Positions 1-64,000 of a stretch of 64,000 bases of DNA are shown here, piece after piece. Position numbers and translations under genes: made by a program. The notes beneath the pieces are model-generated. The model made no database searches, was not told the origin of the DNA, and saw nothing but the letters and a program-made list of their open reading frames with translations. Source of the stretch: Myxococcota bacterium (GTDB taxonomy: Bacteria > Myxococcota_A > UBA796 > UBA2385); assembly GCA_942491145.1 (NCBI GenBank), contig CALOBC010000038.1, positions 34,130-98,129 on the forward strand, given 5' to 3'. The number at the start of each line of letters is the position of its first letter. The stretch's first letter is position 1.

Positions 1-1016
1 ATCCAGCCCGTCATGCGTGCTGAGTCCCCCAAGTGGGACACGCCCGGGTTCATGTAGGGGCGGTCCTCCAGGCCGGAGTAGTTCCAGACCGGCACCTCAG
101 CTTGGAAGACGACCATCGGCCACGCGTCCATGTCGACATCGTGGGTGCCGGTGTCTTCGTCGAGGGCGCTCTGGTAGGACAGCTCGGTGGTGCCGTCTTC
201 GAAGGTGACGGTGAGTACGGTGGCTTCATTGCCGGACGGGGTGGTGCCTTGGCTGTACGCGAGGTGGGTCACCCTCCGCATGTTCACGTCGCCCCAGTCG
301 GGGGTCTCGCCGATGCGGGCGTCGGCGTCTGCGACGAGCTGGCGCAGCTGGTCCGTGCCGTCTTGGATGGTGTAGACGGTGGCCACGGCGACGTCGGTGG
401 TCACCCCGGCGGCGGAGAGTGCGTCGGTCAGCCCGTCGGGCGCCGTCCACCCCGCGGGGGGTTGGGCCCCGACAGCGGTGGTCACCACGGCCGCCAAGCG
501 TGCCCCGGACCGAGGCGGGTGGCCGAGGGCTGGCGCCATCGCGAGCAAGTGGTTGGCCAAGTAGGGGTCGCCGCCCGCGTCCGCCGTGAAGGTCAGCGTG
601 AGCGGGATGAGCTCGCCCGTGTCCATGTCGATGAGCAGCACACTGTCGTCGGGCGTGCCGTCGGTGGACTCAGGCGCGGTGATGGGGCCCGTGAAGCGGA
701 AGTAGGCCGGCGTCAGGTTGCCGAACCCGTTGGCGGTCATCTCCAGCCGGGCGCGCCAGCCTTCGATGATGGGCAGCGCCAGGTCGGTCGCGTGCACCGG
801 GTAGCCGCTCAGATCGGGCAGCATGTCGTCCCCCAGCAGATCATCGCTGGGAAAGGGCATGTCGAAGTAGTGGGTCGGCCGGGCGGGGTCGACGACCGCC
901 GTGACCACCGGGCCCGTGTCGTCCTCAGATGCGGCAGGCTTGGCCGGGTCTGACCCACAGCCGAGTCCGAGCCAGAGTGGGGCGCCGACAACAAGCAACA
1001 ATGAGGGCCGGTTCAT
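1..1016 (-). CDS. Lipoprotein, probable extracellular lipase/esterase-like protein (Lipase_bact_N-like N-terminus); 3' end lies outside the window
   Basis: Not in the ORF track because there is no stop in the window. Translated by hand from ATG 1016: MNRPSLLLVVGAPLWLGLGC-GSDPAK...YFDMPFPSDDL...GFGNLTPAYFRF. Signal peptide ends in Cys; ATGA overlap with the upstream hydrolase stop. Confidence 0.6.
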   Translation of the reverse strand, partial: MNRPSLLLVVGAPLWLGLGCGSDPAKPAASEDDTGPVVTAVVDPARPTHYFDMPFPSDDLLGDDMLPDLSGYPVHATDLALPIIEGWRARLEMTANGFGNLTPAYFRFTGPITAPESTDGTPDDSVLLIDMDTGELIPLTLTFTADAGGDPYLANHLLAMAPALGHPPRSGARLAAVVTTAVGAQPPAGWTAPDGLTDALSAAGVTTDVAVATVYTIQDGTDQLRQLVADADARIGETPDWGDVNMRRVTHLAYSQGTTPSGNEATVLTVTFEDGTTELSYQSALDEDTGTHDVDMDAWPMVVFQAEVPVWNYSGLEDRPYMNPGVSHLGDSARMTGW

Positions 1017-1870
1017 GGAGTCTCCTGTGGGCGCAGCGTAGCCGCTTCAGCGGGTGCCGTGGTGGTGGCCGCGAGCTCACGCAGCGCCTTCCCCAGCTCG
1101 ACCGCGTGGGACTTCTGGATGTTGTGGCCACCGGTGGGCCAGGTCAAGCGGGGACCGGCGGGTGCGGCGTCGGCGAGGGCTTGGGAGAGAGCGGGGGGGA
1201 TGAGGGGATCATCGGTGGCCCAGGCGACGAGCGTGGGCAGCTGGAGCGCCTTGACGGTCTGTGCCCACTCGGGAAAGTCCAGTGCCGCCGCGCACCGCAG
1301 CGTGTGGGCGAGCTGGTCCGGGTCCCACCGGCGGGGAAAGCCCATGCGCTCGAACATCCAGGGCAGCGTCGGCCGAGTGAGGCGGCCCGTCCAGCGACCG
1401 TCGATCAGGCCCATGATGCGGGCGGGTCGGCCATGATCGACGGTGGGGTGGGCGACGGGACCGAGGCTGGCGAGCAGCCCGAGGGCGGACACCCGGTCGG
1501 GGACCAGAGACGCGGCCGTTCCCGCGAGGGCGCCACCCATGGAGTGTCCGATGAGCAGGACGTTGTCGAGGTCCAGTCGCTCCAGGATCTCGGCGACAAA
1601 GGTGGCCCGCCCAGGGATGTCGACGGCCGGCGCGGTGGCCAGCGGCGTGTCGCCAAAACCGGGCATGTCGATGCGGAGCAGGCGCAGGCCGCAGTCGGGG
1701 GTCAACAGTGCGGGCGCCAGCCACCGATAGTCTCGGGTGCCGCCGGGGTAGCCGGGCACCGCCAGCACGACGCGGCCCTTGGGGTCGCCCTCGTCGGTAT
1801 ACGAGAACGTCCCAGTGCTGAGCCGTCCCCGGCGGGTGCGGGGGTCAGAGGGCGTCGCGGGTGTGCTCAT
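1013..1870 (-). CDS. Alpha/beta-fold hydrolase
   Basis: GHSMGG nucleophile elbow, oxyanion region PGYPGG, RIDMPGFG, acid WATDD, His in GGHNIQ. Confidence 0.9.
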   Translation of the reverse strand: MSTPATPSDPRTRRGRLSTGTFSYTDEGDPKGRVVLAVPGYPGGTRDYRWLAPALLTPDCGLRLLRIDMPGFGDTPLATAPAVDIPGRATFVAEILERLDLDNVLLIGHSMGGALAGTAASLVPDRVSALGLLASLGPVAHPTVDHGRPARIMGLIDGRWTGRLTRPTLPWMFERMGFPRRWDPDQLAHTLRCAAALDFPEWAQTVKALQLPTLVAWATDDPLIPPALSQALADAAPAGPRLTWPTGGHNIQKSHAVELGKALRELAATTTAPAEAATLRPQETP

Positions 1871-1964
1871 GGAACGGCCGGGGCTCGCTGGGGGGGCGAT
1901 GGTTCTACCCGGCTGGGCACCCTGGCGGTCTCGGCGTCACGGGTCCGACAGGCAGCCACTGGGC

Positions 1965-3539
1965 CTATTGGTTGATGACCCGGAGCACCATCTCGCGAAG
2001 CTCGTCGGCGATGGGCGGCTTGTCCACGACCCGCGGAAAGGTGTGGAGGAATTGGGCCAGCCGCGTGTCGGTCGCGCCTCCGGTGCAGAACACCACACGG
2101 TCGGCCAAGGCAAGCTGGCGGGCCACCACGGACTCGTAGAGGTCCATGCCCGTCATGCCCGGCATGGACATGTCGAAGATGGCACAGTCGAAGGTCTCGC
2201 CGGCATCGAGCAGCGCCAGCGCTTCTGGGCCGCTGCCGACCTCGACCACCGCGTGGGTCTTCAGCATGCGTGCGAGCACTCGCCGCACCCGGGGCTCGTC
2301 GTCGACCAGCAGCACCCGCCCCCGGTCTCGCCATGGGCTTGGGGTTGTGGGACCCCGTCTGGGGACCGGAGTCAGCGGGGGTGGGGACTCGGCACGGTGC
2401 ACCGGCAGGTAGATCCGGACCAGGGCCCCGCCGAGCTCCGACGTGCCGGCCTCGACCCGACCGCCCGATCCGAGCACCAGATCCCGGGTGACGCTCATGC
2501 CCAGGCCCTTGCCTTGGGTGCGGGGCCAGTGTTGGGTGGCGGAAGACTCTTGGGCTTCCAGCAGGCCAGGACGGAAGCCAGGGCCCCCGTCGTCGACTTG
2601 GATGCGCACCCCGGCTGGCCCCGCCGATGCCACGGTCAGCCGCACCGCCCGCTTGCGCTGGGGTTGCTGATCGACAGCCTCGACGGCGTTGATCAAGAGG
2701 TTCAGCACCGCCCGTGTGATGGCCTGGCGAGATCCTCGCACGTTGGGAACGCTGGTGTCGACGTGGGTCTCGATCTCGACCACGTGGCGGGACTGGGGCA
2801 GCAGCAGGCCCAGCGCGTCGGCGGCCGCACGGGCGGGACTGCAGAACGCGCCGGCACCGGTGTCGTGGATCGTCAGCTTCTGGAGCGAGCGGGACAGCGT
2901 CACAATGCGCTGCAGTCCGTTCCGGTTCTCGCCAATCAGTGCCCGGATGTTCGCCAGGAACTGGGCTTGTTCGGCGGAGGGGCCGGTGGCGGCCAAGTCG
3001 TCGAGGGTCTCTTCGATCTCGGCCTGGTTCAGGGTGATCCAGCTCGCGGGGTTGTTGATGTCGTGGGCCACCCCGCTGGCCAGCCGCCCCACTTGGGCGA
3101 GGCGCTCGGCGGCTTCGACTTGGGTGCGCATCGACAGCAGCTCTTGCCGCGTGACGGCGTGAAACACCGCACGTTGGAGCTGACGAAGGTCGAATGTGCC
3201 CTTGATCAAGTAGTCTTGGGCGCCCGAGCGGATCGCTTGTTGCTCGGCGGCGGCATCCTCACGACCGGTGATGACCACGACCGGCACGCCCGGGGCCGCT
3301 TGCTCAAGCTGGCGCAGCGCTTCGGGTCCGGTCGCGTCCGGCAGCGACCAGTCCAGGAGGATGCAGTGGAACCGTTGCTGGGCGAGCAGCGCGGTCGCTT
3401 CGGCCATGTCCTGGGCTTGGTCGACCGTGATCTGGTCGCTGGTTCGTGCCATGCGGACGAGGGAGCGTCGATCGAGGTCGTCGTCTTCAATGTGGAGCAG
3501 TGAGTGTGCGATGACGTCCTCCCGCGGCGGCCGCGTCAA
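1965..3539 (-). CDS. Hybrid sensor histidine kinase (REC-HisKA-HATPase-REC)
   Basis: N-terminal REC (IEDD, LLDWSLPD), H-box GVAHDINNP, N-box LNLLINAVEA, G boxes DDGGPG and GKGLGM, C-terminal REC (VDDE, FDMSMPG); start codon uncertain. Confidence 0.92.
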   Translation of the reverse strand: MTRPPREDVIAHSLLHIEDDDLDRRSLVRMARTSDQITVDQAQDMAEATALLAQQRFHCILLDWSLPDATGPEALRQLEQAAPGVPVVVITGREDAAAEQQAIRSGAQDYLIKGTFDLRQLQRAVFHAVTRQELLSMRTQVEAAERLAQVGRLASGVAHDINNPASWITLNQAEIEETLDDLAATGPSAEQAQFLANIRALIGENRNGLQRIVTLSRSLQKLTIHDTGAGAFCSPARAAADALGLLLPQSRHVVEIETHVDTSVPNVRGSRQAITRAVLNLLINAVEAVDQQPQRKRAVRLTVASAGPAGVRIQVDDGGPGFRPGLLEAQESSATQHWPRTQGKGLGMSVTRDLVLGSGGRVEAGTSELGGALVRIYLPVHRAESPPPLTPVPRRGPTTPSPWRDRGRVLLVDDEPRVRRVLARMLKTHAVVEVGSGPEALALLDAGETFDCAIFDMSMPGMTGMDLYESVVARQLALADRVVFCTGGATDTRLAQFLHTFPRVVDKPPIADELREMVLRVINQ

Positions 3540-3623
3540 CTTGGCGGATGGCAGGGCGGGTTCAGCGAGGCCCCGGTCTGAATCGGACGGGACGCCCCTG
3601 TCCTGACGGCGAACTCGAATGGT

Positions 3624-4010
3624 CTATAGCCCGATCGTGCTACGCAGCAGCGACTCCGACGCCCGGCCCTTGGCAAGGTAAGATACCCCGGGCTTCAGCG
3701 GGGACAGCCACCGCAGGTCTTCGCCGGTCATGACCACGGTCACCGTGCCCGCCGCGCTCAGGGTCCCCGCCAGCGCATCACTCCTGCCGTCGGGCAGGTT
3801 GCGGTCCAACACCACGGCGTCGAAGGTCTGCTGCTCCAGCGCGATCTGCGCTTCGGCGAGCGTCGCCACGCCGACCACTCGACAGTCCGGTCCCAAGATC
3901 CGGGTGACCCACATCCGGTCGATGCGGTTGTCGTCGACAACCAGCACAGTGACGGCATGTTGGGGGGGGCGCGCAGTCTGCGGCTTACGGGGGAAGTCGA
4001 GGGCGGTCAC
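3624..4010 (-). CDS. Single-domain response regulator (CheY-like)
   Basis: VLVVDDN, VVLDRNLPDG, MTG, YLAKG motifs. GTG start at 4010 preferred; the longer ORF-track N-terminus looks non-coding. Confidence 0.8.
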   Translation of the reverse strand: MTALDFPRKPQTARPPQHAVTVLVVDDNRIDRMWVTRILGPDCRVVGVATLAEAQIALEQQTFDAVVLDRNLPDGRSDALAGTLSAAGTVTVVMTGEDLRWLSPLKPGVSYLAKGRASESLLRSTIGL

Positions 4011-4342
4011 GAGATCAGCAGGGTGCTGTGTGCCGCGGACAAGCGCCCGTCGGGGCGGGTCAGCGGTCCGGGGCCAGAGCCGCCGTGCAGCGCCGGTGGG
4101 AGGACAGGGAGGCCACCGGAGTGGGGCGGCCCGCTGTGGGTGTGGTTGTCCCAGGTCAGATTGGTCATGGCCCCGTTTTGTCCAGTGTGGGGTGGAGTGG
4201 ATGTGCCACAGCCTACATCGGCTCGACTCTCCAAGAACAGTAGTCCAGGCGCCCCCCCAGATTGGCCATGTTGGTGATGAACGGCCCACTATCGGGCACT
4301 GCCGGCTGGTGTGTCTTGGTGCCCCATTGACCCGTCATGGCT

Positions 4343-4835
4343 ACCGGTCTTCTGGCGCCGGGGGCGTGTCGCCAGGACCGGTCTGTGCATCCTCGGCGGT
4401 CCGCGAGGTGGGTCCTTCGGGGACCACGGTTGAGGCGGCTGCGTGGTTCAGGCCACTCTCGGCGTCTGCGGCGTCAGGGAGGGGTAGGTCCCGCCGCCAC
4501 TCGGTGCACGGGGACGGCACTCTGACCCCCGCATGGGGTGGCTGGCCCACCTGACCAGTTTGTGTGGGGGGGAGCTCGTCCCGGCACCTGGTGGCCTGAG
4601 CGGATCGATTCTTCGGATCGATGGCGGCTTGTGTGGTCTGGTCCCAGGTTTTGTGCTGAGCCGCCGGCCGGCGCAAAGGCCGGCGCTACGGCTTGCTGGC
4701 GTCACGGGTTCGGGCTGACACGTATATGTTCCGCCACCGATGGTGCGACCGGATGCCCCAAGAAATCCGTGCTCAGCGGCCACCCTGAGCGGCGTACCCG
4801 TATAGCGCCGCTGTGTCGGTGGACGACTGACCGAT
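4343..4835 (+). ncRNA. Candidate structured non-coding RNA or cis-regulatory region (unassigned)
   Basis: No credible ORF. Dense hairpins, including a 13-bp bulged stem at 4343-4382 and CTTCGG loops near 4415 and 4611. No Rfam signature recognised. Confidence 0.25.
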
Positions 4836-4905
4836 TTTGGCCATCCCGCACTGCCTCCACAGCACGGTACGGGCGCGTGGGTCCAGCCGTCAGCCCGTCC
4901 AGGTC

Positions 4906-6891
4906 TCAGCCCGCGAGCACCAAGTTGTTCAGGAAGGCCACGACCACACCCATGATGCTCACGCCGGCAATGACCCCGGAGCTCACCGGCACGATGTAGT
5001 CCTTGGCGAGCTGGGGCTTCCGCTTCATCAGCACAAAGGCGATGACGGCGCCCACGAACATGCTCAGTGGGTACTGGAACGGCAGGATGAAGCCCAGGCC
5101 CATGGCAGTGCCGCTGGGCATCCAGGTCTTCAGCTTCTTGGGCACCACCATCTCGACGATGGTCAGGATGATGCCGATGACCGCGCCCAAGGCAATCGCC
5201 TTTTGGTGCATGGGGTGCATGTTCTCGATGCCCATGCGGAACAGCTCGGCCACGGCGGCCCACGCTTGGGCGGCCGGTGCGGGGAACTTCGGTGCGGCCC
5301 CGCCCACGCCGGTGAGCGTGGTGGCGTCCGGCACCAACAAGTAGAAGCCCGAGACCGTGGCCAGGGTGCCCGCGAAGATGCCCATGAACTGGGCCAAGAA
5401 CTGGCGGCGGGGGTCGGCACCGAGCAGGTAGCCGCTCTTCAGGTCGTTGAGCAGGTCAGCCGAGGACCCGGCGGCGGCGGACGTGATGCCGGCCGTCATC
5501 AGGTTGGCCGACACCGACTGGGGGATGAGGATGCCGTAGGTGAGCTGCATCAGCTTGCCCATGGCGCCCACGGGGGTGATGTCGGACTCGCCGGTCGCCC
5601 GGCAGGCCACGAGGGCCAGGAAGAAGGTCAGCGTCACTGCGAGCAGCCCGAAGTACCAGGGCACGTCGAAGTAGACCGCGGCCACGGCAATCACGCCGGC
5701 GCCAGAGAAGCTGCCGCCGATGACGAACCACGACAGCGGCACCTCCACCTTGGCCGCTTGCTCGTCATGGGGAGAGCTCTCACCGCCGCCGGTGAAGCCC
5801 TGGAATGCCCGCAGGATGGTCTTGTATTGGGTGGCAAAGCTGAGCAGCCCGCTCGACACCAGGATGGGCACGCCGAACCACAGCCCGATCTCTTTCCACG
5901 CCTTCCAGGGCTTTGTCGCGGCCCGGACGAGATCACCGTTGGCGTTGGTCCACTCTGCTTCCCACCCAATCGGGCCGACCACATAGGCCAGCAACAGGCC
6001 ACCGATCAGCATCCACGTCGCAACCCGCATGCCGACGATGGCCCCTGCCGCGATCATCACGGGGTTCATGTCCATCACGAGGGTCCAGTCGCTGGGCTTC
6101 CAGGGCACCAGCTTGCCGGCCTCGTCGATGTGGGCGCCCCGGGCGGGCAGCATGTCGAAGATCTTGGCGTCCGCCGCCATCAGGGGAGCACCGTCCTTGC
6201 CGATGGGCAGCTCCATGAGCGGCGGGAAGATGGCCCCGAACAGCGCGCTCACGAGCAGCGCCTTGGCCTTGGCGAGGGCACTCTTGCCCTCGGAGTACAG
6301 CGACTGGAGCGTGGTGGCCGCGGCGACGCCCGACGGAAAGCGCAGCCGCTCCCGGTTGATGAGGTTGCGCTTCATCGGGATGGCGATGACCGTGCCCAGG
6401 ATCGCCAGGAACAGCGTCCACATCGTCAACACCGGCCATGGCAGGTGCTGGCCCTGGGGGTTGTCGGGGGTCGCCGAGAGCATCAGCAGCGCCGCGATGG
6501 CCGACACCATCGTGCCGCCCGTCGAGTAGCCCGCCGACGACGCAGTCGACTGCATGCAGTTGTTCTCGAGGATGGTCATCGGCGTCTTTGCGATGCCCGA
6601 CTTCTCCAGCCCCGTCCAGATGGCGTAGCTGAGGATGCACGCCGTGATGGCCACCCCCAGGCCCCAGCCGGTCTTCAGCCCGATGTAGAGGTTCGTGAAC
6701 GCCAGCAGGAACCCGAGCGCCGACCCCATGAGCACGGCCCGCGCGGTGAGCTGGGGCACATCGTCGCCGCGGTAGACCTTCGCGTACCAAGTGGCCTCGT
6801 CCATCTCCAGGACTTCTTCAGGCCCGATGGAGAGGGGGCGACACGCCTCCACCTCTTCGGGGGTCTTCGGTGCGGGCTGGAACAAGGCCAT
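4906..6891 (-). CDS. OPT/YSL family oligopeptide transporter
   Basis: LTARAVLMG, NLYIGLKTGW, ENNCMQSTAS, LRFPSGVAAA, DLKSGYLLGA, FPAPAAQAW motifs; many TM helices; start at MALFQ. Confidence 0.93.
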   Translation of the reverse strand: MALFQPAPKTPEEVEACRPLSIGPEEVLEMDEATWYAKVYRGDDVPQLTARAVLMGSALGFLLAFTNLYIGLKTGWGLGVAITACILSYAIWTGLEKSGIAKTPMTILENNCMQSTASSAGYSTGGTMVSAIAALLMLSATPDNPQGQHLPWPVLTMWTLFLAILGTVIAIPMKRNLINRERLRFPSGVAAATTLQSLYSEGKSALAKAKALLVSALFGAIFPPLMELPIGKDGAPLMAADAKIFDMLPARGAHIDEAGKLVPWKPSDWTLVMDMNPVMIAAGAIVGMRVATWMLIGGLLLAYVVGPIGWEAEWTNANGDLVRAATKPWKAWKEIGLWFGVPILVSSGLLSFATQYKTILRAFQGFTGGGESSPHDEQAAKVEVPLSWFVIGGSFSGAGVIAVAAVYFDVPWYFGLLAVTLTFFLALVACRATGESDITPVGAMGKLMQLTYGILIPQSVSANLMTAGITSAAAGSSADLLNDLKSGYLLGADPRRQFLAQFMGIFAGTLATVSGFYLLVPDATTLTGVGGAAPKFPAPAAQAWAAVAELFRMGIENMHPMHQKAIALGAVIGIILTIVEMVVPKKLKTWMPSGTAMGLGFILPFQYPLSMFVGAVIAFVLMKRKPQLAKDYIVPVSSGVIAGVSIMGVVVAFLNNLVLAG

Positions 6892-6992
6892 GGTCACGCC
6901 GGGGCCCAAGGCGCGGCGCGCGCCGAATGGGGCGCGGGGAGTCTACACGTTGCGGGGGTGCCGGGTGCCGGGTCGCTGACGGGCCACCCGCT

Positions 6993-7295
6993 TCAGCAAC
7001 CGGCGAACAAGGTCTGCCAGCGCTCGGCATTGTCGACGTCCATGCCCGTCCATGCGCGCAGTGCATCCATCGTGGCCGCGCGCAGTGCCGGATCGGTGGA
7101 CTCCAGCAAGGGCAACAAGCCCTGGATCACGGCTTCGGCCCGCTTGGGCTCGGCAGTGCCTTCTGGCGGGGCACTCTCCGCGAGTGCTTGCACGTCGGCC
7201 AGCGCCGGTGCCCGTCCAGGCGACAGGTCGGGGACATCGGCGTGGGCGGATGCCACCATCCAGAGACCAGCCCAGAGGAAGCTGCCCATGATCAT
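6993..7295 (-). CDS. Small secreted hypothetical protein (HEAT-like helical hairpin)
   Basis: Signal peptide ending ASAHA-D, GGGAG upstream of ATG 7295, LLESTDPALRAATMDAL segment. Confidence 0.5.
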   Translation of the reverse strand: MIMGSFLWAGLWMVASAHADVPDLSPGRAPALADVQALAESAPPEGTAEPKRAEAVIQGLLPLLESTDPALRAATMDALRAWTGMDVDNAERWQTLFAGC

Positions 7296-7366
7296 CTCCC
7301 GTGCTGCCTTCAGGCTTCGGCCGTTGCTGCGGGGGACTTGAAGGCATCTGGGCCGTTGGGTGGTCT

Positions 7367-8743
7367 TTATTGCCGGCGGCGGGCCACCACGGCGAGGGGC
7401 ACCCACCACACCATCCAAGGGGCCACCGCACCCACGCTGCACCCGCCGTCGTCTTTGGTCCCCACACCCTCGGCCTCCGGGGTGTCGTCCTCGACGGGGT
7501 CGGGACGGTCCGGAATGCCCGTGTCCTCGTCATCATCGGGGACGTCCGTGCCGCCGGTCGACAGGAGCACGGTCGGCACCGTTGCACGGATGCGGGCGTC
7601 CGCGTCGAAGCCTGCTTCCCCCAAGTTGATGACCCCCACGGTGAGGTCACCCGACAGCGCCGACGTGTGACCGGTCGGGTCGCCGTCTTCGTGGTTGCCC
7701 GCTTCATCGGTGATGACCACCGCCCATCGGATGCCCTCACCACCGTCGACAGTGACGTCCAGCGGGGCATCTTCGGTGACGCCGGTGACCGTGACATGCC
7801 ACGAGCCGGTCTCGTAGACCCCGGGCTCTGGGCGCAGCTCTTGGGACGCGACGGCGAGGTCGGCGGCAGTGACGCTCAGGGACGGGCGCAGGCCCCACGG
7901 CACCGTCGCAGCATCGGCGGGCGCGGCGGGTGCAGCGCTGGATCCCGCGAGCTGGCGAAACACGGTGAACTCGATCAAGGCGTCTTCCCAGGGTTGCCCG
8001 CTGACCGCTGCCCAGGCATCCAACACATCCGGCTCGTTGTCCCAGCCCTCCTGCTCCATGGCGCCCCACAGCGCGGGCCCCACCGACCCTTCGCCATCCC
8101 CGTAGACCGCGTCCATGTGGAGGATCCACATTCCTGCGCCGTACTCATGGTAGGACCAGATCTCGTAGTCATCCCACAAGATGTAGCCGTCGCCCAGGAT
8201 GCCCATCCACGGGTACGTCTGGAAGTCGCGGACGTAGTTTCCGGTGATGGAGTAGTCGTCGAGGGTCCACGCCTCAGCGGCCGTCGCCGTGGCCTCCCAC
8301 ACCGGCAGCGTGGGCTCCGTGAAGTCCGTCGCGAACTGGATCAAGTGGTTGAATTCATGGGCCACGTAGCTGGGCAAGTTGGCCAATGAGATGGCCGGGT
8401 CCAGCGCCATGTAGGCGTGGCAGCCCATGCGGCCGTCGGTGGTGACTTCGTCCTCGAACGGGCCATAGACATACGCGCCGCCGTCGGTGCCATCCGTGGT
8501 GATGTACACATCGAGAATGCCGTCGTCATCGGGCATCGGGGCATGGAAGCCCAGCCGGTCGACCTGGGCTTGCCAAGACGCCGAGATGGCGGGCAACACC
8601 ACATCACAGCGGTCGGCGAGGGCGGCATCGTTCCAGTGGCAGCGCACGGGAAGGGTGTCGTGGTCGACCGAGTCGATGGACTCCGGTCGCCAACCATCCG
8701 TGAGCATGACCACAGTTGCGAGGGCAGCGGTACGGCACAGCAT
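7367..8743 (-). CDS. Secreted zinc metallopeptidase with MYXO-CTERM-type tail (MXAN_6640-like)
   Basis: AHEFNHLIQ (HExxH) plus WEATA; C-terminus GCSVG-hydrophobic-RRRQ. Confidence 0.8.
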   Translation of the reverse strand: MLCRTAALATVVMLTDGWRPESIDSVDHDTLPVRCHWNDAALADRCDVVLPAISASWQAQVDRLGFHAPMPDDDGILDVYITTDGTDGGAYVYGPFEDEVTTDGRMGCHAYMALDPAISLANLPSYVAHEFNHLIQFATDFTEPTLPVWEATATAAEAWTLDDYSITGNYVRDFQTYPWMGILGDGYILWDDYEIWSYHEYGAGMWILHMDAVYGDGEGSVGPALWGAMEQEGWDNEPDVLDAWAAVSGQPWEDALIEFTVFRQLAGSSAAPAAPADAATVPWGLRPSLSVTAADLAVASQELRPEPGVYETGSWHVTVTGVTEDAPLDVTVDGGEGIRWAVVITDEAGNHEDGDPTGHTSALSGDLTVGVINLGEAGFDADARIRATVPTVLLSTGGTDVPDDDEDTGIPDRPDPVEDDTPEAEGVGTKDDGGCSVGAVAPWMVWWVPLAVVARRRQ

Positions 8744-8755
8744 AGGACGCCTCGG

Positions 8756-9595
8756 TCAGGGCTGGGGGGCTGGTCGGAGCTGGCGGTCGAACAGGTCCAG
8801 GACGGCTTGGAGGGCAGCCTGGGTGGGGTGGTCCGGGTCGTCGGCCCGCAGCTCCGTGGTGAGCACCGAGTGGGCAAACGGGGCCACCGAGGGGCGGCCA
8901 GCCAAGTCCACTGTGCCATCGATGAAGCCGTCGCCGAGCTCCTGTTGCAGCCTCTCGAAGCGGCTGCCGAACATCAACCAGTCGCCCTTCATCCGCAGCC
9001 CGAGCACAGGACAGCCCGACTTGGACCGCCGCTTGACGATCTGCAGGTCTTCGTCGGAGATGTGCAGCCCGCGGGCCAGCCCGGGGGTGAGCGAGAACGG
9101 CAGCGAGGGCTGGCTGAGAACGGGCGCCATCACACTCTCATCGACCATCATGGCGAGCGCAAAATTGCCGGTGAGGCACATACCGAGGGCGCCCACGCCG
9201 GGCCCGCCGCAGTGTTCGTGGGCCTCGCGGCACAAGGCCCGCAGCCACTTCACAATCGGGCTGGAGCGTCGGGAGGCCAGCACCAGGAACTCGCGGGAGA
9301 TGCACGCGCGCACAATCGAGGCGGCGGTGTAGCCATCGCTGTAGGGCCGGCCCGGATCACCAAAGAGGTGGGGCATCACGACGGTGTAGCCGGCGTCCAC
9401 AATGCGCCGGGCGAACTCCGCGACCTCGGGCGTGATGCCCGGGATCTCGTGCATCACCACGACTGCAGGTCCGCTCCCCTTCCAAAACACCGTGCGGGTC
9501 TTGCCGTCGAAGGCGAAGGGCAGCGGGGTGAAGTCGTCGAGGGGATCGGGAGTCTGACTGGGACGCACCGGGGTGGGGGGCGTCCGCTCGCTCAA
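8756..9595 (-). CDS. Dienelactone hydrolase family protein
   Basis: VVMHEIPG, Cys nucleophile in GALGMCLTG, His in AHSVLT; TTG start overlaps the upstream stop. Confidence 0.88.
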   Translation of the reverse strand: MSERTPPTPVRPSQTPDPLDDFTPLPFAFDGKTRTVFWKGSGPAVVVMHEIPGITPEVAEFARRIVDAGYTVVMPHLFGDPGRPYSDGYTAASIVRACISREFLVLASRRSSPIVKWLRALCREAHEHCGGPGVGALGMCLTGNFALAMMVDESVMAPVLSQPSLPFSLTPGLARGLHISDEDLQIVKRRSKSGCPVLGLRMKGDWLMFGSRFERLQQELGDGFIDGTVDLAGRPSVAPFAHSVLTTELRADDPDHPTQAALQAVLDLFDRQLRPAPQP

Positions 9596-9984
9596 AACTC
9601 GAGCTCACGCAGTCGCAGCGACATGCCCCGGGCGTAGGTCTTGTCGAGACGCAGGTTGTTCATCAGCGCTTCGAGCTCGCCGGCATCCAGCCAGATGCCC
9701 TTGCTGGACACGTCGATGTGCACGCCCTTGTACTCGACAATGCGCATCTTCTCGCCGGTCAGGGGGCAGACCAGCACCCGGTCGCGGTCGACAGGCGGGT
9801 TCTTCTCGCGGCGGAACAGGTCGGTCCACGGAAAGCCGCTCTTCGCGAAGCGTGCGGCCTCGGTGAGCTGGAACAGCTCCGTCTTGTCGAGGAAGATCCC
9901 GGTGCCGTTCGGGCACACGTCAATCGTGACCCCGTCCCGCTGTTCCTGGGTCATGTCGTTGCCGGTGATGGGGCTCTTGCGCAT
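9592..9984 (-). CDS. Tandem zf-TFIIB-like domain protein with degenerate Zn ligands
   Basis: Two repeats, GVTIDVCPNGTGIFLDKTEL and GVHIDVSSKGIWLDAGEL, match the PF13453 pattern; most Cys are lost. Confidence 0.75.
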   Translation of the reverse strand: MRKSPITGNDMTQEQRDGVTIDVCPNGTGIFLDKTELFQLTEAARFAKSGFPWTDLFRREKNPPVDRDRVLVCPLTGEKMRIVEYKGVHIDVSSKGIWLDAGELEALMNNLRLDKTYARGMSLRLRELEF

Positions 9985-10019
9985 GGGATTGCTCGCAGGT
10001 AAGGGGTTATACTGGTGCT

Positions 10020-11192
10020 TCAGGGGTAGAAGCCGCTATACGTCACGAGATCGCGGGACTCCACGGGGGAGCCGTCGTCCGCTTCGTCGACGGTCTTGAC
10101 CAGCCCGAGGCCACGCACGTACCAAGAAGTCGACAGGCCATCGCGGTTCAAGTAGCCGCCGGTGTCGGTCATGCTGTAGTCGTTTTCGACTTGGATGGCC
10201 GAGAAGGTGCCCGCAGACGTCGACACACTCACGGGGCCGACCACCGTGAAGGTGCCGCTGGCCGTCAGCTCGTTGTAGCCGAGGGTGTCGGTCGCCACGT
10301 ACGCGTAGGTCCAGCTGTTGCTGGCGATCAAGTCGCCTTCGGCCAACAGGTCGGTGCGGGATGTCGTGTAGGTGGTGGTCATCAGCGGAATGCCGCCCAG
10401 GACCAGGTCCCAGGTGCCCACGCTGATCTGGCCGGCGTCACACACGCGGGACTCGATCACATCAAAGGCGGTGCCCGCGAGGTCGTTGTAGTTGCGGTTG
10501 TAGGTGGCGACGCCGGTGCTCGCGTCCCACGCCGGCGTTGTGATGGTCTCGGAGTAGACCGTGCCCTCGAGGGTGGTGTCGAAGATCCGCGTGGCCGCCG
10601 CGCCGTTCTCCAGCGGGAAGAACGGGTTGCAGTGGCCGCCCTCGTCGACGTCGCCGTCGCAGTTGTTGTCGACCCCATCGACCACTTCGGGCGCTCCTGG
10701 GTAGGAGTTGGCATCGCCATCGTTGCAGTCTTCGCCCTCACACTCGGTGCCGTCAATGCCGTCGCCGTCGCAGTCACAGTCGTCGGAGACCTCGGAACAG
10801 TCGTTGTCGAGGCCGTCGTAGCAGACCTCACGAATGCCGGGTCGCACGTCCGGGTTGTCGTCGTCACAGTCTCCGGCTTCGACGGTCACCCCATCGCCGT
10901 CATTGTCGGTGTCGGCATCTGCATCGGCGTCCGCATCGGCGTCCGCATCGGCGTCTGCATCGGCGTCCGCATCGGCGTCTGCATCGGCGTCCGCGTCTGC
11001 ATCGGCGTCCGCGTCTGCATCCGCATCGGTGTCACTGTCGGCGTCCGCATCCGCATCGGCGTCCGACTCGACACCGGAGTCTTTGTAGAGCGATCCCACG
11101 TTGCCGCCGCCACAAGCGGACATCAGGAGGATGGCGGGCCACAGCAGCCGGGAGCTGCCAACGGGTGACAATGGCGAAGGGGACGGGGTCAT
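10020..11192 (-). CDS. Lipoprotein with (Ala-Asp)n linker, MopE-like putative metal-binding repeats and a beta-rich C-terminal domain
   Basis: Lipobox MSAC; [23 protein letters not shown] and [26 protein letters not shown]; C-terminal [13 protein letters not shown]...[10 protein letters not shown]. Confidence 0.8.
10911..11064 (-). repeat. Imperfect 6-bp tandem repeat encoding a poly-(Asp-Ala) linker
   Basis: GCATCG/GCGTCC units, in frame within the lipoprotein. Confidence 0.95.
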
Positions 11193-11345
11193 GGGGGCTC
11201 CGAGGCCTCTGGATGCAGCCACAGGTCCACGCGTTGCCTTGCAACGGCACCACGCATCCTTGGGGTTGCGGCCACTAACGCCCCAGCCGGCCGGCTTCAC
11301 GTCGGCTGCAATCACGGCGATGACCCCGCGAGGGGCCCACTGGGC

Positions 11346-11948
11346 TCAGTTCAGAGGCAGCGTTGGTGCGGCCATGCCTTCAGGCACAAATCGGGCCAAC
11401 ACACCGCTCAGGTCTTCCCGTCGGAAGGGCTTCGAGATGACCTCGTCGGCGCCCAGCTCCAACAGTCGGCTGCGCACCGGTGGGCTCACATGGGCCGTGA
11501 TGACCACCACGCCGGTGCCCTCGAAGGCGGACTCGGACCGGATGCGCCGGCACACCTCAAAGCCGTCCAAGCCTGGCATGACCAAGTCCAGGAAGACCAG
11601 GTGGGGGCGGAAGCTGAACAACATCGCGCCCGCCGCGAAGCCGTCGGCCGCAGTCTGGACCTTGAGGGCGGGGCCCAGGGTGTTCAAGTGGCGCTCGACA
11701 AGCTGGGTGTGCAGTGTGTCGTCGTCGATGATGGCCACGCGGTCCCGCCACGTGACCAGCCCCGGGGGGACCGGCATTCCGCGCCCGCGCATGAACGACA
11801 ACAGATCATCACGCGAGATGCGCCGGCGGCCGCCGCCCGTGAGGAAGCCGGGGAGCACCCCTGCATCCACCCAGCGCAGGACTGTCCTGGGGGAGACCCC
11901 GCAGTACTCGGCGACGTCGTGCGTGCTCAAGATGACGTTGGCTTGCAT
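11346..11948 (-). CDS. Response regulator with excisionase/MerR-like HTH plus REC domain
   Basis: LSTHDVAEYCGVSPRTVLRWVDAG..GGRRRI, then IIDDD, FLDLVMPG, ISKPF; true start at MQANV, not the 696-aa ORF. Confidence 0.9.
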   Translation of the reverse strand: MQANVILSTHDVAEYCGVSPRTVLRWVDAGVLPGFLTGGGRRRISRDDLLSFMRGRGMPVPPGLVTWRDRVAIIDDDTLHTQLVERHLNTLGPALKVQTAADGFAAGAMLFSFRPHLVFLDLVMPGLDGFEVCRRIRSESAFEGTGVVVITAHVSPPVRSRLLELGADEVISKPFRREDLSGVLARFVPEGMAAPTLPLN

Positions 11949-12089
11949 GTTTACCCATTGCGCCGCTCTGAATGGACGCGCTTGTTTCATTGGCCGCACC
12001 CCAACCATAGCCGTCCCCCCCGGGGTTCCGCATCCCCGAGCTGGATCTCGATTGCAAGGATTCTGTCTCAGCATTTCACCGTGACCTTG

Positions 12090-12107
12090 GTGCGGACTCA
12101 TCCGCAC
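12090..12107. promoter_or_regulatory. Perfect 7-bp inverted repeat in the divergent intergenic region (possible operator or hairpin)
   Basis: GTGCGGA-CTCA-TCCGCAC between the response regulator and PilZ genes. Confidence 0.3.
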
Positions 12108-12359
12108 TTCGGGCGAACCTTCGATCTTTGGTCTGCAGCCAGCCGGTCGTGGATCCGTTGTTGAAGGGTGAAGCTCCCGCAGTTCGCGGGCGTGTGCCAC
12201 CGACCTCTTTTCCTGATCCGTGCGCAGCAGCTCTGCCGTGGCGGCATGTGCACCTCGCTCTGAACATCCCCCTTGTTTCGCGGTGGGTGGGCGCTGAGGT
12301 GGGCCACATGGCGGGCCGATGTGGACCTGCCGGGCGGAAACCTGAACTGGAGAGCCCCA

Positions 12360-14324
12360 ATGGTCCAGCGGAGTGATGTTGTGGGACAGCCCAACCCGAC
12401 GCTGGAACCCTTCGCGGCGTTCTTGGAAGCGCGGGTGCAGACGTCGGTGGAGACCACGCTGGTGGAGCTGGTGGACGGCTGCCTGCGCCTGCGTGGCCCC
12501 CTGGCCCTTCGGGGTGCCACACTCGACGAGATTGAAGAGTTGGACGCCATTTCCGGCGGAGTGCGGCTGCGTGTGCGGGACACCGTCATGGAGCTCCGGG
12601 GCTGTGGCGCGGCCTGCCTCGGGATGTTGTTGGCGTCGGCCTTGCCGGGGCGGTTTCCGACCTTTCCAGGGATCGATCTGGAGGCGGGCGAGCGTGTCTT
12701 GGCAGGTGGCCCGGCCCAGCTGGGCAAGGATGGCGTGTTGGAGGGCGTTGTGGTGCTCTCCAGCTCGCGTTTGCGCTCCTTCATCTGGCCGCCGGATCCC
12801 TTTGCGACAGGCCCGCAAGCGGCCCATCTCGAGCTCCGGCGGGGCACCATCGTGCGCTGTTGGTCCGATTGTGGGCCCGAGACCGTCCATGTGGACGGCG
12901 GCGCTGGGCACGTCCACACGTTTGTGGGTCCGGCTGCTGCGCTGATCCACCTGGGCCTGATTGGACCGGCGGTGCCGTTGTTGGCGCTGGTCGCGACCCG
13001 TGTGCTGGGCTTGGTCGGTGTGCCGGGACTGTTGATGCTCGGCGACCGTGAGCTGGTGCACATTCCCACGGGGGCCCTCGACAAGCTGCCCGGTGTGGGC
13101 CCGGTTCGAGTGGCCCTGCCGGATGTGGCGGAGGTGACCGCTGCGGGGGCCTCCGATGGGGGCATGGTGACGGTGGCCAGCCCAGCGGGTCGCATGCGCT
13201 TTCGGGTGCCCGTGATGCGGGTGTTTGCCAGCTTGCTGCGAGAGCGCATGGAGCAAGATCTGGAGGGCGCGGTGGTGGTCCGCAAGCCGACGGCACCGCC
13301 CCCGAAGGTGGATGCAGATGCGGAGGACGGCGAACCGGCAGAGGTGGCGGCCCCCGTGGATCTGGCGGTCTCGGGCGCCTGTCTCACCGTGGCGCGGGGC
13401 CAGTGGCGCTTCGGCACGTTGGTGCTGCGGCAGCACGCGGTCCTGTTCCAGCCGCGCCCGGGCGCGGAGTCTGGCGTCATTCGGATACCGGTGTCAGTTG
13501 TAACCCGTACTCGTGCCGGACCCCAGAGCTTGCTGCTGCGGTCCGCGGACCGGCGGCTGCCCTTCTTCGTGGCCGACGTGGCCTTTGTGGACCGGTACTG
13601 GGCGGATGCCCGCACACCGGACCGGATCTACACCCCGAAGGACCAGAATTCGCGCATCATGCGGCGCATCTCGGGGGTGCAGCGCATGGTCAAGGTCTGG
13701 GCTGGCGACGACCTGTACCTGTCCGAGCTGGAGGTGCCGGTGCGGCTGGGCGAGCTGGGCGTGTCGCTGCGGCTGCCGGGCCGGTTTCAGGATGCGCCGG
13801 AGCCGGGCACCCTCATCCGCGTGGAGGTGTTTCACGCTGACGGCATCTTTGAGTTCACCAGTCGCTTGGAGGCCCGCCAGGTGGGCACACCCGACCCCTC
13901 TCGCGGGGAGGTGGGCGCCCGACACGCGCTGGTGCTGGACATGCCGACCACCGTGCGACGGTTCGACAAGCGCCAAGACCGCCGGCTGCAGGTCTATGCA
14001 CCGATGCGGATCGCACGGAAGCAAGTGCCCGAGGGCGGCCGCCAGCTCTTGCTCGGCTTGACCCACAACATCTCCCCGGGAGGCTGCGCCTTGCAGACCC
14101 GGACCCCGCTGGAAGTGGGTGAAGACCTTTCGTTTGTGGTGATGCTGGAAGACGAGCTGCTGGAGTTTGAGGGTGAGGTCATCCGCAAAGCATCCGACCA
14201 TGGGCTGTGGGGCATCCGGTTCACGGAGGTGTCGGGAATCAGCCTGACACGGCTGCTGCGGTACGCCCGAGAGCAAGAGCGCGAGGCCCTCGCCCGGGAC
14301 CGCAACGAAGACACCCTGTTGTAG
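12360..14324 (+). CDS. PilZ domain protein with N-terminal PH/GRAM-like beta domains
   Basis: RQDRR (RxxxR) and NISPGG ([D/N]xSxxG) c-di-GMP motifs, preceded by a YcgR-N-like segment (GIFEFTSR); GGAG upstream of ATG 12360. Confidence 0.8.
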   Translation: MVQRSDVVGQPNPTLEPFAAFLEARVQTSVETTLVELVDGCLRLRGPLALRGATLDEIEELDAISGGVRLRVRDTVMELRGCGAACLGMLLASALPGRFPTFPGIDLEAGERVLAGGPAQLGKDGVLEGVVVLSSSRLRSFIWPPDPFATGPQAAHLELRRGTIVRCWSDCGPETVHVDGGAGHVHTFVGPAAALIHLGLIGPAVPLLALVATRVLGLVGVPGLLMLGDRELVHIPTGALDKLPGVGPVRVALPDVAEVTAAGASDGGMVTVASPAGRMRFRVPVMRVFASLLRERMEQDLEGAVVVRKPTAPPPKVDADAEDGEPAEVAAPVDLAVSGACLTVARGQWRFGTLVLRQHAVLFQPRPGAESGVIRIPVSVVTRTRAGPQSLLLRSADRRLPFFVADVAFVDRYWADARTPDRIYTPKDQNSRIMRRISGVQRMVKVWAGDDLYLSELEVPVRLGELGVSLRLPGRFQDAPEPGTLIRVEVFHADGIFEFTSRLEARQVGTPDPSRGEVGARHALVLDMPTTVRRFDKRQDRRLQVYAPMRIARKQVPEGGRQLLLGLTHNISPGGCALQTRTPLEVGEDLSFVVMLEDELLEFEGEVIRKASDHGLWGIRFTEVSGISLTRLLRYAREQEREALARDRNEDTLL

Positions 14325-14470
14325 CTCGGCGCCGATCAGATCGGCGTGTGGGTGGGTGGACTGGCCCCTCCTGGGTCGCCGAGCTGAGCTCGATCCAGCG
14401 CGGCTGCCGGATGGCACTGGGCGCTGCTTCCCTCGAGGCCATCGGAAGGGGTCACGTCACCCCTCCAGGT

Positions 14471-15793
14471 TCAGTCCGGCAGGGGGAGGATCCACGGGGC
14501 GTGGGTCCATGAATGGCGGGCCTGGCGGGACAGATCCACCGTCGGGTCGATGAGCGGCGCGGGCGGTCGGCCGTTCAAGGACACCCGGTGGTCGACGTAC
14601 ACCGCGATCGTGTGCCCTTCGGCTTCAGCGTTGGTCCTCAGTCGCTTGGCGAGCAGCCAGATCATGTCGGGTTGGCCGATGATGGTGAGGCGCTGACGGT
14701 CCGAGAGCACGGCGCGCACATCGACCTCGGTGCTGTCGCCGCTGGTGAGGTCCACCGCGCGGAAACCCAGGGTGCCTCGCTTGGTGCGGAGCATCATTCT
14801 CCACGCGAACCGGTGGCCTTCTTCCGTCCATGACGGGCGCCCGGGGTAGGCGAGGTGCCGCAGGGGGACGACCACCTGAACGCCGATCCACAGGGCAGTT
14901 CCGGCGACGATGGCACGCGAAGGGGCTGCGCCCCGGACTGGAGCATGGGGGGCCCACCGGAGCACCCGCCGGGGCCAGCCCGGGTCGAGGAAGAGCAGAT
15001 GGGCGGCAAGCATCACGAGCGGGAAGATGCCAATGCGGAACAGCACGCCGTTGACGACGTGAAAGGCGCTGAGCGCAAGGATGGCGCCCATGCGCAGCCT
15101 CTTGGACAACAGCGCTGGGGCAACCAGCAAGTCCAGCACCAGCCCGGCGGCACTCATGGCCATGGCGGTCGGCGCCCACGCGAGCCAGGGGCCCACCCCA
15201 GGCCAGTCTTGACGGGCGTCGAGCCACATGCCGAGCGGCTGCCCGCTCAACCAGTCGGGGTTCAGCTTGGCCAGCCCGGCGAAGACATAGACCAGCACGA
15301 TGGAGATGCGCAGCATCCACAGACCGTGGGCCCGGGCCGGCGGTGGGGGGCTTCTCCAGCGGCGGTCGAGGCTGAGCACATGGTCGCAGGGGCTCAGCGC
15401 GAGCTCAACGCAGACCATGACCAGCAACACGTCGTGGTTGAGGTAGGCGGCTTGGTCCAGCAACAACAACCAGGCCAGCACCCCGGCGGTGAGACCGAGG
15501 GCGATCCGGGCGCCCAAGCCGAGCGCAATGGCGATGCCGAGGGCGGAGAGGCCCAGGTGGACGAGCACCATCGCGGCCAGGGACAAGGGCCGGAGGGCGT
15601 CGAGGTGGGGGTAGGGAAACGGCGGGAACGCCGGATCGTAGAGGGAGGCGATGCCCCCGCTGGCGATGATGCCCAGCGGCGCGACGGTCAGCAGCACGCC
15701 GAGCATGATCCGAAACACCGCAAGGGATGCGGGATCGAGTGGCCCACCGATGTTCTGCTCGATGGCGCTGGCGGTGGTGGAGACGTGCGACAT
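14471..15793 (-). CDS. HTTM domain protein, vitamin K-dependent gamma-glutamyl carboxylase homologue
   Basis: SLAVFRIMLG, YLNH, CDHVLSLD, YVFAGLAKLNPDWLSG, FRIGIFP, WTEEGHRFAWRMML; start at MSHVS. Confidence 0.88.
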   Translation of the reverse strand: MSHVSTTASAIEQNIGGPLDPASLAVFRIMLGVLLTVAPLGIIASGGIASLYDPAFPPFPYPHLDALRPLSLAAMVLVHLGLSALGIAIALGLGARIALGLTAGVLAWLLLLDQAAYLNHDVLLVMVCVELALSPCDHVLSLDRRWRSPPPPARAHGLWMLRISIVLVYVFAGLAKLNPDWLSGQPLGMWLDARQDWPGVGPWLAWAPTAMAMSAAGLVLDLLVAPALLSKRLRMGAILALSAFHVVNGVLFRIGIFPLVMLAAHLLFLDPGWPRRVLRWAPHAPVRGAAPSRAIVAGTALWIGVQVVVPLRHLAYPGRPSWTEEGHRFAWRMMLRTKRGTLGFRAVDLTSGDSTEVDVRAVLSDRQRLTIIGQPDMIWLLAKRLRTNAEAEGHTIAVYVDHRVSLNGRPPAPLIDPTVDLSRQARHSWTHAPWILPLPD

Positions 15794-15846
15794 GGGGGTG
15801 TGGGCGGGTATCTTGGCGGTCGATGCGGCGCACTGGGACCCGGCGC

Positions 15847-17979
15847 TCACCAAGATGCGGCGGCACCCTCCATCAAGAACAGGGAGCCCGTCGAGCCCGC
15901 GCCGCTGGCACCCAGCCAGAAGTCGGCCAGGCCGTCGCCATTCGTGTCGCCGGCCGCGGCCATCCCCCGCCCCAGATAGTCGTATTGGTCGGCACCCTGG
16001 ATGATCAGGTCCGCCTCGTCCGGCACGGTGCGGGTGCCCCCGTCGACGCTGCCCAAGATGCCGTAGACCCGGCCCACTTCGAGCTGGTCGCCGTCGTCCC
16101 ACTTGTGGGTGGTGACGAAGACGTCCGCCAGCCCATCGCCCGAGACATCGCCGAAGGCCCCGAGGTAGCGGCCCGTGTCGTGGTCGATGGTGGTGCCGAT
16201 GATGCGCCAGTGGGCGTCGCTCAGCGCGAGGTTGTCCCCGACGGTGCCCGAGCCCAGCGCCACATAGGCTGCCCCGGCATCCTCCAGGTCCAAGCCACCG
16301 TGGTCATAGCTGGGCGCACCGATGAGCACGTCATCATAGCCGTCCCCGTTGACGTCGCCGGCCCCCCGCAGCGCCGTCCCTGCCCGCTCCTGTTCTTCGA
16401 CCCCGTAGAACATGGGCATCTCTTCGAGGACCACAGGGTCCGCAAAGTCCTGGGCGGGGACCCTGTAGATCTCTCCACCGTTGCTGGTGGCATAGTCGGC
16501 GTAGGGCGCGCCGAGAACAACGTCCAGTGCGCCATCTCCGTCCATGTCACCGGCGGCCGCCATGCTGTAGCCGAGCTGGTCGTAGCTGGAGATGGCGTTC
16601 GTCACGACCATGTCGGCTTCGGTGCCCCCACCGGGAATCAACGTCACCGAGCCTTGGCTGGGACCCACCCGGTCGTCCCGGCGGGCGGACACCAGCACAT
16701 CGTCGAGGCCATCGCCAGTGACATCGCCCACGGCTACGCTGTCGTAGCCCCAGTAGGCATCGGTGTGGGAGAAGGTCGACGTGAACAGCGCGGCGCCGAC
16801 GGTCGTGCTGTTGTCGTCGGTGGAGAGGATGTAGACCTCACCGGTCTTGCTGTGGCTGTCGGGGGCGCCCACCACAAAGTCCTCGATGCCATCACCGTTC
16901 CAGTCGCCGATGAAGTTGAGCGCGTAGCCAAAGGCCCCATCCACGGCGGATCCGGTCCAGGTGCGCACCAGCGGCTCGTCCGGCCACTGGGTGCGGTCCC
17001 CCACGCCCACCGAACCGGGGAAGTACCCCACCCGGCCTTCGTCGAGGAGGGCTGCGGCCGGCGCGCTGACCAACACCTCGTGAATACCGTCGCCATCGAC
17101 ATCCTTGCTGGCCATGAACATCGAAAACGAGCCGTTGTCGAAGCCGATCCAGCCGCCCAGCATGTCTTCGGCGAGCACCACGTCGGGGGTGCCATCGCAG
17201 TTGCTGTCCACGGGGTCGTTGTAGTCGAGCCGGTGGGGGTGGATGTTGGGGTCGGTGTCGTCGCAGTCGCCAGACACCGCGGCCCCCTCGGGCAAGCTCG
17301 GGCAGAACAGGCCGATCTCGACGTCGGTGCCATACTCGTCGCCGTCGAGGTCCTGGTAGAGCGGAAGCTGGCTGAAGGGGTCGACGTCGTCGTCCTCGTC
17401 GTCCACCAGCCCGTCGCAGTCGTTGTCGATCGCGTCGCAGACCTCGTCGGCCGCCGGGTGGCGCAGCCAGTCTGTGTCGTCGCAGTCCGTGCCCTCGGGC
17501 ACCGCGCCGGTCACGTCCCCACACGCATCGATGGCTGCGCCGGGATCGCCCGCACCATCGCCATCTTGGTCGAGGTACCAGACCGCGCCGGGGTAGCGGG
17601 TGCTGTCGAGGTCATCGCAGTCGCCGTCCGTGGTCAAGTGGCCCATCGGGCGCAAGCACCCGGTCACCGCAGCGGCGCCATCCCCCAGGCCGTCGCCGTC
17701 GCCGTCGGGGTACCAGACTTGGCCGGGATGCTGCTCGGGATCGGTGTCGTCGCAGTCGTCGGCGTTGCTGGTGAAGCCCTCGGGCACGGTGCAGGACTGG
17801 GCCACGACGAAGGGATCACCCGCGCCGTCCCCGTCGGCATCGGCGTAGAAGCTGGACGGGGTGCACGGGGAGTCGTCGGTGGTCGGGTCCTCGGTTGTGG
17901 CCTTGCCGGAGTCGGTCCCACAAGCCGTCGTTCCGAGGGCCACTGCCCCCAGTGTGACCATCCAGAGTGCGCTGTTCAT
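15847..17979 (-). CDS. Lipoprotein with MopE-like repeats and FG-GAP (integrin-alpha-like) propeller
   Basis: Lipobox TTAC; repeated WYxDxDGDGxG...DCDD units; repeated GDxxGDGxxDhhhGAP motifs. Confidence 0.88.
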   Translation of the reverse strand: MNSALWMVTLGAVALGTTACGTDSGKATTEDPTTDDSPCTPSSFYADADGDGAGDPFVVAQSCTVPEGFTSNADDCDDTDPEQHPGQVWYPDGDGDGLGDGAAAVTGCLRPMGHLTTDGDCDDLDSTRYPGAVWYLDQDGDGAGDPGAAIDACGDVTGAVPEGTDCDDTDWLRHPAADEVCDAIDNDCDGLVDDEDDDVDPFSQLPLYQDLDGDEYGTDVEIGLFCPSLPEGAAVSGDCDDTDPNIHPHRLDYNDPVDSNCDGTPDVVLAEDMLGGWIGFDNGSFSMFMASKDVDGDGIHEVLVSAPAAALLDEGRVGYFPGSVGVGDRTQWPDEPLVRTWTGSAVDGAFGYALNFIGDWNGDGIEDFVVGAPDSHSKTGEVYILSTDDNSTTVGAALFTSTFSHTDAYWGYDSVAVGDVTGDGLDDVLVSARRDDRVGPSQGSVTLIPGGGTEADMVVTNAISSYDQLGYSMAAAGDMDGDGALDVVLGAPYADYATSNGGEIYRVPAQDFADPVVLEEMPMFYGVEEQERAGTALRGAGDVNGDGYDDVLIGAPSYDHGGLDLEDAGAAYVALGSGTVGDNLALSDAHWRIIGTTIDHDTGRYLGAFGDVSGDGLADVFVTTHKWDDGDQLEVGRVYGILGSVDGGTRTVPDEADLIIQGADQYDYLGRGMAAAGDTNGDGLADFWLGASGAGSTGSLFLMEGAAASW

Positions 17980-19331
17980 CGGCTCTCCAGCAGGGACAGC
18001 ACCGGGTCGGCGCGATAGTCAGCGACGTCGTCCTCCACCCCGATGCTGTGGAGCAGGCTGCGGGCGATGTGTTCATTCGTGAGGACTTCACCCGATGCCG
18101 CCACGGTGCCCGTGGAGAGGTCCACCGGCTGGGCTTGCATGCCGAGATCGGTGGTCCTGCCGATGATCTGGCCGCCCCGGATGCCGCCGCCCAGCAGCAC
18201 CATCGCGTTGACAAGGTTGTGGTCTCGGCCGCCATTGCTGTTCAAGGCCGCTTCCCGGGCGAACTCGCTGAGGCAGACGATGGTCGTGTGGTCCAGCCAA
18301 TTGTCGCCGGCATCCCCAAAAAATGGTGTGGCGGCGAGCTGGGTGGCGAGGGCGGCCACACTGTCGAAGCCTGCGCGCAAGTTGGGCCCATGGTCGCTCT
18401 GCCACTGGGCGCCGGCGTGGGTGTCCAGATCGCCGGTGGCCTCGAAGCTCACGCACCTCGACACGCCGTGGGTGAGCGCTTGGGCGGCCATCAAGGCCCG
18501 GGGACCCCCTTCGCCGGTGGTGCCCGAGTCCACGCCGAAGACTTCCCGCAAGGTCCGCATCTCGGCGCTGGCGGCGCTCAGGTCGAAGGTGGCCGCGATG
18601 TCGAGGTCGACGATGCTCCGGGCCGTCCGCCGATTGGCATAGATGTCGAGGGCACGGGGGGAGCTCGTGCGTGACTCCTGATTGGCGAAGAAGGCTTCCA
18701 GAGCAGCCCTCTGACCCTCGCCCACCGTCGTCGCGCCCGGGGAGAGCGCCTCGTAGAGGTCGTCCACCGACTCGGTGCCCAGGCCTGACGCCCAAGACGG
18801 GTGGCCCAAATTGAAGGACGGCATGCCACACACCAGGTTGGGGATCGGCTCGGACTCCCCCAGCAGTGCGGCCAGCAGCGTGGCCACCGACGACGCCCGG
18901 ACGGACGTGCCGGCGGGCTGCACACCGGTGAAGGCGTGGCGGCGGGCGACCTCGTGGGCAACGGAGCCCATCGTCATGCCCCGGACCACCGCGAGGCGGC
19001 TGGCGTGCTGGGCGAGATCCCCGATGAAGGGGCCGAAGGTCATGCCGGGCACGTCGGTGTCCACCAGCCAGTTGGCGGGATCGAGGTTGTCGACGGTGTC
19101 GTAGGCGGGCTCAATGCCGGTGTCGGCCCCCCGGCCGGTGGGGAAGTCGTCGGGGCTGCGGGGATCGAGGCCCAGCAGCATGTCCCAGCCGCCCTGAAAG
19201 TAGGCGAACACAAAGTAGCGGTCGGTCACCGTGGGCGTGGCCGCGCGCAGCCGCCGGGGAAAGCCACCGAGGCCGGCCAGCAGCCCACCGCCGGCCGCCA
19301 GCTCCAGGAATGTGCGTCGGGGGATGTGCAT
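17976..19331 (-). CDS. DUF1501 domain protein with Tat signal
   Basis: PRRTFLELAAGG twin-Arg signal; YFQGGWDMLLGLDP, DLDTH, LSEFARE, GGRDHN, LLGGGIRGGQIIG. Confidence 0.85.
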   Translation of the reverse strand: MHIPRRTFLELAAGGGLLAGLGGFPRRLRAATPTVTDRYFVFAYFQGGWDMLLGLDPRSPDDFPTGRGADTGIEPAYDTVDNLDPANWLVDTDVPGMTFGPFIGDLAQHASRLAVVRGMTMGSVAHEVARRHAFTGVQPAGTSVRASSVATLLAALLGESEPIPNLVCGMPSFNLGHPSWASGLGTESVDDLYEALSPGATTVGEGQRAALEAFFANQESRTSSPRALDIYANRRTARSIVDLDIAATFDLSAASAEMRTLREVFGVDSGTTGEGGPRALMAAQALTHGVSRCVSFEATGDLDTHAGAQWQSDHGPNLRAGFDSVAALATQLAATPFFGDAGDNWLDHTTIVCLSEFAREAALNSNGGRDHNLVNAMVLLGGGIRGGQIIGRTTDLGMQAQPVDLSTGTVAASGEVLTNEHIARSLLHSIGVEDDVADYRADPVLSLLESR

Positions 19332-19394
19332 GGGGGCCTCATGCTGGGGGAAGCGCACCACTCGTCGGACCGCCCGGGGGGCCACCGACGAGGG

Positions 19395-20072
19395 TCAGTA
19401 CATGAAGAAGTCGGGATGGGTGAACAGCGCCACACACACGGTCTGCCACGCGAGATCGGTCGAGTCGGTGCGTCGGTAGACCGTGGCAAACAGGTCCGCG
19501 GCGTCATCAATCAAGGGGTCTGAAGTGGCACGAGAGCGTCCATGGATGCGCCATCGTAGACCCGTCACCCCCGTCCTCACGGCGTCGAGCTCTGTGGAGT
19601 CGGGATCATCGAGGGTGTCGAAGTCCCCCGATGTTGCGGCGCTCCAGCCTGCGCAGGTGTGCACCGCGGCGTCGTCGAGGAACTTCTGAAACAGCACCGA
19701 GGGCGTGCGGTCGGTGGTCGTGCGCGTCTGGAAGTCCGCCACCCCCAGCGTCGCGGCGTACCGGTCCCAGTCGGAGCGCTCGTCGTCCCCCCAGACCACA
19801 CCCCCCGCGATGACCTGCATCGAGTCGCGGACTTGTGGGACGGTCATCCGCTTGCGCTGTCGGCGGTGGCTGGGCGGGCTGGCGGGCGCGGGCACCGGGA
19901 CTCCGTCGCCCAGGCTGGCATCGGGAAGGCTCTCTTCATCAATGTTCTCGATGGGACTGTCATCCCCAGGCTCGGTCGCCTTGCCCCCGCTGGATCCGGT
20001 CCCGCAGCCCATGATCGCCGCGCTTGCGAGCAGGGTGAGCCGCAGTGCCCTTGTGTCGTTGGGCCCGCTCAC
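19395..20072 (-). CDS. Lipoprotein resembling the DUF1587 and DUF1592 parts of DUF1592-family proteins
   Basis: Lipobox IMGC; RKRMTVPQVRDSM; C-terminal VCVALFTHPDFFMY; GTGA coupling to the upstream gene. Confidence 0.55.
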   Translation of the reverse strand: MSGPNDTRALRLTLLASAAIMGCGTGSSGGKATEPGDDSPIENIDEESLPDASLGDGVPVPAPASPPSHRRQRKRMTVPQVRDSMQVIAGGVVWGDDERSDWDRYAATLGVADFQTRTTTDRTPSVLFQKFLDDAAVHTCAGWSAATSGDFDTLDDPDSTELDAVRTGVTGLRWRIHGRSRATSDPLIDDAADLFATVYRRTDSTDLAWQTVCVALFTHPDFFMY

Positions 20073-21583
20073 TCCGCACCGTCCCAGTAGGACGCGCTGC
20101 GCACGACCCTGCGTACCAGCGCCCGGTAGTCCTCATCGGCATCAAAGGCCGCCGCCCAGTCCTCGATGTCTTCGTCCCGGGGCTCGGCGTCCAGCAACCA
20201 GTCGGTGGTCTTCGTGACCGCACACGTCGCGAGGGTGCCGTCCGCCCGCATCCGGTCGGTCCACCCCTGGGGCCCCTCGTCGGGATGCAACCCCTTGTCG
20301 CCCACCAAGAAGGCGTAGGGCCTCAGCACGCCCACGTAGGGGTCTTCGTCGGGATGGCTGGACTCGACGATGTAGTGGTCTTCGCACACGTCCGGGCAGC
20401 CCTCGGCGCTGTCGGCGCAGGTGGCACACACCGCGCTGAGCTCGGGAAATTCGTCGGGGGCCAGGTGGCGAGAGCCCGCTTGGGCCCACCGTCCCCAGTA
20501 CGCCGCCCAAGGCTCCAGTCGGGCGTGGCAGTCCCGGCACCCGCTGCGCACTTGCAGGTTCGGGGTCGGCAGCGTCCCCTCGGTCACCGGGTCCACGGGG
20601 CCCTCGGTGGGCAAGAATTCGGCGCACAAGAAGCCACCATAGAAGCGGTTGGCCCGACCCCGGTTGGTCTGGTGGCGCAGCAGCCATCCCGGCGCGGTGA
20701 GCACCCCCCGGCGGTGCTCGGGCAGGGTCACGGCGACGAAATTCGGGTCGCCATAGTCCAGCAGGGGAATGTCGGAGACATCGACTGGCACGTCATAGTC
20801 ATCGGTTCGGAACGCAGCCAGGTGGCGGAAGAAGTGGGCCGATGCGCCGTTGAGGTAGAGGGCATCGCCCGAGAACAGTGTGGTGTAGGGCGCCCCAGAG
20901 TCGAGCAGGGCCCGCACCCGGTGGTCGATGTCGGCCGCGAGCGCCGCTTCGATGGCGTCTTCCACGTCATTGCTGGCGCACCACTGCAGCGCCGGGCCAC
21001 ACCCGCAGCTCGCGTCGGTCTGGCCGGCTTCGGTGGCACAGTCGACGCCGGTGGTGGACACCGCGCTGAGCTGGGCGTCCAGCGCGCACACTTGGATGGG
21101 GGTCTCGGGGTCCCAGTAGGGCGCGACCCAGACCCAGCCCTCGGACCGGGTGCCGTCGGGGTTGGTCCGCCACGACAGCGGCCGGTTGTCCTCGTCCACC
21201 ACCGCTTCAGCCTCACCACAGTGCGCTTGGTTGGCCCCCCGCAGCGTCCGGGCCCGGGCGGAGGTGTAGTAGATGCCGCTGCGCCGGCTCAGGCGGCGGG
21301 CGTTGAGCAGCGTCAGCGACAGCGTGTTCCAGAACCGCTCTTGGTGCTCACCGACCACAATCTCGGTGAAGGCGGGCGCGGCCAGCCACGCGTCGAGGGT
21401 TGTGTCGTCCAGCTCGCCGGCGGCTTCGATGACCTCGAGCTCAGCGGCCGACGGCACCACACCCCGCACGTCCAGGGACACCGCACGCACGTAGCCGTGG
21501 AGGTCCTGGCCCGCGGCATCGGACCAGGGGTCGTCGGCGCCGGCCAGCACCATGACCAGGGGCATCAGAGCAACGCGTCTCAC
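20069..21583 (-). CDS. Cys-rich DUF1549/DUF1588/DUF1585-like protein with one CxxCH
   Basis: YVRAVSLDVRGVVPS, RRGVLTAPGWL..TNRGRANRFYGGFLC, CRDCHARLEP, YRALVRRVVRSASY; GTG start at 21583 overlaps the upstream TGA. Confidence 0.65.
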   Translation of the reverse strand: MRRVALMPLVMVLAGADDPWSDAAGQDLHGYVRAVSLDVRGVVPSAAELEVIEAAGELDDTTLDAWLAAPAFTEIVVGEHQERFWNTLSLTLLNARRLSRRSGIYYTSARARTLRGANQAHCGEAEAVVDEDNRPLSWRTNPDGTRSEGWVWVAPYWDPETPIQVCALDAQLSAVSTTGVDCATEAGQTDASCGCGPALQWCASNDVEDAIEAALAADIDHRVRALLDSGAPYTTLFSGDALYLNGASAHFFRHLAAFRTDDYDVPVDVSDIPLLDYGDPNFVAVTLPEHRRGVLTAPGWLLRHQTNRGRANRFYGGFLCAEFLPTEGPVDPVTEGTLPTPNLQVRSGCRDCHARLEPWAAYWGRWAQAGSRHLAPDEFPELSAVCATCADSAEGCPDVCEDHYIVESSHPDEDPYVGVLRPYAFLVGDKGLHPDEGPQGWTDRMRADGTLATCAVTKTTDWLLDAEPRDEDIEDWAAAFDADEDYRALVRRVVRSASYWDGAE

Positions 21584-22983
21584 AGGAAGCCCCCATGCTT
21601 CCAGGCCCGAATGGCCACGATGTTGTCCTCGGACAGCGACGGTCCGCCGAGGGGCATCTCGCCCGTGCTGACCAGCGCGATGATGGGGTCGATGTGGGCC
21701 CGCCAGGCGTCGGCCGAGTCGAGCCGTGTGGCCGTGTCGCCGCCGTGGCAAGCCGCGCAGTGGGCCGTGTGGATGGTGGCCACGTCGTCCCAGGTCACGT
21801 CCGGCAGGTCACCCACCCAGAGGGCTTGGGTGGAGATGTGGTCGCCCAGCGGAGACGTGGTCACAAAGCGCAGGGTGTGGTCCGGGCCCATGAGCCCCTC
21901 GGGATCGAGGGTGACCCGGTGGGGATCGGTCTTCAGCACCAGGCGCTGGTCGTCCACCCACACGGTCATGGTGGTGAGGGAGGCGGGGTCTGTGGGCAGC
22001 AGCTGCACGTCGGCCCGGGTCTGCAGCGAGGGGGGCAGGCCGACCACCGCGACCGGGCGGCCGAGGGCGTGGCGGACAAGGGCACCGTCGTGGAGCTGAA
22101 GCAAGCGACCGAGGGCATCCACGCCGATCACGGGGCCATCGGGCAGCGGCGTGGACACGAAGCTGTGGCCGTCGAGGTGGAACGCCGTGGTGGGACCGAT
22201 GGCCCACAGCGCGGGGCCCACAAGCTGGGTCACGGGCGCGGGAAGGACCACAGGCACGGCCAGACCTTCCCCGTCCACCCGATGAAGAGTGTCGTCGACA
22301 ATGGTCCACAGCACGCCATCTTCGTCGGTGGCGAGGGCTTGGAGTGGGGCGTCTCCTGCCCACAGTGTCTGAAGCTCGGGCCCCCGGCGGATGGCGACCA
22401 GCTGGGGCACCGACAGGTAGAGCATGTCGGCGGTGGCCGCGAGCGCATAGATGGTGGGATGGCCGTCGAGCAGCACCTCTTGGATGGTGTCCCCCGCCAC
22501 TTGGAACAGCCGCCCGGCGCCGGCCAGCCAGGGGGTGCCCCCGTGCTGAGCGAGGGCCTCGACCGGCACCGGAAGGCCCAGGTTGAGTGCGCTGACAACA
22601 CCGTCCTGAAGGGCATAGACGGCCCCATCGAGCGCGACCCAGGTCTCGCCCTCCACCACCATGGCCGCCAGAGACTGGGCATCGCTCAGGGCGGTGTGCA
22701 GCCCGGTGCTCTCGTCGACCAGCACGACGGTGTCGCCCTGTTGGCACAGCATCTGGTGGGCCACGATGGACGCGGCCCCGTCGCAGGCGGCGATGGTCTC
22801 GGTGAGGGCTGTCGTAGGGGAGATGGGCGGGCTGAAGACGACGGCGTCATGGGCGGTGTCGGTGGGCGAGACCCCCGAGTCTGAGCCCGTGGTCTTGGGG
22901 CCCGGGGACGCGCAGCCACAGAGCACGGCCAGGCAGATGGGGATGGGCAAGCGCGACACGGGGCCTCCCCTCCGGGCGGACAT
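21580..22983 (-). CDS. Lipoprotein with propeller-like repeats and a C-terminal class I cytochrome c domain
   Basis: Lipobox VLCGC; HCAACH heme motif with distal Met in GEMPLG and terminal IRAW. Confidence 0.75.
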   Translation of the reverse strand: MSARRGGPVSRLPIPICLAVLCGCASPGPKTTGSDSGVSPTDTAHDAVVFSPPISPTTALTETIAACDGAASIVAHQMLCQQGDTVVLVDESTGLHTALSDAQSLAAMVVEGETWVALDGAVYALQDGVVSALNLGLPVPVEALAQHGGTPWLAGAGRLFQVAGDTIQEVLLDGHPTIYALAATADMLYLSVPQLVAIRRGPELQTLWAGDAPLQALATDEDGVLWTIVDDTLHRVDGEGLAVPVVLPAPVTQLVGPALWAIGPTTAFHLDGHSFVSTPLPDGPVIGVDALGRLLQLHDGALVRHALGRPVAVVGLPPSLQTRADVQLLPTDPASLTTMTVWVDDQRLVLKTDPHRVTLDPEGLMGPDHTLRFVTTSPLGDHISTQALWVGDLPDVTWDDVATIHTAHCAACHGGDTATRLDSADAWRAHIDPIIALVSTGEMPLGGPSLSEDNIVAIRAWKHGGFL

Positions 22984-23185
22984 GGATCAGGGCCCCAGCG
23001 GCCCAGCGAGCGAGGACCCTACCGCACTGGGCCCCGCCGACGGTGTCCCGTTCCGTCGCACCTGCGCGGCCAACGACGGCGCGCCACACGGCCCCAGGTC
23101 AGGGCGGTGTGGCGCAGGTTGGGGTTCGGGAGGGGCCCCAACATCAGGCTTGAGCGGCGGTGCACAGGTCCGGCACCGCGCTGGC

Positions 23186-25933
23186 TCAGTTGGCGATCGA
23201 CTCGGGGGCAGTGACGCTCAAGCCGACCGTGGCGGCCGGGCCGACCACACCGGCGCCGACGAGGGCCGTGGCTCCACCGACGAGGGAGCCGCCGATGAAG
23301 GTGCCGTTGGCGAGGGCGGCCTCGAGGGTGTCGTCGACCGCCGCGCCGAGGACCACGCCTTCGGCAGGGAAGATGGGCTCACCGAGGTATCCGAGGGGGC
23401 TGCTGGCGAGCCCGGCCCCGCCGGTGACGGCCGGGGGAATGGTGATGTCGGTGCCGGAGAAGCCGAGGGGGCTGCTGGCAAGCCCGGAGCCGCTGACCAT
23501 GACCACGGACAGGTCGCCGAGGCCGAGCAAGCCGAGGGGGCTGCTGGCGAGTCCGCCGCCGCTGAAGGTCGCCTCATCGAAGTCGAGGTCGAGGACCGGC
23601 ACCACACCGAGGGGGCTGCTGGCGAGTCCGCCGCCGTCGAGGTCGAGGCTGACGGTGTTGGCCGTGGTGCCCGGAGGCAGGGCATCGATGCCGAGCACGA
23701 CACCCAGCGGGCTGCTCGCGAGACCGGCGCCCCAGTCGACGAAGGCGTAGGACGCAGCCATGTCGCCGAGGACGGGGTCGGTGCCGGCGTCCCATGCGAT
23801 GCCCAGCAAGGAGTCGGCGAGGTCGGTGTCCGCGGCGATGGCGGCCTGGAGGTAGGCGAGACCGTCGGTGGCGAACATGAGGGAGGTGGGGTGGTGGCCG
23901 ACATCATCGACGACGGCGGTGGTGACCTGGACGGCGAAGGCGCCGTTGTTGCCGGTGGATGAGGAGACTCGACCCCAAGGCGTCATCGTGCAGGTGCCGT
24001 TGGTGTCGGTGGTGCAGGTCTCCGCCGATGGGGACTCTCCGTGTTTCCATGCTTGGGCGTAGACCCGGGCGCTGGACACGGGGTTGCCATCGCTGTCCAC
24101 CACGGCGATCTCGAAGGATGGCGCGAGGCGGCTGCCCCGGGAGTCCATCCATGGCAGCACGCTGGTGTACAGCGGGCCCACCGCGGTGGGGAGGTCGTTG
24201 TCTTCGACGGCCTCCAGGCTCTCTTCGATGTCGAGCTCGCCGCTGCCGCAGCCGTTGCTCCAGCAGTTCTTGTCGACCCGCTGGGCCCCGACTTGAAGGG
24301 CCGCCACCACATCAAAGGGGGAGGCGCCCGCCGCGAGCAGCTGTGCGGCGGTGCCGCTCACGAGTGCGGCGGCCTGGCTGGTGCCGGCGTAGCTCCAGAG
24401 GCCGAAGCTGGTGGGGGCGGTGGGCGAGTAGGTCTCGGCGACCACGCCGTCTCCGTGGCCGTTGCGGTCCTGGTCTTCGTCGTTGTCCCCGCCGGCTGCC
24501 ACGATGTCGATGGCGAGGCCCCGGTTGGAGTAGTCGGTGACGTCGCCGCGGTGGCTGATGTTGGAGTTGTGCAGCGTGGTGGCACCGACGGCCACGACGT
24601 AGGGGCTGGCGGCGGGCCACAGCACCGTGGTGCCGCTGTCATTGCCGGCGGCGGCCACCATGACGATGCCGGCGTCCCGGGCGGCCGCGAGGGCGGCGTT
24701 CAGCGCTTGGGAGGGCAGGTAGTCTGCGCCGAAGGTGAGGCTCAGGTTGATGATGCTGGCGCCGTTGTCGATGGCGTGCCACAGCCCCTCGATGAGGTCC
24801 AGCTCGGTGCCGGAGTTGTTGGCGTCGAGCACCCGCACGGGCATCACGCTCACCCCGGGTGCGATGCCGAAGGCGCTGTCTTCACCGGCGATGAGGCTGG
24901 TGATGTGAGTGCCGTGCTGGTGGTCATCTTGGGGGGTAGCATCCCCGTCGATGATGTCGGATGGCGACACGATGTTGAGGTTCGCCAAGCTGGGGGCGGC
25001 CGATGCGCCCGATGCGGTGAGGGCGAGGCCGCTGTCGAGCACGGCCACGATGATGGAGGCGTTCGAGATGGGATCGGGCCCGAGGCCCAAGTTGCTGGAC
25101 CGCTGGCTCCAGTGGGGGTGCTGGCTGTGCTCCAGGTGCCACTGGTAGCCGGCGGTGGTGGCGACAGTGCTCGCGGCGGCGGCGGCCTCGACGTCGAGTG
25201 CTGCCAAGTCTGCCTGAGCGACGGTGAGGGCGGACTGGGCGTCGGTCAGTGCTGCGTCCGTGGTGTCCACCCGCAGGGCGGCCTCGTCGAAGGCGTCGAC
25301 CCATGCCTGGAGCGCGGTCCCGGTGAGGCCGTCGTCCATGGCGTCTTCCAGGTCCTCATCGGCTTCGTCGAAGGTGTCCTGGGCGTCGTTGAGCGCGTCG
25401 GTGGCCGACTCGACGTCCAGCTCCGCTTGGCTGACCGCGTCCTCGGCGGCGCTCAGGCCGGCCTTGAGCACACTCAGATCGGTGGACGCACCCTGCACCC
25501 GTCCCTGGGTGGACAGGGCCACGACGTCTGGGTCGCTCTTGAGGGCCTGGCGAGACTGGGCGATGCGCTCGACGGGCAGCTTCAGTCCGGCGAGGCCCGA
25601 CCGGCCGATGGCGCGAGAGACGGAGGCCCCGTGGCGGGCGGCGAGTGCCTGAAGGTCTGTCCCCGGGGTCACCTTCACCATGACCTCGTCGAGGATCCAG
25701 CTGGTCTCGGCGCGGGAGGCGGGCGCCTGACCGATGGCGCTGTTGCCGCTGCGGGTGGCGAGGGTGTTGCTGCCATGGGTGCTGCCGCTGGACCCGTGGT
25801 TGAAGTGAACAGTGTCCACGGCACCGGGTGGTCCGCCGGATGGCGCTGGATCATCGACGAGCTGGGTGCCCCCCAGTGTGGCGAGGCCAACAAGGGCGAG
25901 GGCGGCGGCGGCGTTCCGGGTCGTGGGCTTCAT
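23186..25933 (-). CDS. S8 (subtilisin-like) serine peptidase with coiled-coil insert and C-terminal GLASSPLG repeats
   Basis: Triad VAVLDSG, HGTHI, GTSQAA; oxyanion AAAGND; I9-like prodomain (DEVMVKV); N-terminal signal or anchor. Confidence 0.9.
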   Translation of the reverse strand: MKPTTRNAAAALALVGLATLGGTQLVDDPAPSGGPPGAVDTVHFNHGSSGSTHGSNTLATRSGNSAIGQAPASRAETSWILDEVMVKVTPGTDLQALAARHGASVSRAIGRSGLAGLKLPVERIAQSRQALKSDPDVVALSTQGRVQGASTDLSVLKAGLSAAEDAVSQAELDVESATDALNDAQDTFDEADEDLEDAMDDGLTGTALQAWVDAFDEAALRVDTTDAALTDAQSALTVAQADLAALDVEAAAAASTVATTAGYQWHLEHSQHPHWSQRSSNLGLGPDPISNASIIVAVLDSGLALTASGASAAPSLANLNIVSPSDIIDGDATPQDDHQHGTHITSLIAGEDSAFGIAPGVSVMPVRVLDANNSGTELDLIEGLWHAIDNGASIINLSLTFGADYLPSQALNAALAAARDAGIVMVAAAGNDSGTTVLWPAASPYVVAVGATTLHNSNISHRGDVTDYSNRGLAIDIVAAGGDNDEDQDRNGHGDGVVAETYSPTAPTSFGLWSYAGTSQAAALVSGTAAQLLAAGASPFDVVAALQVGAQRVDKNCWSNGCGSGELDIEESLEAVEDNDLPTAVGPLYTSVLPWMDSRGSRLAPSFEIAVVDSDGNPVSSARVYAQAWKHGESPSAETCTTDTNGTCTMTPWGRVSSSTGNNGAFAVQVTTAVVDDVGHHPTSLMFATDGLAYLQAAIAADTDLADSLLGIAWDAGTDPVLGDMAASYAFVDWGAGLASSPLGVVLGIDALPPGTTANTVSLDLDGGGLASSPLGVVPVLDLDFDEATFSGGGLASSPLGLLGLGDLSVVMVSGSGLASSPLGFSGTDITIPPAVTGGAGLASSPLGYLGEPIFPAEGVVLGAAVDDTLEAALANGTFIGGSLVGGATALVGAGVVGPAATVGLSVTAPESIAN
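23390..23725 (-). repeat. Five in-frame copies of GLASSPLG separated by 24-, 17-, 15- and 16-aa spacers
   Basis: The copies differ only at synonymous positions, e.g. GGT CTC GCG AGC AGC CCG CTG GGT versus GGA CTC GCC AGC AGC CCC CTC GGC. Confidence 0.95.
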
Positions 25934-26064
25934 GGGTCTCTCCTGCTGTGTGTCTCAACGGAGACGGAACGAGCCGGGGCGGATCCAATGACCTGCATGG
26001 GTTGTTTGGTGCAGCGCAGTCTCGGGTGCCCGTGGCCACCCCACGACCGTGCTACGGTCGGCCC

Positions 26065-27249
26065 ATGGCATCATCCAGCGCATCTTCCGAAGGCGTCGCA
26101 GTTCGGCTGTTGACCGATCTTCTCGACCGAGCATGGCGCGCTCGTGCTTCCGACTGCCACGTGGAGTGCCACGCCAACCGGGTGCGCACCCGCGTGCGTG
26201 TGGATGGCGTGATGGTCGACGACAAGGCGTATCCAATGGATGTGGGCTTGCAGTTGATCAACCGGATCAAGGTGCTGGCACGGCTCGACATCTCCGAGCG
26301 GCGGGTGCCCCAGGACGGGATGTTCCAGGAGTCGATGGCGAAGGGGCCGCCGATCACGCTGCGGGTGAGCACCTTTCCGACGCTTCACGGCGAGAAGGTC
26401 GTGATGCGGATTCTGCGCTCGGGCAGCCTGCTGCGCACCGCCCAGCTGGGCATGAACGGGGTGCAAGTGGCGCTGTGTCGGCAATTGTCGACGGTGTCCA
26501 ATGGGTTGGTGGTGGTGACGGGGCCCACGGGCTCGGGAAAGACCTCAACATTGTACGCATTGCTGCACCAGATCGACACACGGCGACGCAACGTGGTGAC
26601 CCTCGAAGATCCCATCGAGATCGAGCTTCAGGGGGTGAGCCAGGGCCAGCTCAACCGCAAGGCGGGCATGGACTTTGCGAGCGGCCTGCGGGCGGTCCTG
26701 CGGCAGGATCCCGATGTCATCTTGGTGGGGGAGATGCGGGACAAAGAGACCGCCGCCATCGCCATTCAGGCCAGCTTGACGGGCCACTTGGTGTTGACCA
26801 CGCTGCACACCAACTCAGTGCCCGCGACCATCACGCGGCTGGTGGACATCGGGATGGAGTCGTACATCGTGGCGGGGGCCCTGGAGGGATTGATCGCCCA
26901 GCGGCTGGTCCGGGTGTTGTGTGAGGACTGCGCGTTGCCGAGCTCACCCGATGACATTGCCCGAGACGCCGCCGATCTCGGCTTTCGCTTGGAAGTGGGA
27001 CCCGACGATCACTTTCGGTCGGCGTCCGGCTGTGGGGCCTGCATGGGTACGGGCTATCGCGGTCGGATGGGCATCTTTGAGGTAGTGGCTGTGGACGATG
27101 AACTTCGGGCAATCATAAAGCAGGGTGTGGGGATCTCCTTTTTCAAACAGTTCTTTGCCGTGCGGGGTATTCCGAGTCTGCGGCGGGCGGGTGTCGTGTT
27201 GGCCCGCCAAGGCAAGACGACGCTCGAAGAGGTCGTCCGCATGACCTGA
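26065..27249 (+). CDS. GspE/PulE/PilB family secretion ATPase (short form, no MshEN domain)
   Basis: ASDCHVE, LDISERRVPQDG, Walker A GPTGSGKT, TLEDPIE, LRQDPDVILVGEMRD, LTGHLVLTTLH, CEDC...CGAC zinc motif. Confidence 0.93.
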   Translation: MASSSASSEGVAVRLLTDLLDRAWRARASDCHVECHANRVRTRVRVDGVMVDDKAYPMDVGLQLINRIKVLARLDISERRVPQDGMFQESMAKGPPITLRVSTFPTLHGEKVVMRILRSGSLLRTAQLGMNGVQVALCRQLSTVSNGLVVVTGPTGSGKTSTLYALLHQIDTRRRNVVTLEDPIEIELQGVSQGQLNRKAGMDFASGLRAVLRQDPDVILVGEMRDKETAAIAIQASLTGHLVLTTLHTNSVPATITRLVDIGMESYIVAGALEGLIAQRLVRVLCEDCALPSSPDDIARDAADLGFRLEVGPDDHFRSASGCGACMGTGYRGRMGIFEVVAVDDELRAIIKQGVGISFFKQFFAVRGIPSLRRAGVVLARQGKTTLEEVVRMT

Positions 27250-27254
27250 TTGGG

Positions 27255-28859
27255 TCATAGCTGGGCCACCCGCCAAGCGGTCCACTCCCGGCCTTTGTGG
27301 GCCGGCTCGCCGAGCAACGTGCGCACCCGGTTCGCCAGTCGGGTTTCCTGTGCAGCACGCTGTCGTCCGCTGTACAGCACCACCCACCCGAAGCCCCTTT
27401 CCTGCAGGCTGGACACCGCCACGGCCATGCGCTGGCCCTCGCTCGTGGACCCGCCATCCCTCCCCCCCGTCCAGGTCAGGAAGGGATCAACCGCCGGCGG
27501 GGTGTCGCCCTCCATGTAGACTTGCAGGGAGTGGTGTCGGATCGGCCGGCCATGGGTCATCTGGGCGAGCTGGTTGTCGATTGTGCGGCCGCCCCGCGAC
27601 GCCGATGGGAGATCGTAGACGGCGCCGGGGTGGGGGTCTTGGGCCAAGCGCTCGATGCCGGCCAGCGTGGGCAGTGTGTACTGAGCGCGGGGCAACAAGC
27701 CACGGACCTCGTTGAGTGTGCCGAGCAACAACACAGCGGTGACGATGGCGCCCATCACGGTCTTTCGGCGATTGGCTGCACCCACGAGGAGTGCGCTGGC
27801 GCCAGCCGCGAGCACACTCCAGGGCACCAACAGACGGATGGGGGTCTGGTAGCGACCCAGGCCGGGGATGTGGTGAAACCAGGTGAACGGTGCCCAGGCC
27901 ACAGGCTGGCCTTGGGGCGGGGACGACAGGTGGGGCTCGGGGCCCAGCGACAGCAGCGCGGTCAGCACCAAGACGACGGATAGAAGGGTCTTCAGGCGTC
28001 GGTCGAGGGACCTGGCTGTCCACGGCATCGCAAGCAGGGTGAGCGTGGGCAGGACCGCGGGCAGGGCACCACCCCAGCCCTGGGGACCGAGCAGCACGAG
28101 GGAGTTTTGGGCGGTGCGCAGGGCCCACTCATCGGCGAAGCGACCTTGGGGGGCGTCGGCGCTGCGCAGGACGAAGGGGATGACCATCGGCAGCGCCAGG
28201 ACCACCGCACCCAGGCCGCCGAGGGCGATGCGACGACGGGCGGGGGCATCGGGGGCGGCGAGGAGGAGGACGGCACCGAAGAGGGCGACGAACAGCCCAT
28301 ACTCCCACGCAACGGCGAGGCTGAGCGCACCAAAGAGGGACAGGGCGACCGGGCCCCAGCGGCTGGCTTGGCGCAGTGCGATGAGGCCCGTGCCGAGAAA
28401 TAGTGCCAGCACGCCAATGCCGACTTGTTCGGCACGACCGGTGTAGAGGTGGTGCAGGGTGGCGGGGTCGAGCTGGAGCACCAAGCCGCCGACCACTGCG
28501 ACCCCCGGGCCAGTGCCGAGCCCCCGGGCGAGCACCCAGCCCCCCGCGCCCGCCATCAGCAAGTACAGCGCCATCGTGGCGTTCCAGGCCCCCACGACGC
28601 CCAGTGCGGGCACCAGCGCGCCGCCGATGGCGATGTCGGCCCACCCACCGAGAATGGGCAACAGGTCCACGCCATCGGGCCAAGCGAGCAGCTGAGTGCG
28701 GGTGAGGGACTCCTGGTCGGCGTGCCAGATGGTCCACAGGTGGCCCAGCAGGTCAGGGGACTCTCGGCCCAGCGCGGTCCGGCGGCCACCCTGCACGAAG
28801 GCCACCACGGGCAGGATGCCGAGCAGCAAGGGCAGGAGGCGGCGCAGGCGGGCAGGCAT
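27255..28859 (-). CDS. Polytopic membrane protein, GT-C/YfhO-like glycosyltransferase candidate
   Basis: Many TM helices; N-terminal loop [10 protein letters not shown]; periplasmic C-terminal domain [16 protein letters not shown]. Confidence 0.5.
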
Positions 28860-28954
28860 CGACGGGCTCGGCGGGAGGGACTCGCGGGGGGATCGCTGGC
28901 GCGCTATCAGCCGTGCGAGGGGGCAGGCGCACAGCTTGCCCATTGGAGTCGCCA

Positions 28955-29296
28955 GTGCCCTACGTCGTCGCCGATCCCTGCGTGAAGTGCAAGTACACCG
29001 ACTGTGTCACGGTCTGCCCGGTGGACTGCTTCCACGAAGGCGAGAACATGCTGGTCATCGACCCGGATGAGTGCATCGACTGTGGCGCTTGTGTGCCCGA
29101 GTGCCCCGCAGAAGCCATCTTCCTGGATGAGGACCTGCCCGGCAAGTGGCATGGCTACATCAAGATCAACGCGGACCTCGCTTCGAAGTGGCCCGTGCTC
29201 ACCGAGCAGCGTGAGCCGATGGCCGGCGCCGATGCCGAGAAGACCCGCGAGAACAAGGTCGGCGAGATCAGCCACCAGCCGGGCGCTGGGGACTGA
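28955..29296 (+). CDS. fdxA: 7Fe-type ferredoxin (FdxA family)
   Basis: [50 protein letters not shown]; GTG start with GGAG upstream. Confidence 0.93.
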
Positions 29297-29309
29297 GCGA
29301 TCTGGGCAG

Positions 29310-29852
29310 TCAGCGCAGCGCGAGGCTGCCGCATACACCGGCGATGATCAGGGCGGGCGCAGCGATGGTGAGCGCCCGCGGGGCGGTCAGTTGGTGCACG
29401 CGCTGCAGCAGCCGGGTGGCCACGAGAAGCATGGTCAGCACGGCAATCCCACCGAGTGCGGCGCTGTAGGAGCCGAGCCCGGAGAAGCCGACCGCTCGCC
29501 ATGCCAGTGCGTCGCCCACCACGAAGCACAACAGCGGCAGGCCGAGGGCGATCCGCAGTGCGCTGCTGGACGCGGGCGTGGGCTCGATGCCGGCCCGGCG
29601 CAGCCGCCACTGGGCCAAGACACTGGCCACCTCACCCATGCCGAGCAGCACCGCTGGCAGGATCATCGCTTGCACCCGGTACCAGCGCAGCCCGGGAATC
29701 GGAGACCGCGTGGGGGCGTGGCCCGCGTGGTCGAGGGCGAGACAGAAGCCGGACCACAGCAGCGCCACCAAGACGAGCAACGCCCGGCTGGGGGCCGGGC
29801 GGAGCAACCGCCAGAACAACGAGGAGCGCGGTTCTGGCGGGCGGTTGAGCAT
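29310..29852 (-). CDS. Small polytopic membrane protein (Yip1-like)
   Basis: About 5 hydrophobic helices; starts 4 bp after the beta-barrel gene. Confidence 0.5.
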   Translation of the reverse strand: MLNRPPEPRSSLFWRLLRPAPSRALLVLVALLWSGFCLALDHAGHAPTRSPIPGLRWYRVQAMILPAVLLGMGEVASVLAQWRLRRAGIEPTPASSSALRIALGLPLLCFVVGDALAWRAVGFSGLGSYSAALGGIAVLTMLLVATRLLQRVHQLTAPRALTIAAPALIIAGVCGSLALR

Positions 29853-29856
29853 CGGC

Positions 29857-30498
29857 TCAGAACATGATGCTGATGCCGCTGCGAAGGCCGAGCTGGGTGG
29901 CCTTGAGCTTGTTGTCCTCGTCCTTCTCACCATCGTTGATGAAGGTGCCGCTGAGGCCCAGGTACTCGCCCGAGATGTCGAAGCTGGCCCGCTTGAAGGC
30001 CTTGAGGCGCACACCGACGTCGCCGCCGTAGATGATGTTGTTGACCTTGTTCACAACTTCCTTGTCCTTCATGGAAGAGGAGTTGTTGTCGATGCCGACG
30101 ATGGGCTGGATGAACAGACGGGCGCCGCCACCAAGCTTGATGTTGTAGGCACCGGTCAGTGCGAGCATGATCTCGGAGTCGAGGGTGGTGTTCTCGTCCT
30201 CCGCTTCGACCTCGTCGTTCTCGGCTTTGCTGGTGGTGCGGTTGTAGCCCACGATGGCGCCAGCCTCGATGCCCTCAGCGAGCTGGTAGGTCAGCTCAAG
30301 GCGGCTCAGGCCGCTGAACAGGCTGATGTCGGTGGTTTTGCCCTTGATCGGGTCGTCGATGTCGTCGTTCGCGATGTAGGCCGTCGTGTTCTGGACGATG
30401 GGGGTCGACAGCTTGAACCGCAAGCCGACTGGGTCGTCGCCCTTGGCGTGGGCGGTTCCGGCGGCGAGCGTAGCGAGAAGCATGGGGAGTAGGGTCAT
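29857..30498 (-). CDS. Outer-membrane beta-barrel protein (OmpA-like, 8-stranded type)
   Basis: Signal peptide AHA-K, alternating beta strands, C-terminal Phe (GISIMF), GGAGGA RBS. Confidence 0.8.
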   Translation of the reverse strand: MTLLPMLLATLAAGTAHAKGDDPVGLRFKLSTPIVQNTTAYIANDDIDDPIKGKTTDISLFSGLSRLELTYQLAEGIEAGAIVGYNRTTSKAENDEVEAEDENTTLDSEIMLALTGAYNIKLGGGARLFIQPIVGIDNNSSSMKDKEVVNKVNNIIYGGDVGVRLKAFKRASFDISGEYLGLSGTFINDGEKDEDNKLKATQLGLRSGISIMF

Positions 30499-30576
30499 GA
30501 TGCGTATCCTCCGTTGCGGGTCGGGCCTAGGTGGGCACGACCAGGTGAGTCGTCGGTGGCCCTCAATCGGCGCCCA

Positions 30577-30611
30577 CTCTTGACATAGCAAGAGCGGACC
30601 CGGCTTGTCAC
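30577..30611 (-). promoter_or_regulatory. Putative sigma70-type promoter for the beta-barrel gene, overlapped by an inverted repeat
   Basis: Minus strand GTGACA-18 nt-TATGTC with extended TG; CTCTTG-N6-CAAGAG palindrome at 30577-30594 covers the -10. Confidence 0.4.
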
Positions 30612-30765
30612 GGCGAAGTATCGAGATTGGGGGTTTCCGTCCCTTACAAACAACGAACAGAGACCAAATCGGCCAAAGAGTCCCTCGTGAAACATGTTCT
30701 CGTGAAGCTGCGACGGTGCCGGGGGGGGAGTTCTTGGGTTGCGGTGGGTGGCAACACCCAGTCCT

Positions 30766-31725
30766 TCAGGCGTGGGGAATGCGGTCGTGGAGGGCTTCTT
30801 CGCCGACTTCCACTTGGAGTGTGACGTGGCGCAGGCCATGCTCGGCGAGCAACCTGGCCCGCGCACGGTCCCTCAACTCGTGGCGATCGCAGCCATCGGC
30901 GGCCACCAGGTGGGCCGTCAACACCCCAAAGCTGCCGTCCAGGGTCCAGACATGGAGCTCGTGAACGTCCAGCACGCCATCAGTCTCGCGAATCGTGCGC
31001 CGAACCTCGCGCATGTCCATGTCGGCTGGAGGGAGCTGCATCAGCACCCGTCCCGAGTCCCGGATGATCTGCCATGCCCCCCACAACACCAGCGCGCCGA
31101 CGAGCACACTGACGATGGTGTCGGCCTCGGGGTGGCCGGCCATGATGGCGATGGCAGCGACAATGGCGCCGACTGAGCCCAGGGCGTCCGCGGCCATGTG
31201 CATCAGCGCCCCACGGAGGTTCAGCTCGCCGGCACCCCCCCTTGCACGCATCAGCGCGACAACACTGCCCAGGTTGATCGCCAGCCCGATCGCCCCCACC
31301 ACCAGCACGGCGGTCCCGGGGATTGCTTGGGCGGGGCTCCGCAGGCGATCGACCACCTCAACGCCGATCCACCCGGCCGCGACCACCAACAACAACCCAT
31401 TGGAAAAAGCGCCGAGGGCTTCGGCCCGGACCAGCCCGAACGTGCGCTGCTCGGTCCAGGGCTGGGCGGCGAGTCGGGCAGCACCGAGGGCGAGGATGAG
31501 GCTGGCCACATCGCCGAGCATGTGCACGGCATCGGAGAGCAGGGCCAGTGACCCCGTCCACCATCCGGCCACCGCTTCGACCACCAGAAAGCCGCCATTG
31601 AGAATCAGCGACCACCGCAACGCCGTGCGCGCCCGCTGGTCCCGGCCGTCGTCCCGCCCATGGCTGGACAAGGTGGCGACATGCTCGTCGCTGTGGACTC
31701 GGTGGTGGTGGCTGTGATCGTGCAT
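30766..31725 (-). CDS. czcD: Cation diffusion facilitator (CzcD/ZitB-like) Zn/Co/Cd exporter
   Basis: His-rich N-terminus, GSLALLSDAVHMLGD, NLRGALMHMAADALGS, VHELHVWTL, HVTLQVE; TGATG coupling to dusA. Confidence 0.92.
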   Translation of the reverse strand: MHDHSHHHRVHSDEHVATLSSHGRDDGRDQRARTALRWSLILNGGFLVVEAVAGWWTGSLALLSDAVHMLGDVASLILALGAARLAAQPWTEQRTFGLVRAEALGAFSNGLLLVVAAGWIGVEVVDRLRSPAQAIPGTAVLVVGAIGLAINLGSVVALMRARGGAGELNLRGALMHMAADALGSVGAIVAAIAIMAGHPEADTIVSVLVGALVLWGAWQIIRDSGRVLMQLPPADMDMREVRRTIRETDGVLDVHELHVWTLDGSFGVLTAHLVAADGCDRHELRDRARARLLAEHGLRHVTLQVEVGEEALHDRIPHA

Positions 31726-32699
31726 CAGAAGGGAATCGCAGACGTCAGGAGGGTCGGGGAGGTGTCGGGAGCTTGGGCACCCTCGGTGAGCGTTCGGCGC
31801 CACGTCCGGGCCCCGGGCTGGCCCGAGTACAGCCCCATCATTGGCTTGACCACGTGGCGAATCGCGAAGCCCGGGTCGGCGGGGTCTGCCAGGCGCTGTG
31901 CCGTGTACTCCGCCATTGCGTGCACCACCGCGGCGCGGTCGATGGTGCGGGGGGCGTCGCCAAAGATGCGGGCGTCGGCGTCGCCAAGCGACATCGGGTC
32001 ATCCCACGCGCCCCGGCCAATCATCACGGCATCGACGTGCTGGAGGTGTGCTTCGACCTCATCCAGGGTGGTGATGCCGCCGTTGATCTCGATGGGAAGG
32101 TAGGGGCGTTCGATCTTCAGACGGTAGGCATCGCCGTAGCGAAGGGGGGGCACGCGCCGGTTTTCTTTGGGGGAGAGTCCCTTGAGCCACGCCTTGCGGG
32201 CATGCACGGTGAAGCGGTCTGCGCCGGCCTGGGCCACCCGGTCCACAAAGGTGAGCATGTGCTCGTAGGAGTCCTGGTCATCGAAGCCGATGCGGTGCTT
32301 GACCGTGATGGGAATGCGCACCTCGGCCTTCATCGCGGCCACACCCTCGGCCACCCGGTCGGGGTCCCCCATGAGGCACACCCCGAAGTTGCCGGACTGC
32401 ACCCGAGAGCTGGGGCACCCGATGTTGATGTTGACCTCGTCGTAGCCTTCATCTTCGGCGATGCGGGCACACTGGCGCAGGGCGTCCGGGTCGTCCCCGC
32501 CGAGCTGGAGCGCGATGGGGTGCTCTTGGGGGTCAAAGGCGAGCAAGCGTGCGCGCGGGCCCCGCAGCAAGGCGCCGGTGGTGACCATCTCGGTGTAGAG
32601 CAAGGTCCGGCGCGTGATCTGCCGCATCATGAACCGGTAGTGGCGGTCGGTCCGGTCCATCATCGGGGCGATGCTGAGCGGTGGCGTGGGCGGGAACAT
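31725..32699 (-). CDS. dusA: tRNA-dihydrouridine synthase A
   Basis: SIAPMMDRTDRHYR, LLYTEMVTT, NINIGCPSSRVQSGNFG, ITVKHRIG, VHARKAWLKGLSPKENR, EINGGI. Confidence 0.93.
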   Translation of the reverse strand: MFPPTPPLSIAPMMDRTDRHYRFMMRQITRRTLLYTEMVTTGALLRGPRARLLAFDPQEHPIALQLGGDDPDALRQCARIAEDEGYDEVNINIGCPSSRVQSGNFGVCLMGDPDRVAEGVAAMKAEVRIPITVKHRIGFDDQDSYEHMLTFVDRVAQAGADRFTVHARKAWLKGLSPKENRRVPPLRYGDAYRLKIERPYLPIEINGGITTLDEVEAHLQHVDAVMIGRGAWDDPMSLGDADARIFGDAPRTIDRAAVVHAMAEYTAQRLADPADPGFAIRHVVKPMMGLYSGQPGARTWRRTLTEGAQAPDTSPTLLTSAIPF

Positions 32700-32743
32700 C
32701 GGGGCCTCCGCCGGCCGGGTTAACCCAAGGCCTTGGCCATGGG

Positions 32744-33697
32744 TCAGCTCAGCGTGGACCGCCAGTGTCGCAAGCCCTGGGCGTTGAGGGTGGCGTCGAA
32801 GCCCATGATGTCGCGCAAGGTGGCGTCGTCGGCGGTGTGGCCATGGGCCCGGGCACCAGCGAGAAGGTGTTGCATCACGGCTTCTTCGAGGTCGTCGGGC
32901 GCGTCCATTGCGAGCCGTCTCAGGGCGTGCACGTGGGCGATGAGCTGGTCCGCGAGGGTGCTCAGGTTCTCGACCCGGGAGTAGTGGGTGAGCCACGCGG
33001 CGTCGATGCCCTCCTGATGGGCGGTCTCGACCAGACGGTGGATGCTGTGCTCGGCGGCGTCGGGGTCGAAGTGCACAGGTGTCGTGGTCGGGAAGACGTA
33101 GGGGCGGCCGTCCACGTGCAGGCTGCGGTAGGCGATGCCGAAGGTGTCCCCGGTGAAGATGCCGCCGCCAACGGGATCCACGATGCAGTGGTGGTGCTTG
33201 GCATGGCCCGGCGTGTGGAGGAAGCGCAGGGTGCGGCCGCCGAGGATGAGCCGGTGACCCTCGTGGGTCTGGATGATGCGGTCGGCGGGGATGGGCAGGA
33301 TGCGCCCATAGAGCTGGTCAAAAGCCGCATCGCCGTAGACGGCACGGGATCCGGCCTCGAGCCGGCTGGGGTCGACCATGTGGCGGAAGCCCCGGGGATG
33401 CACCACCAAGCGCGCTTGCGGAAGGGCGGCCATGAGCGCACCTGCACCGCCCGCATGGTCGAGGTGGATGTGGGTCAAGATGATGAGCTTGACGGCACTC
33501 TTGGGAATCCCCAGCGCGTTGATGGCAGCGAGCACCGGCCCCACCGAGCCGTTGACGCCCGTGTCAACAATGGCCGCTTCGTCCCCATCTTGGATGAGGT
33601 GGACGGCGGCCAAGCCCGGCCGCACATAGTCGGCGTCAACCGCAAACACCCCGTTGCCCACAGACTCAGGCCTGGGGGCACTACTCATCACAGACAT
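32744..33697 (-). CDS. MBL-fold metallo-hydrolase
   Basis: THIHLDHAGG, HTPGHAKHH, FTGDTFG. Confidence 0.92.
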   Translation of the reverse strand: MSVMSSAPRPESVGNGVFAVDADYVRPGLAAVHLIQDGDEAAIVDTGVNGSVGPVLAAINALGIPKSAVKLIILTHIHLDHAGGAGALMAALPQARLVVHPRGFRHMVDPSRLEAGSRAVYGDAAFDQLYGRILPIPADRIIQTHEGHRLILGGRTLRFLHTPGHAKHHHCIVDPVGGGIFTGDTFGIAYRSLHVDGRPYVFPTTTPVHFDPDAAEHSIHRLVETAHQEGIDAAWLTHYSRVENLSTLADQLIAHVHALRRLAMDAPDDLEEAVMQHLLAGARAHGHTADDATLRDIMGFDATLNAQGLRHWRSTLS

Positions 33698-35030
33698 ATT
33701 GTTCAACCTGGAGCGCGTCGATGAGGTGGTAGTTTGTGGAACCGCCCGTTGCGCCGGTGAACCCAACATAAGCGGGAAAGGTCGAGAGTCCGCTGACCGC
33801 TTGGTCCAGATAGGTGACCCCGTCGATCTGCACGGTGACTTGGGTGCCGCTCACGGTGACCGACATCGTGTGCCACGCACCGTCTTCCATCTCGGGAAGG
33901 GCCGCCCATGCCCGGGGTGAGTTGATGTCCCCGTCCAGATGCACCGACAAGTGGTCTTCGGTTGTTGGGTCGTTGTGTTCGCCGTTGTACCAAGTGTCGA
34001 CCTCGATGCTCCAACCGGGAAGACCCTGGTAGCCGATGCCCCCGCCGGTGCCGCCGACAAAGGTGGTCATGCGGGTTGTGTCGATGGCGGTCACGGAGAT
34101 GCCGTCGGCGCCCGTGCCCCCGCTCACGTAGAACGAGAATTCGATCTGGACGTTGGTGGCGTCCACGGTGGACGCGGTCTGGAATGCCGTGCCCGACTGG
34201 TTTCCGACGGGTGCGGTCAGCTCGACCCAGCTGTTGGTGGCGTCCCACAGCGCGCTGCCCTCGAAGTTCCAGGTGGACAGGTCGAGGGACTCTGCCAGGT
34301 AGCCCGCATTCTGGCAGATGCGAATGCTGTCCTGGACGGCATTCCCGCATGTGTCGGTGCCCTCGAGGGTGACCGTGTGCATGCCGCTGGTGCGCAGCAC
34401 GCCGTCCCAGGCCATCGTGGCATCACCGGAGGCGCTGGGCACCGAGCGGTCGAGCTCACCGTCCACATTCGACGTCCAGACGAGCGCGATCTCTTCGGTC
34501 GACAAGTCATCGACGGCCCGGGCGTTGAAGGTCTCGAGAGCGTCGATGCCGAGCACATCCCCGTCGATGGGGTCGACGATGGAGATGCTGGGGGGCACGT
34601 CGGTGGCGGCGCTGATGGGCACTTCCACCACCGGGCGGGCGGGGTCGTCGGACTCGACTCGCAGAGTGCCGTTGCCGGGACCACCGGACACCCGCACGGC
34701 GATGGCGTCGGCGGGGGCGAGGGTGAGGGGCAGCCCAGGGTCTTCGACGGACCACGAGCCGTCTGCGCTCAGGTCGGTGATGGTGAGGTCGCCATCGCCC
34801 AGGTTGGACAGCTCCACCATGGTGCTGGTGGCCGCGCAGATGACGCCCAGCTCAACACTGCCGGGGAGGACCGCCAGCTCGGGGGCACCCCCATCGGGGA
34901 CTGGCGAGTCGTCGACGTCAAGGGGGCCGGTGTCGCGGCTGAGCTCGTTGGCTTTGCCGTCGGGCTGGAAGTTGTAGTCGCTGCACGCAAGCCCGAGGCC
35001 AGCCAACACAGCGAAGACAGGAACACGCAT
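33681..35030 (-). CDS. Lipoprotein with Ig-like (choice-of-anchor D type) domains and a C-terminal L-type lectin domain
   Basis: Lipobox GLAC; VELSNLGDGDLTI; VELTAPVGNQSGTAF, GADGI, SIEVDTWYN, YVGFTGATGG. Confidence 0.8.
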   Translation of the reverse strand: MRVPVFAVLAGLGLACSDYNFQPDGKANELSRDTGPLDVDDSPVPDGGAPELAVLPGSVELGVICAATSTMVELSNLGDGDLTITDLSADGSWSVEDPGLPLTLAPADAIAVRVSGGPGNGTLRVESDDPARPVVEVPISAATDVPPSISIVDPIDGDVLGIDALETFNARAVDDLSTEEIALVWTSNVDGELDRSVPSASGDATMAWDGVLRTSGMHTVTLEGTDTCGNAVQDSIRICQNAGYLAESLDLSTWNFEGSALWDATNSWVELTAPVGNQSGTAFQTASTVDATNVQIEFSFYVSGGTGADGISVTAIDTTRMTTFVGGTGGGIGYQGLPGWSIEVDTWYNGEHNDPTTEDHLSVHLDGDINSPRAWAALPEMEDGAWHTMSVTVSGTQVTVQIDGVTYLDQAVSGLSTFPAYVGFTGATGGSTNYHLIDALQVEQYVCDE

Positions 35031-35147
35031 GGGTGGCTCCGTGGACAGGTGCCCACTCTACCCCGAATCCCCGGCGGATGTGCCTTCAAGCCCGATCCCC
35101 GCGACGACTTGGGGCGTCAGCGGGCACGGGGGCGACAAGGCACAGGC

Positions 35148-36188
35148 TCAGAGCCAGCCGCTCGGGTCTTGCTGACCGGCATCCACGCTGAGAACCTCCA
35201 TCGTGCCGGCACCCAGGTGGACGATGGTCGGGTAGGACCAGTTCTGCTCGAACAGGTAGTGGGCGTTGCCGAGATCGTCGTCAAGCACCGGAATGGTGGA
35301 CAGCGAGTAGCTGGTGGCCCACTGGTTGAGCTCGGTGGCGTCGATGGAGCCGGATGTCCGGTCTTCGACCAAGACCTCGATGTACTGGAAGCCCGAGCTG
35401 GCGTAGCTGTTCTGTTTGGACTGGGCTTGGGTTGCAACGGACTGGCAGGTCCCACACCACATCGCGCTGAAGACCAGCATCACGTGGTTGTCGCAGAAGC
35501 TGTACAGGTCGACATCTTCGCCGTTGTGGTCGGTGAGCTGGAAGTTGGCGACGATGTTGCCGGTCGCGTAGGTGGTCGCCCGTCCGTTGTTTCGGCCGCT
35601 GGGGGTGCTGGGGGTGGGCAGTGCCGTGCCGCACGTCTGGACGTTGTAGGCGCTGCTGTAGGTGCGGTCGTAGTAGTCGAGGGGATCGGTGCCGGCGGCG
35701 GTCTCGTCGGCATCGGTTTGGCCGTCCCCGTCGGTGTCGGTCGCCCCACTGCCACCCGTGGTCCCGCCGTCTGCACCGTCGCCGCCATCTGCGCCGTCCC
35801 CGCCATCTCCGGCGCCATCGGTCCCTTCGCCCGATCCCTCGTCGGAGCCCTCGTCGGACCCCTCACCAGCGCCTTCATCGGACCCCTCGTCGGAGCCCAC
35901 GTCGGCGCCTTCATCGGACCCCTCGTCCGCTCCACTGCCGGTCCCTTCGTCGCTGCCTTCGTCGCTGCCTTCGTCGCTGCCTTCGTCGCTGCCTTCGTCG
36001 CTGCCTTCGTCACTGCCTTCGGTGCCGGTGCCGTCCGAGCCTGTGCCCTCACCACCATCACCGCCATCTCCACCGTCGATGTCGTCGGTGGGGACTTCAG
36101 ACGTCGCGTCCTTGGCGCCACTGTCCCCGTCCTTGTCGCCACATGCGAACAACAAACCGAGAAACAGGGGGACAACACTGCGGCGCAT
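35148..36188 (-). CDS. Lipoprotein with GSDE-repeat linker, TSP3-like Ca motif and TlpA-like thioredoxin domain
   Basis: Lipobox LFAC; DTDGDGQTDADETAAGTDP; NFQLTDHNGEDVDL, FSAMWCGTC, YPT. Confidence 0.82.
   Translation of the reverse strand: MRRSVVPLFLGLLFACGDKDGDSGAKDATSEVPTDDIDGGDGGDGGEGTGSDGTGTEGSDEGSDEGSDEGSDEGSDEGSDEGTGSGADEGSDEGADVGSDEGSDEGAGEGSDEGSDEGSGEGTDGAGDGGDGADGGDGADGGTTGGSGATDTDGDGQTDADETAAGTDPLDYYDRTYSSAYNVQTCGTALPTPSTPSGRNNGRATTYATGNIVANFQLTDHNGEDVDLYSFCDNHVMLVFSAMWCGTCQSVATQAQSKQNSYASSGFQYIEVLVEDRTSGSIDATELNQWATSYSLSTIPVLDDDLGNAHYLFEQNWSYPTIVHLGAGTMEVLSVDAGQQDPSGWL
35945..36016 (-). repeat. 12-bp tandem repeat x6 encoding Gly-Ser-Asp-Glu
   Basis: CTTCGTCGCTGC five times exactly, plus one copy with a single mismatch. 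Confidence 0.95.
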
Positions 36189-36336
36189 GGGCACTCCGAG
36201 TCGACAGGGGGATAGCGAGCGTAGGGGGATGTAGAGAGTCCCCGATGGCCGGGCGTCTTCGTGGTTTCGAGTGTGAAGTGGATTTGGCGGGCTCGGGGTG
36301 TTGTGAGGCGACACCACCCTGCCGGCGCCAACCGGG

Positions 36337-38574
36337 TCAGTCGAGTCCGACCACCCGCCAGCCCAGGTCCGGCGGCACCATGCGCACGCCGGAGCCCTTC
36401 ACCCAGACCGTGCCGCCCCGGGGCAAGCGCTTGAGGGGGGACAGGTCGTGAATGCCCTGACAGCCGGAGATCACGAGCGACCGCAGCGAGCGAATCGAGC
36501 ACAGCGGACGCAAGTCTTCCACCGCGACGCAGTTGTGCAGCACGAGGGCTTGCAGGCCCTGAAGACCGCTGAGTGGGCTGAGATCGTCGAGGGAGGTGCA
36601 CCCGCCGAGGTCCAGCCAGCGCAGGTTCTGCAGTGCGCCGAGGGCACCGACCGAGTCGACTTGGGGACAGTCTCGGATGTCGGCCCAGCGCAGCGCCGAC
36701 AGCGTGGCGAGAGGGCCGATGTCCCGGATGTTCTCACAGCCCGCGAGCTCGATCCTGGACATGCGGCGCTGGCCAGCAATGGGAGCCAGGTCGTCGATGT
36801 GGGTGTTGCCCGACAGGTCGAGGGCCGGCAGCGGCCCCACCTCGCGCAGCGGCTCCAGATCGGGGGCCCACGAGGGCACGCGGCCCCGCTCGGCGGCACA
36901 ACGCATGACCGCCTCGCTCACGACCTCCCTTGCGGCTTCCTGGACCCCCGCGGGAAGGGCCGGCGCGCGGGCATCCTGGAGGGCCAAGGCCAAGGGACCG
37001 AGGCTCTCGAGGTCTTGCAGCTCGGTGAGGTTCTGGCGGTCCAAGAGCTGGTCAAAGACGCGGGCCGCGAGCCCAGGTTGGGTGTCGAGCACATCAAACA
37101 GCTCGAGCAAGTCTTCACTGGCCGCGATGCGTGACCAGCCCCGCAGGGTGTGCATCGCGGCGTGGGCAGCCCGCTTGTTTGGTGTTTGCTGCAGGTCGGC
37201 CGCGAGGTGCACAGCCGCGAGAAATCTCTGTTGATCGGCTCTCACGAAGCCCAGCCCGCCGGACCGAGCCACCAGCACCCCCGGGCGATGGGCCACACCG
37301 TGCACAAAGCGGGCGGTGTCGTCCGGACCGGGATCAGGATGGCCGTCGGCCACCACCGCGCTGCGCAGCAAGTAGAACGCTTGGCTCCACGGCACGGGTG
37401 GCGTGCGCACCCGCGACTCCAGGCTGCCCGGCGCGCCCGCGGCCACCCACTGGTCCCATGCTGCGATGCGCTCCGCTTCGGCCGCCCGGGCCATGCCTTC
37501 CACCCAGCCCCGGCGGGCATTGACAGGAATGAGCTCGGCGCCGGGCACATTGTCGAGGGCCGCCAGCCACGCCGCCACCACCCAGTCAATGAGCTGTCGG
37601 CGGTCGGTGGGCAGGTCGCCCCGGGCAGAGTGGACCATGGCCAGCAAGCACAGCATCGCGGGTGTGCTGGCGAGGCCCCGCGCTTCGGGGGATGCCTGGA
37701 CCGCCGCAATCAGCGCGTCGGCCGCGACCGGGGCGTCGGGATGGGCGACCTGTTGCCAGTTGTGGGCGAAGGTGCGGACCTGGTGGGGGCTGAATGGGCG
37801 CAGCCACCACGTCTGGAGCTCCGGACGGGCGGCCTCGGGCAGGTCTGCGAGCTCCGGCGGCAGGTCGTCCCCGGGGTCGCGCAGGGGGCTCTGGGCGTAG
37901 CCACCCGGCTCGGCCGTGATCAGCCATGAGGCCGCCGGATACCGCCAGACCCCATCGAGAATGGCGTCGCGCAGGGCCTCTCGGATGTATGCGTCCTCGA
38001 CCCCGTCCAAGTCGTCCAGCACAAACAGAACCTGACCCTGCTCCAGCAAGACCGGAAAGAGTGCGTCCATCCCTTCGGTCCAGAAAGGCATCTCGGCGAG
38101 CCGGGCCACCAGCCCCTCCACCGTGCGAACGCCCTCGTCCAAGTCCAGAAAGCCGATGGGCAGCACGACCGGAACCAGCCTGCCAAGGCGCTCGATGACG
38201 GGGTTGGGCGCCGGGTCGGTCAGGGCGTGCACTAGCCATGCACACAAAGTGGTGCGCCCGGAGCCGGCCTCGCCGAGAACGACGACGTGGCGGTGCTGAT
38301 CGAGGAGGTCCAGCAACCGCAGCGTGCCGTGCTCGTCCCCGGGTCGCACCGCACTGGGGCTGGTGGAGAGCAAGGGCTCGACGAAGAGCGCGTCCAGCGC
38401 GATGCCTTCGAGGGGGTCGCCACTGGGGGCCGGCAGGGGAATGTGGCCATGGAGCTGGCGCAGCCACGCGAGGTATCGAATCAACGGGCCGTGGGCCCAT
38501 GGATTGAGGAAGCTGCTGGGATCCGGCCGTGTGACGGTGTCTTCGAAGTGGGGATGCGACGGGGGCGACATCAT
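36337..38574 (-). CDS. NACHT-LRR (NLR-like) protein with degenerate NTPase motifs and no N-terminal effector
   Basis: GEAGSGRTT, LFVLDDLDG, LRPFSPHQV..F, TPAMLCLL, LPTDRRQL, winged-helix FVRADQQRFLAA; about six 23-aa LRRs of the LxxLxLxxCxxLxDLSPL type. Confidence 0.85.
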   Translation of the reverse strand: MMSPPSHPHFEDTVTRPDPSSFLNPWAHGPLIRYLAWLRQLHGHIPLPAPSGDPLEGIALDALFVEPLLSTSPSAVRPGDEHGTLRLLDLLDQHRHVVVLGEAGSGRTTLCAWLVHALTDPAPNPVIERLGRLVPVVLPIGFLDLDEGVRTVEGLVARLAEMPFWTEGMDALFPVLLEQGQVLFVLDDLDGVEDAYIREALRDAILDGVWRYPAASWLITAEPGGYAQSPLRDPGDDLPPELADLPEAARPELQTWWLRPFSPHQVRTFAHNWQQVAHPDAPVAADALIAAVQASPEARGLASTPAMLCLLAMVHSARGDLPTDRRQLIDWVVAAWLAALDNVPGAELIPVNARRGWVEGMARAAEAERIAAWDQWVAAGAPGSLESRVRTPPVPWSQAFYLLRSAVVADGHPDPGPDDTARFVHGVAHRPGVLVARSGGLGFVRADQQRFLAAVHLAADLQQTPNKRAAHAAMHTLRGWSRIAASEDLLELFDVLDTQPGLAARVFDQLLDRQNLTELQDLESLGPLALALQDARAPALPAGVQEAAREVVSEAVMRCAAERGRVPSWAPDLEPLREVGPLPALDLSGNTHIDDLAPIAGQRRMSRIELAGCENIRDIGPLATLSALRWADIRDCPQVDSVGALGALQNLRWLDLGGCTSLDDLSPLSGLQGLQALVLHNCVAVEDLRPLCSIRSLRSLVISGCQGIHDLSPLKRLPRGGTVWVKGSGVRMVPPDLGWRVVGLD

Positions 38575-38867
38575 CAAGGCGTCCTTGGCGGGCAGCAACA
38601 GGCAGTGGCGCCCCGGAGCATATCTCCCGCGGTGCCTCCGGCGGTCTCCCGCTTCGCCCGCTGAACTTTCTGTGATCGGTTCGGGCCGCTGCCGTCATGG
38701 GGTGGGTGCGTCCCGGTGGCCCTGTGTCCACGTCGGGCCCTCCGGCGGAAACCCGCCTGCTGGGCCTATGACAAGGGCTCTGCACTGACAACCTCTCTAC
38801 ACAAGCCGCTGCCCCGCCCGGCTATCCATGAGATTCCGGCCACCGCCGCCCCCCTGCACTGGAGTCG

Positions 38868-40013
38868 ATGATGCTCACCGCCCTCGCGCTTGTTGCGCTG
38901 CTCCCTGCACCCGCCCTGGCCCAGGACGCGCCGCCACCGGTCGTCAATGGCACCCCCACGTCCTCGTATGAGCAGGTCGGGGCCCTGGTGGCGTGCACGT
39001 CGAGCTGGTGCTCCGACTTCTGCTCGGCGACCCTCATCGACGCCGACTGGGTGGTCACCGCGGCCCACTGTGTGGACGCCATCGACGAGTACTACCGGTA
39101 CTACTCGGCGACGCCCTACATCGTGTTTGGTGCCACGGTCGACTCCTACACCGACTACGGCGAGATTGTGGACTGGACCACGCATCCGAGCTGGGACAGC
39201 CGCACCCTCCAGAACGACATCGGCATTCTGGAGCTGTCGGCCCAGGTCACCAGCATGTCCCCCATGCCGCTGAACTACGACAGCCCCGGCACCTTCACGG
39301 TCTCCAGCCTGCGCTACGTCGGCTACGGCATCACGCGCGACTCGGGCAGCGACTCGGGCACCAAGCGCTACGCCGACATCCCGCTGTACGAGTACGACTC
39401 CCAGTTCATCGTCGCCTATGACCGCTCGGGCACCTACAACGTCTGCTCCGGCGACTCCGGCGGCGCGGGCCTCGAAGCCCAGGGCGACGGCACTTGGGAG
39501 CTGGCGGCCGTCAACTCCTACGTCACCCCCGGCTGTGTGGGCGGGGCGACGGGCGGCGCGCGGGTGGATGCGTATGCGTCCTGGCTGACCGGCTACACGG
39601 GCACCATCACCGATGCCTCCACGGGCGGTGGCTCCACCGGCGGCGGCTCGGGCGACAGTGGCTCCGGTGACGGCGGCTCCGGCGATGGCGGCGACAGCGG
39701 CTCGGGCAGTGGCTCCGGCAGTGGCTCGGGCAGTGGCGGCTCCGGCAGTGGCTCGGGCGATGGCGGCTCGGGCGACGATGGCTCGGGTGACGGTGGCTCG
39801 GGCGACGATGGCTCGGGTGATGACGGTGGCGACATCGACACCGAAGACGGCACCACCGAAGACGACGACGTGGTCGAGTGGGGCGACGTAGACGCTGATC
39901 CCGACGACTTTGAGAAGGGCAGCGGCTGCAGCACCGTTGGCGCAAGTGCCGCACCCATCGGTATTCTCGCATGGATGGGCGGCATGGCTGTGGCTCGTCG
40001 TCGCGAAGACTGA
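38868..40013 (+). CDS. Trypsin-like (S1) serine protease with Gly/Ser/Asp linker and MYXO-CTERM-type tail
   Basis: VVNG start, TAAHC, NDIGIL, CSGDSGG; C-terminus GCSTVG..hydrophobic..RRRED. Confidence 0.92.
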   Translation: MMLTALALVALLPAPALAQDAPPPVVNGTPTSSYEQVGALVACTSSWCSDFCSATLIDADWVVTAAHCVDAIDEYYRYYSATPYIVFGATVDSYTDYGEIVDWTTHPSWDSRTLQNDIGILELSAQVTSMSPMPLNYDSPGTFTVSSLRYVGYGITRDSGSDSGTKRYADIPLYEYDSQFIVAYDRSGTYNVCSGDSGGAGLEAQGDGTWELAAVNSYVTPGCVGGATGGARVDAYASWLTGYTGTITDASTGGGSTGGGSGDSGSGDGGSGDGGDSGSGSGSGSGSGSGGSGSGSGDGGSGDDGSGDGGSGDDGSGDDGGDIDTEDGTTEDDDVVEWGDVDADPDDFEKGSGCSTVGASAAPIGILAWMGGMAVARRRED

Positions 40014-40101
40014 GTCCGGCGCGGACGCGCACCCACGACGCTCCCCCTCGGGTCACCGGGTGGGGGCGTCTGTCGTTCTTGGGGACAGGCGGAACAGCGG
40101 C

Positions 40102-41292
40102 TCAGTCGGCCGGGCGGCGGTGGATGGACAACACACCTTCTTCACCGGGAACACCCACCCTAAGTGGAAAGCCGTAGTGCCCGGTGGCCCGGTGTACGTA
40201 CAGCCGGTCCGGGCCCCGGGCCCAGAAGCCATGGTCCGGCACCGACGACAGCGCGCTGACGACGGTGAGCGGCTTGCCAAAGGACACCAGGCCCACCTGA
40301 CCGCCGTGGGTGTGGCCCGCGAGCACCAAGTCGCCTTCGCCCTCTGGGATGTGCACGAAGGCGCCGGGATCGTGCAGCAGCACGATGCGCTGGGTGTCTG
40401 CCAAGCGGGGGACCTGCGCAAAGAGGTCTGCCAGACGCTCTTCTCGGTTCCGCCAAGCGAAGTCTGCGCCCACGATCTGCACGGGTCCGGCCCCGGTCTG
40501 CACTACGGTTGCGGCGTCCACCAGCAGCGTCACCCCTGCGTCGGCCAGCTCCCGATGCACCATCGCGGGGGCCTCGTGGTCATGGTTGCCCAGGCACGCG
40601 AAGGTGCGCCCCTGGAGGGCCTTGAGCGGCGCCAGTGCCTCCGCCAGACAGCCCGGCGTGCCCTGGGACTCCATTGTCAAGAAGTCGCCCGTGAGCAGCA
40701 CCAAGTCGGGGTCGGTGGCCACTGCCCGTGCAGCGATGGCCCGCAGGCGTGCGATCGACATGAACGGGCCCAAGTGGGGGTCGGAGATCTGCACGATGCG
40801 CAGCGGTCGGGACTCGCGAAAGCTGCCATGGCGGCGCCGAGACAGCCCTGGCACGGCCGTGTTGTCGAGGGCGAGGTCGGTGAGGGTCCACCGGGTGCTC
40901 AGCGACTGGACCATGCCGCCCATCGCCACCAGCAGGGGCAGCCACCAGCCCAGCACCGGCCCCCCGAATGCCGCCGAGATGGCCCATGGGAAGCTCAAGA
41001 AGGTGGCCCCCCAGAACCAGTGGGCCGGCAGGGTCACGAGGGCCCGCCAGGGCAACGACCGCATCTTGGGCCACAGCAGCGCCGAGAAGTGCACGTAGAC
41101 ACTCAGATGGAAGAACAGGGCCACCGGCTCCAGACCGAGGGACTGCCAGGTCGACCACAGGCCCACCGCCACGAGGCTGTGGATGCCCAGCATGATGCCC
41201 AAGAAGATGGCGAACGGGCGGCCCCGCCTCCACACGGCGAGGCCGATGCTGAGGGACCAGAGGCTGAGCGAGATCCAGGCGATTGTCGACAT
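40102..41292 (-). CDS. Membrane-anchored metallophosphoesterase (YkuE-like)
   Basis: QISDPHLG, LTGDF, LGNHD, LLHDP, AGHTHGGQ; N-terminal TM helices. Confidence 0.92.
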   Translation of the reverse strand: MSTIAWISLSLWSLSIGLAVWRRGRPFAIFLGIMLGIHSLVAVGLWSTWQSLGLEPVALFFHLSVYVHFSALLWPKMRSLPWRALVTLPAHWFWGATFLSFPWAISAAFGGPVLGWWLPLLVAMGGMVQSLSTRWTLTDLALDNTAVPGLSRRRHGSFRESRPLRIVQISDPHLGPFMSIARLRAIAARAVATDPDLVLLTGDFLTMESQGTPGCLAEALAPLKALQGRTFACLGNHDHEAPAMVHRELADAGVTLLVDAATVVQTGAGPVQIVGADFAWRNREERLADLFAQVPRLADTQRIVLLHDPGAFVHIPEGEGDLVLAGHTHGGQVGLVSFGKPLTVVSALSSVPDHGFWARGPDRLYVHRATGHYGFPLRVGVPGEEGVLSIHRRPAD

Positions 41293-41323
41293 CTGCGGCG
41301 CTTAGCCCGATGCACGTCGCCGG

Positions 41324-41767
41324 TCAGGGCTGGCGGGTCAGGGTGAGCACAAGCTGCCGGGTCTGGGCGAGGTCCTCGGCCACGGCGGTCAAGATGTCCC
41401 CCTCGCGGGCGTAGCGAATGCGCTGAGGCCAGTCGTGTGCGGCATTCTCGAAGACCACCGACCGTGCTTCGCCGCCCGCCCACACAAATGTGGTGGACGT
41501 GTCGCCGCCGGGCCACGCCACGTAGGCGAGGCAGCCATCGGGCTGGGTCTGGATCATCAAGTGCTCAAAGAACACCGTCTGTGTGGGCTTCATCGTGCGG
41601 CTTGAGCCGATGAGGCTGCCGGCTTGGGGAGGGGACCAGCGCTCTTCGGTGGTGGTCCCTTCGTCGGTGTGGGTCCAGACCCCCGCGAGCCAGTCCAGCG
41701 TGGTGGCATTGGCGCAGGGAGGGGCCGCGAGGGCGGTGCTGACAATGCTGATGAATACGATGTTCAT
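41324..41767 (-). CDS. DUF6265-like secreted protein
   Basis: LDWLAGVW, EERWSPPQAGSLIG, VVFENAAHDWPQRIRY. Confidence 0.75.
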   Translation of the reverse strand: MNIVFISIVSTALAAPPCANATTLDWLAGVWTHTDEGTTTEERWSPPQAGSLIGSSRTMKPTQTVFFEHLMIQTQPDGCLAYVAWPGGDTSTTFVWAGGEARSVVFENAAHDWPQRIRYAREGDILTAVAEDLAQTRQLVLTLTRQP

Positions 41768-44418
41768 GCCTGCTTCCGCCGTGCGAGCACCAGAGCTCCG
41801 GGGAACAGCAGCAGCCATCCTCCAGCACTGCCGCCGGCCGCACATCCACAGCCGGCGTCCTTGCCTTCGTCCGCGTCATCTTCTGTCGGGTCTGCGTCTC
41901 CGGAGGTGTCGTCACCACACGGGGCGTCCCCGCCGTCGCAGTCCTGATCGATGCCGTCCCCGCACACCTCGGTCGCGCCGACAAAGCGCTCAGGGTCAGC
42001 ATCATCGCAGTCCACGTCGCAGCTCAGGCCGTCCCGATCGCCGTCCTCCACCGGGTAGCAGTGGTCCGGCATGGGCAGCTGCAGGTCCCACAGGCCCCGG
42101 CCATAGGTCGCGAAGCGCACGGTGTTCTCGTGGGCCAGCACCTCGGCGGACCAGTACAAGGTCACCGGTGCGCTGCCATCGGGGTGGGCGGTGATGTCGG
42201 CCCACGCGCTGTCGTCTGGGCTCCGCATCCACGCGCCCGTCTCCGTGCCGGCGACGATGCGACCGCTGCCGTCCCTCAGCTGCACCAAGGTGTAGACCAG
42301 CGTCTCGGGCAGCCCGTCGCTCCAGGGCGTCCAAGTCTGGCCCCCATCATCGGTGCGGTAGACGGCCGCGCCTTCGTACCCGGTGCCCCCCACCCACGCC
42401 TGCTTCGGTTCGATATTGTCGACCACCAGGGTGTTCCCGTAGAAGTAGTGCCCTGAGGGGGCTGTGCTCTCAGACTCGGCCCAGGTGACGGCGCCATCGG
42501 TGCTGGACCACAGCGAGCCGTGGCTGGTGACGGCGTAGGCTTGGTCAGGTTGGGACGGCGCGAAGGCCAGCGCGCTCAGGTACTCCCCGCTGCGCGCACC
42601 GAAGTCCTGGTCCGAGAACACCTCGGGGGTCCAGGTCTCGGTGTCTGTGCGGCGGTAGCGGTGCAGCTGGTCGGCGCAGAGGAACACCGCTTCGGGGTCG
42701 GTGGGGTCGGCCACCACCATCGGCAACCAGCCCATCGTGGCGCCGCGGGGGAACTCACTGAAGTGCAGGACCGGCTCGTCTTCGCCCTCCTGCGTCAGCA
42801 TCACGCCGGGGTAGACGCTGTGGACGAAGCTGTGGCTGCCGTCGCCGCTGGTGAGGTGGCCGTAGTCGCCCGAGATGGCTTGGGTGAACTGGAACACGGC
42901 GTCGTCTTGGTCCAGCCCGGTGGTGAGCTGGTAGCCCTGGTCTTGGGCGCCGGCCGCGATGTGGTTGGGGTCGACGGAGCTGGTGAGAACATCGTAGTAC
43001 TGGGAGATCCGGAGGCCCTGGAGGGCGAGGTTGTCCACGGTCTCGGCGCCGTCTTGGCTGATGTAGGACCCGCCGTCGGTGTTGATGAACCACAGCTCCT
43101 CGTCGGGATCTTCGGGGTCGGGCGTGGCTTGGATGCCCATGATGTCGGCGTGCAGCTTGTGGGCCGGGTCGCCGTAGTACTGGCCCCAAGCGTTGATGAG
43201 CGTGTGGGACGCGCCGCCGTCGGTGCTGCGGTAGGCCTCGACGCCCCCCCAGACCACGAGATCGGCGTCCACCACGCTGGCTTCGAGGGCCCCCCAGAAG
43301 TCGTCCATCGTGGGCTCGGCCACCGTCCACGTCCAGCCGCCGTCGTCGGACCGGTGAAGCGCGCTGCCGGCTCGGGTCTGGATCGCCAAGTACAGCGTGG
43401 GGGCGCCCGCTTCGGAGCCGGCCAAGTACAGGGACTGGATGTCATCCTCGGCGCCAGGCAACGGACTTCCCCGGACTTCCCAGGTCTCGCCGCCGTCGGT
43501 GCTGACCTCGACAATGCCGTCCACCACGGTATAGACGGTGGGATCTCCGTCCCGAGGCACCCACACATCGTCATTCCAGCCGCCCGCTGAGCCGGGGAAG
43601 GCGCCCAGCTCACGAACGGTGGTGAAGGAGCGGCCGCCGTCGTCCGAGCGGGACAGGGTGGCGGTGTAGCCATTGTCGATGATGGTGTAGACTGCGGCAT
43701 CTTCGTCGGATGCTCTGCGCAGCCGCACCACCCGCCAGACACCCGGCAGGCCGCTGGGCTCCTGCCAGGTCGCCCCGTCGTCGTCACTGACGTGCAGCCA
43801 GCTCCAGCTCGACGCCGCGAGCATGATGTTGGGGTCGCCCGCAGTGTCGCCAGCGCTCACGAGGAGCTGGTGGGCACCGCCATAGAGGTTGTCGCCGAGG
43901 GGCGCCCAGCCGGTGCCGTCCAGCTCGCCGCGCCACACCCCGCCCAGGGCCGAGCCCACGTAGAGGTGGTCGCCGTCGGGGGACACCGCTGCGCTGTGGG
44001 TGCGGCCGGCTTGGTTGTCCGAGCCTCGCTCCTGCCAGCGAGCGTCCAGCGTGTCTGGGGGCAGCGTGCCCTCGGCCAGGGCATTCCGGCGAGCGAGGGA
44101 GCGACGTCCGTTGTCCCGTTCGAGCGCCCGCCAGTCCACGCCGGGGGAGGTGCGGTGCATCTGGGCAAACCAGTCTTTGCGGGCCTTCTTTCGGGCGCTC
44201 GCGGACGTGTCGTCTGCGGCACCGGGCATGACGTCCCAGGGGGGCTGGGGTTGGGGCCAGCGGGCACCGGGGATGAGGGCAGCGCCGGGGGTGATGCGCA
44301 GGGAGGGGCTCGCCAGCTCCGGCGGGCTGCGGTGTGGCATGGACGGCGTGAGGGCCCACACCGTCGTCGTTGCCAGGGTCACCAACACAGCGGCGGGCAG
44401 CGGGCGTGGGTCAGACAT
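41764..44418 (-). CDS. BNR/Asp-box (VPS10/sialidase-like) beta-propeller protein with MopE-like motif and MYXO-CTERM-type tail
   Basis: Repeated SDDDGATW, SDDGGRSF, STDGGETW, TDDGGQTW; DCDDADPERFVGATEVCGDGIDQDCDG; GCGCAAGG..RRKQA. Confidence 0.85.
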   Translation of the reverse strand: MSDPRPLPAAVLVTLATTTVWALTPSMPHRSPPELASPSLRITPGAALIPGARWPQPQPPWDVMPGAADDTSASARKKARKDWFAQMHRTSPGVDWRALERDNGRRSLARRNALAEGTLPPDTLDARWQERGSDNQAGRTHSAAVSPDGDHLYVGSALGGVWRGELDGTGWAPLGDNLYGGAHQLLVSAGDTAGDPNIMLAASSWSWLHVSDDDGATWQEPSGLPGVWRVVRLRRASDEDAAVYTIIDNGYTATLSRSDDGGRSFTTVRELGAFPGSAGGWNDDVWVPRDGDPTVYTVVDGIVEVSTDGGETWEVRGSPLPGAEDDIQSLYLAGSEAGAPTLYLAIQTRAGSALHRSDDGGWTWTVAEPTMDDFWGALEASVVDADLVVWGGVEAYRSTDGGASHTLINAWGQYYGDPAHKLHADIMGIQATPDPEDPDEELWFINTDGGSYISQDGAETVDNLALQGLRISQYYDVLTSSVDPNHIAAGAQDQGYQLTTGLDQDDAVFQFTQAISGDYGHLTSGDGSHSFVHSVYPGVMLTQEGEDEPVLHFSEFPRGATMGWLPMVVADPTDPEAVFLCADQLHRYRRTDTETWTPEVFSDQDFGARSGEYLSALAFAPSQPDQAYAVTSHGSLWSSTDGAVTWAESESTAPSGHYFYGNTLVVDNIEPKQAWVGGTGYEGAAVYRTDDGGQTWTPWSDGLPETLVYTLVQLRDGSGRIVAGTETGAWMRSPDDSAWADITAHPDGSAPVTLYWSAEVLAHENTVRFATYGRGLWDLQLPMPDHCYPVEDGDRDGLSCDVDCDDADPERFVGATEVCGDGIDQDCDGGDAPCGDDTSGDADPTEDDADEGKDAGCGCAAGGSAGGWLLLFPGALVLARRKQA

Positions 44419-44507
44419 GGGCCTCTCCAGGGGTGTCGTGCCCCGATGCTTTCTCGTGGGAACGCCTTGGCCGCGGTGCGCAGCAGCGGCAGGTTATGCG
44501 CCCGGCC

Positions 44508-45569
44508 ATGTCTGCCGCCACCCACACCCTGCCCGTCGCGTACCATGTGCGGGATATACGTATCTTTCCGAATGTGGTGCTCGCGCCGATGGAGGGGGTC
44601 ACCGACCTCGCGTTCCGTCGCCTCGTGCGCCAGATCGGTGGGGCGGGCCTGACGTGCACCGAGTTTGTGGCGAGTGGTGCCCTCATCGCGGGCCAGAACC
44701 GGGAGCGCAACCGCCAATGGCAGATGTGCCGCTTTGACGAAGATGAGCGCCCCGTCAGCATTCAGATCTATGGCAAAGACCCGACCACCATGGCCAGCGC
44801 GGCCCGGGTGGTCCAGGACATGGGCGCCACCATCGTCGACATCAACATGGGCTGTCCGTCCAAGAAGGTGTGCAAGAACTCCGGCGGGTCGGGCCTCATG
44901 GCCGAGCCCGAGCTGGCCATCGACATCGTGCGGGCGGTGCGGGCGGCCATCACGGTGCCGCTGACCGTGAAGATGCGCAGCGGGTTCAGCCCCGATCTGC
45001 GCAATGCGCCCGAGCTGGCCTGGGCCTGCCAAGAAGAAGGGGCCGAGGCCATCACCATCCACTGGCGCACCCGGGCCGATCTGTACGGCGGCCAGCGTGC
45101 GGTGGACAAGATCGCCGAGACCAAGGCCCGGCTGAAGATTCCGGTGATTGGCAATGGGGACGTGGTCGATGTGGCCAGCGCCGTGAAGATGTTCGAGGAC
45201 ACCGGCTGCGACGGCGTGATGGTGGGCCGGGGGGCGATGCGAAACCCGTGGTGCCTGCGCCAGATCGCGGACCACTTGGCGGGTCGGCCCATCACCCAAG
45301 TGACCGCTGACGAGCGGGAGCGGGTGCTGCTCGCCTTTCTCGATGCCCAGATCGACAAGTGTGTGACCGAACACGGCGCGCTGGGTCGCTTCAAGAAGGT
45401 GGCCAACCACTTCACGCGGGGGGTGCCCCGGGGGGCCGAGCTGCTGCGGATGCCAGTGCTGCGCAGCCAGTCAATGGTCGAAGCGAAGACCCGCGTGCAC
45501 ACCTACTTCGACCGCCTGCGGGCCTACGAGAGTGGTGATGTGGACGCCTTTGAGGGGATGGCCTCGTGA
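44508..45569 (+). CDS. dusB: tRNA-dihydrouridine synthase B (DusB/NifR3 family)
   Basis: VVLAPMEGVTD, TEFV, SIQIYG, DINMGCPSKKV, TVKMRSG, IHWRTR, IGNGDV, VMVGRGAMRNPW. Confidence 0.9.
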   Translation: MSAATHTLPVAYHVRDIRIFPNVVLAPMEGVTDLAFRRLVRQIGGAGLTCTEFVASGALIAGQNRERNRQWQMCRFDEDERPVSIQIYGKDPTTMASAARVVQDMGATIVDINMGCPSKKVCKNSGGSGLMAEPELAIDIVRAVRAAITVPLTVKMRSGFSPDLRNAPELAWACQEEGAEAITIHWRTRADLYGGQRAVDKIAETKARLKIPVIGNGDVVDVASAVKMFEDTGCDGVMVGRGAMRNPWCLRQIADHLAGRPITQVTADERERVLLAFLDAQIDKCVTEHGALGRFKKVANHFTRGVPRGAELLRMPVLRSQSMVEAKTRVHTYFDRLRAYESGDVDAFEGMAS

Positions 45570-45991
45570 GCACCACTGCGGCGCTATTGGTGGCCTGGAC
45601 CGCCCGGGTGGGGGTGCCGCTGCCGGCTTCTGCCCATGTGCAGCCGTCTCCGGACGGCCAGTCGCTGGCGCTGGTGGACGTGGGGCTGGGGCTGGTGCTG
45701 TCGGCCGAGACGGGTCCGGACGCCGCGCTGAGTGCGCTCAACGCCCAGCTCTCGCCTTTTGTGGAAGCGGGCCTGACCGCGGAGACTCCGACGACGGTGC
45801 CGTGTGTGCTCGCGGGTGTGCCGGCCGCGTGCTTGTCGAGCACGGTCACGGTGGCCCCCGGCGCAGTGCTGCATGTGCTCGCGGGCGCGCTGCCGGGGAC
45901 CGACTGGGCGGCGGCTTGTCTGGACCGCGGCAAAGATCCCTTGCCGCTGTGTGGGACCGTGATTCGTGCACAGACGCCAACAGTGCGCTGA
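45566..45991 (+). CDS. Hypothetical protein
   Basis: GTGA overlap with the dusB stop; GC-rich codon usage; no motif recognised. Confidence 0.5.
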   Translation: MSTTAALLVAWTARVGVPLPASAHVQPSPDGQSLALVDVGLGLVLSAETGPDAALSALNAQLSPFVEAGLTAETPTTVPCVLAGVPAACLSSTVTVAPGAVLHVLAGALPGTDWAAACLDRGKDPLPLCGTVIRAQTPTVR

Positions 45992-46010
45992 TCCCACGGA
46001 TGGGGTGTCC

Positions 46011-47197
46011 ATGACGCACAAGCTCAAGACGGACACGCTGCTCGGCGAGGGCGGCATGGCCCAAGTGTACCTGGCGGAAGACCCCGCACTCGGCCGCGCG
46101 GTGGCCGTGAAGGTCTTGCGTGCCGAGCTCTGTGACCAAGATGACGTGGTGCAGAGGTTTGTCGGCGAGGCCAAGCTGGCGGCGGCGCTGGACCATCCGG
46201 GCATCTTGCCCATCTACGCATTGGGAGTGGACGACCAGGGGCGCCCGGCGGTCAGCATGAAGCTGAGCCAAGGGGGCTCGCTGCACGATCGCATGCAGGG
46301 GGACCGACGGCTGCCTCAAGGCGACGTGATTGACGAGCTGGTCGATGTTGTCGTGAAGGTCTGTGAAGCGCTGGGCCGGCCCATGACCACGGGGTGGTGC
46401 ATGGCGACATCAAGACCCGCAACATCCTGTTGGGTCGCCACGGCGTGGTCTATGTTGCGGACTGGGGCAACGCATGTGCCATGGGTGCCGAAGCGCCGCT
46501 TGGACCCGATGGCCGCCCGACCATCTTGGGTACACCCGCTGTGTTGTCGCCGGAGCAAGCGGCGGGTGGACCGGTCGATGCCCGCACCGATGTGTTTGGG
46601 GTGGGGGCGATGCTCTATACGTTGTTGGCCCGGCGGGTGCCGTATGGACGAGGCGGCCCCCAAGCCCGCATTGACGCCGCGAGGGTGGGCCAGCGCAAGC
46701 CCTTGAACACCGTGGCACGGCGGACCCCGGGGGTGTTGTGTGCCATAGTGGAGCGGGCGATGGCGCTCCACCCAACGGACCGTCACCCCACCATCGATGC
46801 GCTGCGGGACGACTTGGTCGCCTACCGTCGCCGCCAAGTGGACGCCCCCTTGCGGTTGTTGAGTGACGGAGAGGTGCTGGTGCGCCAGGGTGACCCGTCG
46901 GACGCCTTGTATATTGTCGAGGGAGGACGGCTGCGGGTCAGCGCCACCCATGACGGGGTGGAGCGCGCCCTCGGGGAGTGCGCGGCGGGGGATGTGATTG
47001 GCGAGATTGGGTTGTTGGCAGACGATGTGCGCACGGCCACCGTGACGGCAGAGGGGCGGGTGAGCGTGCGGGTGGTGCGGCGGGACGCGGTGCAGGATGA
47101 GCTCGCTCGGCTGTCGCCGTGGCTGCAGACGGTGTTCACGGTGCTCGCCCGTCGGCTGCATGCCAAGGTCCAGGTGGACCCGGTGATTCCGCGGTAG
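46011..47197 (+). pseudogene. Ser/Thr protein kinase fused to a cyclic-nucleotide-binding domain, frameshifted near 46378
   Basis: LGEGGMAQVY, VAVKVL, RFVGEA in one frame; HGDIKTRNILL, ADWG, GTPAVLSPEQ, DVFGVG and cNMP motifs (VRQGDPSDALYIVEG, IGEIGLL..RTATV) in the next. Adding one base restores A-H-D-H-G-V-V-H-G-D. Confidence 0.85.
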
Positions 47198-47437
47198 GGG
47201 CCAGACTGGGGCTGATGGCCGTGGTGCGGTGGGTGGTCTGTGGCCTTGTGATGATCATCGTGCTCGTGGTGATTTTCCTGTTTGTGGCGTTCAGCGGCCG
47301 GCGCACCGTCTTCCGTGGTGCGGTCTTGGCGGGCTTCGCCGTGGTCGCCAAGGAATGGACCGACCTGAAGTGCGGGTTCAGCCGGGCGACTCGGATGTTC
47401 GATCTCGAGCAAGACGAGCAGCGCTGCGGGCCAGCGC

Positions 47438-49366
47438 CTATCCTTGAGTTGCTTCGCACGACCCGGTCTCGACGAGCCGCTGTCGCATCGTTGGGTACTG
47501 CAGCTTGCCGTTGTACGTCCGGGGAATCGAGCCGTTGCGGGCCCAGTGCACTTGCTGCACCCGCACCCCCATGCGCGCCTGCAGCAAGGTGCGCACTTGG
47601 CGGGCCAGCGCCCGCTGGGTTGTTGAGTCTGGCGCGTCGCCCCGGGTCTCCACCACGATGTGGACCTGCTCACCCCCATCGCCGCCGCGGTCGACACCCA
47701 CGGCCATGCAGAGACGCACGGTGGGCACCGTCTCGATGATCTCTTCGAGCTCTTTGGGCGCCACATTGCGCCCGCTGACGATGATGATGTTCTTGAGGCG
47801 GTCCACGATGGTGAGCATGCCTTCGTCGTCGAGGTAGCCCAGGTCGCCGGTGCGGATGGCGCCGTCGTCGGTGAACAGCTTGGCGGTCGCGTGGGGGTTT
47901 CGGAAGTAGCCAATCGTCTGGGAGGGGCTCCGCAGGCAGATCTCGCCCTGTTGTCCCGTCGCAAGGCGGTTGCCGTCGGTGTCCCGGATGCTCAGCTCGG
48001 TGCCCGCAACGGGGCCGCCCACGGAGACAATGCCGTTGCTGTCGATCTTCAGGTCCGGTCGGTCCAGCGGGAAGAAGGTCACAGCCACACAAGACTCGGC
48101 CAGCCCGTAGCCGGGGCGCAACACACCCGGAGTGCCCAACGCAGACTCGAAGCGGGCGATGGTGCGCGCCCGGACGGGCTCTGCGGCGACGAGGGCCATG
48201 CGCATGCTGTCGCAGTCGAAGCGCGCCAAGTCCCCGCCCACCCGCAGCACATACCGGTACGCAAAGTCCGGCGCGGCGGTGACGGTCCCCCGGTGGGTCT
48301 CGATGGCCCCCAGCCAGCCCTCAGCATTGAGCTGCACCGGCAACAACACAAGCTTTGCGCCCAGGTAGAGGGGGCACATCGTCATCGTGATGAGGCCCAT
48401 GTCATGGTAGACCGGCAGCCAGCTCACAAACACGTCGTCGCGGGTGAAGCGGGCGTGGGGAATGGCTTGTCGCAGGTTGGCCACCAGGGCCCGGTGGGTG
48501 AGCATCACGCCCTTGGCATCGCCGGTGGTGCCCGACGTATACTGCAGCATCGCGAGGTCATCGGGCTCGGGATGGGGGAGCTGCACGCCGGGTCGGGGGG
48601 GCTCGGTCATCAGCGCCGGCACGTCAAGGATGGCCGGGGCACCTTCGCCCAGGTGGCCGAGCAGGCGCCGCTTGATGGGTCGGGCAAACGGGCGCAGGGT
48701 GATGATGGCCTTCGCCTCACAGTGTTGCACAATGCGGGCGATGCGGTCGGGCTGGGGCACATGAAACATGGGCACAGCGACGGCTCTGAGGTGTTGGATG
48801 CCATAGAACACCGCAAAGAACTCGGCACAGTTGGGGATGACCAACACAACCCGGTCGCCCCGGCCAATGCCGTGTTGTTGCAGGGCGGCGGCCACATGCG
48901 CGGCGTCTCGGGCGAGGTCTCGGTAGGTTGTCGCTTGGCCATCAAACACAAAGGCGTCGCGGTCGGGGCTCACGGCGGCCCGGCGGGCGACCACCCCCAC
49001 GAGGGTCTGCACATCGGCCATGGGATCGGTGGGCAGCCACTTCTTGAGGGCCTCTTCGTGGGGCAAGCCCCCGTCGGCGCTGGCGGCACTGGCCATCGAG
49101 GCGACCACGGAGTCTCCCCCGTCGTCACCCCCATTCACCAGCTCCCAATAGAGCTCTTCCACCGTCTCGACTTCAGACAGGTCGACGCCCTCCAGGCTCT
49201 GGCCCAGCTCCATCTCCACTTGTTCGACAATCTGCACCACATCGATGGACTGAAGGCCAAGCTCCTCCACGAGCAGGGCTTCGGGGGCGACGTCTTCGGT
49301 CTCGACAAACAAGATGTCGGCCAACAGATCGACAAAGCGGGCAAAGGTGAGGGACGAGGGGGACAA
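47438..49366 (-). CDS. ACP-fatty acyl-AMP ligase (FAAL-like) fusion, ACP at the N-terminus
   Basis: ACP motif ELGLQSIDVVQI (Ser codon 49247-49249); YTSGTTGDAKG, SWLPVYHDMGLI, YGLAE, RTGDLGY, DRLKNIII; TTG start with GGAG. Confidence 0.88.
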   Translation of the reverse strand: MSPSSLTFARFVDLLADILFVETEDVAPEALLVEELGLQSIDVVQIVEQVEMELGQSLEGVDLSEVETVEELYWELVNGGDDGGDSVVASMASAASADGGLPHEEALKKWLPTDPMADVQTLVGVVARRAAVSPDRDAFVFDGQATTYRDLARDAAHVAAALQQHGIGRGDRVVLVIPNCAEFFAVFYGIQHLRAVAVPMFHVPQPDRIARIVQHCEAKAIITLRPFARPIKRRLLGHLGEGAPAILDVPALMTEPPRPGVQLPHPEPDDLAMLQYTSGTTGDAKGVMLTHRALVANLRQAIPHARFTRDDVFVSWLPVYHDMGLITMTMCPLYLGAKLVLLPVQLNAEGWLGAIETHRGTVTAAPDFAYRYVLRVGGDLARFDCDSMRMALVAAEPVRARTIARFESALGTPGVLRPGYGLAESCVAVTFFPLDRPDLKIDSNGIVSVGGPVAGTELSIRDTDGNRLATGQQGEICLRSPSQTIGYFRNPHATAKLFTDDGAIRTGDLGYLDDEGMLTIVDRLKNIIIVSGRNVAPKELEEIIETVPTVRLCMAVGVDRGGDGGEQVHIVVETRGDAPDSTTQRALARQVRTLLQARMGVRVQQVHWARNGSIPRTYNGKLQYPTMRQRLVETGSCEATQG

Positions 49367-49413
49367 GGCAGCTCCAGGTGGGCGAGACGAAGTGTGAAGA
49401 GACGGGGGGGCAG

Positions 49414-51858
49414 TCAGATGTTGAGCAAGACATTGGCCCCAAAGGTGTCGTCCACCAGGGCATAGGCGCATGTGGTCTGGGGACGGGCCCCGACCTTTCG
49501 CTTGGCGACCTCTGCGGTAAACGCAAGATTCACGCTGACTGCACCCAAGGCCCGCGCGCGCTCGACCGTGGCGAACAACGCCACCTTGTAGATGGCATGG
49601 GACTGCACCAGGGCCTCGTCAAAGCCCACCAATAGGGCACTATAGCGTGCGTCGCGCATGTGGCTGAGCATGACCGCCCCCAAGCGCTCGGGCCCGTCTT
49701 CGGTGTCGCGCACATAGAAACGCAACACATCAAACTCTGGACCTTGGCACATGGCGTCGAAGACATTGCGGGGCAATGCCACCACGTTGAGCTGGCGCCC
49801 CCGAGCGTGCACTTGGGCGTACAAGTCGTAGGCGGCGTCCAGCTCGGCGGGGGTGGTGAGGGGGCCCGGCACCACGCGGCTGCGGTCGACGAACGGCAAG
49901 ATCTCCCGCTTGACCTCACGGCGATACCGCCCCTTGAGCGAGGCGAGGAAGCCCTCCCGGTCGGTCCAGTCCATGCTCGGCACGGTCATCATCGTGGGCA
50001 TGGCGACCTCGACAAAGCCGTTGTCGAGCAACACCTGGGCCAGCTCGGGGTCGGCCCCGGGCTCGAACTCCCGCAACAGGATGCGGGTGGCGGCGGTGGC
50101 GTCTTTCTGGGCGTGCAACCGGCCCAGAAGCTGCTCCAGCGCGGCCTTCCAGAGTGGGTGTTGGCGGTCGAGGTACAGGTGGCGCCCCAGCGTGACGGGC
50201 AGTCCCAACACCACTGCGGGCGTGACCAGGAAGTCCGCGCCTTCTTCCCGGCGGCGTTGCTCCACCCGCTCGGAGATCTCGGCGCTCTCGAACATGTCCT
50301 CTTTGGTGCGGGTGGTGCAGAAGAAGCTGGCCAGCACCACATTGCCGTCCTCATCGGTGATCCAGAGAAACTGGGCCGCGGCGTGACCGGCGGCGGGGGC
50401 CTGGGCAAAGGCGGGTGCGAGGGTGCGCAGCGCGGTGTGGGAGAATGGCCCGTGCCCTGCGAAGGCGTGGTCCCAGAGGTCCTCGGGCACCGCGTCCAGC
50501 TCGGTGGTCTGGTGCACTGTGAGGGCGGCCTTCTGGGGTGGGATGGGCAGCGGCGCGCGGCCGGTGGGTGTCGGCACCGTCAGGTCGGTGTCCCGCAGGT
50601 GGGCCATGCGGAAGGACCGGGCCAGCTTCTCGGGGGTCACGCCGGCCTCGCTCAGCACGGTCTTGTGGTGGATTGCGAGGCGGTCCAGGAAGTGGTCGAC
50701 GTCGGCGAGGTCGAGTCCGCGGTGCATGTGAAAGCGAATGCCCCCCATGCTGGCCGGCACTGCGGGGAAGATGCCGAGATTGACGTAGCAGTCGTCATTC
50801 ATGAGCCGGTGTGCAACTTCCTGCACGAGCTTGGGCATGCCCGTGGGGATGAAGTACAGCGGGGTGTCGTTGGCCTCGACTTGGGGCAGCCCCCGGGCGG
50901 CGAGGCCGTCTCGACAGTGGTCGATGCGGGTCTTGAGCTGGGCTTGCAGGGGCAAGATGTCCGGCGACAAGTGAAGCTCGGTGGCGGCGATGGCGCTGCC
51001 GAGCATGGGGGGCTGGATGGGCCCACAGAAGATCATCGTGGGGCCGCAGTTGCGCACCCGTTGCTTGTCTTGCTCATTGCCGAAGATGAGCGCACCGCCG
51101 GCCGATGCGTAGGCTTTGTTCAGCGAGACGGCCAACACAAGCTGGGGATGGTGGGACACCCGGCTGCGGTACCACCCACACCCGTGGCGGCCGGTCCAAC
51201 CGAAGCCGTGGGCGTCATCCACGTAGCAACGCAGCTGGGGGTAGCGGTCCATGAGGGCGTGCAGATCGGCGGCGGGTGCACCATCGCCGAACATGCTGTA
51301 GATGCCGTCGGCGAAGTACCAGATCGTGCGGTGCTTGCCCCGCAGGGCCTGGATGCGGGTCTCCAGCTCGTCGAGTCGGTTGTGCCGGATCAAGTAGAGC
51401 GGCACCCCGCGGGCCTTGAGGATCTGGACGACGGTCTGGATGCTGCTGTGGACTTGTTGGTCGAGGATGATGGCGTCACCGTCGTCCACGAGCACCGGGA
51501 TGGCCGACATGTGCCCTAGGGTGGTGCTGGCGGTGGCCAGAGCGGGTTGGCCAAAGATGCGCGCCAAGTTGTCTTCGAGCTGGTCGTACAAGCCCAGCTG
51601 CACATAGGCCCGGGACGCAGAAAACTGGGTGCCGTAGCGGCCCAGCATCTCGATGGCGCCGGCGACCAGGGCCGGGTGGCGCTCCAGGTGCATGTAGCTG
51701 GCGGTGCCCAGGTTCAGGAGGTCCCGGCCGCCCAAGCGCACGGTGCGGCCATTGAGCTCGGTGTCTTCCGCAGACAGGTGCCCAAGCCCACGGCGCACGC
51801 CGTCATTGACGACCTGGTCAATGGTGTCGTACAGGCCGCTGCCGGTGGTGAGCTTCAT
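49414..51858 (-). CDS. Alpha-oxoamine synthase (SPT/BioF family, PLP) fused to a FemAB-like GNAT domain
   Basis: LNLGTASYMHL, RYGTQFSASR, DQQVHSS, RHN, DGIYSMFGD, VDDAHG, PLP-Lys SLNKAYASAGG; C-terminal FLASLKGRYRREVKRE and VNLAFTAEVAKRKVGA. Confidence 0.88.
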   Translation of the reverse strand: MKLTTGSGLYDTIDQVVNDGVRRGLGHLSAEDTELNGRTVRLGGRDLLNLGTASYMHLERHPALVAGAIEMLGRYGTQFSASRAYVQLGLYDQLEDNLARIFGQPALATASTTLGHMSAIPVLVDDGDAIILDQQVHSSIQTVVQILKARGVPLYLIRHNRLDELETRIQALRGKHRTIWYFADGIYSMFGDGAPAADLHALMDRYPQLRCYVDDAHGFGWTGRHGCGWYRSRVSHHPQLVLAVSLNKAYASAGGALIFGNEQDKQRVRNCGPTMIFCGPIQPPMLGSAIAATELHLSPDILPLQAQLKTRIDHCRDGLAARGLPQVEANDTPLYFIPTGMPKLVQEVAHRLMNDDCYVNLGIFPAVPASMGGIRFHMHRGLDLADVDHFLDRLAIHHKTVLSEAGVTPEKLARSFRMAHLRDTDLTVPTPTGRAPLPIPPQKAALTVHQTTELDAVPEDLWDHAFAGHGPFSHTALRTLAPAFAQAPAAGHAAAQFLWITDEDGNVVLASFFCTTRTKEDMFESAEISERVEQRRREEGADFLVTPAVVLGLPVTLGRHLYLDRQHPLWKAALEQLLGRLHAQKDATAATRILLREFEPGADPELAQVLLDNGFVEVAMPTMMTVPSMDWTDREGFLASLKGRYRREVKREILPFVDRSRVVPGPLTTPAELDAAYDLYAQVHARGRQLNVVALPRNVFDAMCQGPEFDVLRFYVRDTEDGPERLGAVMLSHMRDARYSALLVGFDEALVQSHAIYKVALFATVERARALGAVSVNLAFTAEVAKRKVGARPQTTCAYALVDDTFGANVLLNI

Positions 51859-52099
51859 GGGGTCCTCGGTGCATCTCGGTGTCGTCGTCCCCCACGCCAG
51901 TGGGGGCTGGAGCCTGCCAGAAGTGGGGTCGCTGCGCCGGCCGGCCGTGGCGGACTGTAGAGTGCGGCGTCACCACGCTGCACAGGAATGCCATGAACCG
52001 TCGAGCAGGGGCCGGGTCCCGATCTTCCGGCTGGGTGGCCGTCCTGGCCAGTGTTGGGTTGCGCAGCGGCGGCGACGGGCATCCAGCAGTGGGGTCGCC

Positions 52100-53182
52100 A
52101 TGGTGTTGCTGAGTCCCGCTTCCCGAGCGAGCCCGGGGGTCGTGTCCATTGACCAGCAGCTCCTTCAGACGGGAGCACGACTGGGGAAGCTGCTCCGTCC
52201 GGCGGTGCACGCGGCTGATCTGGACCGGCGGGTGAGCGCCCGCAACCTGCACCTGTGCGCCGCATTGGGGGCGTTGGCGGTCGAGACGGCGAAGGCGCTG
52301 GGGGCGAGTGCTGAGGACGCGGACCGGGCGGGCCACGCCGCAGCGATGCTCAGCTTGGTCACCAAGGTGGACGACCAGATCATCGACAGTCCCGACTTTC
52401 ACGGTGGGATGCAGACCGACCGTGCGGCGCTGCGGGATCGGTGTACCCGCTTTCTTGCGCCCACCCTCACCAGCATCCGCACGGGGCGGCCGGCGACCGA
52501 TGAGCCCCGGTGTCAGCTCGCGGCCCAGCTGGGCTGTGCGCTGCGGGACCTCGGTTCTCACGGGGACCGTCTGAGTGTGCTGTTGGACGAGATTGCTCAT
52601 GGATGGGGCGTTCAAGTCGATGCCGTCGCCGTGTTCTCGGCCCATCCGTCGACGGTGGACCTGGAGACTGTGGCAGGGGTCACGGCCCAGATCAGCGGCA
52701 GCTGGTTGCGGATGATCTCGCTGGTCGGCACGCTGGCGCCGGGGGCCCTTCGGGGCTTCACGGTCGACGAGCACCGGGCGTTTACCGAGTGGGGCCGAGC
52801 GATCCAACAAGCCGATGCGTTGGCGGATCTGGGCAAAGACATTGCCGATGGGCTGGTGAGCAGCCTGCCGGCTTGGCTGCTGCATGACGTGGGTCCGGGG
52901 GCGTGGGAAGCGGGCTTGGCCTGTCCCGAGACTGCCGTGGCAGCGCACAACATCGACGTGCGCTGCGTGGTCTCGGCCGCGGAGTTGGGGGGGCTGCGGG
53001 CGCGGCTGAGTGGGCTCGGCAAGGTGCCGGCGTTGCTGCACTGGATCCACGGCTTCTTGTTGTTTCGCTACCTGCAAGGCCCGGCGTGTGTGCGACCGAT
53101 GGACCACCCGGCGATGGCCCCCCACATGGGCAGTGTGGGCTCGTGGGCGGCCTACTTGGGTGCCGCTGGACAGGGGAGCTGA
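52100..53182 (+). CDS. Class I isoprenoid-synthase-fold protein with atypical Asp-rich motifs
   Basis: TKVDDQIID (first Asp-rich motif) and IQQADALADLGKDIADG (second-motif-like); predicted all-helical; start uncertain (52100 or 52142). Confidence 0.55.
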   Translation: MVLLSPASRASPGVVSIDQQLLQTGARLGKLLRPAVHAADLDRRVSARNLHLCAALGALAVETAKALGASAEDADRAGHAAAMLSLVTKVDDQIIDSPDFHGGMQTDRAALRDRCTRFLAPTLTSIRTGRPATDEPRCQLAAQLGCALRDLGSHGDRLSVLLDEIAHGWGVQVDAVAVFSAHPSTVDLETVAGVTAQISGSWLRMISLVGTLAPGALRGFTVDEHRAFTEWGRAIQQADALADLGKDIADGLVSSLPAWLLHDVGPGAWEAGLACPETAVAAHNIDVRCVVSAAELGGLRARLSGLGKVPALLHWIHGFLLFRYLQGPACVRPMDHPAMAPHMGSVGSWAAYLGAAGQGS

Positions 53183-53183
53183 C

Positions 53184-54743
53184 GTGTTTGGTACCCTGAA
53201 CCCCCATCGCTGCAGCCTGCCCGAGGTGGGTCGGGAGCGCCACGGGCGCTTGTATTGTGGGTTGTGCCGGACGCTGGGGGATGACCACGGCCAGCTCAGT
53301 CGGGGCTTGTTGAGCCATGATGCGGTCTTGGTGGCCACGGTCGCCGATGGACTCCAGCTTGTGGCGGCCGCGGACGCCGAGACCCGCTGCCCCATCTTGC
53401 CGGTGGTCCATCGCCCGACGTTGGCCCCCGACAGTCCCCCGTTGCGTTTTGCCGCTGCCGTGCAGATTCTCTTGGCAGATCAATATGTTGCGGACCGTGC
53501 GATGGACGGCAGGCGGCTCGCACGCTGGGCCCGGCCCTTGGGACAACGCACGGTGGCGGGTGCGCGGCAGATCTTGGACGAGCTGGGCACCAACCTGGAC
53601 GGGCTGGAGGGCTTTGAGCACCGCCAGCTCGCGGTGGAGTCGGAAGAAGACCCCGGTCCTCGGATGGCAGCGGCACCCACGCGGGATGCGTTGCGTCAGG
53701 TGTTTGCGGCCCTCGGCAAGCTGCCCGGGGGCGTGGCCTTGGACGGGAACGGCCAAGCCCGTCTGGCGCAGCTGGGCAGCGCGATTGGCGACATCGTCTA
53801 CTTGGTGGATGCCCTCGAAGACCTGCCCCGGGACCTGGCCCAGGGGGAGTTTAACCCATGCTTGGTGGGTGAAGCCGGCGCGCTGGTGGTGTCGCCGTCC
53901 CGGGTGGTCGAGGCCTGTGTGGCGTTGGATGAGGCGTTTGGGTTGGCCGCCCTCGCGGTGGCCGAGCTGCCCTGGCAACGCAACGCGGCGGTGGTGCAGT
54001 GCGCCGTGGTGACGGAGCAACGGGCGAAGGCGGACCAGGCCATGGCGGCAGCCCGGCAGCTCGCGGGGTTGCCGTTGGAGGCGCGGGCATGCGCCGTGCG
54101 GTGTGCGCCGGCGCCCGGTCCCTTCAAGGTGCTGGAGCAGGGCATGTTGGCGGCCGCGGCGCTGCTGATGGTGTGGGCGAGCACGACGGGTGTTGCGTTG
54201 GCGGAGAAGGGCACCAAAGGCAAGGGGCCAGATGCAAAGGACACGGGCCTGCCGCCAGAGGTGGAGCCGCCCGTGGAGGAGATCTCGTTTGACGCGATCT
54301 GGGCGGCCCTCGATGCGCTGCGCGAGGCGGCCGTCGCCGCACTGAAGGGTCTGGCGGACGCCATTGTGTGCTGTGCAAGCGGACCGGGTCTGTTGGACAA
54401 AGCGTGGCGCTCTTGCCAGGGTGTGCTCGAGGGCTGCTGTGTGGCGAGCGCCAATGCGCTGACGGGCTGTTGCGGTGGGGTGCAGGAGTGCAACTCATGC
54501 ATGGGTGATGTGGGCGGGTGTTGCAACGGATGTGCCGGGTGCCAGCGGGACTGTGGGGGGTGCTGCAGCGGTGGCAAGGACTGCGGCGGGTGCTGCGATG
54601 TGTGCGGAGGATGTGGCAAGTCGGGCGGTGGCGGGGACTGTCATGCGTGTCAAGGTTGCTGCAAGGCGGGGGGTGGCGGGGACTGCCATGCGTGCCAAGG
54701 ATGCTGCAAGGGTGGGGGCGGCGGGGGATGTTGTTGCCACTGA
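53184..54743 (+). CDS. DUF5685 family protein with a TM segment and a Cys/Gly-rich C-terminal tail
   Basis: MFGTLNP..LYCGLCRTLG..LLSHDAVL; YLVDALEDLPRDLAQGEFNP; 32 Cys in the last 124 aa; GTG start 1 nt after the upstream stop. Confidence 0.75.
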   Translation: MFGTLNPHRCSLPEVGRERHGRLYCGLCRTLGDDHGQLSRGLLSHDAVLVATVADGLQLVAAADAETRCPILPVVHRPTLAPDSPPLRFAAAVQILLADQYVADRAMDGRRLARWARPLGQRTVAGARQILDELGTNLDGLEGFEHRQLAVESEEDPGPRMAAAPTRDALRQVFAALGKLPGGVALDGNGQARLAQLGSAIGDIVYLVDALEDLPRDLAQGEFNPCLVGEAGALVVSPSRVVEACVALDEAFGLAALAVAELPWQRNAAVVQCAVVTEQRAKADQAMAAARQLAGLPLEARACAVRCAPAPGPFKVLEQGMLAAAALLMVWASTTGVALAEKGTKGKGPDAKDTGLPPEVEPPVEEISFDAIWAALDALREAAVAALKGLADAIVCCASGPGLLDKAWRSCQGVLEGCCVASANALTGCCGGVQECNSCMGDVGGCCNGCAGCQRDCGGCCSGGKDCGGCCDVCGGCGKSGGGGDCHACQGCCKAGGGGDCHACQGCCKGGGGGGCCCH

Positions 54744-54822
54744 GTTGGGGCTGGCAGCGCGCGGCTTGGGTTGGCCTGAGGCGCAGACCGCAACCGCCGA
54801 GCGGCCGGCGCCAAACCCAACC

Positions 54823-55680
54823 TCAGTCTGCCGTCCGGACCACACTGTCGATGGCTTGCCGCAGGGTCCACGCACCCGCTTCGCTGCGCTGGGAAGCCGC
54901 GCCGTTGAGGGCTTCTTCGATGATGCTGCGCTCTCCCGGCGTCACGCCCGGAAGGTCCAGCGCCGCCTGGAGCGCAGTGGCGTACACCTCTCGACAGCGC
55001 TCAGTGTTGCCCCCGTTGTAGAGCGGAACCCCCTGTGCCAAGGCCGCCTGAAGGCTCTCGATCAACGCTGCGCGGGTCTCCACATTGTGTGGCGCACGCT
55101 TCATCACTGTCACCGCCAACACCTCCAGCTCGAAGCGCCCCGGTTGCTTGTCCGCAAGCATCACGCCGATCGTGTCGACTTGGTCCAGTCCGGAGTCCAG
55201 CGCCGGGGCACCCATGACGGGGCGTCCGAATGAGGCCGGCCGAAACGCACTGAGCGGGATCACCAGCTCAGACGCGCCCACCTCGGTGGCCATGGACACC
55301 CGGTAGGACCCAGCGCGCAGCGGAACATCTGCTCGTCGCAACGTGATCGCGTAGGTGCGGCCATCGCCACGGAGCGCCAGCCGGAGCGCGGTGGCATTGG
55401 TGACGGCGCCCGGCGGCAACCGCGCACGCATCGACGCAAAGCCACCGTTTTGTTCCAGGGACAGCTCACCCGCAAATGTCACGGTGGCGGAGGTCTCAAC
55501 CCGACTCTGGGACACACCGCCCATGACCGTGTCGTTGACCACCCGCCAGTCGAGCTCGGTGATCGGCAGCACGTCCGCGGCGATGGCCAGGGGCTGCGTC
55601 GCATCGCGGGGGCCCGCCGCCGCTGGTGTGGTCAAGAGGATGGCCATCACTGTCCCCACTGCGAACCAAGGGTGGTTCAT
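54823..55680 (-). CDS. CIA30 family protein (secreted) with C-terminal helical domain
   Basis: WRVVNDTVMGGVSQS, FAGELSLEQNGGFASMR, RGDGRTY, MLADKQPGRFELEV; signal peptide AAA-G. Confidence 0.88.
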   Translation of the reverse strand: MNHPWFAVGTVMAILLTTPAAAGPRDATQPLAIAADVLPITELDWRVVNDTVMGGVSQSRVETSATVTFAGELSLEQNGGFASMRARLPPGAVTNATALRLALRGDGRTYAITLRRADVPLRAGSYRVSMATEVGASELVIPLSAFRPASFGRPVMGAPALDSGLDQVDTIGVMLADKQPGRFELEVLAVTVMKRAPHNVETRAALIESLQAALAQGVPLYNGGNTERCREVYATALQAALDLPGVTPGERSIIEEALNGAASQRSEAGAWTLRQAIDSVVRTAD

Positions 55681-55825
55681 GGTGTGCCCCCACGCCAAGG
55701 TCGGCATGTTGTTGCATATAGTTTGAACATAGCACGGCAAACCCGTGGGCGCCCGGTCGGGTTGCGGTTTCCCGCCCCCCACCAGGCATGCCGCTCACCA
55801 CGGGATCGCCAGGGGTGTGCGGTGC

Positions 55826-56794
55826 TCACCGTGCCGAGCGAGACAAGCGCCGTGCGAGGCCCTCGAGAACGCGGATCTGCAGGGGCCTCGGGCCCTCAGC
55901 GGCCGTGGCGAGACGGACCGCTTCGTCAAAGCCCAGTGGCTGCACCCCCGGCAGGGCGTCCCAGAGGCTGGGGTGGCTCGGCAGCAGGTCGTGCACCAGT
56001 CCGTGGACGAGCTCTTGGGCCACCATGAAGTCCGCCCCGCTCACCAGCTTGAGCCAGTAGCTGCTGAGCTGTGGCGACACGAGGGGCAAGGCGAGGGTGC
56101 GGGGCTCCATGCCGCGCAGGCGGGCCGCCCGGACCAAGATCTGCTCGGCGGTGAGCACCTCTGGTCCGGGCAAATCGTAGATGGTCGACTCGATCATCGG
56201 CAGCGTCACAGAGGCCATGAGTGCGGTGATCACATCGTCGATGGCCACCGGTGCGGAGCGGCTCCGCAGCCACTTGGGCAGCAGCATGAAGGGCAGCCGG
56301 GCGGCCAGATCGCGACAGATCTTCCAGCTCTCGCTGCCGTCGCCGATGATCATCCCCGCGCGCAGCTCCAGGGTGGGCACGGGGCCGTCGCGGAGGATGC
56401 GACCGGTGTCGAGGCGACTCTGGAGGTGCTCGGAGGGAGGCCCTTGGGGGGCGACGCCGCCGAGGTAGATGATGCGCTCGAGTCCGTTGGCTGCAGCCAG
56501 TGCGGCGAACGTGGCCGCGGCCTGCCGCTCCCGCTCGGCATAGCCTTCGCCATCGGCCATGAGGTGCACCAGATAGATGGCCGCTCGGGTGCCGCGAAGG
56601 GCGCTGTTGATGGAGTCGCCGTCCTCGAGGTCGAAGGGCACCCAGTCGAGCGCGGGCCGGTCGCTCGCAGCACGCTGGGGCCGACGAGATCCGCACCGAA
56701 CCGGCACACCTGCGGCGTGCAGGGCGTCCGCCAGGCGGCTGCCGACAAAGCCGGTCGCTCCGGTGATCAGGACGGGCTTGCTTGGCTCGCTCAT
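55826..56794 (-). CDS. Atypical SDR / NAD(P)H-binding protein (YbjT-like)
   Basis: LITGATGFVGSRL, AIYLVHLM, IIYLGG, EHLQSRLDTGRIL, LRAGMIIGDGSESW, PVAIDDV. Confidence 0.9.
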   Translation of the reverse strand: MSEPSKPVLITGATGFVGSRLADALHAAGVPVRCGSRRPQRAASDRPALDWVPFDLEDGDSINSALRGTRAAIYLVHLMADGEGYAERERQAAATFAALAAANGLERIIYLGGVAPQGPPSEHLQSRLDTGRILRDGPVPTLELRAGMIIGDGSESWKICRDLAARLPFMLLPKWLRSRSAPVAIDDVITALMASVTLPMIESTIYDLPGPEVLTAEQILVRAARLRGMEPRTLALPLVSPQLSSYWLKLVSGADFMVAQELVHGLVHDLLPSHPSLWDALPGVQPLGFDEAVRLATAAEGPRPLQIRVLEGLARRLSRSAR

Positions 56795-57207
56795 GGGGTC
56801 TCCTCGACGGCGTGTGCGTCAAGCTGTGCGAGGTGGCGGCCAAAGCGCCGCATGGTCCACGTGTGCGCTGGGCCGTGGCTGAGCCGGTACAGCCAGAGGG
56901 GCAGCGCCGGGCGGAAGTCGAGCAGGGCGGCCACGGCATGCTCCGGGGTGCAGGAGAAGCGGAAGTGCCCGCCGGGGCGCGCGAGCAGGCCCCCGCGGAC
57001 CGCATAGTCGGCGGGGCTCGTCGCTTGGAGCGTGATCGCCTGAGCCCCGAGAAGACTTATTACTACAGTATTATCGGCCACATTGACATGCACCAGCGGG
57101 CCCCATGCGCCGTCGAGCCAGGACCAGTACGACCGGGCCACAGACTCGGCGGTTCGGCCCGGAGAGACCGGGTAGCGGTGGACCGACTCGATGGTGGTGG
57201 GAGGCAT
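56791..57207 (-). CDS. Hypothetical protein resembling an SDR-associated accessory domain
   Basis: AVRGGLLAR..G.F.F..AALLDFRPALPLWLYRLSHGPAHTWTMRRFGRHL; ATGA coupling to the SDR gene. Confidence 0.6.
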   Translation of the reverse strand: MPPTTIESVHRYPVSPGRTAESVARSYWSWLDGAWGPLVHVNVADNTVVISLLGAQAITLQATSPADYAVRGGLLARPGGHFRFSCTPEHAVAALLDFRPALPLWLYRLSHGPAHTWTMRRFGRHLAQLDAHAVEETP

Positions 57208-57292
57208 GGACGGGCCGAGCAAGAGGAGAGAAGACTGGGCATGGCGTGGACCGAGCCGCCCGAGGTGGTGGCTGGCGTCGACGGGGGCGTAT

Positions 57293-57314
57293 ACCGTATA
57301 CAAACCATATACAA
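57293..57314. promoter_or_regulatory. Two tandem 11-bp direct repeats, CarH/CarA/LitR-type operator candidate
   Basis: ACCGTATACAA ACCATATACAA; both fit nnnnTnnACAn; AT-rich patch about 85 bp upstream of the 57207 start. Confidence 0.45.
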
Positions 57315-57432
57315 CCAGAAAGGTCAGTCCGGCCACTGGTTCGCCGGTGGGCCGTGCGGCGCCCCTGGACGCAGCGCTTGTCCGTCCTGCACAAGCTGCC
57401 GCCCTTCGGTTTTGAGTTGCAACAAGCCAACC

Positions 57433-58869
57433 CTACCGACCCGGTGGCACCCAGCCGCCCATGCTGCGCTCAAGGGCCTGGGCGACCGCCACCGTGACGT
57501 GGTCCTGTCCGGGGGCGCCGATGACTTGCACACCCAAGGGCAATCCCTCGTCACTCAGGCCCAGCGGCACCTGGGTCACCGGCAGCTCCATCACATTAAA
57601 CACACACACATGGGCGTAGTTGATGGGCGGAAACAAGGGGTGGTGGTGCTTGGGGGCGACCGTGGGGTAGCTGGGGTACAGCAGCACCCCGTCGCCGATG
57701 AGCGCGATCAGCTCGGCGCGCAGGGCCCCCCCTTCGGCGACCATCCGTGCGGTGCGCTTGGGGGTCCACTTGCCGACGTCTTCGAGCAACCCGAGGCCGA
57801 TGGCGGGCAGTGTGTGGGGGGACAGGCCCAGCACCCACCACAGCAGCTGGACCCCAAGCTCCCAGATCTGAGGGCGGCCCATCGTGGTGCGGAAGTCGCC
57901 GTGGCCTTGGGTCTCCCCGAGCATCGACGCCCAGATCTCGAGGGAGTGGTTGAGGCGGGGCAGGTCGTGGGCCCGAACGGACGCCCCCTGGTCGCCGAGT
58001 GCGCCGGCCGCCCGGGCGATGGCATCCGTGACATTGGCGGCCGTGCGCTGGGCGCCGCGGCCGGGCACCACCGTGACGGGCAGGTCCCGCAGAGACACCG
58101 CCGCCGGATCGCCCAGGGGCCAGTCCCGGCAGCCCGAGTCGATGCCATCGGGTCCGGCGAGGATCTTCACCAGCGGCCAGAGGTCGTCGGCCTTGCGGCA
58201 CAGCGGGCCGGTGGTGAGGTAGCGGAGGGCATCACCCTTGGCATTGGGGAACTGGCCCGAGCCGGGAATGAGCCCACCGGTGGGTTTGTGGCCGAACACA
58301 CCGTTGAAGTAGGCCGGCATGCGGATGCTGCCGCCGACATCGGAGCCCAGGCCGAACGGTGACGCCCCGGCCCCGATGATGGCGCCCTCCCCGCCGCTGC
58401 TGCCGCCGACCATCCGGGTGAGGTCGTAGGGGTTGTTGGTGCGCCCATAGACCTCATTGGACGACTCCATCCACATGCACAGCTCGGACGTGTTGGTGAC
58501 CCCCATGGGGATGGCGCCGGCGGCACGGTAGCGGCCCACTGCTGTGGCGTCTTCGGGGGCGCGGTGCGCGGTTCGGGACACCAAGCCGGCGGTCTGGGGC
58601 ATGCCGGTGAGGGCGAAGCACTCTTTGATGGTGCACGGCACGCCGTGGAGCGGCGGCAGGTCGTCCGGTCCCGCGAGTGCCCTGCGGGCGTCGGCGGCCT
58701 CGGCCTCTTGCCGGGCTTCGGCAAAGCGGGGGTAGACCACGGCGTTGAGGTCCGGGTTGACCCGCTCAACTTCCGCGATGTGGGCGTCGACGACCTCTCG
58801 GCTGCTCCACCGCCCTGCGCGGATGCCTGCGGCGAGCTCGGTGGCGCTGATGGTCAGGAGGTCGGACAT
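57433..58869 (-). CDS. Amidase signature family protein (fatty acid amide hydrolase-like)
   Basis: LHGVPCTIKE (Lys), GGSSGGEG, GSDVGGSIRMPA, GVFGHKPT, GLPLGVQVIG. Confidence 0.93.
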   Translation of the reverse strand: MSDLLTISATELAAGIRAGRWSSREVVDAHIAEVERVNPDLNAVVYPRFAEARQEAEAADARRALAGPDDLPPLHGVPCTIKECFALTGMPQTAGLVSRTAHRAPEDATAVGRYRAAGAIPMGVTNTSELCMWMESSNEVYGRTNNPYDLTRMVGGSSGGEGAIIGAGASPFGLGSDVGGSIRMPAYFNGVFGHKPTGGLIPGSGQFPNAKGDALRYLTTGPLCRKADDLWPLVKILAGPDGIDSGCRDWPLGDPAAVSLRDLPVTVVPGRGAQRTAANVTDAIARAAGALGDQGASVRAHDLPRLNHSLEIWASMLGETQGHGDFRTTMGRPQIWELGVQLLWWVLGLSPHTLPAIGLGLLEDVGKWTPKRTARMVAEGGALRAELIALIGDGVLLYPSYPTVAPKHHHPLFPPINYAHVCVFNVMELPVTQVPLGLSDEGLPLGVQVIGAPGQDHVTVAVAQALERSMGGWVPPGR

Positions 58870-59017
58870 ACCGGCCAACCTACCAGAGCCGCGTCGGCGT
58901 CGGGGCCGGCGCCGGGTTGGGCTGGGCCCCGGACGACGTCGGCGGAGCTCATGGCCTGTGGAAGCGCGCTATGGCCCCGTGGCCGGTTGGACCCCGCAGG
59001 CGGGCGTCGGAGGCCCA

Positions 59018-59794
59018 ATGCAGAAGTGGAAGCGTCGGCTGTTGGGCGGGCTCGTCGTCGTGGTGCTGGGCGTGCCTTGTGCGTTGTGGGCCCTTGCGGC
59101 GGGCTTGTCCAAGTCCCGGCCCGTGGGGCAAGAGGGGCCGGGTGCGCAAGTCCTGGCCGACCGAATGGAGTCGTCGGTCGAGCTGGCGGCATGGTCCCGC
59201 ACGGGTGCCGTGTCGTGGACATTTTCCGGCCGAAACACCCACCTGTGGGACCGGCAGCGCCACCTCGACCGCGTGCAGACCGGCGACCGAACGACCCTCA
59301 TCGACCTTCACGCCAGGGACGGGCGGGCCTGGGACGGGGATGCCGAACTGCACGGGAACGCTCGCGTGGAGGCCGTTCAGGATGCATGGGGCCAGTGGGC
59401 CAACGACAGCTTCTGGCTCAACCCTGTCGCCAAGCTGCACGATGACGGCGTGGTGCTGAAGCGTGTGGAGACTGCGGATCACGGGCCTGGCTTGCTCGTG
59501 GAGTACGCCAGCGGCGGTGTCACGCCGGGGGATGCGTATCTTTGGCACCTCGACGACACGGGGCGGCCGGTGGCGTGGACCATGTGGGCCCAGATCTTGC
59601 CCATTCAAGGCATGTGGGCGTCCTGGGCGGGGTGGACGCAGCTGTCGACCGGCGCATGGGTGGCCACCGACCACACGCTCGGGCCCGTGTCGCTGCAATT
59701 GACCGACGTGGTGGGTGCCGAGACCCTTGCCGCGCTCACGGGTGGAGACGACCCCTTCCTGCCCATCCTCGGCGCAGCAGCCACCAGCCCGTAG
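59018..59794 (+). CDS. Membrane-anchored hypothetical protein
   Basis: GGAGG RBS, N-terminal TM helix, NDSFWLNPVAKL..GVTPGDAYLW. Confidence 0.7.
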   Translation: MQKWKRRLLGGLVVVVLGVPCALWALAAGLSKSRPVGQEGPGAQVLADRMESSVELAAWSRTGAVSWTFSGRNTHLWDRQRHLDRVQTGDRTTLIDLHARDGRAWDGDAELHGNARVEAVQDAWGQWANDSFWLNPVAKLHDDGVVLKRVETADHGPGLLVEYASGGVTPGDAYLWHLDDTGRPVAWTMWAQILPIQGMWASWAGWTQLSTGAWVATDHTLGPVSLQLTDVVGAETLAALTGGDDPFLPILGAAATSP

Positions 59795-59867
59795 GCCACA
59801 TCTCCACACGACCTCCACTGGCAGCCTCGGCCCCAACGCCGCATATTGCAGGCCCAAAGGAACCGAC

Positions 59868-60188
59868 ATGCGCCAGACTTTTCCCTTCGCCCATCCCCGC
59901 CACAAGCCGCCTCAAGCGGTCGCTGCGCTCAAAAACCAGATCCGGAAGTACCTCAAGCGGGAGCGCCGCAAGCCGCTGCCCGATGGCGTGGACTACTGGG
60001 ACTTCGACTGCAAGATCGGTCCGAGCGAAGAGGATGCAGCGCCGGCCCATGTGGCTGAGCTGGTCCCGAAGCTCGATGCACTGCACGCCGACGGCAGCAC
60101 CCACGTGTACGTCGAGATCTTGGCGAAGCCGGGGTACCGCAAGCACAACGGCGTCGCCAAGCGTGCGTCCGCCAAGAATACCCACTAA
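59868..60188 (+). CDS. DUF6172-like small basic protein
   Basis: KNQIRKYLKRERRKPLPDGVDYWDFDCKIG..YVEILAKPG. Confidence 0.75.
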   Translation: MRQTFPFAHPRHKPPQAVAALKNQIRKYLKRERRKPLPDGVDYWDFDCKIGPSEEDAAPAHVAELVPKLDALHADGSTHVYVEILAKPGYRKHNGVAKRASAKNTH

Positions 60189-60215
60189 CACTGCTTCTTC
60201 GCGCCCAGGGGGGCC

Positions 60216-60854
60216 ATGGACACGTTCGCCGACGCCGATGACTGGTACGCCCGCCGTGAGAGCTGGCACGAGGAAGTGGCCGCACTTCGGGTCATGGCGC
60301 TCGAAGCCGGCCTCACCGAGACGCTGAAGTGGCGCCATCCCTGCTACATGGCTCACGGCAAGAACGTGCTCATCATCGGTGTTCGCAAGGCTCATGCCGT
60401 GGCGAGCTTCCTCAGCGGCTCGCTCATCGACGACCCCCAAGGGCGGCTGGTGCAGCCGGGCCAAGACCGCTCGGTGCGCTACCTGCCCTTGGACTGCCTC
60501 GACCAAGTCCAGGCCGATCGGGCCTACCTTGAGACACTGCTCGTCCGGGCCATCGAGGTCGCCCGGCTGGGGCTGCGGGTCGAGCCTCTCCCCGACGACT
60601 TCGAGTATGTCGAGGAGCTGCAGGAACGGCTCAGTGCGGACCCCGAGTTCGCCGCGGCCTTCGAGGCCCTCACGCCGGGCCGGCGACGGGGCTACAACCT
60701 CCACTTCGGTCGAGCGAAGCAGTCCGCCACGCGGGAGTCCCGCATCACGGCGAGCACCGAGCGCATCCTCTTGGGCAGGGGCCACATGGACTGCATCTGT
60801 GGCCGCAGCAAGCACAAGCCCCGCTGTGACGGGACCCACCGCACGCCGGCCTGA
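60216..60854 (+). CDS. YdeI/OmpD-associated family protein with a C-terminal CDGSH-type Fe-S motif
   Basis: ETLKWRHPCY, FEALTPGRRRGYNLHFGRAKQSATRESRI, CICGRSKHKPRCDGTH. Confidence 0.85.
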   Translation: MDTFADADDWYARRESWHEEVAALRVMALEAGLTETLKWRHPCYMAHGKNVLIIGVRKAHAVASFLSGSLIDDPQGRLVQPGQDRSVRYLPLDCLDQVQADRAYLETLLVRAIEVARLGLRVEPLPDDFEYVEELQERLSADPEFAAAFEALTPGRRRGYNLHFGRAKQSATRESRITASTERILLGRGHMDCICGRSKHKPRCDGTHRTPA

Positions 60855-60886
60855 GCCCCGTCTCGCTGGGTCCTGCGCGCCGGCCG

Positions 60887-62350
60887 CTACTGCTTGCCCA
60901 TGCAGATCACCGACCGGGTGCCCGTCGAGCAGCACGAGCCGGGGTTGAACGGCGCGTTGCTGCTGCTGCCGCACGCAAAGGTCTTCGAGCAGTACTGGCA
61001 GATGGGCCAAGCGCCGGGGGAGCTCGTGCAGGTCTGGTGGGTGCCGGAGGTGCCCGTGGCCACAATGGTCCAGCTGTTCATGTCGGGCAGCACCGACGTC
61101 GTGCTCCAGAGGTCGCCGTTGTCGATCTGCCGGCCGTTGCGGTCATAGACCCGGTCGCCGCGGGACGCGTCGTAGTCCACGTAGTCCTTGGCGTCTTCGC
61201 TGGATGTTGAGTACACAACCCGGAAGTCGCTGCCCGAGATGCCGTTGCTGCCGGCGTAAGACGCGCAGTACGCGTCGGCGGCGATGCGGGTCTGGATCCA
61301 CGAGCTGGACGAGCTTCCGATCACCTGGGCGGTGACAAACAACACATAGTCACTGGACCCTGAGTCGGTGGTGACGCTGGTGCTCGCGGGGGTGCCGTCG
61401 TCCTCTCCATCATTGGGGGTTGCGGTACACACCCACGTCTCGCCGTAGCCCACATCGTCGCCGTCGACCGTGTCGTCGGTCCAGGTGGTGGTGCTCGGCC
61501 CGACCCAGCCAGGGGCGCCCGAGTCGAGGCCCGAGTCCAGCGAGCTGCCGGCTTGGTAGGCCACCCCGTCCACCGTCCACGCCATGGCGTAGGTGATGCT
61601 GTCCAAGTCCGCGTCGGTGCTCGCCGTCGTGATGCTGCACACCAGCGCGTCCCCGAACGTGGGCGCCGACGGGGTGATGACCACCGTGGGCGCCGTGGGG
61701 AGGGTGTTGAGCACGGTGACCCCCGAAGCGGTCAGGCTCGTCGTGTCTGCACCATCGCTTGCATTGGCCTGCACGGTCACCGTCTCGTGCTTGTCGAACC
61801 AAGCGCCGCCCGAGAGTGTCGTGCTGGTGCCGGTCTGGACCAACACGCTGTCGACATACCAGTCGTAGGACATCGTGATGGGGTCGCCGTCGGGATCACT
61901 GGCCGTTGCCGACACGGTGGCGGTGTCGTTGGTGTAGAGGGTCGTCGGGCTGAGGGTGACCGAAGAGAACACCGGTGCGTCGTTGGTGACCGTGACCGAG
62001 GCGGTGTCGGTGGTGCTGCCGCCTTTGCTGTCTTCGGACGTGGCCGCACACTGCACGGTCTGGCCCGACGAGAACATGCCGGCGAGGGTGCTGGTGAGGC
62101 CCGACGTGGTGGACGCCGGAACCGACATGCTCGCCACAGTCCATGCAAACGTGGTGGTCAAGCTGTCGCCATCGTCATCGGAGACGGTGGCCGTGCACGT
62201 CAGCGTGTCGCTGGAGCTCACCGAGGTGCTGGGCGTGAGGCTGACCGACACGTCAGGGGCGCGGTTGTCGACGGTGAGGGTGGCGCTGCCTGTGATGGTG
62301 CCGCCGTCGGTGTCGGTGGCCGTGGCTGTGCACCGCACCGTCTCTGCGGG
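60887..62350 (-). CDS. Partial (5'-truncated) secreted protein with tandem Ig-like repeats and a Cys-rich endostatin/DUF1554-like C-terminal domain
   Basis: Repeats NxxPxxxxVxxxP..D.LxC..sD.DGD.....W; C-terminal YVLFVT..AADAYC. The ORF-track N-terminus (62351-62479) comes from the other side of the junction. Confidence 0.75.
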   Translation of the reverse strand, partial: PAETVRCTATATDTDGGTITGSATLTVDNRAPDVSVSLTPSTSVSSSDTLTCTATVSDDDGDSLTTTFAWTVASMSVPASTTSGLTSTLAGMFSSGQTVQCAATSEDSKGGSTTDTASVTVTNDAPVFSSVTLSPTTLYTNDTATVSATASDPDGDPITMSYDWYVDSVLVQTGTSTTLSGGAWFDKHETVTVQANASDGADTTSLTASGVTVLNTLPTAPTVVITPSAPTFGDALVCSITTASTDADLDSITYAMAWTVDGVAYQAGSSLDSGLDSGAPGWVGPSTTTWTDDTVDGDDVGYGETWVCTATPNDGEDDGTPASTSVTTDSGSSDYVLFVTAQVIGSSSSSWIQTRIAADAYCASYAGSNGISGSDFRVVYSTSSEDAKDYVDYDASRGDRVYDRNGRQIDNGDLWSTTSVLPDMNSWTIVATGTSGTHQTCTSSPGAWPICQYCSKTFACGSSSNAPFNPGSCCSTGTRSVICMGKQ

Positions 62351-62356
62351 GAGGTT
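62345..62356. other. Abrupt sequence junction (probable chimeric or concatenation join)
   Basis: Base composition and codon style change sharply; a gene is truncated on each side; no att site, repeat or mobile gene seen. Confidence 0.8.
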
Positions 62357-63105
62357 CGTCCGTCGGAACCGAGCGAACCATTGGAGTCTCCTTCGACGAG
62401 AACGGCAATTTCGGAAACGGGACGGCTGGGGAGGATGAAGTACCGTCCCCTGACGAAGGATCCCGCGGGAAGGTTCCACTCCTCCACGGCATTTTCCCCG
62501 ATAAAAAGGCGTTCCTGCTTCTCGGTAGGATCGAACCGGAGGAGAAGTTCGTGCTCCGACCCTTGGGGGGTAAAGCGTCCCGAAAAACCCAGCCCGTTCT
62601 CCGGCGTATCCGAAACATCGAGGGCGGCGAATTGTCCCATATCAATTTCACTGTTCCCGATGCGAACGCTCTGAAGAAATTCCCCTTCTTGCCCTTGATA
62701 ACCCAGGAGAAAGGTGCTTTCCTCCCAATTTTCGGAAAAGGAGGTTTCCAGGAAATAGCGATCGAAGAGCCAGAGAGAGAGGGTGAGGTCGGGGGTTTGC
62801 TCCCAGGCGAAACCGGTGGTGAAATTCGTCGGGGCGGCGCCTGGGAAAAACCCCTCCTTTGGGGAGTAGCCGAATCCCACTCCTCCGATGAAACTGAAGT
62901 TCCAGGAACCCTCCAGGAAAAGAACCACATCTTCATCCTCCGGCGTCAGGGCAAAAAGGGTCGGCGCCGCCTCTTCTTCGGGGAGGGGAACATCATAAGC
63001 TTCGACATGAGGTCCCATGAGGGGAAAAAGGAGTATACAGAACAGAGATAAAAGGTTTTTTCGGCTCACAAAAGCTACTATACCGTAGATTTGCCTCAAT
63101 ATCAT
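62351..63105 (-). CDS. N-terminal fragment of a large exported protein of spirochaete-like type, cut at the junction
   Basis: Signal peptide, WEQTPDLTLSLWLFDRYFLE, FLLGYQGQEGEFLQSVRIGN; after ..GSDGRT the frame runs into unrelated GC-rich sequence. Confidence 0.65.
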
Positions 63106-63141
63106 TGATTTTATAGCCCCATTGGACGATAGATATTAGAA

Positions 63142-64000
63142 ATGAGCGATGAACTTATCAAAGCCACGGGCTTCGTAGAACGATTATTGACAAATCCCAC
63201 CCTGGGCGCCCTGCCCCCTCTCCAGAAGGAGGAACAGATCCTTCAGTTCCTTCAGCTGAATGCCAAGGCGCTTTTCCCCACCCTGTCATCATCCAAGTTT
63301 TTTCCCGGATATAATTGGGAGCAAATCCGTTTTATCCTGGAAAGGGCGTTGATGGAGCAGGTCAATCGGACGCTGCTGCCTCAGCTTCAGAACCTGGTGC
63401 AGGAGAAGCTGGATCTCTCTTTCATCGGACTCATGCGCCAACAGAGTGTCCCCGGGGAATCGATCAAGGCCGAGCTGTTTGCCTTCATAACCGAGCTGCT
63501 GGCCAATCCCCATGTCCGCCGGGAATTTTCCGGAAGCTACAACAGCCTGGTCTACCGCGTCACCGATAAATACATCGATCAGGTTTTTAATCGGAAAGAG
63601 TATGTTCACTTCGAGATTACCAAGGTGCAGCGGCTCCGGATGGGAAAGGAGGAAGTGAAGAATCTGGTTCGACTCTCCCTTCTCCTGAAACCGACGGTTT
63701 ATCTCTTCGTCGTACCGGGCCAACATGGGCAGCAGGAAATCCAGAAGAGTTTTACTCAACCGAAATTTGCCGAAAGAGTCCAGCTGAGCCTTCAGGACAA
63801 GCTGCGGAGCCTTCCCCCGGAGATCGTATCCAGTTCGGTAAACAGCAACCTCTCCTTTTTGGAGAATAACAAAATGGAAGCCACCTCCCGGATCTCCGCC
63901 ATCATCAACAATATGTGCCGGAATTACAAACCGAACATGAAACGGGATCGGGGGGCGGACACCATGGAGAAGAGCTGGTTGAGCGTCGCCCGCCGGAACT
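63142..64000 (+). CDS. Conserved hypothetical protein of spirochaete-like type; runs off the window end
   Basis: Translated by hand from ATG 63142: MSDELIKATGFVERLLTNPTLGALPPLQKEEQILQFL...EITKVQRLRM...EKSWLSVARRN, with no stop. Taxonomic resemblance is from memory and unverified. Confidence 0.7.
   Translation, partial: MSDELIKATGFVERLLTNPTLGALPPLQKEEQILQFLQLNAKALFPTLSSSKFFPGYNWEQIRFILERALMEQVNRTLLPQLQNLVQEKLDLSFIGLMRQQSVPGESIKAELFAFITELLANPHVRREFSGSYNSLVYRVTDKYIDQVFNRKEYVHFEITKVQRLRMGKEEVKNLVRLSLLLKPTVYLFVVPGQHGQQEIQKSFTQPKFAERVQLSLQDKLRSLPPEIVSSSVNSNLSFLENNKMEATSRISAIINNMCRNYKPNMKRDRGADTMEKSWLSVARRN

Follow-up and report, generated by a model that had tools for sequence, protein, structure and literature searches.

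In this study, we show that a minus-strand gene in a 64,000-nucleotide stretch of DNA from a Myxococcota bacterium (the whole stretch analysed, hereafter the window) is a true bacterial homologue of the animal vitamin K-dependent carboxylase (GGCX) and looks intact. It is a further member of the known and widespread bacterial family combining an HTTM with a VKGC lumenal domain, and is referred to here as the HTTM gene. With a probability of roughly 0.68, we read its product as a minimal enzyme of the vitamin K-dependent carboxylase type whose gene has been relocated, and its adjacency to the gene of an acidic FG-GAP/MopE-motif lipoprotein as incidental and not as that of an enzyme-substrate pair. 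The features of the region are listed in Table 1.

Table 1. Features around the HTTM gene, in window positions
Feature	Position	Strand	Description and basis
Convergent PilZ-domain ORF	12273..14324	plus	Pfam, GC3 phase; ends the minus-strand run 146 bp past the HTTM stop
HTTM gene (GGCX core)	14471..15793	minus	440 aa; first ATG 15793, stop 14471 (ORF listing and translation); 9-TM HTTM plus small periplasmic 'lumenal' domain (clamp A equivalent)
Spacer, FG-GAP stop to HTTM ATG	15794..15846	minus	53 bp; sequence inspection
FG-GAP/MopE-motif acidic lipoprotein	15847..17979 (stop included)	minus	710 aa; Pfam, composition
DUF1501 protein	17976..19385	minus	Twin-arginine signal; probable start 19334; stop overlaps FG-GAP start
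225-aa lipoprotein	19395..20072	minus	Without Pfam family; conserved cassette member
~500-aa protein, one CxxCH	20069..21577	minus	Faint PSCyt2/DUF1549 hint (E 0.12); conserved cassette member
467-aa lipoprotein, C-terminal cytochrome c domain (CAACH)	21580..22983	minus	First gene of the conserved cassette

Pfam assigns residues 18-273 of the HTTM protein to HTTM (PF05090, E 3.5e-58, 197.7 bits against a cut-off of 27.7) and residues 294-439 to VKGC_lumenal_dom (PF22777, E 4.8e-41, 140.7 bits, cut-off 27.7). The genome reveals ten HTTM matches, and this gene alone carries a match to the lumenal domain. The GC3 phase plot agrees with the frames of both the HTTM gene (in-frame GC3 0.83-0.92) and the FG-GAP gene. 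Compared with a 98% identical conspecific metagenome contig, 14 synonymous and 8 non-synonymous differences give a dN/dS of 0.20. Relatives of the protein are 98%, 57% and 50% identical among the matches listed, and of these three the metagenome scan recovered the 98% one only; identity is at most 47% to any genome copy and 57% to one metagenome protein.

The earlier note had taken the gene for a GGCX homologue that keeps an NH (YLNH) and a Lys (AGLAKL) motif, equivalent to the region of His160 and Lys218. Both motifs are present in the translation (Y117-L118-N119-H120 and A172-G173-L174-A175-K176-L177), and the homology is borne out by Pfam, phmmer, a 31-sequence alignment and superposition of the model. 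The phmmer search against human GGCX chains (PDB) gave an E value of 6e-30 and placed H120 on His160 and K176 on Lys218; residue equivalences were mapped by hand from the printed alignment, with an offset of +31 for the truncated construct. The AlphaFold (AF2) model of the HTTM protein has a pLDDT of 92.2 and a pTM of 0.90. Foldseek matched it to human GGCX with E 1.7e-23, TMq 0.85 and TMt 0.59 (target-normalised TM-score 0.53-0.59), and the VIA superposition of model residues 5-440 on human 42-507 reached Z 32.7 and an rmsd of 2.9 Å over 425 residues at 27-28% identity.

Concerning the active site, whose residue roles follow the available parts of PMC12589487 and PMC12647623, the HTTM protein keeps N159, H160, V210, A214, K218, D222, W223, G259 and D263 of GGCX, and further F286, N290, F294, F299, T391, W399, M401, M402 and R436. 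Seven residues are invariant in the 31-homologue alignment (N119, H120, K176, W181, F244, F257, W331) and five more are at least 90% conserved (D180, G217, D221, H245, F252). The catalytic base Lys218 is present together with Trp223 and Asp263 (as K176, W181 and D221). The naphthoquinone/isoprenyl pocket, as described in the available part of PMC12589487, is also retained: Phe286, Phe294, Val210, Ala214, Gly259, Asn290 and Met401 correspond to F244, F252, V168, A172, G217, N248 and M333. At the site of the Glu carboxylate and CO2, N119, H120 and F257 are kept and invariant in the 31 homologues, and Tyr395 is replaced by His327, a position occupied by His in 35/72 and by Tyr in 31/72 homologues. 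The position of Arg436 varies within the family (Arg in 9/72, Glu in 31/72). Asn158, Lys217 (Ala here), Tyr379, Ser398, His404 and Tyr425 (Glu356 here) are not kept. Because of the change of Tyr395 to His and these other substitutions, the carboxylase chemistry may differ or be absent. The Cys99-Cys450 disulfide, which according to the available part of PMC12589487 ties the lumenal to the membrane domain in GGCX, is missing; the phmmer alignment has F59 and R384 at these positions.

The HTTM protein stops where human GGCX has residue 507. Since its model matches GGCX 42-507, it is without clamp B and the C-terminal domain, and thus without one side of the two-sided propeptide cleft (clamps A and B as defined in the available part of PMC12647623). 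Without this cleft, substrate recognition in the animal way would not be possible.

A whole-genome scan found VKOR matches on two other contigs only, so that none lies in the window, in agreement with the earlier observation. In both genes the VKOR domain is joined to DsbA/thioredoxin domains; one of the two carries FGE-sulfatase and Redoxin domains as well. Fusions of the VKOR-DsbA type are usually interpreted as DsbB-like enzymes that form disulfides. Two MqnA/MqnD-family matches (futalosine, menaquinone) are found in the genome, one of them with a UbiA-type prenyltransferase about 2 kb away; no classical MenA was detected in this genome, which is 92.7% complete. We know of no Gla-domain substrate for the HTTM protein. 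The enzyme would consist of the transmembrane core, cap, LL9 loop and clamp A of GGCX (human ~42-507) and would bind menaquinol in the inner membrane. Lys176 would deprotonate the quinol, and its reaction with O2 would create a strong base at the periplasmic face. The target of this base may be a carboxylate-bearing group which Asn119, His120 and His327 hold in place beside a putative CO2 site at Phe257. The outcome would be an epoxidase and probably a carboxylase reaction on some periplasmic substrate.

Related HTTM genes lie in other surroundings. No FG-GAP neighbour was seen in 80 distant, 20 same-order, 33 metagenome and 28 phylum loci (0 in each set; one of the 33 metagenome loci is conspecific at 98% identity, and its contig begins inside the HTTM gene, leaving the upstream side outside it). 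Likewise, none of these approximately 160 related loci has a clear DUF1501-cassette neighbour, and in 26 genomes searched for both, HTTM and cassette co-occur twice against 1.9 times expected by chance. Linkage of HTTM with FG-GAP and DUF1501 loci is therefore not conserved, an outcome which the earlier note had named as refuting its inference. Relatives of the gene follow imelysin/di-haem oxidoreductase genes or, within this order, have tamB as their immediate upstream neighbour. Among the 80 distant and 20 same-order loci, imelysin occurs within 5 kb in 48/100 and a TonB receptor in 40/100; tamB is immediately upstream in 11/100, all 11 belonging to the same-order loci. Imelysin is present in 26 of the 28 phylum loci. 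Within the literature searched, the imelysin-HTTM and TamB-HTTM linkages are apparently not discussed. The window itself was considered as a diverged imelysin/DHOR/TonB/TamB locus, and this was rejected since profile HMMs of the neighbour clusters matched nothing in it. Neighbour cluster 'c6', downstream of the tamB-linked copies, was discarded as a partner, as it consists of Arg-rich wrong-strand ORFs over a real conserved gene.

A tree built with a quick method from 71 of 101 rows (30 were dropped for length, and several rows were badly extracted) places the HTTM gene of the window as sister to a tamB-linked copy (SH-aLRT 97) and outside the imelysin clade (37 rows, support 99). Its end branch measures 1.18 as compared to 0.59 for the sister copy. 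At the genome's own tamA-tamB locus, the Omp85, TamB and convergent Metallophos orthologues are kept and HTTM is missing: TamB and Metallophos are 2 bp apart with nothing between them. By parsimony, this suggests that the place of the HTTM gene behind the FG-GAP/MopE gene is a rearrangement specific to this genome. Independent acquisition is a possible alternative to relocation from tamB, and a lineage-specific recruitment in this one genome is possible as well.

The enzyme may also be a quinol oxygenase/epoxidase or quinol-linked redox component which carboxylates no protein and serves the envelope in trans, either in TamAB outer-membrane biogenesis or in metal uptake together with a lone imelysin-TonB pair. 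We regard this as rather unlikely. It is in line with the family's conserved partners, which are envelope systems (imelysin, di-haem oxidoreductase, TonB receptor, TamB) and not Glu-rich proteins, and with the genome's own imelysin-TonB receptor pair, which stands without HTTM on contig C61 (a lone imelysin), one DHOR lying on C17. The replacement of Tyr395 by His, the poor conservation of Arg436 and the missing clamp B point in the same direction, as does a Leptospira orthologue said to be an epoxidase without carboxylase activity. In Riemerella, moreover, expression of a cluster encoding a TonB receptor, a 'vitamin K-dependent gamma-carboxylase', an imelysin and a hypothetical protein rises when iron is limiting and also in a fur mutant (PMC5609570, in the part available). 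However, the human enzyme holds the Glu carboxylate and CO2 by Asn159, His160 and Phe299, and the equivalents of these three are invariant in 31/31 homologues, which is hard to explain without a carboxylate/CO2 step.

Improbable in our view is that this minimal GGCX is a true periplasmic protein carboxylase which, without the propeptide clamp, acts on acidic metal-binding envelope lipoproteins, namely the adjacent imelysin in most lineages and, here, the newly adjoining FG-GAP/MopE lipoprotein and/or the C61 imelysin. If true, bacteria would use Gla or carboxy-Asp as a post-translational modification to adjust the binding of Ca or Fe.

The neighbouring lipoprotein shows Pfam matches to FG-GAP (6.4e-26) and Cu-binding_MopE (4.6e-19), and its lipoprotein-type signal ends at Cys20 of the lipobox; surface location and Ca binding are presumed. 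The earlier note had described it as very acidic and Asp/Glu-rich. Very acidic it is (pI 4.05), and this is due to Asp (113 of 710 residues, with 10 DxDxDG-like motifs); rich in Glu it is not (26 residues). The richest 45-residue stretch holds six Glu, EE pairs number only two, and the ExxxExC motif is missing. A propeptide and a Glu-rich Gla region, as in a cognate substrate encoded nearby, are not features of this protein. Acidic genes of this type are very numerous in the genome: a rough regex count gives ~164 stop-to-stop ORFs with MopE-like or repeated DxDxDG motifs, and the MopE Pfam model 708 first-look candidates, so that such a neighbour is not rare.

The two genes follow each other on the same strand with the 53-bp gap noted before. 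The spacer contains no obvious Shine-Dalgarno sequence before the HTTM ATG, and a terminator scan of it found nothing convincing. An in-frame GTG at 15850-15848 offers an alternative HTTM start which overlaps the FG-GAP stop (GTGA). Judged from this arrangement, the genes are probably co-transcribed; because of this and since both products face the periplasm, a functional link within this genome is possible. The lipoprotein gene is nevertheless part of a distinct unit, a cytochrome c / DUF1501 / FG-GAP cassette. Its orthologues in three other genomes (G026, G042 and G006) are 48-57% identical, and the DUF1501 protein is 62% identical to its G026 orthologue. The 467-aa cytochrome c lipoprotein was considered as a DHOR and rejected, having no match to Pfam or to our own HMM. 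In all three genomes, whose FG-GAP orthologues were the only clear ones with sequence downstream, other sequence is found there and not HTTM; two further genomes, G025 and G011 (88% and 90% complete), carry the cassette and yielded no HTTM-lumenal homologue at E 1e-20. Given that the HTTM lineage is elsewhere found behind tamB or imelysin and the lipoprotein in a separate cassette, the probable co-transcription is most likely incidental.

It had been proposed that the lipoprotein or other operon products are substrates of gamma-carboxylation; the enzyme would then carboxylate their acidic residues, Glu to Gla or Asp as in MloH, and raise their affinity for Ca or other metals. We consider this quite improbable. 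The tight co-directional spacing with its possible start-stop overlap and lack of a terminator, the periplasmic placement of both proteins by topology and signal, the extreme acidity with ten Ca-type motifs and the retained carboxylate and CO2 pocket residues are consistent with it. With MloH, moreover, carboxylation of Asp has a precedent among bacteria (as cited in PMC12647623 and bioRxiv 10.64898/2026.08.19.745780, in the parts available). Against it stand the linkage confined to this genome, the HTTM-less orthologous loci, the predominance of Asp over Glu, the missing clamp B and the abundance of acidic MopE/FG-GAP genes. The lipoprotein is an unlikely substrate because the adjacency is peculiar to this one genome.

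That the gene is a decaying remnant, stranded by the rearrangement and no longer functional, is scarcely credible. In favour of this are an end branch longer than that of its sister, the loss of the usual partners and the lack of a clear ribosome-binding site ahead of the ATG. Against it stand an unbroken frame of 440 codons, the retention of every family-invariant residue, the GC3 and dN/dS values and the confident model.

Among bacterial relatives of the carboxylase, only MloH has a known substrate, a small molecule. At first sight the locus promised a quick route to a protein substrate. In the light of the comparisons it is a poor choice for that search, because only one uncultured genome has the pairing. 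Useful leads are the pairing with imelysin, di-haem oxidoreductase and TonB receptor genes, which is Fur/iron-regulated in Riemerella, and the tamA-tamB pairing in this myxobacterial order. Both exist in organisms that permit knock-out and mass spectrometry.

Compared with known systems, the preferred reading of a minimal, relocated carboxylase-type enzyme shares with human GGCX the fold of residues 42-507 and Lys218, His160, Asn159, Asp263, Trp223, Phe286/294/299, Met401/402 and Arg436. The human enzyme has 758 residues as compared to 440, and it alone has the clamp B jelly roll and the C-terminal domain; here, the cofactor would be menaquinol, in the bacterial inner membrane. The Leptospira orthologue is held to be nearer to the animal enzyme. 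Rishavy et al. reportedly observed in 2005 that it epoxidises vitamin K without carboxylating Glu. It is thought to be horizontally acquired (PMC4555120, in the part available). MloH of Streptomyces is likewise a bacterial GGCX orthologue, which carboxylates an aspartyl residue of a small-molecule intermediate in malonomycin biosynthesis (same two sources). Compared by description only, it differs in its polyketide/non-ribosomal peptide cluster and a DUF5819-like extra region; Pfam found no PKS/NRPS domains in the 13 long ORFs between 10020 and 25933, and the extra domain here is PF22777. SdpB-type and linaridin-cluster HTTM proteins have the HTTM transmembrane domain in common with our protein; membership in the SdpB family (TIGR04033) was rejected at 18.7 bits against a cut-off of 178.4. 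The bacterial HTTM plus VKGC lumenal proteins (~430-500 aa), named 'vitamin K-dependent gamma-carboxylase' or 'HTTM domain-containing protein' at the source, share the two-domain architecture in 120/120 matches listed and have their invariant residues in common with it; that bacterial GGCX orthologues conserve catalytic residues has been reported (PMC12647623, Fig. 6b, in the part available). These relatives reside mostly in imelysin/di-haem oxidoreductase/TonB receptor clusters or behind tamB, whereas the present copy stands behind an FG-GAP/MopE gene.

The 440-aa HTTM protein is a homologue of the human vitamin K-dependent carboxylase GGCX, and its gene closes a run of minus-strand genes directly behind an acidic FG-GAP/MopE lipoprotein gene. 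All genes of this run are backed by the ORF list, the translations and the GC3 phase plot. The earlier note's observation of this arrangement is confirmed by the Pfam domains, the alignment to GGCX and the 53-bp spacer, whose length agrees with the sequence. Neither a terminator-like site (terminator scan) nor a clear ribosome-binding site was found in this spacer. The lipoprotein stop codon is overlapped by an in-frame GTG at 15850 (GTGA, 15847-15850), a possible alternative start that would add 19 residues to the HTTM protein; its use would imply translational coupling. The two genes are likely co-transcribed, as judged from the sequence.

Features of the window and gene strings of the compared loci (L numbers)
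Feature	Location	Strand	Basis or occurrence
Second MopE lipoprotein gene, 431 aa, pI 4.05	10020-11315		Pfam
PilZ-domain ORF, convergent on the HTTM gene	12273-14324	+	sequence
HTTM gene, 440 aa, last of the minus-strand run	14471-15793	-	Pfam HTTM 3.5e-58, VKGC_lumenal_dom 4.8e-41
FG-GAP/MopE lipoprotein, 710 aa	15847-17979	-	Pfam FG-GAP 6.4e-26, Cu-binding_MopE 4.6e-19
Twin-arginine DUF1501 protein	17976-19385	-	ORF list, translation, GC3 phase plot
Lipoprotein, 225 aa	19395-20072	-	ORF list, translation, GC3 phase plot
Protein of ~500 aa, single CxxCH motif	20069-21577	-	ORF list, translation, GC3 phase plot
Lipoprotein, C-terminal cytochrome c domain	21580-22983	-	ORF list, translation, GC3 phase plot
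Subtilase	23186-25933	-	ORF list, translation, GC3 phase plot
Four- to five-gene periplasmic cassette, FG-GAP protein often included	17976-22983; L139, L140, L141, L210		
tamA(Omp85)-tamB-HTTM/GGCX-core string	L115-L121, L123, L126, L133, L100		11 of 20 same-order loci, two families
Imelysin, (di-haem oxidoreductase), GGCX-core, TonB-dependent receptor cluster	L013, L015, L016, L022, L028, many others; L181-L208		

Among PDB sequences, human GGCX chains were the only phmmer matches of the HTTM protein (E 6e-30). Active-site residues were mapped by hand from the printed alignment, with residue roles taken from passages of PMC12589487 and PMC12647623. The proposed equivalents of GGCX His160 and Lys218 indeed align (H120 and K176). 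Retained are Asn159/His160 (N119/H120), Val210, Ala214, Lys218, Asp222, Trp223, Gly259, Asp263 (D221), Phe286, Asn290, Phe294, Phe299, Thr391, Trp399, Met401/402 and Arg436, and replaced are Asn158 (Leu), Lys217 (Ala), Tyr379 (Leu), Tyr395 (His), Ser398 (Ala), His404 (Arg), Tyr425 (Glu) and Cys99/Cys450 (Phe/Arg). Across 31 aligned homologues, N119, H120, K176, W181, F244, F257 and W331 are invariant, and D180, G217, D221, H245 and F252 are conserved in at least 90%. A wider alignment of 72 of 101 extracted proteins (29 shorter than 380 aa were dropped, and some rows are imperfectly extracted) gives the same picture; here the Tyr395 position holds His in 35 rows and Tyr in 31, and the Arg436 position is not conserved. 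Relative to a metagenome contig of 98% identity, 14 differences in the gene are synonymous and 8 are non-synonymous (dN/dS 0.20). By sequence, the HTTM gene encodes a GGCX homologue with a predicted intact active site.

The alignment of 31 sequences served to build an AlphaFold2 model (mean pLDDT 92.2, pTM 0.90), for which Foldseek retrieved exclusively GGCX entries at E <= 0.001 (16 chains; best match E 1.7e-23, TMq 0.85, TMt 0.59). VIA-align superposed residues 5-440 on GGCX 42-507 with Z 32.7 and an rmsd of 2.9 A over 425 residues. In the terms used in parts of PMC12647623, the HTTM protein matches human GGCX in its membrane domain of nine helices, its cap, loop LL9 and three-stranded clamp A, but has neither the clamp B jelly roll nor the C-terminal domain of the human enzyme. 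Since these two parts complete the propeptide cleft of GGCX (same source), the model suggests that a propeptide-guided, processive mechanism as in the human enzyme is not to be expected.

The earlier note had proposed the lipoprotein or other operon products as substrates of gamma-carboxylation, an enzyme-substrate operon for which comparative evidence gives no support. It is Asp (113), not Glu (26), that makes the lipoprotein acidic; the 45-residue stretch richest in Glu holds 6 of them, there are two EE pairs, and the ExxxExC motif is absent from its sequence. Acidic MopE/FG-GAP proteins are very common in the window's genome, where MopE-motif proteins form a large expansion: the MopE model gave 708 first-look candidates, with all 150 of those scored being significant, and a rough regular expression marks about 164 ORFs of this kind.

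Concerning linkage, the window's neighbour proteins were searched by tblastn against related HTTM loci. Among 80 loci from species-representative genomes, with HTTM homologues of 28-40% identity, the FG-GAP protein had no match and DUF1501 matched weakly at two planctomycete loci only. No FG-GAP match was found in 20 same-order loci, upstream in 33 metagenome loci (one of them conspecific and cut inside the HTTM gene) or in 28 further loci of the phylum, so that the FG-GAP/HTTM linkage is not conserved in any of these sets.

On the lipoprotein's side, a cassette is conserved in three other genomes (G026, G025, G011), where the cytochrome c lipoprotein gene is followed in unchanged order by those for the 500-aa protein (faint DUF1549 hint, E 0.12), the 225-aa lipoprotein and DUF1501. 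An FG-GAP orthologue (48-50% identical) directly follows DUF1501 in G026 and G042. The next gene in G026 is a convergent ORF, and no HTTM match lies within 600 bases (G042) or 1500 bases (G006) 3' of the orthologue. In each of G026, G042 and G006 a different contig carries an HTTM-lumenal gene, which is linked to tamB in G026 and G042. No HTTM match came from two genomes that have the cassette (88% and 90% complete). Of 26 genomes searched for both, 10 have the HTTM-lumenal gene and 5 the cassette; the two coincide in 2 genomes, against 1.9 expected by chance. The best reading of the adjacency in the window is a rearrangement specific to this genome; a recent recruitment in this one genome is a less likely possibility.

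Neighbour clustering and Pfam scans of 100 loci (the 80 and the 20 same-order ones) revealed other partners. Of these loci, 48 have imelysin within 5 kb of the HTTM-lumenal gene, which it directly precedes in 35; 40 have a TonB-dependent receptor, which in 37 is the next gene downstream; 28 encode an unnamed 373-aa protein, and 14 a di-haem oxidoreductase. In the 28 phylum loci imelysin occurs 26 times and the di-haem oxidoreductase 14 times. In 11 of the 100 loci, all same-order, the HTTM-lumenal gene is directly preceded by tamB on the same strand; there the HTTM match either overlaps the end of TamB or begins no more than ~75 bp from it. For the GGCX-core family, imelysin makes a likelier partner or substrate than the FG-GAP protein does. 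We found no discussion of either linkage, to imelysin or TamB, in the literature searched.

In a quick IQ-TREE phylogeny (LG+G4, 71 of 101 rows, several of them long and badly extracted) the window gene is sister to a tamB-linked copy from a genome of the same taxonomic family (SH-aLRT 97, 46-47% identity) and is not part of the imelysin-linked clade (37 rows, support 99). In a same-genus genome the copy belongs to this clade and is thus a paralogue. The window's genome retains a tamA-tamB locus (C32:16141-23139, L145) with Omp85/TamA, a TamB 36% identical to that of a relative, and the convergent calcineurin-like phosphoesterase (52% identical) that follows HTTM in relatives. No HTTM gene is present there, and the TamB and phosphoesterase ends are 2 bp apart. 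The simplest reading is that the window gene now stands last in another operon after leaving its place behind tamB, or after loss there and later regain. On contig C61 (76017-80627) an imelysin homologue, the genome's sole match to our own imelysin profile, is followed directly, without an intervening HTTM gene, by a TonB-dependent receptor.

The genome (8.7 Mb, 61 contigs, 92.7% complete) holds ten HTTM-domain matches, and only the window gene has the lumenal domain, the other nine all being without it; two of these lie 3 kb apart on contig C17 (712766, 716131), ~40 kb from a VKOR gene. Two VKOR-domain genes were detected, both on contigs other than the window's and both fused to DsbA/thioredoxin domains, one additionally to FGE-sulfatase and Redoxin domains. 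Such VKOR-DsbA/thioredoxin fusions are usually read as the bacterial disulfide-forming type and give no evidence for a vitamin K cycle. The four-part fusion, an 801-aa ORF (VKOR, DsbA/thioredoxin, FGE-sulfatase-like, Redoxin/AhpC) at C10:158080-160485 (L147:4080-6485), is an unusual architecture. Classical MenA had no match in this genome; a futalosine route to menaquinone is likely because two MqnA/MqnD-family matches are present, one ~2 kb from a UbiA-type prenyltransferase match.

The HTTM gene is a newly found member of a known, widespread bacterial family of minimal, putative GGCX-like enzymes. Among 8000 candidates scored, 620 proteins reached E <= 1e-20, and all 120 among the matches listed carry both Pfam domains; database names are 'vitamin K-dependent gamma-carboxylase' or 'HTTM domain-containing protein'. 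A Leptospira homologue is said to perform epoxidation without carboxylation, and Law and colleagues reportedly described the aspartyl carboxylation by MloH in malonomycin biosynthesis in 2018. Parts of PMC12647623 state that catalytic residues are conserved in bacterial GGCX orthologues and cite MloH as carboxylating an aspartyl residue in that pathway, and a passage of PMC4555120 mentions the Leptospira GGCX homologue. The widespread imelysin cluster also occurs in Riemerella, where it encodes, besides imelysin, a TonB receptor, a 'vitamin K-dependent gamma-carboxylase' and a hypothetical protein; according to tables of PMC5609570 its genes are induced under iron limitation and in a fur mutant.

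Follow-up and report, generated by a model that had tools for sequence, protein, structure and literature searches.

The subtilisin-type protease analysed here carries, as its last ~230 residues, a previously unannotated repeat module, which one clade of S8 proteases bears at the C-terminus. The gene (23186..25933, an open reading frame on the minus strand of the window, i.e. the whole stretch of 64,000 nucleotides that was analysed) belongs to an uncultured Myxococcota-like bacterium and encodes a secreted pre-pro-subtilase of 915 aa, C-terminal repeat module included. The protease itself is ordinary; the novelty lies in the sizeable family of unannotated tail modules to which its C-terminus belongs. 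On the basis of structure prediction, the tail may be a new folded accessory repeat domain displaying identical loops for multivalent binding, a reading to which we give a probability of roughly 0.45.

Domain organization of the protease

All the features described below are on the minus strand. The full-length AF2 model, computed with an alignment of 45 homologues as input, has a pLDDT of 82.6 and a pTM of 0.81. As read from the sequence, the N-terminus resembles a signal peptide (about aa 1-24, MKPTTRNAAAALALVGLATLGG, 25862..25933) without lipobox Cys, probably a Sec signal; the model shows a helix (aa 4-21) and then a low-confidence linker (aa 21-74). The following I9/fervidolysin-like prodomain (aa 79-148, 25490..25699) is predicted as a βαββαβ unit with pLDDT above 90. 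It matches PF22148 marginally (E 3.6e-4, 21.3 bits for a cut-off of 21), and its Foldseek matches are pro-subtilisin E, pro-Tk-subtilisin and fervidolysin. A hairpin of two helices, acidic and about 100 aa long (aa 154-254, 25172..25474; AF2 helices aa 154-200 and aa 205-254), separates the prodomain from the catalytic domain. It can be aligned only in a few close relatives (P0002, P0003, P0005 and P0006) and is absent from the others, one protein (P0011) having an insert of similar length.

The S8 catalytic domain (aa 293-560, 24254..25057) was delimited by alignment to subtilisin BPN'. PF00082 covers aa 293-538 (E 3.5e-35, 122.2 bits for a cut-off of 21.8), which identifies a peptidase S8, and TIGR03921 (type VII secretion mycosin) scores 119.3 bits, below its cut-off of 278.75. 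The catalytic triad, D300 (25034-25036), H340 (24914-24916) and S519 (24377-24379), and the oxyanion N431 (24641-24643) align with D32, H64, S221 and N155 of BPN' and are present in 105/105 family members. In the same 105 proteins, the cleft residues E377, L380, L399, F401 and L411 show little or no variation. Judged by the conserved triad and Asn, the protease is predicted to be catalytically intact. Downstream, the β-sandwich (Ig-like) domain (aa 589-689, 23867..24169) is all-β in the AF2 model with pLDDT above 90; Cys 640 and Cys 648 are invariant, and its Pfam matches (Big_1, DUF7382 and CarboxypepD_reg) are all below threshold.

The succession of an I9/fervidolysin-like prodomain, an S8 domain with its D-H-S triad and a β-sandwich is that of fervidolysin-type subtilases (PDB 1R6V) and pro-subtilisins. 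Pro-subtilisin E, fervidolysin and pro-Tk-SP occupy Foldseek ranks 1-6, with 1r6v at E 1.4e-19. However, the protein differs from them by the helical hairpin and by the GxGΦx(S/T)xPΦG module located after the β-sandwich, which has no counterpart in any PDB chain.

Composition of the repeat module

The module starts with a pre-repeat part (aa 690-734, 23732..23866) that includes a helix, a degenerate repeat unit called 'repeat 0' (DLADSLLGIAW) and a short β-meander. This part is 62-69% identical to the closest orthologues, and W714 is nearly invariant. Five copies of GLASSPLG follow. In the AF2 model, copy 1 (aa 737-744, 23702..23725) is a loop leading into a strand (aa 743-748), copy 2 (aa 769-776, 23606..23629) a loop between strands aa 757-764 and aa 777-785 with pLDDT of about 83, and copy 3 (aa 794-801, 23531..23554) the sole low-confidence copy (pLDDT below 50 at aa 792-797). 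Copy 4 (aa 817-824, 23462..23485) is a loop after strand aa 808-814, with pLDDT of about 78-80, and copy 5 (aa 841-848, 23390..23413) a loop before strand aa 850-855. The segment after copy 5 (Y/F-x-G-E/D-P-I-L/F) is conserved in the family. The conserved post-repeat segment (aa 849-898, 23240..23389), defined from family alignments and AF2, has the family consensus ...G.P.xL...G..L...L..GG(W).T..G...A..L.GSG.V, an identity of 50-52% to the closest orthologues and a pLDDT of 67-89. The protein ends with a variable low-confidence stretch according to AF2 and alignment (aa 899-915 and stop codon, 23186..23239), with a pLDDT of 25-33 and an identity to orthologues of 12-29%.

The sequence-only reading of this DNA had reported five identical octapeptides, each preceded by a Gly-rich pair and varying only at synonymous sites, and these observations hold. 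GLASSPLG is found exactly five times, G-x precedes every copy (WGAG, DGGG, SGGG, SGSG and GGAG), and pairwise codon differences between copies are 32 synonymous and 0 non-synonymous. A degenerate DNA pattern for the octapeptide has 5 matches in the window versus 0.00 expected (100 shuffles), and the six frames of the 64 kb contain no other motif-like peptide. The spacers between successive copies (24, 17, 15 and 16 aa) have the announced lengths of 15-24 aa, but they are not fully unrelated as had been claimed, since they share a weak β-strand hydrophobic pattern ending in D-G-(T/S).

Distribution and consensus of the tail family

A search for similar repeats in other S8 proteins, which the sequence-only reading had proposed, was fruitful. 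An index-free search with a profile built from 31 tails found 242 cluster representatives at E<=1e-3 (one per cluster at 50% identity, i.e. about 240 clusters), 118 of which reach 1e-30. A word-index homology search gave 0 matches with the tail alone and only 3 with the tail profile, the index being apparently swamped by low-complexity words. Among the 150 matches listed, the module is always C-terminal and an S8 domain is found in every protein longer than about 450 aa. Short matches are gene fragments, and stand-alone tail proteins were therefore rejected. All the tail relatives originate from metagenomes or uncultured MAGs, those with a name being mostly called Myxococcota. A chance repeat or an assembly artefact was also rejected, as hundreds of metagenome proteins contain the motif independently of one another.

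None of the Pfam, NCBIfam and PDB families matches the tail, and the tail profile has no match among PDB sequences at E<=10. In Pfam, neither the 31 tails at E<=5 (LRR, RTX, PPC, dockerin and cell-wall-binding families) nor the full 915-aa protein at E<=1 (LRR, RTX and cell-wall-binding families) matched these known repeats or extensions. A full-text literature search for GLASSPLG returned no paper, and broader literature searches gave nothing specific. We propose a new family defined by at least two motif copies located C-terminal to S8 and β-sandwich domains and followed by a GG(W)xT...GSGxV segment; the 915-aa protein, with its five copies, belongs to it.

The loop consensus of the family is G-x-G-Φ-x-(S/T)-x-P-Φ-G, of which GxGLASSPLG is the version found here; other proteins have GLGSCPLG, GLVTNPLG, GISTSPFG and other variants. 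Motif positions 2, 4, 6, 7, 8 and the next residue are conserved whereas positions 3 and 5 are variable, and differences between proteins affect positions 2, 3, 4, 5 and 7. Family proteins harbor 2-8 copies with irregular start-to-start spacing (10-53 aa across the family, 23-32 aa here), the commonest period being 20 aa, and a few of them have adjacent motifs with almost no strand in between. This irregular spacing and these nearly strandless neighbours are harder to reconcile with a regular solenoid than with a linear motif that stands free. With this period, a short strand and a return loop, the repeats recall choline-binding/cell-wall repeats (20 residues) and bacterial LRRs (20-22 residues), which serve in multivalent binding, whose copy number also varies and which are likewise accessory to secreted enzymes. 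However, none of the 31 tails matches the LRR, CW_binding or RTX models in sequence, and the repeats keep an invariant Gly where LRRs are free to vary; the irregular spacing is a further difference. Furthermore, the 'variable' positions do not vary among the copies of one protein, which is atypical of LRR and cell-wall-binding families.

Ser or Thr occupies position 4 in 97% of the copies, and Pro occupies position 6 in 93% of them. Bacterial O-glycosylation sites typically sit in Ser/Ala/Pro-rich contexts. The (S/T) in its Ala/Ser/Pro context could thus be a repeated modification site, for instance for O-glycosylation by a general glycosylation system, the modification shielding the tail from proteolysis or mediating adhesion. 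We regard such a sequon as improbable: no glycosyltransferase or oligosaccharyltransferase is conserved nearby in the six loci, and it accounts neither for the invariant flanking Gly and hydrophobic residues nor for the exclusive fusion to one protease clade.

Predicted structure of the tail

The AlphaFold check of order versus disorder, also suggested by the sequence-only reading, gave a divided answer. In the full-length AF2 model, the tail is ordered (pLDDT of about 70-95, with low values only at aa 792-797 and 899-915). According to DSSP on this model, there is one strand per repeat unit, each motif being a coil or loop that adjoins a β-strand and remains outside the β-ladder. When folded alone, however, the tail has a pLDDT of 56 and a pTM of 0.37, and Foldseek with this low-confidence model gave only noise, with no match at E<=0.001. 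The apparent order of the tail may depend on its docking to the body of the protein or on the deeper full-length alignment. The spacers, with their β-strand pattern and good pLDDT, led us to reject a disordered linker. The pLDDT of the tail and the position of the loops beside β-strands favour the other possibility raised by the earlier reading, i.e. that the motif is the turn of a novel β-repeat or binding fold.

Several other assignments were rejected. A C-terminal transmembrane anchor is contradicted by the charged residues that homologues have in the Gly/Ala-rich end. An EF-hand or dockerin-type Ca site in D-L-D-G-T-G does not suit the positions of the Asp residues; moreover, Asp is found at -3 of the motif in only 46% of the copies. 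The residue order is wrong for the DTG motif of aspartic proteases.

Evolution of the motif and spacers

Motif copies differ at a mean of 0.39 positions within one protein versus 2.8 between proteins. Motif sets are fully homogeneous in 72/105 proteins, most of the others having a single odd copy, and the same motif is shared by only 14% of the pairs at 60-69% S8 identity. Inside the motif, the copies have an amino acid identity of about 1.0, which drops to about 0.1-0.3 immediately outside. The claim that selection acts on the peptide is supported by strong purifying selection (140 synonymous versus 5 non-synonymous pairwise codon differences among copies in 7 genes) but has to be completed. 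Codon identity among copies is 0.75 in 15 family genes versus 0.47 expected from codon usage (0.61 versus 0.46 in this gene alone); therefore, DNA-level homogenisation contributes beside peptide selection. The excess of codon identity peaks at motif positions 3-6 and is gone in the flanks. Furthermore, 'repeat 0' has been overwritten by a perfect copy of the protein's own motif variant in 6/105 relatives. Purifying selection and, as far as codon comparisons indicate, very short-tract DNA homogenisation are both visible in the motif copies.

The spacers are positionally orthologous across the family, aligning position by position, and have 41% identity to the closest orthologues versus 48-50% for the neighbouring non-catalytic domains (β-sandwich and post-repeat segments). 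The tail evolves in an unusual way: its 10-residue loops are the same throughout a protein and differ from lineage to lineage, while the spacers are ordinary orthologous sequence. The family can be viewed as a test case for selection for uniformity versus micro gene conversion. Since the loops are uniform within a protein and change between lineages, a single partner probably reads all of them, which might be a ligand, the protease's own cleft or a modifying enzyme.

Possible function in multivalent binding

Since folding is predicted for the module, a domain for binding or recognition is likelier than a cassette of excised peptides. In such a domain, the Gly, Pro and hydrophobic residues would shape the loop and the positions that differ between lineages, mainly 3 and 5, would point outward. 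The row of identical sites would allow multivalent binding of one kind of putative repetitive partner, for instance a cell-surface polymer, a matrix polymer or a repeated substrate, and would tether the protease to its target without any excision of peptides. Because multivalent binding needs identical sites, all copies would change together when the motif drifts, and micro-scale sequence exchange between copies would help to keep the loops alike. The absence of a link with the active site is consistent with this function: in the 105 proteins, the cleft hardly varies, and the motif variants show covariation with the other motif copies only. If the loops do bind, they would make the module a new type of targeting domain, used by secreted and possibly predatory proteases. 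However, a generic binding domain does not need to be associated with only one protease clade, and the motif looks like a good subtilisin substrate.

Possible self-cleavage of the tail

This resemblance brings in another reading, in which the loops are substrate-like sites for the protease's own cleft, (S/T)-x-P-Φ↓G, in the register P6-Φ, P4-(S/T), P2-Pro, P1-Φ ↓ P1'-Gly, P2'-Φ. The active protease would cut its C-terminal extension after export, in cis or in trans, so that the extension is trimmed or shed or latency is relieved, the pieces being waste and not products. In the canonical binding mode of subtilisin, P1, P2 and P4 touch the enzyme and P3 faces the solvent, and the alternation of conserved and variable motif positions would match this mode. 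S-S-P-L↓G also resembles the classic subtilisin substrates AAPF and AAPL. Moreover, the module is fused exclusively to an S8 clade with an unusual, nearly invariant cleft (E 104, F 128, H 62, D 97 and N 100 in BPN' numbering), and the motif acts as a self-contained unit that has sharp limits, is spaced arbitrarily and varies in copy number. A precedent is known, since autocatalytic cleavage of its C-terminal portion is documented for the S8 enzyme NisP (PMC10885120).

Despite these points, we consider self-cleavage rather unlikely, although it is a serious rival reading. No covariation was seen between the variable cleft columns (BPN' 101, 103, 127, 153, 156, 166 and 217) and motif positions 2, 3, 4, 5 or 7, and this reading does not explain why P3 and P5, which would face the solvent, should be the same in all copies of a protein. 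In some lineages, the putative P1 is a β-branched Ile or Val. The predicted order of the tail in the full-length model also argues against cutting. Likewise, the conserved pro-mature junction (P-x-G-R-x-x-G-A) is unlike the motif, and the idea that the two share a sequence was rejected. A wider version, in which the tail is a multi-copy self-cleavage cassette that controls the enzyme's own activation or release or frees short lineage-specific pherotype-like peptides, seems unlikely to us. The protease would then be joined to a repeated substrate of its own, and concerted evolution would keep the motifs uniform. More generally, if the loops were self-cleavage sites or released peptides, they would connect a protease with its substrate in a new way.

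Aqualysin I and the PPC-domain proteases are secreted subtilases whose C-terminal extensions are removed autocatalytically. Like NisP-type subtilases, the protein studied here is a secreted S8 enzyme that extends at its C-terminus past the catalytic domain. In contrast to NisP, aqualysin I and PPC proteases, its extension consists of several identical substrate-like loops, and its cleavage is putative; the tail matches neither PPC nor any other known extension family.

Possible release of peptides

The tail might alternatively be a multi-copy peptide precursor comparable to yeast α-factor/Kex2 or Phr peptides, whose product would be the motif or a piece of it such as ASSPL, the identical copies being released and acting as a lineage-specific signal. 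Multi-copy pheromone precursors would be expected to combine, as is the case here, identity of copies within a protein with fast divergence between lineages. Kex2-processed repeat proteins reportedly provide an S8-based precedent, and they share with α-factor precursors and with borosin and BURP-domain RiPPs the combination of an S8 protease or fused enzyme with tandem identical peptides. Unlike in those systems, there are no dibasic sites here and the repeats are inside a domain predicted to fold by AF2. Each copy would need two cuts, inside or at the edges of a conserved block whose most conserved residues (Gly and Pro) look like loop scaffolding. No receptor or export gene is linked to the gene in the six loci. 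Such a precursor is therefore quite improbable.

The sequence-only reading had proposed a different fusion of protease and precursor, similar to that of cyanobactins: the motifs would be recognition sites and the spacers core peptides released as by PatA/PatG from PatE. The layout suits this proposal, since identical short motifs flank non-identical segments of 15-24 aa next to an S8 protease, and S8 proteases process multi-core precursors (PMC10885120). However, the spacers, with the orthology and identity given above, are not hypervariable cores; they carry a β-strand pattern in a tail predicted to be ordered. GLASS is only superficially similar to the cyanobactin recognition site G(L/V)E(A/P)S, the other site being AYDG (PMC10885120). 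GLASSPLG corresponds to neither of them, and AYDG is absent from the protein. TIGR03895 (PatA/PatG, NCBIfam) gives 62.2 bits, far below its cut-off of 421, and motif variants occur without covariation of the cleft. Furthermore, in contrast to the cyanobactin system, the repeats are fused to the enzyme, and there is no macrocyclase insert, heterocyclase or gene cluster. The proposal does not withstand these comparisons and is highly improbable.

Across the window and the loci L001-L005, no heterocyclase, transporter, export or other RiPP/pat-like gene is conserved nearby, and the idea of a conserved partner gene was rejected after comparison of these six loci. Besides, MopE/FG-GAP proteins recur loosely near the gene loci.

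Motif copies and domain organization of the S8 peptidase

The ORF at 23186-25933 (minus strand) encodes a 915-aa subtilisin-type (S8) peptidase, whose last quarter contains five exact copies of GLASSPLG (included in the peptide GGGLASSPLGVV) at aa 737 (23702-23725), 769 (23606-23629), 794 (23531-23554), 817 (23462-23485) and 841 (23390-23413), all on the minus strand. G-x directly precedes every copy, and the copies are separated by spacers of 24, 17, 15 and 16 aa. Translation thus confirms the five identical octapeptides, their G-x prefix and the spacers of 15-24 aa that the sequence-only reading had described. Its claim that the copies vary at synonymous sites only also holds, pairwise comparison by codon giving 32 synonymous and 0 non-synonymous differences. 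Searched as a degenerate DNA pattern, the motif has five matches in the window and none in 100 shuffles, and a six-frame search found no similar peptide elsewhere in the 64 kb. Likewise, a DNA repeat finder returned a family of five members with similarity focused on the motif. The first Gly codons of the copies (23390-23725) are GGT, GGA, GGA, GGG and GGG, whereas 65% of the Gly codons of the gene are GGC; this may help to keep the GxG prefix free of extended GGC tracts.

The S8 domain (Pfam) spans aa 293-538 (E 3.5e-35). A fervidolysin-type prodomain is marginally matched at aa 69-137, Ig-like Pfam matches at aa 607-651 are all sub-threshold, and the tail (the last ~230 aa) has no Pfam match. 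Scores against the NCBIfam models for mycosin (119 bits, cut-off 279) and PatA/PatG (62 bits, cut-off 421) are far under the cut-offs. Alignment to subtilisin BPN' identified D300, H340 and S519 together with the oxyanion residue N431, and the N-terminus resembles a Sec signal without lipobox. The whole-protein AlphaFold2 model (45 homologues; mean pLDDT 82.6, pTM 0.81), whose Foldseek matches are pro-subtilisins and fervidolysin, successively displays a prodomain (aa 79-148), a helical hairpin of ~100 aa (aa 154-254), the catalytic domain, a β-sandwich (aa 589-689) and the tail. The hairpin (25172-25474, minus strand) is acidic and made of two long helices. It can be aligned with few close relatives only (P0002, P0003, P0005 and P0006, P0011 having an insert of similar length). 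In other family members, a short low-complexity linker occupies this position.

A dedicated C-terminal module of one peptidase clade

GLASSPLG-like repeats proved to be present in many other S8 proteins. A search with the full-length protein retrieved 175 relatives, many of the closer ones harboring three to six tail copies of G-Φ-x-(S/T)-x-P-Φ-G (Φ, hydrophobic residue). Furthermore, in a search of 1.84 billion cluster representatives made without word index, a profile built from an alignment of 31 tails matched 242 proteins at E<=1e-3, including 118 at 1e-30. The module is C-terminal in all of the 150 matches listed, and an S8 domain accompanies it in every listed match longer than ~450 aa (107 of the 133 new matches), the shorter ones being gene fragments. 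When one genome per species was scanned, all tail-bearing genes came from uncultured MAGs, whose labels are Myxococcota, Deltaproteobacteria, Pseudomonadota or proteobacterium; in the same scan, cultured Myxococcus, Corallococcus and Archangium matched the catalytic domain only and lacked the tail. Three to four bins (L007, L009, L010 and L012, TPA-assembled MAGs) are labelled 'uncultured Enterobacteriaceae' or 'Enterobacterales', but the gene itself is high-GC and of Myxococcota type, and these automated labels are doubtful and look wrong.

The 31 tails matched zero Pfam families at E<=5, the tail profile matched zero PDB sequences, and no paper mentioning GLASSPLG was found. The tail constitutes a new C-terminal repeat module that is specific to one S8 peptidase clade and is encountered only in metagenomes and uncultured MAGs, mostly labelled Myxococcota. 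The enzyme is of a known kind, while the module and the concerted micro-evolution of its motifs are new as far as libraries and searchable literature show.

Several particular cases were observed within the family. P0004, a metagenome protein closely matching another, P0002, has an in-frame loss of everything between motif 1 and motif 5 and keeps a single motif, resulting either from recombination between motif copies or from assembly collapse of the repeats. Two loci carry tandem paralogues of tail-bearing S8 genes: L004 (5001-7127 and 7561-9339), where the genes are 72% identical and both encode GLVTNPLG, and L011 (389-2998 and 3314-5878), with the near-identical variants GLVTAPLG and GLVTTPLG. 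Proline is the last residue of 31 of 105 family proteins, and about 10 of these 31 end in aromatic-x(1-2)-Pro (VRFDP, VHWVP, VQWLP, VQFLP); such an ending may act as a signal for sorting or processing at the C-terminus. It is missing from the window protein, which ends in ...APESIAN.

Repeat anatomy and predicted order of the tail

Over all copies, the sequence logo reads D(46%)-G(96%)-T/S(85%)-G(100%)-L/I(92%)-x-S/T(97%)-x-P(93%)-Φ-G(94%)-Φ, after which comes a stretch with a hydrophobic pattern. The start-to-start period is most commonly 20 aa across the family, with a first interval usually of 30-32 aa and extremes of 10-12 and ~50 aa. The first copy is preceded by a degenerate unit, repeat 0 (family consensus D-L-x-D-A-L-L-A-F-H-W), which is replaced by a perfect copy of the protein's own motif variant in 6 of 105 relatives.

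AlphaFold2 places strands at aa 743-748, 757-764, 777-785, 808-814 and 850-855 of the repeat region; every motif is modelled as coil, and four of the five run straight into a strand. Since the motifs do not form a β-ladder according to DSSP, the model speaks against stacking of the motifs in a classical solenoid. The proposal to distinguish order from disorder with AlphaFold received a divided answer. The tail is predicted to fold in the full-length context, where the pLDDT of the repeat region is ~70-95 except at aa 792-797 and in the last 17 residues. However, the tail modelled alone (27 sequences) is poor (pLDDT 56, pTM 0.37), and Foldseek returned only noise for this model. This gap suggests either that the tail would need docking on the body to become ordered or that alignment depth affects the prediction.

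Evolution of the motif copies

Copies of one protein differ on average at 0.39 positions, versus 2.8 of the 8 positions between proteins. The motif set is perfectly homogeneous in 72 of the 105 full-length proteins, most of the others having one odd copy. Nevertheless, dozens of variants exist between proteins (e.g. GLSSSPLG, GLLSSPLG, GISTSPFG, GLGSCPLG, GLVTNPLG, GIVSDPLG, GLKSIPLG, GLGGTPLG), and only 14% of protein pairs with 60-69% catalytic-domain identity share the same motif, which indicates a quick turnover. Inter-copy amino-acid identity is ~1.0 within the motif and falls to 0.1-0.3 directly outside. As each spacer aligns with the spacer at the equivalent position of other proteins, the repeats themselves are old, uniformity being maintained in their core alone.

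Pairwise codon differences among copies in seven genes (140 synonymous versus 5 non-synonymous) indicate strong purifying selection, which extends to positions varying from protein to protein. Moreover, codon identity among copies is 0.75, compared with 0.47 expected from the codon usage of each gene (1,103 comparisons, 15 genes); this excess is highest at motif positions 3-6 and vanishes in the flanks. The same motif Ser is encoded by TCC in all copies of one lineage and by AGC in another. Together with the overwritten repeat 0, these patterns point to very short-tract exchange acting on top of selection, but ancient conversion with later synonymous drift and parallel selected substitutions would both fit. 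These comparisons show loops that are strongly selected, identical within a protein and homogenized over ~24 nt.

Possible function of the repeated loops

The sequence-only reading had proposed a cyanobactin-like fusion in which the motifs are recognition sites and the spacers released variable peptides. Such a fusion would be expected to have spacers that are hypervariable and accessible, an enzyme of the PatA/PatG type and a gene cluster, none of which was found. Identity to the two closest orthologues is 41% in the spacers, 48% in the β-sandwich, 50-52% in the segment after the repeats, 62-69% in the segment before them and 64-65% in the catalytic domain. The spacers are thus ordinary rather than hypervariable, and the predicted order of the tail also argues against their release. 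GLASSPLG also differs from the published cyanobactin sites, G(L/V)E(A/P)S and AYDG (PMC10885120). No RiPP machinery lies beside the gene at the six loci examined, where neighbors differ from locus to locus. This reading is consequently very improbable.

The main rival explanation is that the enzyme cleaves its own loops for trimming or shedding of the C-terminal extension. The alternating conservation of the motif would fit the subsites of subtilisins (P6 Φ, P4 S/T, P2 Pro, P1 Φ, P1' Gly, P2' Φ, with variable P5 and P3), and S-S-P-L resembles AAPF and AAPL, the standard substrates of these enzymes. In addition, NisP, another S8 enzyme, auto-removes its C-terminal portion and provides a precedent (PMC10885120). 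However, self-cleavage leaves unexplained the uniformity of the solvent-facing P3 and P5 within each protein. When S1-S4 and S' residues were mapped onto the family alignment, the cleft was nearly invariant in 105 proteins (E104, L107, L126, F128, L135, H62, D97, N100, Y189 and Q222, BPN' numbering). Mutual information of motif positions 2, 3, 4, 5 and 7 was computed against each of the 603 well-aligned columns and was high only with other motif copies; those cleft columns that do vary (101, 103, 127, 153, 156, 166 and 217) showed no association with these positions in ~100 related sequences. The conserved prodomain-mature junction, P-x-G-R-x-x-G-A, is also unlike the motif. These negative tests on ~100 related sequences are not decisive, and self-cleavage seems unlikely rather than implausible.

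We tentatively favor, at a probability of roughly 0.45, a folded accessory domain whose identical loops would bind a repetitive partner multivalently, all loops of one protein probably being read by one kind of partner. Multivalent binding is preferred because it covers more observations than the other explanations: the tail is predicted to be ordered, its spacers are ordinary, copy number varies, presumably exposed positions are uniform yet lineage-specific, and a link with the cleft is absent. It is improbable that the loops are instead a modification sequon, and more so that the motif peptide is itself the product.

Neighboring genes

Upstream of the S8 gene, a divergent gene (25828-27249, plus strand) encodes a T2SS/T4P-type ATPase (PF00437, E 2.5e-112). 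Downstream genes, all on the minus strand, encode a DUF1501 protein (17976-19385), a 560-aa protein without Pfam match (20069-21751) and a 467-aa protein (21580-22983) bearing a cytochrome c domain at its C-terminus. None of these four neighbors is conserved beside homologues. At three of the six loci examined, a secreted protein with FG-GAP and MopE-type (PF11617) domains is encoded within a few kb of the tail-bearing gene (15847-17979, minus strand, in the window; 10613-12904 in L002; 9805-11532 in L004), and one family member, P0039, itself carries PF11617. This proximity could be a loose functional association or merely reflect the abundance of such proteins in Myxococcota. Finally, the ORF at 14471-16102 (minus strand) encodes HTTM and vitamin-K-dependent γ-carboxylase lumenal domains (E 6e-58 and 7e-41), i.e. 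a eukaryote-like carboxylase family on a bacterial contig.
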